Source: Octopus bimaculoides
Lineage: Eukaryota
NCBI RefSeq assembly: GCF_001194135.2
Contig: NC_069001.1
Coordinates: forward strand, 24,611,977-24,675,009
Length of the DNA: 63,033 nt
Direction of reading: 5' to 3'
Position numbers and translations under genes: made by a program. A model generated the notes under the pieces. That model did no database searches. It was given only the letters and a program-made list of their open reading frames with translations, and was not told the origin of the DNA. Positions within the stretch are counted from its first letter, which is position 1, and every line of letters begins with the position of its first letter. Shown here piece by piece: positions 1-63,033 of this stretch.

Positions 1-31
<31 letters not shown>

Positions 32-608
32 TAGGAAGACATTTGCATGTCCCTTGTATCGTAGTTGTAGAACCGAAATAGAAATGTTACTACCTTGCAT
101 GCAAGATTTAGTATGCTCTGCACGAGATGCTACGTCAGTACTAGTGGTTGCATTATTATTATTATTATTATTGTTATTGTTGTTGTTGTTGTTGTTGTTA
201 TTAGTAGTAGTAGTAGTAGCAGCATTACCGAAAATGCTACAACACTGACAACAATGATGAGGTGGGGGGAAAAGAAGGGGAAAAAAAATGAAAACTTCTA
301 AACAAACAGACAAATAGGATAGGCAGACACAATTATGCTCGAGATCTTTGTTAAAGTGGGAAAATATCCTTTGGCTGGCAAATATAATGATCCGTATTAA
401 CAATGCTTGTCTATTTATGTATCAGAATCGTTTCAGTGTGTTTGAGGTGGAGATGATGATGCGGATAAGGACAACAACAGCAACAACAACACCAACAATA
501 TCAACAACAACAACAATGATGATGATAACAACAATGATGATGATGATGATGATGATAACAACAATGATGATGATGATGATGATGATGATAACAACAACAA
601 CAATAATA

Positions 609-643
<35 letters not shown>

Positions 644-1347
644 TAAATGAATGGATGAAGTTCACGTTGATGATATTAATGATAATAACGATGATCAGCA
701 TAATAATATGAAGTATGATGAGGAGGCTGTTGCTAATGGTGATGATACTGTTTGGAGTTATCGTTACAAAACTAACAACAGACTCCCCGATCGAACAACC
801 GCATCCAGCTCCGCCACCACCCACACCACACCCTACCCCACCACCCCGCTCCTCACCGCTCACAACAGCAGTGACGAAATACAAAGACACTCCTGCCATG
901 ATATCAGTCTCAACATAATTTTAGCAGAAAGTAACGGCAGCAGAAATATAGAAGTGTTGTGGTTTGTGAAATATTTCAACTGAAGTTAATAAGATAAGGA
1001 AAAAAGAAAAAAAACTAGAAAGTTTTCAATGCAAGTATGAACGAAATACCGAGAGGAGAGACACGAAGAAAGTTGTATACAGGAATAATAAAGAAGGATA
1101 GTCGAAGGTGTTATGTGTCGGATACTTTTAGTCTGTTTATAATCCAATAGATGAAGTATTTAAAGTATTCTTGTAACAGTAATTCACAAACTCATGGTTA
1201 GGTGCAGTTGTAGCTGTATGGTTAAGATGTTTTCTTTGGAGCTTATGTATTCTGGGTTCGAATTCTTTAAGCAACATTTTGCTTCAATATCTCGCGAGTC
1301 GGATATGGTTAACAGAAAATACGTTAAGAGAAAATATGTAAATATTT

Positions 1348-1582
1348 AAGGCAGCGAGCTAGCAGAAACGTTAGCAGGCCGGGCGAAATGCTTAGTGGTA
1401 TTTCGTCTGCTGTTAAGTTCTGAGTTCAAATTCCGCCTAGGTGGACTTTGCCTTTCAGCCTTTCGGGGTCGATAAATTAAGTACCAGTTACGCACTGGGG
1501 TCGATGTAATCGACTTAATCCCTTTGTCTGTCCTTGTTTGTCCCCTCTATGTTTAGCCCCTTGTGAGCAATAAAGAAATAAG
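1348..1582 (+). mobile_element. tRNA-derived SINE, family A (head ggcggcgagctggcagaa; central aggtcgactttgcctttcatcc...gtaccag)
   Basis: Degenerate A/B-box head (gagttcaaattcc), conserved central block shared by about 20 copies in the window, tail gtttagccccttgtgagcaataaagaaat. agaaaatatgtaaa is repeated on both sides (probable TSD). Confidence 0.85.
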
Positions 1583-1669
1583 AAAATATGTAAACGCCAT
1601 CTCAAGTACAAACACACACGCATACATACACACATACATAAACACACATTCATACATGCATATGGTCGG

Positions 1670-2052
1670 TTGGCATTCCGTCGGTTACGTCGACGAAGGT
1701 TCCAGTTGATCCGATCAACGGAACAGCCTGCTCATGAAATTAACGTGTAAGTGGCTGAGCACTCCACAGACACGTGTACCTTTAACGTAGTTCTCGGGGA
1801 GATTCAGCGTGACACAGAGTGTGACAAGTGTGGCCCTTTGAAATACAGGTACAACAGAAACAGGAAGAAAGAATGACAGAAAGTTGTTGTGAAAGAGTAC
1901 AACAGGGTTCGCCACCATCCCCTGCCGGAGCCTTGTGGAGCTTTTAGTGTTTTCGCTCAATAAACACTCACAACGCCCGGTCTGGGAATCGAAACTGCGA
2001 TCCTACGATCGTGAGTCCACTGCCCTAACCACTGGGTCATTGCGCTTCCACT
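1670..2052 (-). mobile_element. tRNA-derived SINE, family B (tail ...gttgatcggatcaactggaacc...cgacggagtgccaac)
   Basis: Near-identical to 32985-33372. The minus-strand head gtggaagcgcaatgacccagtggttaggg...tttcgattcccaga has A/B boxes. Confidence 0.85.
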
Positions 2053-2345
2053 ACATCCATATACACACATGTACACATATAAACACGTACAAACATAATT
2101 GTGTTGACAAATGTCCCGTTTGTTTCGCTCTGTAGAATATTTCCGACAATTGTTTTGAGAAGTTCTTTGGAGCAAAACATAATGTTGATGTACACATATA
2201 TTGAACAATATGTGGTTTGTTTGGGAATGTTTGATATTAATATATATCATTTTCTTTGATCTAGTTTATTGTCTCTATTTTTCTAACGAATAATCACATC
2301 TTTTTATGTATGTATACGTATGCGAGAAAATATGCATGTATATAC

Positions 2346-2378
<33 letters not shown>

Positions 2379-3075
2379 NNNNNNNNNNNNNNNNNNNNNN
2401 NNNNNNNNNNNNNNNNNNNNNNNNNNNNNNNNNNNNNNNNNNNNNNNNNNNNNNNNNNNNNNNNNNNNNNNNNNNNNNNNNNNNNNNNNNNNNNNNNNNN
2501 NNNNNNNNNNNNNNNNNNNNNNNNNNNNNNNNNNNNNNNNNNNNNNNNNNNNNNNNNNNNNNNNNNNNNNNNNNNNNNNNNNNNNNNNNNNNNNNNNNNN
2601 NNNNNNNNNNNNNNNNNNNNNNNNNNNNNNNNNNNNNNNNNNNNNNNNNNNNNNNNNNNNNNNNNNNNNNNNNNNNNNNNNNNNNNNNNNNNNNNNNNNN
2701 NNNNNNNNNNNNNNNNNNNNNNNNNNNNNNNNNNNNNNNNNNNNNNNNNNNNNNNNNNNNNNNNNNNNNNNNNNNNNNNNNNNNNNNNNNNNNNNNNNNN
2801 NNNNNNNNNNNNNNNNNNNNNNNNNNNNNNNNNNNNNNNNNNNNNNNNNNNNNNNNNNNNNNNNNNNNNNNNNNNNNNNNNNNNNNNNNNNNNNNNNNNN
2901 NNNNNNNNNNNNNNNNNNNNNNNNNNNNNNNNNNNNNNNNNNNNNNNNNNNNNNNNNNNNNNNNNNNNNNNNNNNNNNNNNNNNNNNNNNNNNNNNNNNN
3001 NNNNNNNNNNNNNNNNNNNNNNNNNNNNNNNNNNNNNNNNNNNNNNNNNNNNNNNNNNNNNNNNNNNNNNNNNNN

Positions 3076-3153
<78 letters not shown>

Positions 3154-4089
3154 GGAGATCCATTGTGTAACATCCCTTTACAACAAAAAGTAACTTAACT
3201 ATTCAATAAAGTGAAATCAATAAAATAATTAACAATCTACGCTTATGAATAATAATTAAATTCGTTCCTGACGTTGGCAATTTAGCACAAAATGTAAGAA
3301 ATTCATGCAATTTAGACCATGGATGCACGTGTTGTCAAATGCAGTGAACAAACCTCACTTAAAGCATCCTGAATCATATTGGAAACAGAAGGGCACACTT
3401 CATAATATAGTCCTAGATATTCATTTACCGAGTGACTTATATGACTAGAAAGCCTTTGATCAGACTGCTCATGTGGTGCTGACCTGGGGTTAAATAACTA
3501 TAGCAAAAACAGTAACTACTCTGCATTCTTTATGAAACCTGGTTTCATTTACACTTAAAATATGAACTTCAAACTGATGATAATGTGTTTGTGCTTTGAT
3601 ATGTCTGTTTGTGAGTCTGAGATGAGGTAATTCTTTTCTTGCGCTAAGCAAGAGGAAGAATTAAGAAAAGGAAATTCTAAATGTGGAAATACTGACCTTG
3701 GCCCACTAAAATACCTATAAATCAAGAATCGAGAAACAATAGGTCTCCTTAAGGACAAACAAAAATAGACGGCAAAAGATAAATCCCAACGATGAGATGG
3801 TAATGGTCTCAAACATGGCAATCATAAACTTCCTTAATAAAGAATATGAAAACAACATTTCAAAGATAGATTATATAATACATGAAACAGTCCCTCTGGT
3901 TACAACGAAAAGTGGTTATCACTCAGACACATTTATCTTAAGAGGTATGTCATAACCGAAACAAGCAACATCGAAAAATATATATTCAGACTTGGTGGTG
4001 TCATAAGAAGTTTGCTTCGCAACCACATTGTTCCAGGTTCAGTCCCACTGCATGCAACTTTGGGTTGTGCCTTCTGATTTAATCCCGGA

Positions 4090-4470
4090 TGCGTGCATCT
4101 CTGATCACGAGCAGAAGGGGTGGGCGAGTATCATAGCCACGTGTTGAGAGGAATCCTTTGGAGTTTGATTAATTCACCTCTGGAAACATGGATGTTTCGT
4201 TCCTCATCCTTAAACAAACATCATTCGGAGACCTTTTGAGCAAGTTGAGCTACTCAACCTGAAGAAAATTCTAACTGGGCCCCACCTACAAGGTAAGGCG
4301 CTGTCTATGTTGATATGAGATCACACTGTCGCGCACATATGGTTGTGATGCATGTGTCTGGTGTACCTTTACCAGACGGGTAGTCATGATGGGTATAATG
4401 GGCTTCGTATATTTTATCGCAGTGTCACTTTGATGGCACGCGTTACTCACTCACTCACTAACAATAATAG
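4090..4470 (+). mobile_element. Non-coding retroposon (family T) with decayed (TAA)n tail, 5' truncated
   Basis: Reverse complement of the repeat at 36695-37236. Ends cagtgtcactttgatggcacgcgttactcactc followed by aacaataatagtgataat. Confidence 0.75.
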
Positions 4471-4529
4471 TGATAATGATGATATTGATGATGATGATAA
4501 GGAGGAGGATGAAGATGATGATGATAAAC

Positions 4530-4680
4530 CGTTTTAGATAGGCATAAGCTTTAAGTTTGTAGAGGGTTGAATCGATTGCATCGACCCCAGTTCTCCAACA
4601 CTGGATTGATAGAAGTCAAAGTGGACCTCGTCGGAATTTGAAATTAGAACATGAAGACAGATGAAGTGTCGCTAAGAGGA
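4530..4680 (-). mobile_element. SINE family A, degenerate
   Basis: tcgattgcatcgaccccag...aaagtggacctcgtcggaatttgaa matches the reverse complement of family A. Confidence 0.7.
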
Positions 4681-5257
4681 TGAAGGTCGTCGAAACCCTT
4701 GAATAAAGTATTTGACTAGTATTCTATTGACACTCTCAAGACGAATTGCAAATTTGACTCCGGCGTTATTTGAACTCAGGTGTTAATGAGCCGGAACAAA
4801 TAATGCAAGTCATTTTGTCCAGAGCTAGAACAATTCTGCCAATCAAACCAATGAGTATTATATTCAAGCAGCCATTAGACACTAGATTCATATCTCTGAC
4901 TGTCCTAGAGGGGGCTCAATTTTCTGGTTGATAATCCGGAAGATAGATGAAAAGCTAATAAATTTTACACTGCATTAGCTGGTGAATTAAAAGAGTTTGG
5001 CAGTCAAAGGATGTTTCTCAGTTTTTAATTGATGCAACTGCAATGATAGACATCCACTTCTATAAATACAGTCGTATATTACCTATAACAATAGACATAG
5101 GCATGTTACCGAAAATAGCAATATAAGAATCTATAAATAATATTACGGCATTCTCATGCGACAATGATATGCTTGTTTTCCAAGATGTAGCTAGTTATTG
5201 ATTTACGAAGAGACACTTGATCTAATTCCCAAGCCAATAAATAATGAAGGGCGATTC

Positions 5258-5408
5258 TTCTTCTTCTTCTTCTTCTTCTTCTTCTTCTTCTTCTTCTTCT
5301 TCTTCTTCTTCTTCTTCTTCTTCTTCTTCTTCTTCTTCTTCCTCCGTCTCGTCTACTGCTTCACCTCCTCTTCCTCCTCTTCTTCGTTCTCTTCTTCTTC
5401 TTCTTCTT

Positions 5409-5492
<84 letters not shown>

Positions 5493-5495
5493 TTA
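5258..5495. repeat. Compound (TTC)n(TTA)n microsatellite next to an assembly gap
   Basis: Direct reading of the sequence. Confidence 0.95.
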
Positions 5496-6127
5496 TGTTT
5501 GACNNNNNNNNNNNNNNNNNNNNNNNNNNNNNNNNNNNNNNNNNNNNNNNNNNNNNNNNNNNNNNNNNNNNNNNNNNNNNNNNNNNNNNNNNNNNNNNNN
5601 NNNNNNNNNNNNNNNNNNNNNNNNNNNNNNNNNNNNNNNNNNNNNNNNNNNNNNNNNNNNNNNNNNNNNNNNNNNNNNNNNNNNNNNNNNNNNNNNNNNN
5701 NNNNNNNNNNNNNNNNNNNNNNNNNNNNNNNNNNNNNNNNNNNNNNNNNNNNNNNNNNNNNNNNNNNNNNNNNNNNNNNNNNNNNNNNNNNNNNNNNNNN
5801 NNNNNNNNNNNNNNNNNNNNNNNNNNNNNNNNNNNNNNNNNNNNNNNNNNNNNNNNNNNNNNNNNNNNNNNNNNNNNNNNNNNNNNNNNNNNNNNNNNNN
5901 NNNNNNNNNNNNNNNNNNNNNNNNNNNNNNNNNNNNNNNNNNNNNNNNNNNNNNNNNNNNNNNNNNNNNNNNNNNNNNNNNNNNNNNNNNNNNNNNNNNN
6001 NNNNNNNNNNNNNNNNNNNNNNNNNNNNNNNNNNNNNNNNNNNNNNNNNNNNNNNNNNNNNNNNNNNNNNNNNNNNNNNNNNNNNNNNNNNNNNNNNNNN
6101 NNNNNNNNNNNNNNNNNNNNNNNNNAT

Positions 6128-6492
6128 ATATATTTGTAAGTCCTGGTGTTTTTGTTATGTATTTGTCTGAATATTTTTTTATCATACCTAAGGCGCCTAC
6201 TCAAATAGAAATTGTTTCTGTTTTTAGATTCCACATTCGAGTTATCTCTATTTCTAGGTCTTTGTATTTTGAAAGTTTCTCCATTTCTTTTAGGGAAATG
6301 TTGTCATCTGCTGGTATTGATACATCAATTAGAAAGAATTTTTTTCTTCATGATCTCTGACAACTATATCTGGCCTATTGGCCTTAATTTCTCTATCAGT
6401 GTGTATTGGCATATCCCAGAGTATGGTTGCTTTCTCGTTTTCTGTGACCTTTTCTGGAGTGTGCCTATACCATCTTTTTTCTGTTGTTAGCT
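6128..6492 (-). mobile_element. R4/Dong-clade non-LTR retrotransposon fragment (RLE domain), decayed
   Basis: Minus strand reads KRWYRHTPEKVTENEKATILWDMPIHTDREIKANRPDIVVRD...FLIDVSIPADDNISLKEMEKLSKYKDLEIEITRMW...GALGMIKK, with the PD..D..K restriction-like endonuclease motif and a frameshift and stop. Confidence 0.85.
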
Positions 6493-7370
6493 TCTAAAGC
6501 TGGAAATGTACTGCGGTGTCAGCTGTTCACTATCAGTGAACTAAGGTAACAACCCTTATTTTTCGAACACCATCCGGTTTATTCAAGCGATTTCAAGCAG
6601 TGCTGTTTTCTACAAGCGCTCCCCACTTATTGCAGCCCCTATTTGTTCCACGTACTTCTCAAGATTTTTGATCACTAAGCCCGACAATTATTGGTACTAC
6701 TACCACCATTTACAGTGACTACAATTGCTTAACCTCTCAAGCTAACATATCATATCTATCGACTTTTCTTTCTTCCTTATCGCACACCTTGTTGTCAGCT
6801 GGGCGTGCTATATCTATGATACAGCATCGTTCGATTTCTTTCTCAATTAACACTATGCTTGGTTTCCTATTCTCTATCTCATGGTCGCACTGAATCATAA
6901 AATCTCATAGAATCTTTCCATTATCATTTTCGATGATGCCTTCGAGTTTGTGTTCATACCACTTGTTTGCTCTGTCAAGTCCATACTTGTTGCAAAGTGT
7001 CAAATGAACAATCCTTGCTGTTATCATTACGTCTCTTATATTCTTTCTGAGCTAGTGGCGTACATTGACTGGTAATATGACAAACGGTTTCACAAATTTG
7101 TCCCCAAATTTGCACTTATCACTTTTTAATGTGTTTTCTATTCTGTATTTGATGTATTTGTTTCTTAATGCTTGCTCTTGGGCAGCACAGATTAGAGCCT
7201 GCGTTTCCGGTTTTCAGTCACTGTTGGTCACCCACAGCCATCTTTTTTCTCTGTCTGTCTGAAATTGTCTATGCATTCTTTTCTTTATCCACCTATTTTC
7301 AGTTTCATTCATTCTGAAGTGCTTGTGCAATGCTTTGTCTTCGCAATCTTCTATCCTACACAATTTATAA
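6493..7370 (-). mobile_element. Second, distinct R4/Dong-clade fragment (post-RT, CCHC remnant, RLE, 3' end)
   Basis: Minus strand reads KPETQALICAAQEQALRNKYIKYRI...HITSQCTPLAQKEYKRRNDN.ARIVH...WYEHKLEGIIENDNGKIL*DFMIQCDHEIENRKPSIV...IIDIARPAD. Confidence 0.85.
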
Positions 7371-7680
7371 TGGTTTAACCACATCGGCATGAGGAGCAGC
7401 GGAAGATTACTACACCAACTTTTGTGGCGGCAGTGAACCACGTGCTGGAGAATCCAGCGCAGCACATCAAAGAAAACATGGGCGAAACAAACCGAGGAAG
7501 ACCTGAAGACGCAGCGCCTGCACGTGGAGCATAGTGAGGCCAGTGCTTCGGATCGGAAAGTTCGGAGTAACATCATCACCAGAGTTCAGCATCCAGCGTC
7601 GCCAACGGCGGCATATTGGTTGATAGGACAACCTCCCACTTCGGATGGTACCTAGAGATTTAAGAAGAAGAAGAAGAAGA
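7371..7680 (+). mobile_element. RTE-clade LINE 3' end with (GAA)n tail
   Basis: WFNHIGMRSSGRLLHQLLW...STSKKTWAKQTEEDLK resembles the RTE C-terminal WFGH..RM..RLP..LL/GRPKKTW. Followed by aagaagaag. Confidence 0.65.
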
Positions 7681-7692
7681 AGGAGAAGGATG

Positions 7693-7788
<96 letters not shown>

Positions 7789-7790
7789 GA

Positions 7791-8024
7791 TAATATTAGC
7801 ACTGCTATGACTCCTCTGGAAGGAATATGTAAATAAAAGAAAAAGAGTTCCATAATTAAATTTGTTGAACGATACTTCGGTATCTTGCATGCCTTCAACG
7901 GGTTCAAAAAATTTGATATATCAGTCTACTTCACTTTTTAATACATAATATTAGTACTGCTATGACTCCACTGGAAGGAATATGTAAATAAAAGAAGAGT
8001 TCCACAATTAAATTTGCTGAACGA
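7791..8024 (+). repeat. Local direct duplication, about 80-bp unit, period about 156 bp
   Basis: taatattagYactgctatgactccWctggaaggaatatgtaaataaaag...aattaaatttgYtgaacga occurs at about 7791 and about 7947. Confidence 0.9.
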
Positions 8025-8082
8025 AGAAGAAGAACAAGGAGGAATAGAAGAAATCATAACACCTTTCCTTTCCTCACTGTAG

Positions 8083-8238
8083 AGAAATATTTTAAAAGGC
8101 TTGTCGGACTGTCTCATGGTCCAACAGAACAAAATGGAAAAGATGTTGGCTCGGAGGATGATAAGGGAGATGTGCTGGAATAGTCACTTTGATTCACGGA
8201 GCACTGACTTGCAGATAGCCATCTCTGCCCCGATAATG
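8083..8238 (+). CDS. Candidate internal coding exon (52 codons, phase 0/0), product unknown
   Basis: Acceptor cctttcctttcctcactgtag|, donor ATG|gtgagc, open frame RNILKGLSDCLMVQQNKMEKMLARRMIREMCWNSHFDSRSTDLQIAISAPIM. No homology recognised. Confidence 0.25.
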
Positions 8239-8651
8239 GTGAGCAGGGATATAGTCCGAGGAAGGGGATGAGAACGTCGGAGATCTCTACTGTCACAGGC
8301 TTCACAATAAACCTATCAGAGAGCGGCTGTTTCTTTGACAGTTTGCCCTTCTTGGCCTGATGAGCTGCAGAGCCTGGGTTGGTAACTGAACGGACCAAAT
8401 TACATTTTGATTTTTTATTCTTACCCAGTTTTGCTGACAACATGAAAAAAATTGTATGAAATGAAGAGAAATTGATCTAATTTACGTAATCGTGTCGTCG
8501 ATGAACTTTACAAGAATCCGATACTAAACAGTTCGGTGTATCGAAAATGTATGCAATCATGAAATATGCAATTATACAGCAGTTAATTAGGTGCAATTGA
8601 TAATATATCCATACCCTTCCCCCACCTCTCTCTCTCTCTCATATATATATG

Positions 8652-9134
8652 TACATGGTCTGATCAATAAGTATCCGGACGGTTGCCATAGTAACGAAGC
8701 TAAAGCACGCAGAGTGGGGCTGCGTTGACAGATTGACCCTAAACTCTGCTGTGCATGAGCACTAAGTTTTAACGTTGTAGCTCTCTTTCGCTGTTTGCAG
8801 AAAGGTGTGTAGCGTGTGATCATTGCATTGAATACGACAGAAAAAGTTGAGCAGAGAATCTGCATCGAATTTTGCTAAAAGCTTGGTGATACCTGTTCAG
8901 AGGCCTACGCAAAGTTTGCAAAAGGTTTTCTTCGTTCTTGACACGATCAAGGAGATCTTGTGCAACTGAAACCCAAGTGTCGTTTTAGTCAGCTGAAAGC
9001 AGTTTTGGCACAAACTTGGTAGACACGCGTCTCATACACAACTTTCCAGTGATAATAGACTGAACTGAACCGTAACCGTGCTTTAACTTCGTTACAATGG
9101 CAACAATCCGGATACTTATTGATCAGTCCTCCTA
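8652..9134. mobile_element. Mariner-derived MITE with about 58-bp TIRs
   Basis: TIRs at 8652-8709 and 9077-9134 (tgatcaataagtatccgga..gttgcca..gtaacgaag.taaagcacg) with TA ends. Internal remnants read EQRICIEFC (+) and GSVQSIITGKLCMRRVSTKFVPKLL (-). Confidence 0.9.
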
Positions 9135-10339
9135 TAAATATCTCCCTCTTTCTCTATCTTTCACTCATATCATTGTGACAGAAAGAGCGATAAATGTGGG
9201 AACAATTTAGGGACAGACTTAGTAGACATCTTCATAGATATTTTCCGTCGGATATTGTGAGTATTCGAGAAGCGTCCTTGACCTTTCACTGCTCTAAGCG
9301 AACATTATCTGTTTGAAACAAACTCTATAGACATGACCATCTTAAATCTGCCAACATCTGATATTGTCAGAGATGTATGCAGAGTCATGGAGTCGTTCTG
9401 CCGATTCGTGAACACGTTGAAAATACTGGACATTGCTGATTTGAGGATTAAAATCGAATAGTTCGGAAGAGATGTGGCTACTGGGCAGAAGACCAAGTAG
9501 ACTTCAGCTGTCTCTTGGCTGTGTTTTAGAATTTCGTATGCTGAAAGCATTTTGACAAGTCTGAAGGGAGAATATTTCCTATCTGGAAAAAAGTCTCATC
9601 AAATTCAAGTAACGTTAGAGAAAGAAGGCATTGGTAGAGAAGATTTTGCCCTAGAAAATCATCTTTAAGAAAGTTGAAAAAGGGGACACTGGTGTGGTTA
9701 AATGAGCTCACGATAACCGTGTGGCTAGAGCCTGGGGGAATAGACTGACCGAATGCATTAGACCTCTTGCTTTTGTTCTGTAGTGTTAATCCTATTTATT
9801 ATTTCATATTTATTATCATTTTATTAATCTTGTTGAACACACCATTTTTTACTCGATATAAATACACAACACTTTCTTGTTTGTTGTTTTCGCGTATATA
9901 TTTCAGCTTGGTCATATCCCCAACGTCTTGGGTACCTGCGACCAACAAAATAACTATTGTTGTTGTTGCTGTCGTTGTTGTTATGTGTCTCTGTTGTTGT
10001 TGTTGTTGTTGTTGTTTTTGTTGTTATTATTATCATCCTAGTATATCAATGTAAATCACTATTTCTTCTAGCTCACAGTCAGTGTCCGATATTTTTTCCT
10101 GGTTCAATCGATAGACGAAAGTTCAGAGAGTTCTTATACAGTTCACCGTTTCAGCAGACGGTATGGCGGGGTGGTGGTGAATGGTGAGGAGTATGCGAGG
10201 AGTAGCAATAGCCTCAACCCACCGACCACCAACTCACACTCTCCTCAACAACAGTGAGGTAACTTGCAAGATGAGACGAGAGAACAAAAAAAAAAGGAAA
10301 AGAAATTGTGAAGTCCTATCTTCTACAGCACTTTCAGTA

Positions 10340-10491
10340 ACATCATCATCATCATCATCAGTATCGTCGTCGTCGTCGTCATCATCAACATCATCATCAT
10401 CATCATCATCATCGTCATCACCATCGTCATCACCATCATCATCATCACCACTACCACCACCACCACCACCACCACCACCTCCGTCATCATC

Positions 10492-10522
<31 letters not shown>

Positions 10523-10767
10523 CAATCATCATCATCACNNNNNNNNNNNNNNNNNNNNNNNNNNNNNNNNNNNNNNNNNNNNNNNNNNNNNNNNNNNNNN
10601 NNNNNNNNNNNNNNNNNNNNNNNNNNNNNNNNNNNNNNNNNNNNNNNNNNNNNNNNNNNNNNNNNNNNNNNNNNNNNNNNNNNNNNNNNNNNNNNNNNNN
10701 NNNNNNNNNNNNNNNNNNNNNNNNNNNNNNACCACCACCACCACCACCACCACCACCACCACCTCCG

Positions 10768-10809
<42 letters not shown>

Positions 10810-10862
10810 CAATCATCATCATCACCACTACCACCACCACCACCACCACCTCCGTCATCATC

Positions 10863-10893
<31 letters not shown>

Positions 10894-11385
10894 CAATCAT
10901 CATCATCACCACTACCACCAACACCACCACCGCCACCACCACAACCTCTACCACGACCACCATCACCGTCATCATCATCGTCATTATCCCATTCATAGTC
11001 GTCGTCATCATCATCATCACTTCCACCATCATCATCATCATCACCACCTCAGTTGTCATCATCAGCATTGTCTTCGTCGTCGCCGTCGTCGTTGTCTTTA
11101 TAAAGTTTTAGCATAATGATTGTCGTCGCCGTCACGATCATCATTTGATCCCGATAAGCATTCTCAAGATCATCGTTACACTCTGTAATGTTATCATCAC
11201 CATCAACACCAAAATTATCTCCGTTCTCATGAATACCGTCATACATATCTCCACCGCAACTCCCACCATCATCATCATCATCACCACCTCAGTTGTCATC
11301 ATCAGCATTGTCTTCGTCGTCGCCGTCGTCGTTGTCTTTATAAAGTTTTAGCATAATGATTGTCGTCGCCGTCACGATCATCATN
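10340..11385. repeat. (CAT)n/(CAC)n compound microsatellite with higher-order units and a 240-bp-period duplication
   Basis: Unit (cat)n-cacaat-(cat)n-caccactac-(cac)n-ctccgt recurs. About 11025-11145 is identical to about 11265-11385. Confidence 0.85.
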
Positions 11386-12512
11386 NNNNNNNNNNNNNNN
11401 NNNNNNNNNNNNNNNNNNNNNNNNNNNNNNNNNNNNNNNNNNNNNNNNNNNNNNNNNNNNNNNNNNNNNNNNNNNNNNNNNNNNNNNNNNNNNNNNNNNN
11501 NNNNNNNNNNNNNNNNNNNNNNNNNNNNNNNNNNNNNNNNNNNNNNNNNNNNNNNNNNNNNNNNNNNNNNNNNNNNNNNNNNNNNNNNNNNNNNTATATA
11601 TATATATATATATATATATATAACTTTTGCAATTTCTCTTACCTTTTTTCCTCTGTTAGTGAAACTTTTGGAAAGTTTCGTTCAGACTGCGATGGGGGGT
11701 AGCGTTATCGTAGCTTGTAAACACACTTGACGGAGAGAGTGGGAAGGGCGGGGGATAGAGCGTTGCAAGTGTGGGATAAGCTGTAGAAATAAACGAAAAG
11801 CGAGAGAGAGAGGAGAGAGAGAGAGAGAGAGAGAGTGTGGAGAATGTAGATCTATGTGGGTGGTGTTGAAACCACAATGGTGACAATGATTATGAGGCTG
11901 ATGATGGGGACGACATCAACGACATCGACGAAGACGATTATAATAATTATAGTGATGAGATAGTTGTTGGTGTCAAGGCGAGTGAACTGAAACAAAAACA
12001 AAAAAAATTTAAGTGATGACAGCAGAAGTAGTTATCGTGGAAACCGGGAACTTTGCTATGATTTACTGTGTGTATGTATAAAGTATACACATATGGATAT
12101 ATATATATATAGAATTCATATTACGTGTATATGTAAGACGTTTGTGTGTGTGTGTTTTCTTGATTATTCACAGCCAAATATTTATTTGTATATCTGTCTG
12201 CATTCGACACTCTGTGGGAAAGTTTTTATCTATTTGCACTTCTTTCTTTTCTCTCTCTCTCTCTACCGTTATCAACTTTTCACCATTTTTTCTTCTTCTT
12301 TCTTCGTTGTAATCATCGTCTTCGCTGTCTTCTAGTCGTCTTCGTCTATGTCTTCGTCCTCTTTTTCTTTTTCTGTTATTACTTTCTGTTTCTTTCTTCG
12401 TTATCCTCATCATCATCTTGTTGTTGTTGTTGTTGTTGTTGTTCTTCTTCTTCTTCTTCTTCTTCTTCTTCTTCTTCTTCTTCTTCTTCTTCTTCTTCGT
12501 CTTCTTCTTCTT

Positions 12513-12563
<51 letters not shown>

Positions 12564-12870
12564 ATTCTTCTTCGTTTCCTTCTTTATTTCTTTTTCTTTT
12601 CTTCATCGCCTNNNNNNNNNNNNNNNNNNNNNNNNNNNNNNNNNNNNNNNNNNNNNNNNNNNNNNNNNNNNNNNNNNNNNNNNNNNNNNNNNNNNNNNNN
12701 NNNNNNNNNNNNNNNNNNNNNNNNNNNNNNNNNNNNNNNNNNNNNNNNNNNNNNNNNNNNNNNNNNNNNNNNNNNNNNNNNNNNNNNNNNNNNNNNNNNN
12801 NNNNNNNNNNNNNNNNNNNNNNNNNNNNNNNNNNNNCGTCTTTGTTTCATTGTTTCTTCTTCTTCGTTGT

Positions 12871-12925
<55 letters not shown>

Positions 12926-13477
12926 CTTCTTCTTCTTCTTCTTCTTCTTCTTCTTCTTCTTCTCCTCCTCCTCCTTTTTCTTCTTCCCTTCTATGCTTTT
13001 TCTTCCCCAAAATTAAAAATCCTCCCTCATAAGTCTTGTTATTCCCTAAACGATGTTTCACAATTATTTCCTTAAATAAAGAAATACGTACATTAGTTCT
13101 CCTATAAATAATGTATTTCGCACATTATTTTTCTTTTTTCGGGTGCCCTTGCTTTTGTAGAGTTTATGCTGTTGTTGATGATGATGTTGTTGATGATGTT
13201 GCTAGTTTTGCTTCTATTTAGCCCTCGGTCAGCTGTAATTGAAGCAAACCTCTCAATAAAGCCATTACATTCATGTCGATTCCTTCTTTTCATTCAGTTA
13301 AATCGTATCCCGCATTAATTTGTAGACTATGCTGTCATCTAAATAACTGTAGTGTGAAGTCTGAGTGAGATTTAGCAGCTATTTCTACATGATAGGGATT
13401 AATTTGTACCAACGATTCAACATTCTAATAAAGAACAATCACTTTATAAACCCATATCAAGTAATACTCTACAATAT

Positions 13478-13985
13478 AGAAGGGTTCTCAACCAGTTTTT
13501 CATCTAAGGACCCCTTTGATAAATATTTTAATCTGGTGGGTCACCATAGCCATTCAGTGTTTAAAAACGTTTTTATAGAAACCTCTTTCAAAATCATTTA
13601 GAGGCTACAACAATGCAAGGAAGTGCACTATGACCAGCAGTGTATGAAACATTTGATATTCTAGCTCAGGTGTTCTCAACTATTTGTTATCTATGGAGTC
13701 CTTTATTACTATTTTATTCTGGTGGTCCCCACACAGCCATTCAATGTTTGAAAACTAGTTTTATAGAAGCTTCTTTCAAAATTCCTATTGTGTTTCTCAC
13801 ACATTAACTTGTGGTAGGTTGAACTATGTAAAATCTTAGAGAAAGAAACCTAGCTGTTTCTTGGAACACATCTACAGCAAAATGTTTCAGGGGTCCTTAA
13901 AATATTATATGCATTCCTAATTTACTATTTTGTTTGCATGGCCACCCCACAAAATCTTATATGGATCCCGGTTGAGAGCTAATGC
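13478..13985. mobile_element. hAT-like MITE relics (one partial copy plus one near-complete copy)
   Basis: Ends resemble cag(t/g)ggttctcaacc ... ggttgaga. The internal block agccattca(g/a)tgttt.aaaac...ttttatagaa.c.tctttcaaaat appears twice. Confidence 0.55.
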
Positions 13986-14179
13986 TTTACAGTATCTTTT
14001 AAACTCGGATGTTTACTGAAATCGGGAATCGTGGAAAGATGAGGGAACTAAAAGCACCGAAAGAGTTAAAAAAACAACAGTAAAATGGACACGCACACCA
14101 ACATCAATGCATTTTAACAGAGGAACAGGAAAACATTTTTCGATTAATATATATGGAACTGGAACACGAGTATAAAAAC

Positions 14180-14455
14180 TATTAGGAGTAGCTGTGTGGT
14201 AAGTAGCTTGCTTACTAACCACATGGTTCCGGGTTCAGTCCCACTGCGTGGCCCCTTGGGCAAGTGTCTTCTACTATGGCCTCGGGCCNNNNNNNNNNCG
14301 TCCCCGTAACTTAGTGGTTCGGGAAAAGAGACCGATAGAATAAGTACTAGGCTTACAAAGAATAAGTCCTGGGGTCGATTTGCTCGACTAAAGGTGGTGC
14401 TCCAGCATGGCCGCAGTCAAATGACTGAAACAAGTAAAAGAGTAAAAGAGTATGA
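14180..14455 (+). mobile_element. tRNA/CORE-type SINE, family C
   Basis: ggagtagctgtgtggtaag...gggttcagtcccactgcgtggccccttgggcaagtgtcttct (CORE-like ccttgggcaag). Tail ctccagcatggccgcagtcaaatgactgaaacaagtaaaagag. Confidence 0.85.
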
Positions 14456-15180
14456 AATAAATTTGAAACCTTTGAGATATGAATATACTGGAGAAATTGA
14501 TAATATGGAGGAGAGTAGTAAAAACTATTGATGATATACTAAAATTGGTATTTTCTCTTACACGCCATCAAAGAGACAGAGCAAAAATATTTTGTGTAAT
14601 CAATTTGAGGAAAATAAATGATTTAGAAAGTCGTTATATAGAAGGAAAAGCAAAATAAGAAGAGATGCAGAAGAAAACTAAGAATTTAGTGAATGGGATG
14701 AGTGAGAATTAGATTGATTTAAACTACAGTGACAGTATGAGAGCAACACGGAAAGCCGGTATGAGGATCTGTGGTTTTTGAATCTGCCGAGAGATGAAGA
14801 CTACGATGATGACAATGATGATGACGGTAATGATGATGGTGATGATGATGGTGATGGTGATGATGACGGCGATGACGTTGATAGTAACGATGATGACGAC
14901 GACAATGGTAATGATGGTGGTGGCGGTTGTGATGACGGAGACGATGATAATTATGCAGACGACGATGACGAAGACGATGGTTATTATGATGACAATGATG
15001 ACGACCACGACGAAGATGGTGAAGATGATGATGATGATAATGATGATGATGATAATGATGATAATGATGATGACCAAGACGTTCAATTTATCATGGCGAT
15101 GACTATGATGATGACGACGACGACGACGANNNNNNNNNNACGACGACGACGACGGTGATGATGATGATGATGATGGTGAA

Positions 15181-15214
<34 letters not shown>

Positions 15215-15559
15215 GTGTTGGTGGTGTTGGTGGTGGTGGTGGTGGTGAAGATGATAACTATGACAACGACGACACCTTGTGAAAGATGAGAACTGTATTA
15301 AATTGGATTGCTTAATTTATATCACTAACCAGCAGCACTTACCACACAGGAGGATAAAGCGATAATTACTCAAAGGCATAACTCTTTCAACGAGTCGTAA
15401 TTCTCATTGAACAACGAGGAACGCAGTCGTTGCTCTTCCATGCTTTCTCTTCTAATTTCTATACCTCAGGCTCCGCTCTAACTACTGCCTCTAGTTATTC
15501 TTCCTTAGACTATTCTGCCTCTGAATGTCTGTAACTGCCCATGCTTCTTTTCCATGCAG

Positions 15560-15685
15560 TCTTCGTTTTGCAACAAGACAAGAGAAATGTTAACTACATC
15601 ACTCTCACAAGCCGCAGCGAGCCTGCAAAATCCGTGTTTAAAACCTTTTCCTTCTGAACAAACCATTGAAAACAATACACGAAAA
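15560..15685 (+). CDS. Candidate internal coding exon (42 codons, phase 0/0), product unknown
   Basis: Acceptor cttcttttccatgcag|, donor AAA|gtaaga, open frame SSFCNKTREMLTTSLSQAAASLQNPCLKPFPSEQTIENNTRK. Confidence 0.25.
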
Positions 15686-16483
15686 GTAAGAACGAAAAAG
15701 ACACAAATACTCTTAAAGAGACAATTGCAGACCAAAAAATTATTTTAATAATTGTAATGCGTTTTTCATAATTTCAACTACACATGCACTTTTATATCAA
15801 ATTGGTGTTAATTAGTCAAGAGCGCTAACGTTTTACAAAGGAAATAGTACTAACGATGGAAAAGAAATAATTAAGCGCTGGCCGATATTAATTAATCAAT
15901 GTCTGATATGAATTATTTATTCTCTGGTAATTCTATTCATTAATTGTGTTTCCAATTATATACAGTATTAATTATCAAAACGTTATAGTTACATTTACAA
16001 CGTGGTCATTCATATTCTGTTTCAATCTGTCATTCTATCTTTTGCACGAAGAATAATGGAATGAGTATTCGATAAAGTAACTGGATAATGAATAATCTAT
16101 GTTGCAATTGATGCTGATGCTGCTATTCCTCCTCCTCTCCTCCTATTATTATTTTTGTTGTTGCTATTATTATTATTATTATTATTATATGTTTCACTTT
16201 TGCTTTGTATTTGTAAAATTTGACACCAAGTCTCACCTAGAGACCTCAAGAGACAACAAACTAGAATTGATGTTACGACTAGGGTACTGTATATTTGCTT
16301 TTGCACAAAGTATTGTTCTAGAGAATGTTTAAGAAAACATAAGAAAATTAAAAGTTTGCTTTAAAATTTAGAATTACAAAGGCATTTTACGTACGATACA
16401 GGCAGCCCCCATGAGCACTATCTTTTGAATTTCTGCCATTTTTGGATTTCCTAGTATCTGAGCTAGGTAGCAATCAGCCCCTT

Positions 16484-16518
<35 letters not shown>

Positions 16519-17161
16519 TATTATTATTATTATTNNNNNNNNNNNNNNNNNNNNNNNNNNNNNNNNNNNNNNNNNNNNNNNNNNNNNNNNNNNNNNNNNN
16601 NNNNNNNNNNNNNNNNNNNNNNNNNNNNNNNNNNNNNNNNNNNNNNNNNNNNNNNNNNNNNNNNNNNNNNNNNNNNNNNNNNNNNNNNNNNNNNNNNNNN
16701 NNNNNNNNNNNNNNNNNNNNNNNNNNNNNNNNNNNNNNNNNNNNNNNNNNNNNNNNNNNNNNNNNNNNNNNNNNNNNNNNNNNNNNNNNNNNNNNNNNNN
16801 NNNNNNNNNNNNNNNNNNNNNNNNNNNNNNNNNNNNNNNNNNNNNNNNNNNNNNNNNNNNNNNNNNNNNNNNNNNNNNNNNNNNNNNNNNNNNNNNNNNN
16901 NNNNNNNNNNNNNNNNNNNNNNNNNNNNNNNNNNNNNNNNNNNNNNNNNNNNNNNNNNNNNNNNNNNNNNNNNNNNNNNNNNNNNNNNNNNNNNNNNNNN
17001 NNNNNNNNNNNNNNTTATTGTTATCATTATTATTATTGTTCAGTAGTTTCATTTTTATAACGTGCTTTCACTTCACTACCGAGCACAGCTCCGTGTGCCT
17101 TGGGTATGTGCTGTGGTTTGCTGTGATGCTCTTATGGTTACTGTATTGAAAGTGTTTTGCG

Positions 17162-17206
<45 letters not shown>

Positions 17207-17258
17207 AATAATAATAATAATGATAATGTTAATTATAATAATAATAATAATAATAATA

Positions 17259-17830
17259 TTTTGCCGATTCTGTAACGATGAAATTGAAACTATAGACCAC
17301 CTAATCTCAGGGTGTAGAGTCTTAGCACCTGCAGACTATAAATCAAGACAGACAGAGTCGGCTAGTATTTACGCTGGACAATATGTCGGCATTATAAAAT
17401 CAAAACTGCTAACAAATGGTATAAACACCATCCTGAAGCTGTGACTGAGGGAGAAAATATATCGATTCTCTGGGACATCCTCGTACATACCGACAAAACT
17501 ATAAAAGCTAATGAACTGGATATTATTGTAAAAGATCAGACAAAAAAGATGTGTTTATTAATTGACATGAGTATTCCTTGCGCTCACAATATAGCGGCAA
17601 AAGAATTTGAGAAGATCAGTAAATATAAAGACTTGCTAATAGAAATTGAAAATATGTGGCACCTCAAGGTGACTACCGTGCCAGTGATTGTTGCGTCTCT
17701 AGGAATGATAAAAAAAAGGTACTGAAACCTATTTGAAAATGATACCAGGTTTACCATCCCTACAGGAAGTGCAAAAAATCGTGTTAACTGGAACGACTCA
17801 TGTACTGAGAAGAGCATTATCGCTGTGAAA
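17259..17830 (+). mobile_element. R4/Dong-clade fragment (CCHC knuckle + RLE), 5' truncated, abutting (TAA)n
   Basis: CRFCNDEIETIDHLISGC (CCHC), then WYKHHPEAVTEGENISILWD..HTDKTIKANELDIIVKD...LIDMSIP..EKISKYKDL...VPVIVASLG. Confidence 0.9.
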
Positions 17831-18279
17831 ACAACAGCCATTCATGAATTTATTTATTTATTAATTTTTTTTACATATTTTACCTGTGAATTTGCGTGTG
17901 TGAGCTGGGAATGCATACAATGAGCTTCTATGCCCGAGGTGTACGGAAAGCACTCGGCGAGAAATGGAAGAAAAGTTGAAGAAAGAAGACAAAAAAAAGA
18001 CATAATAATAAGGATTATGATGATGACGACGATGGCGACAAAATAATGCATTCATTAAAATTGAGAAAAATCCAAATGCAGAAGACAATATTTTGGAGGG
18101 TTACTTAAAGAAGCTCTTGTAAACAAGAAAAATACACAGAGTTGAGTACGCCATAATCCGAGAGACATCTTACTTCTCTCGCATGGAAGATATAAAGTTA
18201 CAGTGAAAAGCCTCAGTTGCTTGTAGATGTCCAAAGAATGGCGGAATCTTGGTTACCAAAAGGAATAATATATTGATTT

Positions 18280-19610
18280 CAAATTTTAGCACAAGGTCAA
18301 CAAGGTCGGGGATAAATCAATTACATCGACCCCAGTTACTTATTTAATCGACTCCGAAAGGATGAGAGACAAAGTTGACCTCGCCGGAATTTGAACTCAG
18401 AATGTAGACAGGTAGGGATTTTGCCTGACGTGCTAACGATTCTGCCAGGTTGCTGCCTTATCCAAAGGAATAATATATTCAAAACTAGCTGGTGGTGGTG
18501 AGAGACCAGACTATACCAAAATGTGATGTGGCTGAACCGTGATACCCAGAAGTTATTGGAAGAAGTACAATCCAATGAGATAACATTATCTGTGTCCATA
18601 TTCACAGTCATCACTGATATTGACGGAAAGACTACGTGATGATTTTCGAAACATTAGTTGGGTAAGATAAAAAGTTATTTATTTTGTACTAAATTCAGCC
18701 AAATTCTTGATTATGTTTTTAGTATTAATTTTATGTAATGCGGCGATCCTGCAGAATCGTTAGCATGTTGGGTGAAATGTTTAGTGGCCTTTCGCCTGCC
18801 TTTACGTTCTGAGTTACATTCTGCCGCGGCAGAATTTGTCTTTCGTTCTTCGGGGTCAATAAATTAAGCACTAGTTGATTACTGAGGTCGATATAATCGA
18901 CTTGGGCCCTCTCCCGAAATTGCTAGACTTGTACCAAAAATTTGAAATGTATATTAATTTTAACTAACGTCGTGAGCTGACAGAAAGTGTGTACGCCGGG
19001 CACAATGCTTAGCAGCATTTCGTTTGAATTTACATGTTCATATTCTGTATTTACGTTCTGTGTTCATATTCTGCCGAGGTCGACTGTGCGGTACATCATA
19101 TCGGAGCTGATAAAATAAGTACAGGTTGAGCACGAGGGTCGTTGTAATCGACTTGCACCGTCCTCCGAAATTATTAACCTTGTACCAACATCTGAAACTA
19201 ATGTTATTACCAGCATTAAGGTGGAGAGCTGGCAGAACCGTCAACACGCTGGATAAATTGCTTAGGGGCATTCCGGCTGTCTTTACATTCTCACTTCACA
19301 TTCCGACGAAGTCAACTTTGCCTTTCATCCTTCTGGAAGTCGATAAAATAAATATTAGTTCATCGACTTGCCCACTTCCCCGAAATTACTGGCCTTGTGC
19401 CAAAATTCAAAACCAATATCAACTTTGACTGAGTAGGTGAGTTGGCAGAATTGTTACCACACCGACCAAAATGCTAAGCGATATTTCTTCCGTTTTTCCG
19501 TTCTGACTACACATTCCACGGAGGTCGACGTAGACTTTAATCATTTAGGGAACGATAAAATAAGTATCAGTTAATCACTGGGGTCGAAATTACTGGCCTT
19601 TGAAACCAAT
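18280..19610. mobile_element. Cluster of five SINE family A copies (one minus, four plus)
   Basis: Copies at about 18280-18460 (-), 18745-18950, 18975-19195, 19220-19420 and 19435-19610 (+). Each has the gcagaa(t/c)cgt head and gtcga...aagtacc core. Confidence 0.8.
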
Positions 19611-19984
19611 ATTCTTTTAAAAATATAATAAGATATTTTTCATTATAATCAACACAATCTCCAGAATTAACTAATAACGTATTTTGGTTAAAGGTAAAAC
19701 AATCTTATTGTTTTAGCATTGTGATATCATATGGATGTATGTCTAGCATATTCCCTGTTGTGCAGTTGTTGCTTAAATAAGTAGACACGGTAACCGTGAC
19801 ATCCACATCTTTTACCACGCCCAGTTTTACTAGGACTACATTATCCACTGTGTTCTTCACTTTTTAAAAGTATAGGTAGTGGTGTAAGGAAAGACCTTGC
19901 TTCTATTACTAGAAGGCTACACTTCGACAAACTCCGAAGCCTGTCGAGTTCAAATTGCTTCACTTTCAAGAAATAGTAACCAAT

Positions 19985-20465
19985 ATCTACTATGTGCGTA
20001 TGTGGCTTCCCAACCACATGGTTCCGGGTTCAATTTCATTGCGTGGCACCAGGGGCAAGTGTCTTCTTGGCCGACAAAAGCCGTGTGAATGGATTTGGTA
20101 GACGGAGACTGAAAGATGCTGTAGTATATATATATATATATNNNNNNNNNNNNNNNNNNNNNNNNNNNNNNNNNNNNNNNNNNNNNNNNNNNNNNNNNNN
20201 NNNNNNNNNNNNNNNNNNNNNNNNNNNNGTGTGTGTGTGTGTATATGTATACATTTATGTGTTTGTGTTTGTCTCCCCATCGCTGACAACCGAATTTGGT
20301 GTGTTTTCGTAGCCATAAGTGAGCGGTTTCGCAAAAAAGACAGATAGAATAAATACTAGGCCTACAAAGAATAAGTCCTGGGGTTGATTTCTTCGACTAA
20401 AACGCTTTAAGGCGGTGCTCCAGCATGGCCGCAGTCAAATCACTGAAACAAATGAAAGAGCAAAA
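19985..20465 (+). mobile_element. SINE family C with internal (TA)n/(TG)n tract
   Basis: Head caaccacatggttccgggttca, internal microsatellite and gap, same tail as 14180-14455. Confidence 0.85.
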
Positions 20466-20504
20466 AGGGTTATGACGTTTAAGCCACAACTCCATATCAT
20501 ACTG

Positions 20505-20710
20505 GTTTGAAAATTTGCCACAAGGTCACCAATTTCGAAGAAAGGGGTAAATCCATTACATCGACTCCAGTGCTTGACTGGTACTTATTTTATCGACCTC
20601 GAGTGTATGAACGGCAAAGTCAACGGAATTAGAACTCTGAACGTCAGTCGGACTAAATGCCTCTTAGCATTTTGTCTGGTGTTCTTACAATTTAGCAAGC
20701 TCTCCGCTTT
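20505..20710 (-). mobile_element. SINE family A
   Basis: Reverse complement of the family A core (gtacttattttatcgacctcg...aaagtcaacgga). Confidence 0.7.
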
Positions 20711-21487
20711 ATATCCCATATTATGTTGATCTCTATAGCCACATGATTTCAGTTTAATATTAATTATACATTGGAAAATGCAGAACTCGATATACGATAT
20801 ATAACTGAAAACCAGACTGGGTGGTCATTATTGAAAATCTTTTAATAGCAGGGAAGGTCTGGTTAGTTATGATCAACCTGGGGCTAAAAAAATAAGAACG
20901 ATAGAGATTTCCTTATGTAGTTGAAAATTTGAAGTAGTAAATTGTTGTTAAATTTTTGGCAAGGGAGTATTATTGGCATAAACACAATTTTAATGCTAAA
21001 AACATTTATACGCAAAAAAAAAGGAAGGAAATATAGAAAAAAAAAAGGATAAAAAGTATGATAAAGAAATTTTAAAAAATTCACTTTGAATCAATTAGAA
21101 ATTTATAGATTTTGCTTATATTTGAGAGTGTTTGTTTGTCTGCTTGTTTGTTTAGCTATTTGTTTACACTGCTTATCAGTAGCACCAATTCCACTGGCAT
21201 TGGCAAATATTTTATATCTAAGTTCTCTTTCACATGGGAATGTTACATATAAATTGTTTTTTCGCAGCAATTCCTTGTATATGATAAACCATTTTTATTA
21301 TACGAGGCAAAAATAAAATAGATATGTAATAAAATAAAGGATGCTTTATCAAGTATTTTTGATGTCGTTATCGGTGTTGTTGTTATTGTTATTGTTGTTA
21401 TTAGGTGCAGAAAGGGCGCGGGCCAAGACGTACGTGCCCCTCTCCGCCATTGGTCAGTTGAAGCTTAAAAGGTCCTTGAATAATTAA

Positions 21488-21812
21488 AGGAGCACTCCGT
21501 CGGTTACGACGACGAAGGTCCAAGCTGATGCGATCAACGGAACAGCCTGCTCATGAAATTAACGTGCAAGTGGCTGAGCACTCCACAGACACGTGTACCC
21601 CTAACGTAGTTCTTAGGGAGCCTCAGCGTGACACATAGCGTGACAAGGCCGGCCCTTTGAAATACAGGTACTACTCATTTTTGCCAGCTGAGTGGACTGG
21701 AGCAACATGAAATAAAGTGTCTTGCTCAGGGACACAACGCGTCGCCGGGGATGGAACTCACGACTTTACGATCGTGAGCCGAATGCCCTAACCACTAAGC
21801 CACGCGCTTTCA
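21488..21812 (-). mobile_element. tRNA/CORE SINE (family D head) carrying the family B tail
   Basis: Head gtgaaagcgcgtggcttagtggttaggg, CORE-like ctgagcaagacacttt...ccagtccactcagctggcaaaaatgagt, then the same tail as 1670-2052. Confidence 0.85.
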
Positions 21813-21813
21813 C

Positions 21814-21906
<93 letters not shown>

Positions 21907-21916
21907 NNNNNNNNNN

Positions 21917-21960
<44 letters not shown>

Positions 21961-22924
21961 GTTATTATTATTACTGTTATTGTTATTATTATTATTATTG
22001 TGGTGGTGGTGGTGGTGATAATGATTACGACAATGAAAATGATGTTGATGATGATGATGATGATGACGACGACGATGATGAGGAAGAGATAGAGGAGGAT
22101 AGTGATGATGATGATTATATAATGGTGGTGAAGCGGAAGACGACGACGACGACGACGATGCATGGTGACGAAGTGGCCCCGAAGGGAATTCAATTCATTG
22201 GGTGATAACCGGTGACGAGAAAGAAGGTGCTTGGAGAACAGCAGCTAAGTCAGATTACTGGCTTTATGAATATTTCATTATTTAGCCCCAAATCAGGAGA
22301 GGATAACTTGTAGGAGCAGCACCGAAGAATGAAATTATGCTAATGTTGTTGTCACTCTTGTTGTTTAGCCGCAGGTCAACTCAATGAATTAAAGAAGCAA
22401 CGCCAAAGAAAAACATTGTCGTAATGTTGTATTTGTTCCTTCTGTTGTTTTTTGGGGCCTAAATGAACTCTGAACAAAGATGTAATTAATGTAACATCAT
22501 CTAATCAATTTTACCCTATTTTTTAATTAAAAAAAAAGATTCTGGATTAAGACAGATTTGGTTGTTATTCTAGCAAGATCAAGTAGTGATCCTATAGAGA
22601 TTCCATTGATAGCGCTCACGTTTATGTTTGGTGGATAAAGTGATTAAAATTTGGGCTTCAAAGAGAGGTGGTGCCTTTCTTTAGACGGTACACACATGCC
22701 AAATGCACTAAAACTTGCACAAAAGCAGGAAGATAATAATCAGCTTAATTATTCTTCGTTCATATCATTTTACGTTAATGTAGGTTCCACTTCCTTCATT
22801 GATCTAACGGCAATATAATCCATCAGATGTGTTATTTCACTCATCGGTGGGAAGCGATTGAGAAATGTAGCAATGTATGAGAGAAACACAAAGAGAGCGA
22901 AATTGGAAGATAATAAGAATGGTT

Positions 22925-23125
22925 TCAAATTTCAGCAGAAGGCCAGCAATTTTAGTGGGGGTAGTCGATTATCTTAACCACAGTGTTCAATTGTTACCTA
23001 TTTTATCAACCTTGAGAGAATGAAAGGCAGACTTGACCTCGGTGGTATTTGATCTCAGAACATAAAGAGCCGGAATAAATGCCACTAAACACTTTCTTCG
23101 ACGCACTGACGATTCTCCCTGCTTT
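22925..23125 (-). mobile_element. SINE family A
   Basis: Reverse-complement core aaaggcagacttgacctcggtggtatttgatctcagaac. Confidence 0.7.
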
Positions 23126-23147
23126 AAGAATCGTAATTAACGTCATT

Positions 23148-23400
23148 GTGGAGGTGCGTGGCTTAGTGGTTAGGGTGTCAGCACCATGATCCTAAGATTG
23201 TGGTTCAATTCCTGGACCGGTTGACGCGTTGTGTTCTTGAGCAAAACACTTCATTTCACATTGCTCCAGTCCACTCAGCTGGCAAAAATGAGTAACCCTG
23301 TGATGGACTGGCGTCCTGTCCAGCGGGGAACACATACGCCATTAAAACCGGGAAACCGGGTCCATGAGCTTGGCTAGGCTTTAAAAGGGTGCATTTATTC
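23148..23400 (+). mobile_element. tRNA/CORE SINE (family D head) with a different tail
   Basis: gtggaggtgcgtggcttagtggttaggg...ggttcaattcctgga...cttgagcaaaacacttc...ccagtccactcagctggcaaaaatgagt, then aaccctgtgatggactggcgtcctgtccag. Confidence 0.85.
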
Positions 23401-23544
23401 TATTAATTAACGTCATTACTGTTATCTCGGATTGTTAATTTATTTACCGATTTCTAAAAGAGAAAAAATGAAAGTGAGTGTAGTGGGATCGCAACGAGCT
23501 CAAAGCGCAAAGGGTCACAATAAATACTGCAAGGAAAAAGCCGT

Positions 23545-23745
23545 GAGCTGGTTGAATCGTTAGCACGCCGGACAAAAGGCCTAGCCGTTTTTCGTCCGTT
23601 ATTACATTATGAATTCAAATTTCACCGAGGTCGACTTTGCATTTCAGCAGTTTAGGAGTCGATAAAATAAGTACCAATTGATTAATTGGGGTCAATGTAG
23701 TCGACTTTCCTTTCCCCGGAATTGTGTCAAAATTTGAAACCAATA
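23545..23745 (+). mobile_element. SINE family A
   Basis: gaatcgttagcacgccggac...gaggtcgactttgca...aagtacc. Confidence 0.8.
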
Positions 23746-24029
23746 AATATGGCGAAGCATCTTATAAAAAAAAAACCTTAACGACTCTGCTAAATCCGTC
23801 ATCTAACAATCACGAGATTTATAGAAAGTGATACAAGACTAAATTCTCAGATTTAGAAATTTAATTATTTACTCATGAGTAATACTTTCAATCCCTCTTT
23901 TGGAATCATGTTTTATTGTGTTGTTTTGCTACTTCGGGCTGCGGTGGTGCTCGTCCTGTGGGCGTTGCTATTGCTGATGGTGCTAATGTTGTTTAGGCCC
24001 AGGTCAGCTCTGATACAGTAGATATATAT

Positions 24030-24245
24030 TCTTTTCTACTCTAGGTACAAGGCCCAAAATTTTGGGGGAAGGGACCAGTGGATTAGATCGATCCCAGTAC
24101 ACAACTGGTACTTAATTTAACGACCCCGAAAGGATGAAAGGCAAAGTCGACCTCGGCGGAATTTGAACTCAGAACGTAACGGCAGTCGAAATACTGCTAA
24201 GCGTTTCACCCGGCGTACTAACGTTTCTGCCAGCTCGCCGCCTTT
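24030..24245 (-). mobile_element. SINE family A, well-preserved copy
   Basis: Reverse complement runs from aaaggcggcgagctggcagaaacgttag to gccttgtacctagagtagaaaagaata. Confidence 0.9.
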
Positions 24246-25512
24246 CCAATCCCTTATATTAAAATGAGATGCATAATGCAAATTCTCCAAGAACTAGAAC
24301 ATATTAGAATGAATTGACGAAATGCCAGTTTCGAATCTCGGTAAGCTAATCTATTTATATAACTTACATCAAAGAGCAAACTTCCTGTTTGAAATAACAA
24401 TTACATTAATATCTTAATTTCTATTTTGTTTCCTAATGTGTCTAAACAGGATTTAAAGTTATCCGTTTCCAGAACCAGGGGAAGTTTAGTGCGACTTCTG
24501 AGGATATATCACAGCATATAAAATGAGAGGTGAACAGAAGATACTTTCGAACAAAAAGCTTGCACAATATTGGCATAAAAGTTTGTGATGCTTTGATATT
24601 TCTCAATGATGCGAAACATGAATATCAATGATAGCTATCTTGGGTTGCACTAATATATTTAGTTTCTGTGTAATATTCTATGCGTGTATTCATGTTTATA
24701 TGTTTATGTGTGTTCATTTCTCTGTGTCTATGTGTTTTTCGGTGTATGTACGAGTGTCTGTGTGGTATGTGCTTGTGTGTGTTTGTGTGTGTGTTTATGT
24801 GTGTGTTTGTGTGTGTGTTTATGTGCGCGTGTGTGTGTGAGAGAGTCTTTATGAGTCTGTATAGATTAGGATAATAAAGCATTGAATTATTTATCTTAGA
24901 GACGACTAGATGAAAGGTCAATGTCTTATAACATTCATGTAGCCTCGTCCGACTAGCTGTAAAAAATTGCCACCACTGTAATCCCCTTATGGTACTGGTT
25001 GATGTGTCTTTAATCGATCTGTTAAGCAGTTCTAGTGAAAGACCACAGCCTGGTTCTTGAGTGCTTTTAGTGAAGCGCAGTCTCATGCAAACATCCGTCT
25101 ATTAAAACATACTCCCCTAAAAACTTAAAGCTATATACAACCTGGAATAGACTCCACCTTGCATATTACCCTTATAATTATTTAAGCAATTCACTGTACC
25201 TAAACTCATGTAAGTAGACTGCAGGTTGCAAGCATAAAAAGCAGAAGACACAAAGAATATTCTGAAATAAATTGATGTTCCCAAAGTTGGTTCCCTGAAA
25301 AATTCCTGTAGTCTTGCGAGTTGACTTACATGTAACATAATTTGATACGAATTATTTAATAAAAAATATGGTATTCATCATTCTTAAAATAATACGACAT
25401 TATGTTTAAAATATACTGTAATTTTCTGGAAGCTTAATAATATATATAATTTTAAGAGGACCTTTCATTAATGCATGTGAAAAGTATGGTAAAATATGTA
25501 AGATGGTGCAAA

Positions 25513-26497
25513 TTAATAAAGATCAAGACGAGCAACATTCAGTCTTTTAGGCAGGGTAATCCCTGCAGCCCGGATTTTACATTTTGTGATTAATTTGACT
25601 TTTGCACATACCAAGCGGTGGTCAGTCCAACACTCAGCTCCACGAAAAACACGAACACACCGCACATCACGTCTGTCACGCATCCTAACAAGGATGTAAT
25701 CCAGAATATGCCACTCTTTAGATGCAGGGTGCATCCATGTGGTCTTAAACTTATTCTTTTGCTGAAACATGGTATTGGCAACACACAGACGCAGCTCCTC
25801 GCACATCTGCAGCAGAAGCATACCATTACTATTACACTTTCCCACCCCATGCTTTCCAATTACTGTCCATGTGTTAAAATCCCTACCCACTCTAGTATTA
25901 AAGTCACCCAGTACGATGACTTTGTCTGCCCTAGGGATGTTTCTTATAATGCCCTTCAAAGCANNNNNNNNNNNNNNNNNNNNNNNNNNNNNNNNNNNNN
26001 NNNNNNNNNNNNNNNNNNNNNNNNNNNNNNNNNNNNNNNNNNNNNNNNNNNNNNNNNNNNNNNCTCACCAAGGTCACATAATTTCCTTTAACCAAAGGAA
26101 TTCTCATGGACATAAGCCGCTCATTAATCCCGACTGGGAATTCTTCCAACATGTCCACAAGAGTAAGTCTTAACAGCAAATGCCACTCCAGCCTCTCCTC
26201 TAAGCTCTTCATCTCTCCCTTTCCAAAAGAATGTATATCTTCCACAAGATTCTGTAAGATGACCATCTCCAGCCAGTCTCGTCTCAGACAAAGCAACGAT
26301 ATCAAGATCATAGCGTCGAAGCTCCTTCGCAAGAAGAGCAGTCCTGCGTTCAGGACATTCTGAGGACTTGCGGTCAAGCAGTGTCCGTACATTCCAACAG
26401 CCAATATTCAGTATTTTATTTGGTTCTATCACAGTAGCATGATGACGGCCGGGTTCAGACTGTGATGCTTTGGATACCCTACCGGGCCAGACGCTTT
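25513..26497 (-). mobile_element. RTE/BovB-like LINE 5' portion: APE endonuclease, frameshifted, RT absent
   Basis: IGCWNVRTL...RRTALLAKELRRYDLDIVALSETRL...YTFFWKG...GVAFAV; ERLMSMR; LGDFNTRVG...GVGKCNSNG..LL; TWMHP.SK.WHILDYILVR; WTDHRLV. Frameshift near 26170 and a gap at 25964-26063. Confidence 0.92.
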
Positions 26498-26631
26498 CAT
26501 CTGATGTGGTTAAATAGACTACAGCAACGTCAGTTGAAAGTGCTTTGCTTAAGAAGACAACGTATTGCCGGGTGAAGCATTTCTTACGTTCGTGAATTCA
26601 ATACCCTAACTTCTAAGTCACGCGCCTCCAC
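26498..26631 (-). mobile_element. Decayed family D SINE head (tRNA + CORE-like) directly upstream of the RTE fragment
   Basis: Minus strand gtggaggcgcgtgacttagaagttagggtattg...gttgtcttcttaagcaaagcacttt...gttgctgtagtc aligns by eye with 23148-23290. Confidence 0.7.
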
Positions 26632-28487
26632 ATATAAACGTACACACAAATATATATACAAACTTATACACACACACATGCCCCACCCCCACACATATAT
26701 AGACAAGTTTCCACATCATGGTTGGTAGGGATATAGAATAAAAGTGGGAACCGTATTGGCTTGCACTCGCTATAAGTACACATGAAAATGCAAAGTTTGC
26801 AGTCTGCATTGTTAAATTGCTGCAGATACATATGTGAAGGCGCAGAAAGGAAAAGAAGTAATTAAATGCTGAATAAAACTGGATACAAAGCTCTATTCTC
26901 CTTTATTATAAGTTCATTATANNNNNNNNNNGTGTGTGTGTGTGTGTGTGTGTGGTGTGTGTGTGTGTGTATATAAATATATATATGCATATATGTGCAT
27001 ATATAAATAAATACATATTTATATATACACACACAAACATACATATACATTTACACACATACGTACACAGATACATATACGCATAATCATATGCAAATAC
27101 ATTCATTTCCGTCTTTGTTTAAGGCGTTTGTTTGTTTTTTCCCTGCAGCTTCATTTTGTTTCCCAGTTGTAAGTGTTTCTCTTCGTTTACATCATAAAAG
27201 TTTTAAGAAAATTGTGGATGTCGCAAAATCTCATTTCCTCCTTCCCCAATAAATATGAAATGTTGTCTATTGAAGAGATCATCGTGTCATTTCACTTTAA
27301 CATTTCTCAGATGGAAACCATCATGAAAAGCAAGAAAAAACATTACAAATGTTAAATATTTTAAAATGAAAACAATATTATTGTTCATCCGACTTTTTTG
27401 TTTATTAATTTATTTTATTTAATTCATGAAACAAATTGTTTTACTGCGTATTATCTTGTTTACTAAATTTCCACTTAATAAGAAATGAATCAAAATCTTA
27501 AGCTCTGCTGACCTTTGCTTGTCTAAAATAATGAATTCTACATCTCAGCTCTTTCTCTTCTTTCTTCTTGTTTAACTTCATCAACAACTTTGATTTCTTT
27601 TATATTTTGATATGACAGTCAAAAAGTGTTATATTGCAGAAATTTATCTTATACGTTTTTCTTTGCTAATCAATGATAATTCTTGGATTTTTCATGTCTT
27701 TCTCCCTTTATCTTGAGTTATTGCATTTATTTGCTTACGTTGATTAATTTAAACTGGAAATAAAATTTTAAAAAAGCAACAAAAGAAGCCATCAATTGAA
27801 ACAGATTTTGTGCATTTTGACTTTCATATTTCTTTGTTATCTTATTAAAATATTTGATTAAAGGTAATGAATGATGCATTGTTTAGATAGCGACCTTGAC
27901 TGCTCGTATAGGGACAAAACATTCCCTTGGGCATAAAATCTCTAATACATAAACATGTGTCCACGTTTTTTAAGTCTAACAATGTTTGGTAGGAATACCC
28001 CACACAACTGATAAGAACAGTTTCATCGCAGTCCTAAAAAATCCTCTGATTAGCAACCCCTGTAGTGTAACTTTCCTCAATGATAGCTGACTCTGGTTAT
28101 TTTAAAACTAAGAACAGATCCAACAGAGTGATATATAGATACTTAACCTGCTTTATCAAGCGCCTAAAACTTACTCTATGTTTTTAAGAAACAAAATTTT
28201 ATAATAATGTTTCATATACATCTATTAAGATACAAAAAAATTTGACTGACATTCTAAAGGAATAATTCTTTTGATCAGATGCCACTTAACGTAACCTCAC
28301 CAAACTAGAGCTAAATTTAACTATAATAAAGAAGAATAGCAAATATAACCAATGTTTGGGAACTGTATTCTAGTTTTATAGTCTTTTGTTTTCATATTTT
28401 TCATTGAGTTCTACTCAGTTTATTCGGAAATGTAAAGTTGCCATGTATATAATCTACTTTCCTAGATATTCATAGTCTAATTTTCAG

Positions 28488-28557
28488 GTGATGTAATGAT
28501 GGATTGCTTTCGCCTCTATAGAGCAAGGAGGGCCAACCTCATTTATGCAGGTTTTAA
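28488..28557 (+). CDS. Candidate coding exon (70 nt), product unknown
   Basis: Acceptor ctaattttcag|, donor AA|gtgagt, only one frame open: (G)DVMMDCFRLYRARRANLIYAGF. More GC-rich than its flanks. Confidence 0.35.
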
Positions 28558-30097
28558 GTGAGTTTGTTACCATTAAACTTATACATCATTTACGTGTTTA
28601 GTCTTATTAGTGATTGTTATACGCCGTCGCTGTATATACTCTTTAGAATTATTCTGCGTTAATGAGTGGTAGTTCTTTCATCAATCATCTATTTTTGTGA
28701 GGACTTCTGTAATATACAGGTGTAATAATTGTTAAATTTATTCCGTTTAGCTTTGTTTATGATATTTACTGAAGTGCATTGTAATTCCGATTTGTGGGAG
28801 TATACTATATTTGCAGTGTGTCGGTCAACAGGACTGACGGAATTACATAACTAACAACATACTCGTTTTCAACTGAATTTATAAATCAAAGTGGTCATTA
28901 ATGCCATGCTTACAGATTTACATGTTTGTGTTTTTAAATAATTATGATTTAAATGGTTTATAGTATATTATTAGTATTTGTTTATGGCTTCGTGGATACC
29001 TTTTACGACCTGAATTAAGAGGTTTCCGATTTTATGTTCATCTGTTCTTGAGCTAATTTGCATTTGATTTATGGAATATATGTTGTATCTAATTTGTACA
29101 CTTTTAATAGGTTTACTGTGTGATGTCTTTATTACATTTACTTCGTGTTTGGTCAATTAGTTTGAATACACATCGTTGATAAATATCTTTTTTGTTATTT
29201 TGTAATTTTTAAAAATCAGTTGCTTCTTTTATAGAGAATAAAAATGCTTTTCTTGCTGGAAATTTAACACCCGACATTTTGTATCTAAGTGGCCATTCAT
29301 TTTAGACTTGAAAGTATATCGATGTACTTACATTTTTATATAGGAAAACATGACGTTGCTCAATTTCATGAATAGAAAATGGAGTCATTGTATCATCAGT
29401 TGATTTATTTGTCTAAATCAGCAAACGAAATTTTAGTACGAAACTCTTTTTTAGGACTTCATTTAATTTCTCGGTATCATGAAATTAGCTGAAACAGTTT
29501 CATTCAAAAATATATTCACACTAAAATTCACTTCTCAGAACAATATAAATCTGTCATACAAATACGATAATTCTATTTCTACACACAAAACATTCTGTTC
29601 TGGATACTTTGCAAAAGTGACTGATTCGAATGTTCAATAAGCATAAGGTAAGAGACATCTGATATATTCTACTGACGACGGGAAAAATAATTTGTATTAT
29701 TAAACCAGAGATCGGACGATTTAGAATTAACCTCAGAATTTTACTAAATCTATTTTATTCTGTTGCTCGCTTTCTGCCTTTCGATAATGGAATGTAATCT
29801 GAAGTGGTTTTTACAGTCTTTTGACGTCTATCTGTAGCACGTAGGTGTTGTTTTTCAGTACCCTTAATTATAATTATATCTATATAATTATATATTTATA
29901 TTAATGTTTACCTATATGGTTTTTATTGCATGTTGGCCACTGATAAGATCATTGATTTTATCCATAATTATGTATATAATCCTTAATTATATTATCCTTA
30001 TTTATGCATATATGTATGCAAATGAGAGAGAAAGAGGGAGAAATATTAGCCAACACTACTTAAATAGTTGTAAATATTTTGTCGTTTAATGCAGTAC

Positions 30098-30334
30098 CTC
30101 TGTGAATATTAGGGTGTTTAAATATGTTAACTTCACTCATCCGTTGAGAATCATGAAACCGTACGCTTTCTTTAACTATCCAGAATGTTACTGCTAATAA
30201 AATAATTATCCCCAATAGCTTCATTATATCAACTCGGTTTATTTGCATATGTAGTGAGGTTTTTGCAGCCAGTTCGATGAATACTGCTAATGCACCAGCA
30301 ATGAAGCCCTCGAATGTAGATGATTTTTCCTTTA
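30098..30334 (-). CDS. Candidate exon (phase 1/1, 78 codons) with two hydrophobic segments
   Basis: gatcag|...KEKSSTFEGFIAGALAVFIELAAKTSLHMQINRVDIMKLLGIIILLAVTFWIVKESVRFHDSQRMSEVNIFKHPNIHR|gtactg. Splice sites are only moderate. Confidence 0.25.
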
Positions 30335-30439
30335 CTGATCATGAATATATTGTATAAAAGACAAGTTGACTCAATCTGACTATACAGAGAGTATTGTAGT
30401 GACTTAGAGGTATATACTATTGTACAGCACAGCAATAAA
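30269..30439 (+). CDS. Candidate terminal exon (28 codons, stop 30355-30357, AATAAA 30434-30439)
   Basis: Acceptor gaggtttttgcag|, frame SSMNTANAPAMKPSNVDDFSFTDHEYIV*, poly(A) signal 77 nt downstream. Overlaps the minus-strand candidate. Confidence 0.25.
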
Positions 30440-31239
30440 AGGAAACGCTTTTAATTCATATAATTTCTTAATCTCTCTAACAATCAAAATTAGTTTACAC
30501 ATGTAAATTAATGCATCTTATTACGCTTAGTAATAGTGGGTTTATATTAAATATCTCTATAAATAAACAGGTTGCCCCGGCGAGATGACAATCTCGCCCT
30601 ATTTTACATTCTGTACTCTTTATTTGCTGTGTAAAAAGAGAAGTTTTCTATATCTACACATACATAGCGTTGGTTAGATACTATTCATATATTCAATGGC
30701 AGAGTTTATCATTAAAACAAAACGCTGATGGCACACAAGTAATTTATTAATGAAACTAGTTGTCGAATACTTGTTATGCAAATCGGTCTATTCGATTTAT
30801 TGAAGCTCTTAGCAATAGTGGCTGTATAAGAAATATCTCTATTGATAGATAAAACTGCTAATCAGTCACTGAAGCATTGAAACTATTTAGGTTAAACTAA
30901 CATTTAGCTCTTCAAGGATATCGTACAAAAATAGTGACAGCATCTGTTTGTGAATAAAACTCATAAATACTCTCTGTACTACCGTATGTTTAAACATATA
31001 CATACTGTCCTTGTCTAACTCTCTAAAAGCATTTAATTAATGATATCAAGAGTAAGTTGTCTGGTACTTATTTCATGGTTCTCGTACGGTACGAAATTAC
31101 ATTACCATAAATTGTGAAAATTTAGTGAGACTGATATAAATGCATTGAATAATATAAATAGTGGATGAGATTTCCAAGAGCCTCCATCTCTTTCGAGAAG
31201 AAACGTTTGTAAAATTATTTGTGTGGACTAGATATGGCT

Positions 31240-31355
31240 TCGTTGGAATAAGTACTAGGCTTATAAGTACTAGGCTTATAAGAAATAAGTCCTGGGGTCG
31301 ATTAGTTCGACTAAAGGCGGTGCTCCAGCATGGCCGTAGTCAAATGACTGAAACA
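31240..31355 (+). mobile_element. SINE family C 3' fragment
   Basis: ataagtactaggctt (duplicated)...ctaaaggcggtgctccagcatggccgtagtcaaatgactgaaac. Confidence 0.8.
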
Positions 31356-32477
31356 AATATAGGAGTAACCTGAGGCTAGAACAGAAGTGCTGTATTATGA
31401 GATCAAACGCGGAACCACGCAGTTACAAAGCACATTTTTAACCACACACATTCGTGCGCCTAGTGATATCTTGAACTAATGAGCATGTAACTTACAAAAT
31501 TCTAATTAAAACAACGAAGCCGTATCTTGTCCACGCAAATAATTTTATAAACGTTTCTTTATTTTTTAATGTAATCAAATCGTTTTCGGAGAGTCACCTA
31601 CAAGTTTGTTACTATTTTTGGAGAATAAATCTTATCTGCGTGTTTTGGATCACTAATTCATATGATTTAAATTTAATACTCATTAAAAGAAATGTCTTGT
31701 AGTACAGAACTAGTGAAGGGAAACGAGATATCGTTAACAATTTTATTCCACATTCATTCCTCTGTTTCTGTCGTCTTTTTGCAAACTTATCCGACTGCTG
31801 ACGTTGAGGAGATTGAAATTTAACTTGGAGTTTTACAGCTTGATGTTTCGTAAGTAAAAGGTCAGGATTATATGGCTTTGCAAAGAGTTCTGGTTGTAAG
31901 AACAAAATACTGAACAAATACTTCAATCTGGAATGTATGTGGGACTGAGTAAAGATTATAATGAGAGAAGTGACAAACGCAACAAATGGAATGAAGTGGA
32001 GAAATTATAGTGATTGAAACACATCTCGAGTGTAGGTTAGTGTCTTTCTTTTAAAGTTCCCAGCCATCCTTGGTAGAGTAGAGCACTAGCTTAGCAGCTG
32101 TGATAACTACTGCTATGTATGTTGAAGATATTCTATTACGGCAGAATGGAAGAAACAAAGGAAACTTCCTTAAACTTCACAAATAATTTACTGTAACAAG
32201 AAGCAGATACGAGTTCAGCAACAGTATGCTTCATGTGAAGCAGTACATAAATGTGAGAAGTTACATACGAATTGGTCTTGTCGCATTCCGTGTGGGAAGA
32301 AGTATGAGAGAATTTCGTGCGGCTATAGGTTCGCTAGTAGAGTAAGCGCAAACCTTAGACTTGTCGTGTAACATGAGTAGCTTGCCACGAGCAGTTGCTA
32401 CTAGAAACCATTTCTGTAGTTTACGCCACGTGTAGGAATTACTGAATTGCTGGAGGCGCCACCTAGAAAACGAAATC

Positions 32478-32492
32478 TTTCTAGAATGTTCT
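32478..32492. promoter_or_regulatory. Heat-shock element (three inverted nGAAn units)
   Basis: tTTCtaGAAtgTTCt is a perfect HSF consensus. Confidence 0.65.
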
Positions 32493-32537
32493 ATGCCATA
32501 CTGGCTTTACTAGAAGAAACGTAGACCCGCTGTCCCT

Positions 32538-32557
32538 AGAACATTCTGGAACGTTTG
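32538..32557. promoter_or_regulatory. Heat-shock element (three perfect units plus one imperfect)
   Basis: aGAAcaTTCtgGAAcgTTTg. Confidence 0.65.
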
Positions 32558-32653
32558 TCAAGGGAGGTCACCGATGTTGAATCCCCTGGCTTTCGGAGGC
32601 CTGCAAATAGAGAAATGACAGGATCTGTTTTAATTACGTCATACCTACATGTC

Positions 32654-32659
32654 TATAAA
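32654..32659 (+). promoter_or_regulatory. TATA box
   Basis: cTATAAAt, about 97 bp downstream of the second HSE. Confidence 0.45.
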
Positions 32660-32807
32660 TTTAGTAGCGATACGGATACAATAAGAGAATTTGAGAGATT
32701 GTAAAGTCTCATGTTCGTTGGTCACACCCAGTGAGATTCAGCGCTGTAAAACCTATATTCTATATCTTGCCGGAGTGACTGAAACTTAATATTATTTAAG
32801 CGACAAA

Positions 32808-32939
32808 ATGCTATGTATTCAGTGGGGGATAATTTTGATGTTTTGCTTCAGGAGTTTAGAGAAAATTTACCCTGATGTGTTCAGTACGGAATATATCCGT
32901 TTGGGTGATAGCTATGTGCAGATTACTCTCTATGTCTGA
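32808..32939 (+). CDS. Candidate 43-aa small ORF downstream of HSE/TATA
   Basis: acaaaATG context; MLCIQWGIILMFCFRSLEKIYPDVFSTEYIRLGDSYVQITLYV*. The stop TGA overlaps AATAAA (32939-32944). Confidence 0.25.
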   Translation: MLCIQWGIILMFCFRSLEKIYPDVFSTEYIRLGDSYVQITLYV

Positions 32940-32984
32940 ATAAATGTACATAGGTGTAAATGAGAATAGGTATAACCATTAATT

Positions 32985-33372
32985 GTTGTTGTTGGCACTC
33001 CGTCGCTTACGACGTCGAGGGTTCCAGTTGATCCGATCAACGGAACAGCCTGTTCGTGAAATTAACGTGCAAGTGGCTGAGCACTTCACAGACACGTGTA
33101 CCCTTAACGTAGTTCTCGGGGATATTCAGCGTGACACAGTGTGACCAGGCTGACCCATTGAATTACAGGCACAACAGAAACAGGAAGTAAGAGTGAGAGA
33201 AAGTTGTGGTGGAAGAGTACAGCAGGGTTCACCACCACCCCATGCCGGAGCCTCGTGGAGTTTTAGGTGTTTTCGCTCAATAAACACTCACAACATCCAG
33301 TCTGGGAATCGAAACCGCGATCCTATGACCACGAGTCTGCTGCCCTAACAACTGGGCCATTGCGCCTCCACA
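32985..33372 (-). mobile_element. SINE family B, well-preserved copy
   Basis: Head gtggaggcgcaatggcccag and (AAC)n tail. Matches 1670-2052. Confidence 0.9.
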
Positions 33373-33814
33373 TAACCTCTAACAAATGTACAAATACTAA
33401 TTAATTAACAACAAATTAATCTATGCAACCACACACACACAGATATAAAGATAACATAACCTTGATGTCTAAAACCATATGAAGTTAGCAAATAGATAAA
33501 TGAGGACATGTGTTAACTAGACTTTGCATGAGTCATGTTTTTATAAATATTAATTTTAAGACCTTGGATATTTTTAATGTAACATTCAGACTTATTAAGA
33601 AAAATTTCAATCGCATACTAAACATGTTTCAATACTATATCCAGCAATAAAGTAAACAACTTCCCGTATATTCTTTGAACTCTCGTTCATGACTAGTGTA
33701 AAACTTTGCAATAAAATGTCATTACAGATGTATGTATATATATATGTGTGTGTATATGTGTGTGTATATGTGTGTGTATATGTGTGTATACATGTATATT
33801 CTCTTTTATACTTT

Positions 33815-34020
33815 TATTCTTTTACTTGTTTCAGTCATTTGAGTGCGGCCACGCTGGAGCACCACATTAAAAGGTTTTAGTCAAAGAAATCGACACCGGT
33901 ACTTATTCCTTGTAAGTCTAGTACTTATCCTATCTGCCTCTTTGGCCGAACCACTAAGTTACAGGGACATAAACATACCAGCATCGGTTGTCAAGCGATG
34001 ACGGACGGGACAAACCCAGG
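33815..34020 (-). mobile_element. SINE family C 3' part
   Basis: Reverse complement of the 14300-14455 tail, continuing into (TACA)n/(TG)n/(TA)n. Confidence 0.85.
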
Positions 34021-34036
34021 CACACATATACATACA

Positions 34037-34067
<31 letters not shown>

Positions 34068-34073
34068 GTATGC

Positions 34074-34105
<32 letters not shown>

Positions 34106-34114
34106 TTGTATACG

Positions 34115-34191
<77 letters not shown>

Positions 34192-34468
34192 GTATATACA
34201 TATATATTGTAAACATGACGCACAGGCATCTCTTATTTTTACAGAAACCATTAGTTATAAAAGACATTGGTAACTAATTACAGGAACTGTGCTATAAAGG
34301 CCCCGGTGAATGATCCTCTATCGTTGATGAAAATAAGCACACCGACAGGTAAAACTTTTGCCCAGTTAGACATTAATACTGGAAAATTTATTTTAAAAAT
34401 TCTCTTACAACATAACATGAATTCTAATGAACTTTACCCACTTTATCGGAAATACAAATAATAAGTAA

Positions 34469-35760
34469 ATAATCAAGAAAGTTTCAGTGCCCACAGAACA
34501 AAGGAATAAAATTATCCCTTTTGAAATAAATGGCGAATTATCGGTAACAGGTCGAGAAATTTGTTGTTTTTTGTAAGAATTGGGCGAATGTACGTTGATT
34601 ACACAAGAGTAAGAGCAAGTCTATTTAGAGCCAATTCAACAGCCGATAGATAGAAGATATACAATGACCCTTTTCATTAAGCATTTCAGATTAACAGGAA
34701 CTTTATATAAATATGAATCTAAATTACGTAACGATAGTTTGTGTACTGTAAATTATATTGGGCCGGCATTTGATACATCGATAACGCAAAAGGTATATCA
34801 TACCCGCAACAAATATGATTCGTCGACAGAAGAAAGGAAATGTTGTCAAGTTGTAGATGCCAGAGTAAATTCATATTTAAAGACTGGTTAGAACTAAAAA
34901 CGGTGGAAATACCTGATGGCATAAAATGCGGTGAAAATGATAATTAAGTAGCATCAGATATAACCATTCAACATCAAAGAATATTACAAATAAATCTTTT
35001 ATCGATTTGTGGTATAATATAACAGTACAGCAACTTAACAACCGAGGAATATACAAAATAAATATCCTTAGTAAGCTTATAATGTATCAATATAGGAAGT
35101 AGAAGCAACAAGTTAAAAGTAAGTATAAAAAAAACTAATGGATATTCTAAATAATTTAGCGTCTGAAGAAACAAAATGATATCTGACAGAAGAACTTCAT
35201 CAAAATAGGATATAAATGACGTAATCAACAGTCAGCAACAAGTAATTTACTAACCAACCAATGAATAAGCGCTAGGCAAATTATTGATTCCAGCGAAAAA
35301 GTCATAGCTTAGTAAAATAGGATGGTATTACGCATTGACTAAGTAAAGAGGTGATGGCAGCGAGTTGTTCAATGGTGAGCAATATAATTTTAGAATAACT
35401 TGGATAGTGTGTGAAAACTATTATCCAAATAAACAACAGCAAAGGCGGCCAGTTAAAAGGAGTATTATAGAAACAATCATCCAAACCCATCTTTGGGTTA
35501 TCTGATACAATATAATTAAGACTGAAAGATATTTCACAAGACGAGAATAATAATGATGACAAACAAGTAATGAAGTCTAGTGAAACAGGATATAACTTAG
35601 AAAAGCGGGATGACAACGTGTATTGGTCATGCTAATGTAGAAAGTCTGGGGGAATTGGCTCGTCATCAAAAATATATCGCTGAGCAATTTCAGAAACAAC
35701 ACCAAGAAAGGGATTTGAAAAACTATCCACTCGTAAGCAATGAGTATCTCGCAATTTTAC
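34469..35760 (+). pseudogene. Decayed long reading frame of unknown origin
   Basis: 34469-34891 is 141 codons with only two internal TAA stops in very AT-rich DNA. Further long open segments follow in shifted frames, including exon-like 35601-35732 (tag|KSGMTTCIGHANVESLGELARHQKYIAEQFQKQHQERDLKNYPL|gtaagc). Confidence 0.35.
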
Positions 35761-35860
35761 AAACTTTATGCAGTACTAAACCGAAAATTATGTTATTGCA
35801 TTTCTTTATTTTATGTGTATTTAAATATCTTTGATATATTAGTAATATTTATAGAAGCAA

Positions 35861-36410
<550 letters not shown>

Positions 36411-36412
36411 CA

Positions 36413-36485
<73 letters not shown>

Positions 36486-36486
36486 G

Positions 36487-36690
36487 TTGGTTAACTGGCA
36501 GAATCGGTAGCTCGCCATTCAATCATTAGCAATTCCGTCTTTAAACTCTGAGTTCAAATCCCACCGAGATCGGCTTTGCCTGCCATCCTTTCGGGGTCTG
36601 TGAAATAAGTACCAATTGAGTACTTGGTCTTTAATCGACTAGACCCTTCCCGCCAAATTTCAGGCTTTCTACCGTAATAGAAAGGATTAT
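36487..36690 (+). mobile_element. SINE family A
   Basis: actggcagaatcggtag...gagttcaaatcccaccgag...tttgcctgccatcctttcggggtc...aagtacc. Confidence 0.8.
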
Positions 36691-36694
36691 TATT

Positions 36695-37236
36695 GAGTGA
36701 GAGAGCAGTGCATGCCATCAAAGTGACACTGGAATAAAATATACAAAGCCCAATATATCCATCATGACTACACGTCTGATAAGGGTACACCAAGCACATG
36801 CATCACAACCGTATGTGCGTGACATGGTGATCTCATACAAAGATAAATAGCGCATGACCTTGCAGGTGGGGCCCAGTTAGAATTTCCTGCAGGTCGAGTA
36901 GCTCATTCCACTCAAACGCTCCCTGAATAAGGATTGTTTAAATATGTTGAACAAAACACCCATGTTTCCAAACGTGAATTATCCAAACCCCAAAGAATTC
37001 CTCTCAATACATGATTATGTTGCTCCTCCGCTACTTTTGCTCGTGATCTGAGATGCACATATCATCAGTCACTAAGGGACATGCTGAACTGGCTAAGGTC
37101 AGACAACTGACAAGCAAACTTGTGGTATTGAGCAGAATATTTGTTGTAGCCCATCGTTTGAACCAAGACAAAACAATGTATATAACACTTCCAATCCGTT
37201 AAGATTAGAAGCCATGAGAGCCACTGCCTGGTACCG
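36695..37236 (-). mobile_element. Family T retroposon, longest copy
   Basis: gagtgagagagcagtgcatgccatcaaagtgacactgg...gccatgagagccactgcctggtac, preceded by attattatt and followed by (TTC)n(TTA)n. Confidence 0.85.
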
Positions 37237-37251
37237 CTTCTTCTTCTTCTT

Positions 37252-37370
<119 letters not shown>

Positions 37371-37850
37371 GATTGACGTAATTCTTCACAAAGGTAAACA
37401 GTCAAGACAAAGAGCGCGATTCGATTGTAAGATATTTTATTAGTTGAACGATATTTCAACAGTACGTCTGTCTTTGTCAAGTTCAAAATAAGAAGTGATA
37501 AAAATTCAAAATTATAGAAATTTAAACGTTGATGGAATGACATCATCAGTTTTTAAGTTACAATTTTATCAAAGGCGAAGAGAAAAAAGACAGAAAAAAA
37601 AACAGAAAAAAAAAAACAAGACGACAGAAAGAAGGAAAGAAGAAGACAGAAAGAAGAATATTTAATCAAACAGTTTTGTATAAATTTGATGATGTTCTCC
37701 TGTCATCGTATTCATTCCTCCAAGGCCTGATGTTAATAACCCGCAAACATATTTCTCCTCATGCATTCTGAGAAGTGAAAGTGAAGCAGATTCAGAATAT
37801 CGTTCAACTAATAAAATATATTACAATCGAATCACGCTCTTCCTTTTGAC

Positions 37851-37884
<34 letters not shown>

Positions 37885-39267
37885 AATCATTATTATTGTC
37901 ATAAGTTCTCTCATTCCAGCACACAAACACCCAACCCCAAACGGCTTTCTTCTTTTTGCTCCTGCAATAGGAGGCGACTCTTGAGGAAGTGCTGTTTTCG
38001 GTGGGCCTTAACCGAGTTGCACCTCCTACTTTAATTGAACTGTGAATGTTTGGGATCGAATCATTTCTCTGCGTCGTCCCATTGAACACGGAATACATAA
38101 AAACGTGTCTTTTGCAGTTAATAGATGACCCTCACACCACATTCTGAACAGGTACGATGACCATCAGCTCTGCTTATCATCTCAAATCATCTTCACCCGT
38201 AAACAGAAACACACTTCCATCCACCGAATGTCACTCAGAAACTTCTCAACTTGAAATGCTTTTGAAACCTAAGTTTGTAAAAGAAGAGTATATCACATCC
38301 TGTTTCCGTTTTCTTGGTGAATTCCTCACACAATATCCTATAAGTTTTTTTCTGATATTACTCAACCATGTATCTTGTTTTCCTAAATATGTTATATACC
38401 TTGTAACTCTGATTCGTGTCACAAACAATATTGTTGATGTTTTTTTTTATTAATCTTACTAAGTTACTGCTAAGATTAGAATTACATATTTAGTTTTTGG
38501 CTTCCACAAAAAAAAAATGTTCTAGATTACACATCTCTGTAATCTGTACACGTCTCTCATCTTTACGTTTTCTTCGTGGTTGGAAACTGAGCTGTAAACC
38601 ACCAGACACTTTTGGTGGCACATCTGATATTTTCACTTCCACCATACGTCACCCGATGGACGATAAAAGGATGATAAAATCTCAGTTAAGAATGTTGTGG
38701 ATTTTTTCCTTCCTTCGGTCTCTCAGGCGAATCTAATGCCAAACGTCGGAAGTTGAACAAGGAAAGAAGATAATAGCAGCAGAACATTACCACAGAACCA
38801 TACAGTCTCACAATCGCACAGACAGACAGATACACAGATGCATAAACACACAGACATGCATACACTCGGAAGCGTAGAAGATAATGCAGAGTTGCAGAAA
38901 CCCAAAAGCACAGAACCTGAAAACACAGACACACAAACACAACATGCAAACTTACAGTCACACAAACATGAAGACCCACAGACAGATAAACATACAGATA
39001 TACAGTCACAAAGAAATATAGAAGAACAGACGCATGGTAGTACAGAATCATAAAAACAAAAAAATAACAGACATACAGACGCAGGAGGTACATAGGAACG
39101 GCATATATTCGATGCCATATCGATACACACAAAAAATAGAAAAGAAGTTATCCAAAATAAAAGACATTGTCAAAGTGGACNNNNNNNNNNNNNNNNNNNN
39201 NNNNNNNNNNNNNNNNNNNNNNNNNNNNNNNNNNNNNNNNNNNNNNNNNNNNNNNNNNNNNNNNNNN

Positions 39268-39584
39268 GGGGCTTGAGGTGAATTTCGAACCCAGCGCTCC
39301 AGTGGTGAACTACGAGGAAATAAAAGATTATATAAAATGGTGAGTAGTTTTATCTTGGATAAATTAATTGAGATAATTTTGAAAAGAATTATCGAAGACT
39401 GTGAAAGGAACTATTGAGAACTGTTGAAATAATTGAAATAACGCGGCCGCCCCGGGGTGGGGCTGGGGTGGCCGTCCCATCATCATTGTTTAATTTCATT
39501 GTTCCATTCTATCATGTGTTAATTATCCCCGCATGTGTGTATTGTCCCATCTGTGTTTAGCCCCTTGTGGGTAATAAAGAAATC
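39268..39584 (+). mobile_element. Probable LINE 3' end sharing its tail with a SINE A subfamily
   Basis: Ends ttgtcccatctgtgtttagccccttgtgggtaataaagaaat. About 40 bp is shared with the SINE tails near 1545-1580 and 48725-48770, but the upstream sequence is not SINE. Confidence 0.45.
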
Positions 39585-39745
39585 GGTATTTCGTCTATCT
39601 TTCGTTCTGAGTTCAAATTCCGCCGTGGTCAACTTTACCCTCCATTCTTTCGGGGTCGATAAGTGAAGTACCAGTTGCGTACTGCGGTCGATCTAATTGA
39701 CTGGCCCCCTCCCCCAAAATCTTGGACATTATGACTAGAGTAGAC
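39585..39745 (+). mobile_element. SINE family A, 5' truncated
   Basis: cggtatttcgtc...gagttcaaattccgcc...ctttcggggtcgataagtgaagtaccagttgcgtactg. Confidence 0.8.
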
Positions 39746-40171
39746 CCCCCCCCCCAAAAAAAAATACATACTTTCTGTCAGTTGTATTTCAAATATAGCA
39801 GATACCACCCTGAAGAAATACAAAGACATACCGACCAGTTTGCCAGGATACCAGTTGATTTAGTCACAGAGCCGTTGATAAAGTTAAGTGATAGATCTCG
39901 GGGAATAGTGATAAAAGCAACAAAATTTGAAAGTGATGTGGAGGGCGTCATATTAAGGCAAAAAAGAAATAATGATAATTCTTTCTAAAAGAGAACTTCA
40001 CCCAGAATTTTGTAGGATGCGTCCGTCAATTAAATAAACAATAGTACTTGATTGATATTGTATTGCATTGAACAACGGGGTGGGGATGATGGCAGACAAA
40101 GGGCATCTTTATAGGATATGAGCTCTAAACGTAAAAAGCCAAAACACATACGACACAGTATTCGTTTAAAC

Positions 40172-40343
40172 CAGGGGTAGGGGAAAACACTTTCTGCGGG
40201 CATAATTGCACCTGCAAGCCCATTTTATTGCTCCTGCAAGCTGATATATTCGTATGTACAAACTACAGTGAATTTTTCAATTATAAAAGACCTTTTTCAA
40301 TGGAAGGTTTTGCCGGCCGCACTAAAAAGTTTTCCCAACCCTG
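40172..40343. mobile_element. hAT-superfamily MITE with 8-bp TSD
   Basis: TIRs cagggg(t)ag(g)ggaaaac / gttttcccaaccctg. Perfect TSD GTTTAAAC at 40164-40171 and 40344-40351. Confidence 0.88.
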
Positions 40344-41759
40344 GTTTAAACGAATTAGTCAATTAGTCACCGTAACAACAGCGGATGGGAATGAGAAAGA
40401 AAAAGAAAGGGAAAAAGAAAGGGGAAGTGGAAGAAGGGGAATAATTAGAAAGGAATAACGAAGTAAAAAAGAAGAGAATATAGAACAAAATAAAAAAGAG
40501 AGAACGAAGAGGAAACGAAGATAAATAAGAAGATAATGTCAATACAGACTAGTAAATTAGTGAAACGTTTGTGGTAAGCGTATCATGGATAATAAAGCAT
40601 TCTTCCCTGAATTATCTGTCTGTGCATGGACAGAAGATTAATACTGATTTAGAGATTTTAAAAAATTTACATATTTAAAAGTAAAATGAATCTCTTTCTT
40701 CTTTCTCTACTGTTTCATTTCTCCTCCTTTAATTAGAAATACATAAATGTATTGTAGATGGCGAAATTCAATTGTAACAGTGTCTGATTTTATTTCTTGT
40801 ATTTCTATTGTTTACAATGTTTGTTATTATTATAAATGTTTTATTTGTTGTTGCCGTTGTTGCAATTTTATCTTTATTGATCAAAACAAAATACAGCCGT
40901 TATTTTATTGTACGTCTCATGTCTATTTATATTTTATCGATATTTTTATTACGTCAGTTATTTATTTACTTGTAATTTTAATTTTTGCTCATCTGAAGAC
41001 GAATATATAAATAGCTAAGTGTATATAAATTGAATAGATAATCATTTGAATAGTCAATGCTTGTAGTATATTAATTACAGTGTATATTCATACAAGCTAA
41101 AAAGCTGTCTCCATCATACAGGTTCATTACACCGGAGGTTATTTCAGGTTCCTAAACGGCTAATCGACTGAAATTCTTAGACACCACACTGAATACGTTA
41201 CCAGTTTTTCACAAGTTTAACCTGTGAATTTTGTTGCTGCTCTTTCTCAATAAAATTGACTTAAGTAATGTGAAATGAAATAACTCACCCCTAAGATTCA
41301 ACACTTCTATCTGTCAGAAAATCTACCCTATGACTTAATGAGGGTAAGGCTAACACAACCTATTGTGCAATTACCTTTTCATGGTGTGTATATTTTAATA
41401 TAGTTGTTTAGCCTATACGATTGCTGGGTATAAAAGCATGTTCGAAACATAAAGGGCTTTGTCATTGTTATGTCTCAACGCTACTGCTACCTAGCACCTT
41501 CGGATGATCTCTACTCAACCGCTACACAACTGCTACTCGACTGCTACTCAACACTCCTACCACAGCCAGACTACCTCTATTTATATGTCTTGGGAGATCC
41601 TACTTCTTTACCTGGGGGCGTCGACACAACAGTCATCCATAGTTAAATGGGTGTTGGTGTATTTTGACTTAGAGTAATATGGAGCAAAATAAAGCTAACT
41701 AGAATTATATTTGCTGTGAGAAAAATACGATATAAGTCAATGATTGCTAATAGTTTCTA

Positions 41760-42170
41760 ATTCAGGCTCAAGGCCCTGAATTTTCGGTTGAGAGAATAAT
41801 TCAATTACACCACACGCAATACTTAACTGCTATTCCATTTCATCAATCCTAAGGGGATGAAAGTCAGTATTGACCACAGCGGTATTCGAACTCAAAACCT
41901 AAAGAACAACTGTCAAAATCTTACCAATGCATCAACCTCTAATCGGCCATTAAATCCTTTCTACTATAGACACAAGAGGCCTGAAGGAGTACAGTCGATT
42001 AGATCGATTCCGGTACGCAACTGGTACTTAATTTATCGACCCCGAAAGGTTGAAAGGCGAAGTCGACCTCGGCGGAATTTGAACTCAGAACATAGCAACA
42101 TAGCAACGGGCGAAATACCGCTAAGCTTTTCGTACAACGTGCTAATGTTTCTACCTATTCGACGCCTTGT
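41760..42170 (-). mobile_element. Two tandem SINE family A copies (one old, one younger)
   Basis: About 41760-41945 is degenerate. About 41955-42170 has gcaactggtacttaatttatcgaccccgaaagg...aagtcgacctcggcggaatttgaactcag. Confidence 0.75.
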
Positions 42171-42765
42171 AAGCAGTCATTAATAATGGTGGAATTTTAC
42201 CTCCATATATGGGAGATAAATGCGGTATAATGCGGTTGAGTGCACGTAGATTTCATATTACTAAGCATAGAGTAACAAAATTAATTAGAAATTAAATAAG
42301 ACAATATATAAGTATTTATTCTATGTTTATCCTGCAGACTAATAACCTAGCATCAATAAACCTAGCATCAATAGGTCGAAGCCTTAATTATTTCCGACAT
42401 GACAGTTAACTAATCTATAACTATTTGCAGTAAACTATTTTTATGTAATGTTCATCTTGTTCATAGGTTACATTCTATAGTTCGTTATTTAATATATTTT
42501 GTGTGCTGCAGGATAAGGAGTCTCTTACTCTCTATGTAGTACTCGTTGTTTAGGTTTTTCCGCTGTATAGTATTAAACTAAGCCTACTTTGTTTATACTG
42601 GTTTACTTTTATGTTAAGGATTATATGGATTATATATTGGATTCAGTTCAAGGTTTTAGCAGGTTATCAGCACCAGTTCATCGGAAATTCAGTGGTATCG
42701 AGAATCTATTGTGGTAGCATATATAGTAAGGAGCATTTGTGACACATACACGTATACATACCTAC

Positions 42766-42825
<60 letters not shown>

Positions 42826-43180
42826 ATATATATATATATATTTGTAGGTTCTATATATTTTCAAGGATATATATATATATAAACAAACTTTTCTTCTTTT
42901 TTTTAGAAGACAAGAAGGNNNNNNNNNNNNNNNNNNNNNNNNNNNNNNNNNNNNNNNNNNNNNNNNNNNNNNNNNNNNNNNNNNNNNNNNNNNNNNNNNN
43001 NNNNNNNNNNNNNNNNNNNNNNNNNNNNNNNNNNNNNNNNNNNNNNNNNNNNNNNNNNNNNNNNNNNNNNNNNNNNNNNNNNNNNNNNNNNNNNNNNNNN
43101 NNNNNNNNNNNNNNNNNNNNNNNNNNNNNNNNNNNNNNNNNNNNNNNNNNNNNNNNNNNNNNNNNNNNNNNNNNNNNNNN

Positions 43181-43215
<35 letters not shown>

Positions 43216-43294
43216 TACAGTTTGGATTACCCTGATTATGACTCAAATACGTAACAGAATTCTTTCTTTTCATTACTACGAAGTTTCCAATTTA

Positions 43295-43790
43295 TCTGAT
43301 CGACGGCACAGCCTGCACGTGAAATTTGCTTAGAAGTGGTTGAGCACACCACATACGCGTGTACCTTTAATGCAGGTCTTAGCGAGAATCAGCGTGACAC
43401 GAGAATATGATAATGATGGCCCTTTGGATTATGATAAAGTACCAGTCTAGAGTGTCAACTGGTTTAGTGGAGACATAAATAAACCTGCTCTAAACCTGAC
43501 TATTTTTCATATAGCTATACGGAGTGACTTTACAGAAAGGTGTGGAACGTTCAATTTCCTGTAATTCAGACTGCATTATGGTCCTAGCAGACAAAATGGA
43601 AAAGGCGATGGTGACAGAGATGCGCTGGACCAGTCACTCTGACTCATGGGCCTCAACCATTTTTGCCAGTTAGTGGACTGGAACAATGTGAAATAAATTC
43701 TCTTGCTCAGAGAAAAGCACGCTGTCAGGAATCGAACTCACGTCTTTATGATCATGAGACAAGCACCCTAACCACGAAGCTACGTGCATT
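43295..43790 (-). mobile_element. Old family D/B-tail SINE, degenerate and interrupted
   Basis: gatcgacggcacagcctgcacgtgaaat...cagcgtgacac and ggactggaacaatgtgaaataaattctcttgctcag...ctaaccacgaagctacgtgc. Confidence 0.6.
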
Positions 43791-44953
43791 CACACATACA
43801 TACACATACATAAATACATACATATATGCATGCATACATACATACATACACACATACATACACACACATACATACATACATGCATGCATGCATACATACA
43901 TACATACATACATACATACATACATACATACATACATACATACAAACATATGGGATATGTAATACACTGGCTTCTCAAAACCAGAAAGGAGAAAGGTGGT
44001 TCCAAGACTACAGATCCAGTCCAACATCGGAACCGTAAAAATCTGAAAAATCTTCCAGAAGTTTATCATTTAAGTATAAATGAGCATGTCTAGATATGAA
44101 AGTATATGCATGAGAAGACATGGATGAGAAAAAAAGACAAATATGCACGTGTATATGGATGCATACATACATACATACATACATACATACTTACGTACAA
44201 ATATACCCTGTTGTTGATTGTGAAATTCCAATGAAGGAGCCTTGGATTTAGGTTAAAAATCGGTTCTTTCTCTATTAGCAAGAAATTTTGAAATAAACTG
44301 AATAATGACAAACATACATAAATGCATATAAATGCATATATACATACATACTCCCACTTCCATACACAGGTTACCTTTCGTTTATGTTCATTTTTTTCCA
44401 TTGGTGTGATCTTATATACACTGAAGTAATATTTTTAGATCTAAAATACTCAAGGGAATATATTTCTCTTTTCACCTTAGAGGTGTTTTCCTCACATTCA
44501 ATTATCTTTACAGTAATGCAGTCTCCAGCTAAAATCATTTCACATAGAATGCACTAGATTTACTTTTTCAATCGATAGCATTGTGTGTGTTTGTATGTAA
44601 GAATGAATGTGCGTATATACATACGTATACGTATTTACATGTATGTATGTATGTATGTAATATATATATATATATATATATATATANNNNNNNNNNNNNN
44701 NNNNNNNNNNNNNNNNNNNNNNNNNNNNNNNNNNNNNNNNNNNNNNNNNNNNNNNNNNNNNNNNNNNNNNNNNNNNNNNNNNNNNNNNNNATATATACAT
44801 GTAAATATACATATATAAATCACATATGTATGTATGTTTATAGTATCAATGTTTCTTAATGTATGTGTGCTGATATGTTTATACATGTATATGCATATAT
44901 GCATACATATATACACACACACACGTATATATATATATCTGTGTGTGTACATA

Positions 44954-44995
<42 letters not shown>

Positions 44996-45957
44996 ATGCA
45001 TGCATATATACAGGATGCACTAGATTTTCTTTCTCAATCGACACATGCGTGTGTGGGTGTGTATGAGCGGATAGTTGAGTGTGTGTGATTGTGTGCGTAT
45101 ATATATGTATATATGTATGTATATATATGTATATGTATATGTATGTATGCATGATTATACACACACACACAGTCACACACGTATATATGTGTCATATATG
45201 CACACACACACACACACGTATACTCATATACAAGATGTATATGTTGGGGCTTGTTATTGTTTAAATGTGAACAGTTAAAATTGCTACAGGGGACCATAAC
45301 ATTGAAAGTAATCGTACTACTTTTATATTTATGTGTTTTAAGTTATTAGATTTACAGATTTAAACTCATAGATTAGATTTAAAAAATACTTATCTACGCA
45401 AAATTTAAGGATAGTTGTAGAGATATTTTTTCATCGGAAATTTAATCTCAGTATAATAGGCTAATTTCCCTTTGCTATGCATAATCTAGTACTATCACAC
45501 ATGCCCCCCACCCACCACACACATGTACGTTCATATCTACATACAGATATGTATATATATATAAATTTGGAAATACATACATGATACATATATGAATTTT
45601 TGTCTACATATCTATATGTATCTAATCTGCACATACGTATATGCATACATACATACAAACATACATACGTACCTAAATTCGAACGTACATATATATACAC
45701 ACAAATATACGCACATTCTTGAATGTTACCTGATGTTTCACGGATGAACTATCACCTTCAGGGTTTGGTTAATGAATTAAAGTTAAAGTATAATAAACCT
45801 GTATGATTATTTCAAATATACACATGATACCATTTTTAACAGCAATACATCTTTTACGTTTTTAAAAATTTCATTTGTGCTTCAATAACTCATTATGAAT
45901 GAATAAGCAATATATGAGTACGGTTTGCATAGAAGGTCTACTCACACTCAATGTTTT

Positions 45958-46896
45958 TATTGGATTGGCAACTAAGTTCCCACTCTTTTTTAAAATCTTA
46001 ATTTTAAAAAAAAGTTTTAATAAAAAATAACTAATTAATCAATAATGTATTCACCCTTGTTGTTTACAACTTCTTCCCAACGTTCAACAAGATTTTCAAT
46101 ATCTCGTTGATAGAAATCACCCGATTTCGACTCGAAAAATTGATCCAAGTTCTCAATCCTGCATCAGTACTGAACGAAACTCCGCGCATAGCATTTGAAA
46201 GAGATCGAAAGAGGTGGAAATCCGTTGGTGCCAAATCAGGAGAGAACGGTGGGTGTGGCAGCACTTCCCAGCCATGCGTTGGAATGGTTTCCCTGGTCAT
46301 ATTGGCGATATGAGGACGGGCGTTGTGGTACAGCAGAAGAACTCCATGTTGACGATTAGGTCTTTTCTCTTGAATAGCCGTGTTGAGTGGTTCCATCTGT
46401 TGAACATAGAGTTCCGTGTTGACCGTTTGGTTGCGTTCAGCAATTCGTAATGGATAATCCCTTCCCAGTCCCACAATATGCACAACATTGTTTTACACGG
46501 ATGAAGACTTTGTTTCACGCGCGGTGTCACTTGTTTGAGGTCAAAATTTCATTACTAATCACAAGCGGTTCTTTCAGCTATGGCACCCTCTCCATACACA
46601 ACACAAATGTCGCGAGCAGCTGTTGCGGCCTTAGAACCTTGATTAAAAGCAAAAAGAAGGATGTGTCAAAAATGCTCGTTTTTCTTAACTTGACATTCCA
46701 TTTTAATTATCTGAAAATATACAAGAATTAACTGAAATTAAGTAGAACAAAAATAAATAAATAAACAAAGTAGATTCCAATATTATTCAAAAATAGAATT
46801 CTCGAACAAAAAAAAAAATAGATTCCAAAATTTAAAAACGCAATAAATTTCAAGATTAAAAAAGAAAAAACCGGGAACTTAGTTGTCAACGCAACT
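45958..46896 (-). mobile_element. Mariner (Tc1/mariner) element, internally deleted and frameshifted
   Basis: TIRs tattggattggcaactaagttccc (45958-45981) / gggaacttagttgtcaacgcaact (46873-46896). Reads MLCILWDWEGIIHYELL, LLYHNARPH and WEVLPHPPFSPDLAPTDFHLFRSL. Confidence 0.95.
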
Positions 46897-48722
46897 TCAA
46901 GAATAATGACGACAACTTTCAATGGGGGTCCAAAAGTAGCCATAATTTGTTGTTATAGTCCTAAAATATTGCACAGTTAGAGATTGCTGTGGAGTCTCAA
47001 ACATGATCTCAGTCTCGTCGAAAGAGCTTTTACCGCATAGAATGGGAAAAAAATCAAGCTGAAAGGCCTTTATTTTCATAACAAAACAGACGGAAATAGA
47101 GAATTATTCTTTCTACTGTAGGCACAAGGCCCGAAATTTTAGGGGAGGGGGCCAGTCCATAAGATCGACCCAGTACGCAACTGGTACTTAATTTATCGAC
47201 CCTACAAAGATGAAAGACAAAGTCGACCTCGGTGGAATTTGAACTCAGAACGTCTAGACAGACGAAATACCGGTAAGCATTTCGCCCGGCGTGCTAACGT
47301 TTCCGCCAGTTCGCCGCCTTAGACATAGAGAATTATTGTTGGATCTTTCACATAAATGTAATCTGACTGATTTGGAAGAGAAGTATACGACAAACCTAAG
47401 AAAGTTTGGAAATTTAGATATCTATATGGTGGCAGAATTCAACTTGAACATATTTCAATAATAATAAATAGAAAATTAGTGTAATGAACTTCGAAGCTTA
47501 TAATTCTTTCTCGCCACTAGATGCAGATCCTCGTTTTATCACAGCAAGGATCAGTTTATCACTAAGACGTAACAAAACTAACAAGACAAATAAAATTCCT
47601 TTTGATTGGTTTGCATTAAACTCAAATGAGAACAACAGGGAAAATTATGCTGTTGATATTAGTAACAGACTTAATAACAATCTCATATCTTCAAGATCAA
47701 TCGCAATACAACTCTGCCGACACAGTATATTGGAGCATAACTGAAACATATTAAAAAAGGTTGCGGTGCTCTAAAAATCTTTGAAACTGCGCAAAACAAA
47801 GAAGGGTCCATGGGAAAACCAAGTAGTTGTAAGGACAAAGAAAGAATTTTTAAAATGCCTATACTAAACACATGCTTCATCTGTCTGAAAGAAACAAATA
47901 GCAGGTAATTGAAGCTAAAAGGAATTTGACTGATGCTTATATCGAAGAACACGAAAGCTACATTAAGAAGTAAATAGAACTGCTGCATAATGCCAACTTG
48001 AATCGAATAGCTAAGCTTGCATGCTTAGGGGGAAAGAAAACAACCGTAGGAAAGAAAAGAATTGGAGGAAAGAAAAGAACTGGAGGAAAGAAAACAAACC
48101 AAGTTAAGATAAAATCTGAAAGCCCCGAAGAAAGATTAAAATTGTGGAAGGTGCATTTTGCTAAGTTACTTGGACAATCTCCCTTGATACTTGAAGGAAA
48201 TATTGACCAGTTGCCTAGTGATCTTGGGGATTTCACAATGCAGGTGTTGATAGATGCAATCAAATGAGCTCAAAACAAAGCTACAGGCTTGACTAATATA
48301 CCAGCAGAAGCGTGGAAATTATGCATGAACGATGAGCTGCATGTAGTCTCACAAAAAGAGATGTACTAGAAACCTGGAGAAAAGGAGGAAGAGTGCCTCT
48401 ACCAAAAAAAGGTGATCTGGGATATACAGCAAATTGCAGAGGAATTACTTCGTCAGTAGTTGCACCTAAAGTCTACAATCGAATTCTACCAAACAGAATA
48501 TGACCATATCTGGACCCGAAACTCATAACAAATCAAAATGGCTGCAGACCGAATAAATTAACTGTCTCACAAATATTCCCATTGCGCAAGCTTCTAGAAG
48601 ATGTCAGATCAAAGAAATTGAAAACTGTACTAACTTTCATTCTCTACAAAAAGTGCTTTTGACTACATCAATCGAGGACAGCTTATGTCAATCCAAGCTG
48701 CATAGGGTATACCAGGCGCCAC
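46897..48722 (+). mobile_element. Decayed RTE-related LINE (endonuclease C-terminal half + RT N-terminal part)
   Basis: RIMTTTFNGGPKVAIICCYSP; QLEHI...EAYNSFSPLDADPRFITARISLSLR; KKGDLGYTANCRGIT...KVYNRIL..RI.PYLDPKL..NQNG.R...CFDYINRG.LM.I..AYGIP. Confidence 0.85.
47109..47325 (-). mobile_element. SINE family A inserted in the LINE, 12-bp TSD
   Basis: tagagaattatt at 47097-47108 and 47326-47337. Confidence 0.92.
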
Positions 48723-48724
48723 AG

Positions 48725-48938
48725 TTTCTTATTTCTTTATTGCCCACAAGGGGCTAAACATAGAGGGGGCAAACAAGGACAGACAAAGGGATTAAGTCGA
48801 TTACATCGACCCCCAGTGCGTAACTGGTACTTAATTTATCGACCCCGAAACGATGAACGGTAAAGTTGACCTCGGCGGAATTTGAACTCAGAACGTAACG
48901 CCCGACGGGGTAAAGTTTCTGCCAGCTCGCCGCCTTCT
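48725..48938 (-). mobile_element. SINE family A (ccccttgtgggcaataaagaaataa tail), internally deleted head
   Basis: Reverse complement matches 1348-1582. Confidence 0.88.
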
Positions 48939-49639
48939 ATTACACAGTTTATGTTACAAATGTACTCTACATGAACACGGAAGCTCTAGCTCCACCCCCT
49001 TTTAGCTAAATAAGGGTTATTTTTTAGATTAAGTATTTTAACTGTTCTTCAGGATGAGGGTCACATGCAACTGACTTCGACAAATGCCCTTGGCTCCGAG
49101 GCCACGAAGTGGTATTGATTTCTTACAAAATACCACTGCAAAGGGATGAAAGTAAAATAGTCGGCAGTAGAATATAACGAATATACTATAAATGGTCCAC
49201 AGTGATATTGTCATTATTGAAATTCGCTCCACCTAATATTTGACATAAATTGTCAAGTAACTCGAGCAATGCATGGCCTTTATCAACATGGGTGTACATT
49301 CAAACTGAAGTTAGAAGGATTAATAGCACGAGCGTAAGAACCGTTCTATGACTCTTTCGCCGCATTTGACCACAGTCTGATTTTTTGTGAACATCAAAAG
49401 CTTCACTTAAAGTCACATCGTGCAAATGGATATTGTGGAATAGTAAGACATAATATTTCTCAAGGAATCATCATCAAGAAAATATGATTTTCCCTATGAA
49501 AATATTTTATTGTACAATTCTTAGAGATCATGCATTGTTAGCGTGTGTGAAGGCAAGCATTAACAGTAGAAGCCAAATGCACATATTCACTTTTCCTTTC
49601 GGAGATAAATTGTTCACATTTTAGACATAGAAAAATTTC

Positions 49640-49718
49640 CACAAGACACCTGATGAAGGCTGGAGGATATACAACAAACAAGATGAGGACAAACATCCGT
49701 TAAATGTAAATAATATAG
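49640..49718 (+). mobile_element. Penelope-type terminal-repeat relic with deleted hammerhead
   Basis: acaagacacctgatgaaggctggagg...acaacaaacaagatgaggacaaacatccgttaaatgtaaataat matches 62058-62150, minus the cagccgaaacgttgt segment. Confidence 0.7.
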
Positions 49719-49751
49719 AAAAAGTCTTATTAGTATGTAGAGGCTGCATAA

Positions 49752-49955
49752 GATGGCGAACTGGCAGAGTGGTTAGCACGCCAGGCAAGTGGCCTAGCGG
49801 GATTTCGTCAGTCTTTGCGTTCTGATTTCAAATTTCGCTGAGGTCGACTTTACCTTTGATCCTTCCAGAGTCGATAAATTGAGCGCTGGGGGTTGCTTCA
49901 ATCGACTTAACCCTCTCCTGAAATTGCTGGCCTTATGCCAAAATTTGAAGTCAAT
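49752..49955 (+). mobile_element. SINE family A
   Basis: gatggcgaactggcagagtggttagcacgccagg...gaggtcgactttacctttgatcc. Confidence 0.8.
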
Positions 49956-50454
49956 ATGTATAAACTGCACAAAACTTAAATAAAGTATTTTGGAAGACGC
50001 AAAATGTCTTATATAAAAAATGTGGTGACAAATTATAAGCAGATATAGGATTAAATATTTGAACGTCTCTCAGAATAACAAAGGAGAGGAATCAGTCAGT
50101 TTGTCTGTTGCCTGTCTATTTATCAATTTATGCATCTATTTCTATCGGCATAATGATAAATAAATTTAAGAGTATGTGTATGGTTTTAAAAAAAAATTGC
50201 GATTACGTATATTGGTAGAGGAACAAACACCCTATAACGATATGTAAGCCTGTGTTTGTTTCTGCGGTTATTTCATAATCACTGAAATTTGCTGTCTCAT
50301 ATTAATATAATAATAGAAATAAATATTATGCTTTGGAATTTCTAGTAACCTAATGGAATTAGATTTAAGGGGATATTTGTTTGATGTCAAAGCATCTTAT
50401 CTTCACAGATGCTCAGATCACAGAACGCACATACAAGCAGACATCAATGAGTAC

Positions 50455-50516
<62 letters not shown>

Positions 50517-50757
50517 NNNNNNNNNNNNNNNNNNNNNNNNNNNNNNNNNNNNNNNNNNNNNNNNNNNNNNNNNNNNNNNNNNNNNNNNNNNNNNNNNNNN
50601 NNNNNNNNNNNNNNNNNNNNNNNNNNNNNNNNNNNNNNNNNNNNNNNNNNNNNNNNNNNNNNNNNNNNNNNNNNNNNNNNNNNNNNNNNNNNNNNNNNNN
50701 NNNNNNNNNNNNNNNNNNNNNNNNNNNNNNNNNNNNNNNNTATGTATATATAAATAT

Positions 50758-51065
50758 GAAAGCGCATGGCTCAATGGTTAGAGAATTGGGGTCACAATCA
50801 TAAGGTAGAGAGTCCGATTCCTGGAGTAGGTTGTGTTGTGTTCTTGAGCAAGACACTTTATTTGACGTTGCTCCAGTTCATTAGGCTGTAGAAATGAGTT
50901 GCGATGTCACTGGTGTCAAGCTGTATCGGCCTTTGGATAGCATCGGTGGCATGAAAAGGGCAGGCTGGTACACATGGACCAGTTTTGGTCTTCCATAAAC
51001 AACGTTACCTCGGAGTGTAACTTTCAAGGTGTATTCTCATGACCGAAGGGGATCTTTACCCTTTT
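50758..51065 (+). mobile_element. tRNA/CORE SINE (family D head) with a third tail type
   Basis: gaaagcgcatggctcaatggttagag...gttcttgagcaagacactttatttgacgttgctccagttca...aaatgagt, then tgcgatgtcactggtgtcaagctgtatcggcc. Confidence 0.8.
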
Positions 51066-52238
51066 ACACACATACACACACGCACGCACGTACACATACA
51101 CACACACACAACACACACATGAAGCCCCCATATATATATAACATAAATAANNNNNNNNNNNNNNNNNNNNNNNNNNNNNNNNNNNNNNNNNNNNNNNNNN
51201 NNNNNNNNNNNNNNNNNNNNNNNNNNNNNNNNNNNNNNNNNNNNNNNNNNNNNNNNNNNNNNNNNNNNNNNNNNNNNNNNNNNNNNNNNNNNNNNNNNNN
51301 NNNNNNNNNNNNNNNNNNNNNNNNNNNNNNNNNNNNNNNNNNNNNNNNNNNNNNNNNNNNNNNNNNNNNNNNNNNNNNNNNNNNNNNNNNNNNNNNNNNN
51401 NNNNNNNNNNNNNNNNNNNNNNNNNNNNNNNNNNNNNNNNNNNNNNNNNNNNNNNNNNNNNNNNNNNNNNNNNNNNNNNNNNNNNNNNNNNNNNNNNNNN
51501 NNNNNNNNNNNNNNNNNNNNNNNNNNNNNNNNNNNNNNNNNNNNNNNNNNNNNNNNNNNNNNNATATATATATATACATACACATATATATACAACACAC
51601 ACATAAACATACATATGTCTATACACATAGAAAATATATTTACATATATTATGCATGTCTTTGTGTGTATATGTATATACACAAGTGTGCGTGTGAAAAA
51701 CTGATTTATCTCGAATTGCAGACACAATACTTTTTTCGTGGTCGTCTTAAATTTTAATGAATTTTGTTTCTTTCCATTTTCATTGATGTTATTTATTTTA
51801 TTGCTTTTCTTTTTATTAATTCGTACCAAGTTTGCCAGTCTGTTCTATTCTAGTAGATCTATGATTAAATTTCTTTTAGTCATGATTATCCTCTTTTTCA
51901 TCAAAATATTTCCCATTCATCCTTCTATTCTCAAGATGCCGCTTGTCATTTGAGGATGATTTCACTGCTATTTCTAGTATATTGAAAGCTCATACTAACT
52001 CCTTCATTAACTTGATAGAATATTGGTTGAATTTAGAGTTAAAGCTACTGTAATCTTGAAACATAGCGAAGCAGATAATATTCTCTGTGGTATATAATCT
52101 GCTATTTTCTACTGAGGACAATAATGTAGTGATCCAGTATTCTTCCATATTATTCGAACAAGAAAATATTATGGTGTCATCCATCTATACGTTGGTTTTC
52201 TCTGATATTGGTATAATTGTAACAACCTGATATACGTT

Positions 52239-52298
52239 TATATCTCAGACAATACGTCTATATCTCAGATAATACGTCTATATCTCAGACAATACGTC
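52239..52298. repeat. 20-bp minisatellite x3
   Basis: (tatatctcagaYaatacgtc)3. Confidence 0.95.
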
Positions 52299-52329
52299 TA
52301 TGTCACATCGATGATAAAAGCTTATGTAA

Positions 52330-52640
52330 CAATATGTGACCTAGTGCGTATTTTTCCAGAAAGATTGAATCTCATGCGTACAGCTGTTTCGATTAATTTG
52401 TGAATATAACTACTATATCTTTTCAAAATCTGACAATAAATTTGAGATTATGTACGGCCACGTGAAGCCAAAATCAAAACTAATGGATACTAAATATTGA
52501 GTTACACGTCCTAGTGCCCCAATAATTACAGGTATAAACCTGAACTTGTAATCTGGATAGAATAATTGCAGATTTCTCAATAGTTCAGCGTAGGTATTCT
52601 CTTTTTCACTGATCTTCAGTTTTATGCTAACATCCGCTGG
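52330..52640 (-). mobile_element. R4/Dong-like RLE fragment
   Basis: EISCPADVSIKLKISEKENTYAELLRNLQLFYPDYKFRFIPVIIGALG matches the RLE C-terminal pattern of the other copies. Confidence 0.75.
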
Positions 52641-53116
52641 GCAGCTGATTTCCACAGTTTCTCTTCTCTACCCCAAGTCATTACATCAGGTCTGTCGTAT
52701 GTATATATGCATGCATGTGCGTATGTAATGTATGCGTGTGTGTCCGTGCGTGAGTGCATGTACGTAAGTATGTTTGTATGTATGTGTGTATGTAAGTGTG
52801 CATGCATGTATGTATGTATGTATGTATTATACAGATGCACACACGCATTATATAAATAATCAGAGTTGCGAATCTTTTGTTATTAGTTTGCTTGATCTGA
52901 TTCGATATTGGCTGAAAATGGAATGCTAGCAACAAAAACAATATTATTCTCGAGAGAAACTACAATTACGTAAGTCAATAAAGACAAGGAAACAGTCATT
53001 TCTCTCCTCCTGTCAATGAGTCAGCAATTTGACAATAACCAAGAACTTGTTTAAAATCATGTGTTTATCACGTTCTGAATATTTGTTGTGTTCTTTGTTC
53101 TCATTCAGCCTTAATC

Positions 53117-53191
<75 letters not shown>

Positions 53192-53799
53192 CAAAAGGAA
53201 TTCATTGCTGATCATTGTGTCTCTGTTTAAGTGGTAAGATACCTAAATAAAATAGTATACTAGAATGAAAAAAGAAAACAATTTTTCTTTCTGAGATAGT
53301 AAATATGATCTGGTGGAAATTCGGCTACTATTTTTAGCAGGATGATTACAACCCTAGACCCTTCGTCATCATTTCATCTCTAATTAAGCATATGTTGTTG
53401 ATATTGTGACAGCAGATTTACGCCAGGTATAGCCACAGTATTTCCATTTCAGATAGATATAGGCATCGCAGGTGATAAGCGTGTGTCAGGTTTGGCTGTT
53501 GTTTTTGCAGCATTAGAGACCATGTTGCTACTTTCTCATTCACTCATGTTACAACAGTGATACATCACAGTACAATATATTTGTGTTGTATAAGCACAAG
53601 CATTTACGCTCTGAATTCAAGACTCTCTTAAGTTAAATTTGCCGTTCATCATACTTGGATTGATAAAGTATATTTCCTGTCAAATCCTAAATTCGATTTA
53701 ATATTCTTATAAAGTATCCTAGATATGAATGGCAATACAATAGAAGAAATTAATGATGCGCTCTTCATTTTCTACCCTTAAAGAAGGTATAGATTGTAA

Positions 53800-54145
53800 G
53801 GAGTAAGCATTCTAGTATTGGTTTCAGCAAGTTCGGGGAAGCGGCTAAATCGACAACATCAACGCCAGTGCTCGACTGGTAATTACTTCATCGACCCTGA
53901 AAGGATGAAAGGTAAAGTCGATCTCGGTGAATTTGGACTCAGAGCGTAAAAATGAACGAAATGTCGCTAGGCATTTTTCTTGATGTGACAACAGCCATAT
54001 TTGCCTGTAATATAAGCGAACTGGTAGAATCGGTAGCACGCCGGGGAAAATATCGATAAAATAAGTACCAGTTGAAACCTGGGGTTGCTGTAATCGACTT
54101 ACTCCTCCCCCCAAAATCGCTGGTCTTGTGCCAAAGCTTGAAATC
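53800..54145. mobile_element. Two SINE family A copies in inverted (head-to-head) orientation
   Basis: About 53800-53995 (-) and about 54015-54145 (+, internally deleted). Confidence 0.75.
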
Positions 54146-55111
54146 AATATTACAATCAAATTATGCAATTTCTAAACTTTAGACGGAGAGTCTCAGTTCC
54201 AACGTAGAAGACAATCTGTACGTCACAAGGTTGTGAACCTACCACAATGAGTAAGCAGTCGTATAAGTATTCCAGAGAGCTACTTCACTTTTCTTTTCGA
54301 GCAGCCAATGACAAATCTTCGATACAATTACGCAATCAACTAAAAATATGTAACAGATCTTCCTCAAGTTAGCTATTCCAGTTTTACAGAAGAAGCAGAA
54401 AAGGACACACTAGATATTATAATTACTTATTATATAAAATGTGAGTGTATTTTATATAATAAAACGTGAGTGAGAACTGAAATATATCTTAATAACTGAA
54501 CAATCGTTAGAGACACTGTCAGGTGAACTGTAAGAATTAGTAAAAAAAATCTAAAACAAAATGGCAGCCTACTCCCTTAACGATACATTTAGGGTTCAGA
54601 AGTTAATGTAGAGGGAGATACAATGTTTCGATAAATGACAAAACGCACGTGATTGAAATAAGCTTTCGGTCCTAGATCGATTCAATCAGGACTGACAAGT
54701 GGTTAACCAACAAAAAGAACAACAATTTCGCTCAAAAGGAGTTTTAAAACAAGCAACAAAAACCAGCCACACACTTAGAAAAAATGGAGGGACAAAAAGC
54801 AAAGAGTATATATGAAAACAAATAACGATCAGTTGATTGGAAATCAATCATTTGAATCTAATAATAGTACATTAAAATATGCAATGTCATTAATAGTAAT
54901 GTCAGTGGTGTCTAAAGAACAACAATAGATTATTGTCTCTTAATTAGTGACAGACTGTTGGTCTATTGGATAAACCTGAAAAGAATACAACACAATACAT
55001 ACAAATTCACACACTCACACACACATACAGACACACACGCGCGCCTCTTTGTATACATTTATGCAAGTATATATATACGTATGTATATGCTTATATATTT
55101 GTATATGTTTA

Positions 55112-55152
<41 letters not shown>

Positions 55153-56120
55153 NNNNNNNNNNNNNNNNNNNNNNNNNNNNNNNNNNNNNNNNNNNNNNNN
55201 NNNNNNNNNNNNNNNNNNNNNNNNNNNNNNNNNNNNNNNNNNNNNNNNNNNNNNNNNNNNNNNNNNNNNNNNNNNNNNNNNNNNNNNNNNNNNNNNNNNN
55301 NNNNNNNNNNNNNNNNNNNNNNNNNNNNNNNNNNNNNNNNNNNNNNNNNNNNNNNNNNNNNNNNNNNNNNNNNNNNNNNNNNNNNNNNNNNNNNNNNNNN
55401 NNNNNNNNNNNNNNNNNNNNNNNNNNNNNNNNNNNNNNNNNNNNNNNNNNNNNNNNNNNNNNNNNNNNNNNNNNNNNNNNNNNNNNNNNNNNNNNNNNNN
55501 NNNNNNNNNNNNNNNNNNNNNNNNNNNNNNNNNNNNNNNNNNNNNNNNNNNNNNNNNNNNNNNNNNNNNNNNNNNNNNNNNNNNNNNNNNNNNNNNNNNN
55601 NNTATATATATATACACATATATATATATATTTGTGTATACATGTGTGATGAGTTTGAAGTATGTGTATGCTTGTATAACGTACACATGAAGCCACTCAC
55701 ATTTACGTCATTCGGGCTGGACGTCTAAACTTTAATTTTCGTTATCAGATAGATTTCCATTATTCTCATTTACCATTTTGTGCATTGGAACGTTTGTTAT
55801 TTCACTTTCGCAAACATCTGATATACTTTCGACAGCAAGCAGACGACACACACGCGCAAACACTCTTATGCATATGCATACAGTCACGCACGTACGAACG
55901 CACCCATGCAGGCACGTATGAACGCGCGCGCGCTCACACACAGGCACACACACACACACAAACTGATTCATGCACACATTTACATAGAACATACAATGAT
56001 ATAGAAATTGTTACATGTGTCTGTGTGTATTTCATGTGAGCATTTAAGTGTGCTTGTGTGAGTCTTTGTACGTATGTAAATATGTCTTCAAGTTTCCCTC
56101 TTCCCTTCTCTCTCTGTCTG

Positions 56121-56158
<38 letters not shown>

Positions 56159-57135
56159 CATACGTACACATACACACATATATATATACATATTCATATA
56201 TATGTAGACATATANNNNNNNNNNNNNNNNNNNNNNNNNNNNNNNNNNNNNNNNNNNNNNNNNNNNNNNNNNNNNNNNNNNNNNNNNNNNNNNNNNNNNN
56301 NNNNNNNNNNNNNNNNNNNNNNNNNNNNNNNNNNNNNNNNNNNNNNNNNNNNNNNNNNNNNNNNNNNNNNNNNNNNNNNNNNNNNNNNNNNNNNNNNNNN
56401 NNNNNNNNNNNNNNNNNNNNNNNNNNNNNNNNNNNNNNNNNNNNNNNNNNNNNNNNNNNNNNNNNNNNNNNNNNNNNNNNNNNNNNNNNNNNNNNNNNNN
56501 NNNNNNNNNNNNNNNNNNNNNNNNNNNNNNNNNNNNNNNNNNNNNNNNNNNNNNNNNNNNNNNNNNNNNNNNNNNNNNNNNNNNNNNNNNNNNNNNNNNN
56601 NNNNNNNAGAGAGTTACAGCAGAGATCCTCGTTTTTCTATCGCAACTTTGGAAATAGAAGAAATCTGTGAAATCAGTCAAGTCTTTAAAATTTTTTCAAT
56701 CAAACAATTTAAACAATAATATATATAGATCAGAATCCAATGAACGAATCACATAGAATTCTCAATAAGCATTTGGCTAGGATTTTGGTTAACAAGTAAC
56801 GCAGTAAATTTTACGATGCATAATTATCACTACTACGCGAGTCAAAACCCCAAAACCCTTTTTGTGAAGTCCATGTTAAGTAATTGTAATCCAGTAGAAG
56901 TGTGGTGTAATAAATAATTATTCCGTATGTTTGCAGCTGTTTCATAACACGGATTCAGTTACATCATTAACGCTAAATTTTAATTGCAAACCAGCTGTAT
57001 AAATTCACAAAGGCCTTGCATACATATATGTATACACATATATGCACACTCATATATGTATTTATGTTCATAAATATTAGTCTGGATTACACAAGCATAG
57101 AAACACGCTTGTGCATACAAATGCATATTCTTGCA

Positions 57136-57194
<59 letters not shown>

Positions 57195-57342
57195 GTATAT
57201 GTCTATGAGTGTGCTAGATAACTCAGAACAATTGTAGTTATTAATAAAAACTCGCGTATCTTCTATCTTCCGTCTTTCACTAAACATATGCAAATATATG
57301 TATGTGCGTCTATGTATATACACATGCATATTCATATATATG

Positions 57343-57391
<49 letters not shown>

Positions 57392-59344
57392 NNNNNNNNN
57401 NNNNNNNNNNNNNNNNNNNNNNNNNNNNNNNNNNNNNNNNNNNNNNNNNNNNNNNNNNNNNNNNNNNNNNNNNNNNNNNNNNNNNNNNNNNNNNNNNNNN
57501 NNNNNNNNNNNNNNNNNNNNNNNNNNNNNNNNNNNNNNNNNNNNNNNNNNNNNNNNNNNNNNNNNNNNNNNNNNNNNNNNNNNNNNNNNNNNNNNNNNNN
57601 NNNNNNNNNNNNNNNNNNNNNNNNNNNNNNNNNNNNNNNNNNNNNNNNNNNNNNNNNNNNNNNNNNNNNNNNNNNNNNNNNNNNNNNNNNNNNNNNNNNN
57701 NNNNNNNNNNNNNNNNNNNNNNNNNNNGACACGTCGTGTACACAGTCAGATATTAACAGAAGAGAAATAGTAATTGGTATAATCCTCCCTTTAATCCAGT
57801 TTTAATCTGTCGAATCGTTATAAAATGTTCCTTAAATTAGAAAATACTCTCCCTCACACCATAAACACAAGGAAATATTTAATTACGTTAGAATTAAAGC
57901 CGCACGTTCAACTTCTACTTTACTCAATTTCTCGTCACATATATCCTAACTTGTCTACCACTAAATAATGATTCCATGGTCGTAAATAGAAGAACTCTAA
58001 CTCCTCTCATTTCTTAATTAATTGTCTCCCGAAAGTTATTCTATAACAGCGTTCAGTTCAAAATCTTGTCCTGTCTCTACTATTGGTCTGATCTCTAATA
58101 ATTTTATTTCTTTTCACCCTATACAAAAATTATTTCTAAAATTTGCGCAGTATGTAGGTCATTTTTATTTTCGACATACATCTCGTATTTAAGATCTAAC
58201 ATAGAAAAAAAAAGTCTAAAATGGGATATTGTATTGAAAGCAATATCACACAGAGCGAAGTGACTTCATGACTTTTCAACTACAAGGCGTTAATGTATTT
58301 CATTTTGTCTTATTGTATGTTTATATATGCTCAAACCTGGCGCTCCCTGTTCAACCTTTATTTTCCTTAATGAGCTAATGGGAAGCAGACTATCCCTTTA
58401 ACCCGGAGCAAATTTGTGGATTCTGAAGAGAAACGAAATCTTATTGGTTAAATTTCGAAATCAAATGATAGGATTTTATCAAATTACTTCGTTCACCAAG
58501 TTTTATCTCGCTGGAGAAAGATGTTGCTTGCCGCTTGCAGTCCTTTTGAACATCTCATGAGGCTGGTGACTTTGCGTGGTAATTCGAGTTATATATTTTA
58601 GCTCTTATTACTAGCAGTTGTAGGTACTATTTTGCACCCATGTTTGTGTATTCTACCCTTTTTGTTTTTAATTGCTTTAGCTACCTGTATTATAACGTAT
58701 TTAATTTATCGTTATATCTTATATGTTCATATATATATATATATATATATATATANNNNNNNNNNNNNNNNNNNNNNNNNNNNNNNNNNNNNNNNNNNNN
58801 NNNNNNNNNNNNNNNNNNNNNNNNNNNNNNNNNNNNNNNNNNNNNNNNNNNNNNNNNNNNNNNNNNNNNNNNNNNNNNNNNNNNNNNNNNNNNNNNNNNN
58901 NNNNNNNNNNNNNNNNNNNNNNNNNNNNNNNNNNNNNNNNNNNNNNNNNNNNNNNNNNNNNNNNNNNNNNNNNNNNNNNNNNNNNNNNNNNNNNNNNNNN
59001 NNNNNNNNNNNNNNNNNNNNNNNNNNNNNNNNNNNNNNNNNNNNNNNNNNNNNNNNNNNNNNNNNNNNNNNNNNNNNNNNNNNNNNNNNNNNNNNNNNNN
59101 NNNNNNNNNNNNNNNNNNNNNNNNNNNNNNNNNNNNNNNNNNNNNNNNNNNNNNNNNNNNNNNNNNNNNNNNNNNNNNNNNNNNNNNNNNNNNNNNNNNN
59201 NNNNNNNNNNNNNNNNNNNNNNNNNNNNNNNNNNNNNNNNNNNNNNNNNNNNNNNNNNNNNNNNNNNNNNNNNNNNNNNNNNNNNNNNNNNNNNNNNNNN
59301 NNATTATGGATTCTCTCGTCATGAAGGACAAATGAGGCTCAGTA

Positions 59345-59650
59345 AAATAAAGCGGTAATCATGTTTTATGGTCTGCCGGTTCCTTGCAAACCTTTTGGCA
59401 AATGGAACAAGTTTAGGACTTAGTTTGCTCGAGTGGAATGTTTTGTGGAATGGACATCAAGGCATACTTTGCATCGTGCCACAAAACCAGAATAACAGTT
59501 AAGTTTTCCATTTAGAAAAGCAGAGTTTTCCCAGCGTTACTTCATGCTAGCGTGAAGTTGATCCTGATGTTGGAGTCTACTTTGCTCAAATCGTTGAACT
59601 GAGGAGAAGCAGGATTGGCACCAGGTCCTGTGTTCTAATGCTTTGTTTCC
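59345..59650 (-). mobile_element. Probable RTE-clade LINE C-terminal fragment
   Basis: VQRFEQSRLQHQDQL and TCSICQKVCKE resemble the RTE C-terminal GxxxFExxR and CxxC finger. Confidence 0.45.
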
Positions 59651-59916
59651 CCAGGAAGAAAAACGAATGGTGCATGTATGTGTGGGCTTTGGGTGTTAGA
59701 CTCTATATTTCAGATAATTCATTTCCGTAAATTCATCGGCATATTTTGGTCTCTAAGAATCAGAGTTCATTGTTCACTTACAAACTTTCTTCCTATTTTC
59801 GTATTAGTTTTACACCTGTATTGTGATAGTTTCCCTGCGTCTATATGTTTTCATGCATACGCGTACATGCATGCATACATACATACATACATACATAGAG
59901 AAATAGATGGATGGAT

Positions 59917-59965
<49 letters not shown>

Positions 59966-60699
59966 TAAAGAAATGGTAGCAGTCGGACTAGTTATGGTTA
60001 TATGTGTTTGTGAAGCTATATATATATAAACATGTATAGAGATGTATGTATATACAACTCTCAGATTGTATTTTCTTTACCCTTACAATAGTATAACAGA
60101 ATATTATAATGCATTTATATATGCACTATCTTTTGACATAATACCTTTCATTTACACATCTATGTATTTCTCTATGTAAATGTGTAATAATATCAACATC
60201 TGTCTTTCTTAATGTATATAAACACATCTATGTGTACTTGTAATATTTAAGTGCAGAAGCTTACTTGAATACATAGACTTGTATGTATCTTTCTGTAAAT
60301 CAATACATTTCGTCTGTTTTTCTCCGTAAGCTTCCGTGCTTAATGATGTGGTGATTCTTGATTTCCGCATTACTTTTAGTCGCCGGCTTGGTATTTACAT
60401 TTAAGACGGGACATCAGTTTAATACCTTACGAGTCATTTTAGATCTCTCTCTCCTCTTCTGTATTCGTATATCTATACATGAGAATTATATACTTGCAAA
60501 TACATGATTAGTACATATAAGTAATTTGTGTGCAAGATAAAACTTACTTGGAAAAGGATGCGTGGCGTTCGATCATATGCTAATATAAATAATATATAAA
60601 TATATGCATATACACACATATATATATACGTACATACCTACATATATATATATATATATGCTTTTGCAGAGAAGGGAAGGAGTAAACGTCATCTTGATC

Positions 60700-61085
60700 A
60701 GATCAATCAGAGCCCTCTGACAGCACTCTTCTCTTTACTAAGAGAAGTGTGGAGGACAATCCTTGTTGCAAGTTGATGTCAGTCCCAGGTATCTCTACAG
60801 AGCAGCATGAAGGAAGATAAGTCTTCGATCAGCCAACATCAAGCAGAGAAAAGAACGGGCCAGTGAGATGGTGGAGAGGCCACTAGCATTTTGGAACGCG
60901 GTCATATTCTCAGATGTGTTCAGATTTGCTACATTTCCTCCCAGGGGTCGAGTATGGGTCTGGAAACTCTGTGAATTTGATGTGAAAAGATTACAGTCAA
61001 CAATGAAACACAACAGCTATTCTGTGATGGTCTTGGGAGCAATTTGGAGCAATGGTTTTTCTAAGCTGGTGCAGCGTGAGGGGAA
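60700..61085 (+). mobile_element. Tc1-like transposase fragment
   Basis: FWNAVIFSDVFRF...GRVWVW...RLQSTMKH...SVMVLGAIWSNG (first catalytic D region). Confidence 0.85.
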
Positions 61086-61501
61086 AAGTCTGTCATACCG
61101 GCCATGACGAAGGGAAATAACCCTGAAACTCGAGTCGCCTTTATATATTTATATTTTTATATTTATATATTTGATCCTTTATATTGAACACTCAATATTT
61201 CATCTACATTCAATTCTTTCTTTCATGGTGCCATCCATTTTTATTTTATTTTATTTTATATTATATATTGTATATTANNNNNNNNNNNNNNNNNNNNNNN
61301 NNNNNNNNNNNNNNNNNNNNNNNNNNNNNNNNNNNNNNNNNNNNNNNNNNNNNNNNNNNNNNNNNNNNNNNNNNNNNNNNNNNNNNNNNNNNNNNNNNNN
61401 NNNNNNNNNNNNNNNNNNNNNNNNNNNNNNNNNNNNNNNNNNNNNNNNNNNNNNNNNNNNNNNNNNNNNNNNNNNNNNNNNNNNNNNNNNNNNNNNNNNN
61501 N

Positions 61502-61682
61502 CCCCAACATCGCTTGACAACCGATGCTGGTGTGTTTATTTCCCCGTAACTTAGCGGTTCGGCAAAAGAGACCGATAGAATAAGTACTAGGCTTCTAAAG
61601 AATAAGTCCTGGGGTCGATTTGCTCGACTAAAAGGTGGTGCTCCAGCATGGCCACAGTCAAAAGACTGAAACAAGTAAAAAA
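61502..61682 (+). mobile_element. SINE family C 3' part
   Basis: ccccaacatcgcttgacaaccgatgctgg...ctccagcatggccacagtcaaaagactgaaacaagtaaaa. Confidence 0.9.
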
Positions 61683-61984
61683 AAAAAAAATAAAAATAAA
61701 TATATATATATGTCCATATTGCAGAAAGGACTCCTTTTATGAAAGATGGGACTCCTTGTCACACGGCTAAAATGACTCAAGATTTGTTGGATGAACTTAT
61801 CTGAGCAAATATCTTTATTTATTCTTGCAAATATATATATGTATATATTATTGTTTGTAAATGTTCATGTAATATCTACTATATAACTAACAAGATTATG
61901 AAGCAGCTGTAAACAAACGGAATAAGCATATACTCTCTCACAACACTTCTCTTACCTTTCTACATTTAAGAGATGAGGAATTAT

Positions 61985-62155
61985 GTACATGATTTACATT
62001 ATTTACATTTAACGGATATTTACACAACGTTTCGGCTGATATACCCTCCAGCCTTTCCAAGACACCTGATGAAGGCTGGAGGGTATATCAGCCGAAACGT
62101 TGTATTAACAACAAACAAGACGAGGACAAATATACGTCAAATGTAAATAATGTAC
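61985..62155. mobile_element. Inverted pair of Penelope-type terminal-repeat fragments
   Basis: Perfect 32-bp inverted repeat (62024-62055 / 62072-62103), with flanking tacatt(a)tttacattt...atatt mirrored by aaatat...aaatgtaaataatgta. Confidence 0.7.
62061..62106 (+). ncRNA. Minimal type I hammerhead ribozyme motif
   Basis: gacac-CTGATGA-a-ggctg(gagggtatat)cagcc-GAAA-CGT-T-gtatt: full catalytic core, 5-bp helix II, palindromic ACGT helix III, helix I gacac/gt(a)tt. Confidence 0.75.
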
Positions 62156-62185
62156 TTCTCTCACCTGTTCTGTTTATCTCATATT

Positions 62186-62247
<62 letters not shown>

Positions 62248-62494
62248 TGTGTGTGTGCGTGTGTGCGTAAAGTCTGCGATGGGTAAACTGTCGCCATTTT
62301 ATATTCTGAATTTAGCGTATGCACATTGTTCATTTTTGATTTTCTTGACTACACACTAGAATAGGGTCAGTGAGAAAAGCAACACCATGGTGCAATTCAC
62401 TCGGTTAGAAATCTGGAAACGACATGCTGCAGTGTTTGGCATCCAATACGAATATTTCAGTTTGTCTGGGTGTCAATATAACAGTGCAATTTGA

Positions 62495-62905
62495 GGACAT
62501 GTACGCAGAGTGACAGAATTAAAACATCCAGTCAACATCATGGTGTTTGGAGTGATTACTTGTGATGACGATGTTATACCTCCATTCATCTTCCCATACG
62601 GCCTCATACTCAACACGGAGGCCTTCATCAGGTGCCTGGAGGAGGTAGTGCTGCCCTGGGTCAAGAGGGTGGCTGCTGGAAGATCCTATGTCTGGCGACA
62701 GGACTCTGCACAGTGCTATACAAGCGGGAGAACCCAGTCATGGCTGTCAGACAATTTCTGCAACCACACCACACAACACCACGCCTAACATCTCGCCAAC
62801 TAAGTTCCCAGACTGCAAACCCGTTGGTTAATATGTGTGGGGCGCAGTTCAGCGAGAGACCAAGAAAACTCTTTGTAACAACAAAAAAGAACTGAAGGCA
62901 AGGAT
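62495..62905 (+). mobile_element. Tc1/mariner (maT/DD37D-like) transposase fragment
   Basis: KHPVNIMVFGVIT..D.V.PPFIF...LNTEAFIRCLEEVVLPW...YVWRQDSAQCYTS.RTQSWL...PDC.P..YVWGAV.RET. Confidence 0.85.
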
Positions 62906-62931
62906 TATTATTATTATTATTATTATTATTA

Positions 62932-62990
<59 letters not shown>

Positions 62991-63033
62991 GAGTGAGAGA
63001 GCAGTGCATGCCATCAAAGTGACACTGGGATAA
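62991..63033 (-). mobile_element. Family T retroposon 3' end (cut by window edge) after (TTA)n
   Basis: (tta)n-gagtgagagagcagtgcatgccatcaaagtgacactggg. Confidence 0.8.

What the first reader, a model, noticed from the sequence alone, without database searches (positions are those of the whole stretch)
32280..32944. Compact heat-shock-type transcription unit with no recognisable HSP: 2 HSEs + TATA + 43-aa ORF + AATAAA
Seen: two perfect HSEs 45 bp apart (near mirror images), TATAAA about 97 bp downstream, an ATG in CAAAATG context, a 43-codon ORF with a hydrophobic N-terminus and a stop overlapping AATAAA, all in a unique GC-richer island that also has CCACGTG and a partial CTCF-like GCGCCACCTAG. 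Established: this HSE-TATA layout typifies HSF-induced genes, and HSEs work in both orientations. Inference: a stress-induced micropeptide or lncRNA gene, possibly bidirectional with the 32067 ORF, or the orphaned promoter of the decayed frame at 34.5-35.8 kb.
Basis: partly seen in the sequence, partly recalled or inferred. Interest (0 to 1): 0.7.

Follow-up and report, generated by a model that had tools for sequence, protein, structure and literature searches.

The report
Paired heat-shock elements, no provable gene
Two textbook binding sites for the heat-shock transcription factor sit side by side in a gene-empty, repeat-flanked stretch of an octopus-like genome, which makes it a fair candidate stress-responsive switch, but the "mini-gene" drawn behind them consists of signals that occur by chance all over this window.

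Summary
Only the heat-shock-element (HSE) part exceeds chance. The two perfect three-unit HSEs (32479-32491, 32539-32551) are the only ones in 63 kb. Such a pair within 100 bp arose in 0-0.3% of simulated windows. They lie in the window's densest CTAGAA/TTCTAG cluster (6 in 150 bp, never reached in 500 simulations).

The two sites are arms of one imperfect palindrome, so they may share a single origin. TATAAA, the 43-codon ORF, its hydrophobic start and AATAAA are all background-level here. The ORF has no credible homologue. No HSP or other host-gene exon was detected nearby, and no Rfam family matches.

No transposon boundaries and no second copy were found in the window. Genome-wide copy number, conservation in other cephalopods and expression could not be tested, because no cephalopod DNA or RNA data were reachable.

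Best reading: a candidate HSF-binding regulatory module (orphan promoter or enhancer, confidence about 0.4). If it is transcribed, the product is more likely a short non-coding RNA than a micropeptide. Neutral chance sequence and a transposon-borne HSE promoter remain serious rivals. Interest is low to moderate.

The parts
32479..32491 (.). HSE1: perfect three-unit heat-shock element TTCtaGAAtgTTC (extended Pelham-type box CTAGAATGTTCTAT at 32481-32494)
   Evidence: one of only two perfect trimers in 63 kb
32539..32551 (.). HSE2: perfect three-unit heat-shock element GAAcaTTCtgGAA (extended box CTAGAACATTCTGG at 32536-32549); a partial fourth unit TTT lies at 32554-32556
   Evidence: sequence read
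32474..32556 (.). Imperfect palindrome whose 20-nt arms (32474-32493 / 32537-32556, 17/20 complementary) carry the two HSEs, with a 43-nt spacer. By my count, 8 of the 11 arm positions that the HSE consensus leaves free also match, which suggests one origin by inverted duplication.
   Evidence: I1; DNA fold of 32455-32575 has z = -2.9; position-by-position comparison
32401..32541 (+). Cluster of five plus-strand CTAGAA hexamers (starts 32401, 32463, 32481, 32510, 32536) plus one TTCTAG (32479). These are extra HSE-type half units around the two perfect HSEs.
   Evidence: positions; 6 in 150 bp; the maximum in 500 order-3 Markov simulations was 5, reached once
32426..32432 (.). CCACGTG (palindromic E-box core CACGTG)
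   Evidence: CACGTG occurs 12 times in the window, so it is not informative alone
32456..32466 (+). It is present, but I did not test it as a CTCF site.
32634..32641 (.).
   Evidence: this 8-mer and its reverse complement occur 5 times in the window
32654..32659 (+). TATAAA, a candidate core promoter 103 bp downstream of HSE2. No Inr or GC box and only one CCAAT-type match (ATTGG at 32271) in 32000-33000.
   Evidence: the background rate is 1.17 per kb per strand
32711..32734 (+). Upstream ATG with a 7-codon uORF between the predicted start site (about 32685) and the 43-codon ORF
32808..32939 (+). 43-codon ATG ORF (MLCIQWGIILMFCF...) including the TGA stop. It is probably not a gene.
   Evidence: its length and hydrophobic start are at chance level; no exact record; no homologues
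32939..32944 (+). AATAAA overlapping the stop codon, followed by CA and a GTGT-containing stretch. It is a plausible but unremarkable poly(A) signal.
   Evidence: the background rate is 1.57 per kb
31560..32980 (.). The roughly 1.4-kb stretch that is single-copy within the window and contains everything above. It is bounded by a 48-bp inverted-repeat structure on the left and a SINE-like repeat on the right.
   Evidence: self-BLAST

Best explanation
The region is a candidate binding module for heat-shock factor (HSF). It lies in an intergenic, repeat-flanked, apparently gene-free part of an octopus-like genome. Two canonical three-unit HSEs in inverted orientation, 60 bp start to start, sit among further CTAGAA half units.

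Proposed mechanism (inferred, not shown): on proteotoxic stress, HSF trimers bind the two HSEs cooperatively. They then recruit Pol II either to the TATAAA 103 bp downstream, or in an enhancer-like, direction-independent way. Use of the TATA box would give a short unspliced transcript of about 270 nt, from roughly 32685 to a cleavage site just after AATAAA at 32939.

The product would most likely be non-coding, that is an orphan promoter or eRNA-type transcript. The 43-codon ORF is most likely accidental.

Shown: the motifs, their statistical excess, the absence of a recognisable gene, RNA family or intra-window repeat.

Inferred: HSF binding, transcription and transcript boundaries.
For: - The two perfect HSE trimers are the only ones in 63 kb and lie 47 bp apart.
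- A pair this close arose in 0/700 and 2/700 simulated windows.
- The densest CTAGAA/TTCTAG cluster of the window is here, and no simulation reached it (0/500).
- Both sites carry the extended CTAGAAnnTTCT form.
- The single TATAAA within 32000-33000 lies on the correct strand and side, with a CRE-like TTACGTCA 12 bp upstream of it.
- The same HSE-palindrome-plus-TATA layout acts as the upstream region of gag in an unrelated retroelement family (L002, L004, L005). This shows that the motif arrangement recurs upstream of a coding region elsewhere.
- HSF1 is known to drive non-coding targets, including enhancers, NEAT1 and satellites (review PMC9032817).
Against: - No expression, occupancy or conservation data could be obtained.
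- About 0.2% of windows would carry such a pair by chance. That implies on the order of 100 chance pairs in a genome of a few gigabases (my extrapolation).
- The two HSEs also match at positions the consensus leaves free (my count: 8 of 11). They may therefore be one event, an inverted duplication, rather than two independently selected sites.
- No chaperone or other gene lies downstream.
- There is no Inr or GC box and no CpG or GC signature of a promoter.
- TATA, ORF and AATAAA are at background frequency.
- In well-studied genomes most good HSE matches are not bound in vivo (my knowledge).
Confidence: 0.4

Rival explanations
1. This is neutral sequence with no function. A single chance HSE-like site was doubled by a small inverted duplication in AT-rich, GAA/TTC-rich intergenic DNA. 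The TATA, ORF and AATAAA are background motifs that a motif-minded reader assembled into a gene.
For: - A single perfect HSE is expected about 0.8 times per window.
- The arms match at non-consensus positions too, consistent with duplication (sequence).
- The TATA, ORF, poly(A) signal and hydrophobic start are all at chance level.
- There are no homologues, no nearby gene and no promoter-like CpG or GC signal.
Against: - The extra CTAGAA units outside the palindrome arms (32401, 32463, 32510) are not explained by one inverted duplication.
- The cluster exceeded all 500 simulations.
- The TATA box and CRE-like site are on the expected side.
Confidence: 0.33
2. This is part of a multicopy transposable element that carries its own heat-shock-type promoter. 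It could be a solo LTR (U3 with HSEs and TATA, R with AATAAA) or a non-autonomous element, in the manner of ONSEN in plants or HSE-carrying Helitrons in C. elegans. The element would be unique in this window only because the window is small.
For: - HSEs, TATA and AATAAA within about 470 bp is the layout of an LTR (my knowledge).
- The metagenome scan turned up a Ty3/gypsy-type element (L002) with a palindromic HSE array 26 bp upstream of TATAAA, ahead of gag-pol. The array appears again downstream of pol, and related copies are L004 and L005.
- The island is embedded among SINE, LINE and mariner debris.
Against: - There is no second copy in 63 kb.
- No convincing TG...CA termini with a target-site duplication, and no TIR with one. 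The best candidate has a 5-bp duplication but only 3/8 terminal symmetry, which is the chance expectation for the number of pairs tried.
- No gag, pol or transposase signal lies within 13-44.6 kb apart from an unrelated LINE fragment.
- None of the island's ORFs match any protein.
- There is no DNA homology to the L002 family beyond the motif.
Confidence: 0.22
3. This is a stress-induced micropeptide gene. The 43-residue product, with its hydrophobic N-terminus, is translated from a heat-induced mRNA.
For: The ATG lies in CAAAATG context, the ORF is intact, and the stop overlaps AATAAA.
Against: - The ORF length is at chance level: 12% of all ATG ORFs in the window are at least this long.
- 7.5% of such ORFs have an equally hydrophobic start.
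- An upstream ATG with a 7-codon uORF precedes it.
- There is no exact record and no homologue in 5.8 billion proteins.
- The only hit in the exhaustive HMMER search is a duplicated unit of a prokaryotic tandem repeat.
Confidence: 0.03

Closest known systems
Classical HSF-dependent heat-shock promoters (Drosophila hsp70 or human HSPA1A type)
   Same: Multiple canonical HSEs made of alternating nGAAn units, including the CTnGAAnnTTCnAG form, lie upstream of a TATA box. The sites work in either orientation. An ATF/CRE-like site lies near the TATA box.
   Different: No chaperone or any recognisable coding sequence follows. The proximal HSE is about 103 bp from the TATA box, further than the roughly 15-70 bp typical of hsp70 promoters (my knowledge). 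Induction has not been shown.
HSF1-driven non-coding loci: Drosophila hsr-omega, human SATIII, NEAT1, and HSF1-bound enhancers producing eRNAs (review PMC9032817)
   Same: HSEs without a protein-coding target. The expected product is a non-coding RNA. The enhancer class is short, unspliced and often bidirectional.
   Different: hsr-omega and SATIII are built on tandem repeats, and this island has none. There is no sequence similarity to any Rfam family. No transcript evidence is available.
Transposable elements carrying HSEs in their promoters (ONSEN/ATCOPIA78 LTRs, C. elegans Helitron HSEs, and the gypsy-type L002 family found here)
   Same: A compact HSE cluster, TATA box and poly(A) signal lie within a few hundred bp. 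The palindromic HSE arrangement is shared with L002.
   Different: No LTR or TIR ends, no target-site duplication, no coding partner and no second copy in the window. There is no homology to L002 beyond the motif.

Membership tests
HSF-regulated (heat-shock) promoter | At least three contiguous, alternately oriented nGAAn units (an HSE) | tested here: met
   Two perfect trimers at 32479-32491 and 32539-32551. The pair is rarer than chance.
HSF-regulated (heat-shock) promoter | HSEs positioned within a few hundred bp upstream of a core promoter | tested here: inconclusive
   TATAAA lies 103 bp downstream on the plus strand, but TATAAA occurs 1.17 times per kb per strand. No Inr was found.
HSF-regulated (heat-shock) promoter | HSF occupancy and heat-inducible transcription | not testable with these tools
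   No cephalopod RNA-seq, ChIP or ATAC data are reachable.
HSF-regulated (heat-shock) promoter | A downstream chaperone or stress-protein gene | tested here: not met
   Pfam on ORFs of at least 50 aa from 13 to 44.6 kb. Homology search of ORFs of at least 27 aa, plus strand 32.6-39.2 kb and minus strand 26.9-32.5 kb. tblastn of six HSP/ubiquitin queries over the whole window. All were negative. A positive control hit an Octopus vulgaris protein.
Solo LTR or LTR-retrotransposon promoter with HSEs | TG...CA termini with short terminal inverted repeats and a 4-6 bp target-site duplication | tested here: not met
   Only 3 candidates, with poor terminal symmetry (at most 3/8), which is the chance expectation.
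Solo LTR or LTR-retrotransposon promoter with HSEs | Multiple dispersed copies in the genome | not testable with these tools
   No copy in the 63-kb window. No cephalopod genome could be searched.
Solo LTR or LTR-retrotransposon promoter with HSEs | Adjacent gag/pol or a primer-binding site | tested here: not met
   No retroelement domains within 26.5-44.6 kb. The right flank is a SINE-like repeat. I did not search explicitly for a primer-binding site.
MITE or foldback DNA element | Terminal inverted repeats flanked by a target-site duplication | tested here: not met
   Best 12-nt TIR pairs had 1-2 mismatches and a flanking duplication of at most 2 bp. The HSE palindrome itself has no flanking duplication (sequence).
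Micropeptide (smORF) gene | An ORF conserved as a protein, or longer than chance | tested here: not met
   12% of ATG ORFs in the window are at least 43 codons. No homologues.
Micropeptide (smORF) gene | Evidence of translation | not testable with these tools
   No Ribo-seq or proteomic data are available.
Known structured or non-coding RNA family | A match to an Rfam covariance model | tested here: not met
   No match at gathering scores over the window, and none at E <= 1 over 31500-33500.

The most novel reading that the evidence does not exclude
A lineage-specific, single-copy, HSF-driven orphan gene in octopus. It would be a roughly 270-nt heat-inducible transcript (lncRNA or 43-residue micropeptide) with its own HSE-CRE-TATA promoter and poly(A) signal, unrelated to any chaperone. 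That would make it a cephalopod counterpart, in logic, of hsr-omega.
Probability: 0.07. Interest if true: 0.55.

Novelty: new member of a known kind. Interest (0 to 1): 0.25.

Why it matters
If the module really is HSF-responsive, it would be one of the first non-chaperone HSF targets pinpointed in a cephalopod, and it could serve as a compact natural heat-inducible promoter for cephalopod transgenesis. It would also add an invertebrate example to the growing list of HSF-driven non-coding loci.

If it is chance or transposon-borne, it is a useful calibration case. In an AT-rich genome, a TATA box, a 40-50-codon ORF and AATAAA add almost nothing to a motif-based gene call. Only the HSE cluster carries information.

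Tried and rejected
1. Exact look-up of the 43-aa product and of two larger window ORFs in public assemblies: not on record. Raw ORFs of this genome are not indexed, so no orthologous DNA could be fetched.

2. Concatenated six-frame ORFs of the island and of both flanks against 5.8 billion proteins: no hits. The positive control with LINE and mariner ORFs worked, and its top hit was an Octopus vulgaris protein.

3. Exhaustive HMMER search with the peptide: one hit at E = 1e-4. I rejected it. The protein is an ORF read across a 141-bp tandem repeat in a prokaryotic assembly, so the same unit is scored twice. There is no DNA similarity to the island.

4. Solo-LTR, MITE and TIR boundary searches: nothing beyond chance.

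5. HSP remnants by Pfam and by tblastn with HSP sequences written from memory: nothing.

6. CpG-island-like promoter signature: absent.

7. Rfam at gathering scores and at permissive thresholds, and ARAGORN: nothing.

8. Metagenome pattern scan for the HSE palindrome: 5 contigs, none homologous to the island. They serve as an analogy only.

9. Literature search for octopus HSEs: nothing specific.

10. Pfam scans of 0-13 kb and 44.6-63 kb were not run. Those parts are covered only by the HSP tblastn.

Full report
**Context.** The window is eukaryotic and octopus-like.
- It has 22 assembly gaps and abundant microsatellites.
- It carries SINE-like repeats, one directly to the right of the finding at about 32981-33396.
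- It has a LINE endonuclease fragment at about 25.5-26.6 kb. Part of it matches Pfam Exo_endo_phos weakly (E = 4e-4, below the curated cut-off).
- It has a mariner-type transposase remnant at 46064-46492.
- When the LINE and mariner ORFs were searched together, the best database relative was an Octopus vulgaris hypothetical protein with an endonuclease domain, at 78% identity.
- No tRNA gene and no Rfam family was found.

**1.
- HSE1 is TTCtaGAAtgTTC at 32479-32491.
- HSE2 is GAAcaTTCtgGAA at 32539-32551.
- TATAAA is at 32654-32659.
- The ATG at 32808 lies in CAAAATG context.
- The 43-codon ORF ends with TGA at 32937-32939, overlapping AATAAA at 32939-32944.
- CCACGTG is at 32426-32432 and GCGCCACCTAG at 32456-32466.

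**2. What exceeds chance?** Only the HSE part.
- The two perfect trimers are the only ones in the window, where about 0.8 is expected.
- Two of them within 100 bp arose in 0/700 order-1 and 2/700 order-3 Markov simulations of the window.
- The region 32401-32551 also holds 6 of the window's 34 CTAGAA/TTCTAG hexamers. That is the densest cluster in the window and was not reached in 500 simulations.
- A caveat applies. The HSEs are the arms of a 20-nt, 17/20 inverted repeat (DNA fold z = -2.9). By my count, 8 of the 11 arm positions that the HSE consensus leaves free also match. The pair may therefore be one duplicated site rather than two independent ones.
- At about 0.2% per window, a genome of a few gigabases would hold on the order of 100 such pairs by chance. 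This figure is my extrapolation.

**3. What does not exceed chance?**
- TATAAA occurs 1.17 times per kb per strand and AATAAA 1.57 times per kb.
- 12% of all ATG ORFs in the window are at least 43 codons long.
- 35 of 120 TATAAA sites have such an ORF starting 60-300 nt downstream, and 6 of 120 also have AATAAA at the stop.
- 13 of 174 such ORFs start with an equally hydrophobic 14-mer.
- The 'island' is only mildly GC-richer, at 41% against 36%, and 8 of the 63 1-kb bins reach 41%.
- Its CpG observed/expected ratio of 0.94 is below the window's 90th percentile.
- No Inr or GC box was found, and only one CCAAT-type match (ATTGG at 32271).

**4. Is there a gene?** None was detectable.
- The exact 43-aa product is not on record.
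- All six-frame ORFs of at least 28 aa across about 31.8-33.0 kb found no relative among 5.8 billion proteins.
- All non-repeat ORFs of at least 27 aa on the plus strand of 32.6-39.2 kb and the minus strand of 26.9-32.5 kb also found none.
- The database does contain octopus proteomes, as the positive control shows.
- Pfam found no host-gene domain in ORFs of at least 50 aa from 13 to 44.6 kb.
- A tblastn with HSP70, HSP90, DNAJB1, HSPB1, HSPE1 and ubiquitin, using sequences written from memory, found nothing below E = 1.6 anywhere in the window.
- The exhaustive HMMER search with the peptide returned one hit at E = 1e-4. It is an ORF read across a 141-bp tandem repeat in a prokaryotic assembly contig. 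The same unit is counted twice, and there is no DNA similarity. I treat it as spurious.

**5. Is it a transposon?** This is not shown, and it cannot be excluded.
- The stretch 31560-32980 has no second copy in the window.
- Searches for LTR-type ends (TG...CA with a target-site duplication) or TIR-type ends gave only chance-level candidates.
- Genome-wide copy number could not be tested, because no tool reaches cephalopod DNA.
- One analogy emerged. A pattern scan of metagenome contigs for the HSE palindrome found an unrelated Ty3/gypsy-type retroelement family (L002, L004, L005).
- In that family, a palindromic array of five overlapping perfect HSEs lies 26 bp upstream of TATAAA and about 270 bp upstream of gag. 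The array appears again after pol.
- That family is not homologous to the octopus island. It does show that mobile elements use exactly this layout.

**6. Bidirectionality.** No TATA-like motif lies on the minus strand between 32000 and 32479. The minus-strand ORFs there are 32-37 codons. This idea has no support.

**7. Most likely mechanism.** I commit, at about 0.4, to a candidate HSF-binding cis-regulatory module.
- Cooperative binding of HSF trimers to the two inverted HSEs and the neighbouring half units would recruit Pol II.
- The outcome would be either use of the TATA box, giving a transcript of about 270 nt ending after AATAAA, or enhancer-type transcription.
- The product would be non-coding. 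This matches the known class of HSF1-driven non-coding targets (review PMC9032817).
- The rivals are neutral sequence containing an inverted duplication (0.33), a transposon-borne HSE promoter (0.22) and a true micropeptide gene (0.03).

**8. Comparison and novelty.** The region works like a heat-shock promoter or an HSF-bound enhancer.
- Membership of the promoter class is met for the HSE criterion.
- It is inconclusive for core-promoter placement.
- It is not met for a downstream stress gene.
- It is untestable for occupancy and induction.
- At most, this is a new member of a known kind.

**Verdict.** Interest is 0.25. The decisive data are copy number and conservation in cephalopod genomes and heat-stress transcript mapping. 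Both are straightforward but out of reach with the tools available here.

Noticed in passing
L002:7251-7800 (also L002:2313-2347, L004, L005): A metagenome contig carries a Ty3/gypsy-type retroelement: gag with a CCHC knuckle at 6111-7274 (minus) and a 1202-aa pol at 2476-6084 (minus). Its upstream region holds a palindromic array of five overlapping perfect HSEs, 26 bp before TATAAATAAA. The array recurs after pol. This looks like a heat-shock-promoter retrotransposon family in an unidentified eukaryote.
   Followed up: partly
window 32981-33396 (minus strand): A SINE-like repeat directly abuts the finding. I read it as tRNA-derived, although ARAGORN finds no tRNA. At least 3 related copies are in the window.
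   Followed up: partly
window 31198-31559: 48-bp inverted repeats (31198-31245 and 31512-31559, 92% identical) enclose a segment (31263-31368) that belongs to a repeat family with 4 copies in the window, including 33788-34052. This is a possible foldback or MITE-like insertion bounding the island on the left.
   Followed up: no
window 25513-26600 (minus strand): A LINE endonuclease fragment split by an assembly gap at 25964-26063. Part of it gives a weak, sub-threshold Pfam Exo_endo_phos match (E = 4e-4). An Octopus vulgaris hypothetical protein with that domain was the top hit (78% identity) of the combined LINE-plus-mariner query.
   Followed up: partly
window 46064-46492 (minus strand): A mariner/Mos1-type transposase remnant (139-142 aa ORF). 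The best mariner-type database hits are 72-81% identical to the matching part of the combined LINE-plus-mariner query (SETMAR-like names).
   Followed up: partly
window 32634-32641: A CRE/ATF-like octamer TTACGTCA lies 12 bp upstream of the TATA box. It adds a little to the promoter-like look of the region.
   Followed up: partly
window 32836-32852: A strong 3' splice-site-like sequence (tgatgttttgcttcag|G) sits inside the 43-codon ORF. If it is used, the ORF as drawn would not be the reading frame of a mature mRNA.
   Followed up: no
L006:6472-7212: A prokaryotic assembly contig has a called 246-aa 'protein' that is a read-through of a 141-bp tandem repeat (2.4 copies). It lies about 1 kb from groES/groEL. 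It produced the only, spurious, hit to the octopus ORF.
   Followed up: yes
window, whole: There are 22 N-gaps totalling 5.7 kb, many flanked by (TA)n, (CA)n or (TATG)n microsatellites. No host protein-coding exon was detected between 13 and 44.6 kb.
   Followed up: partly
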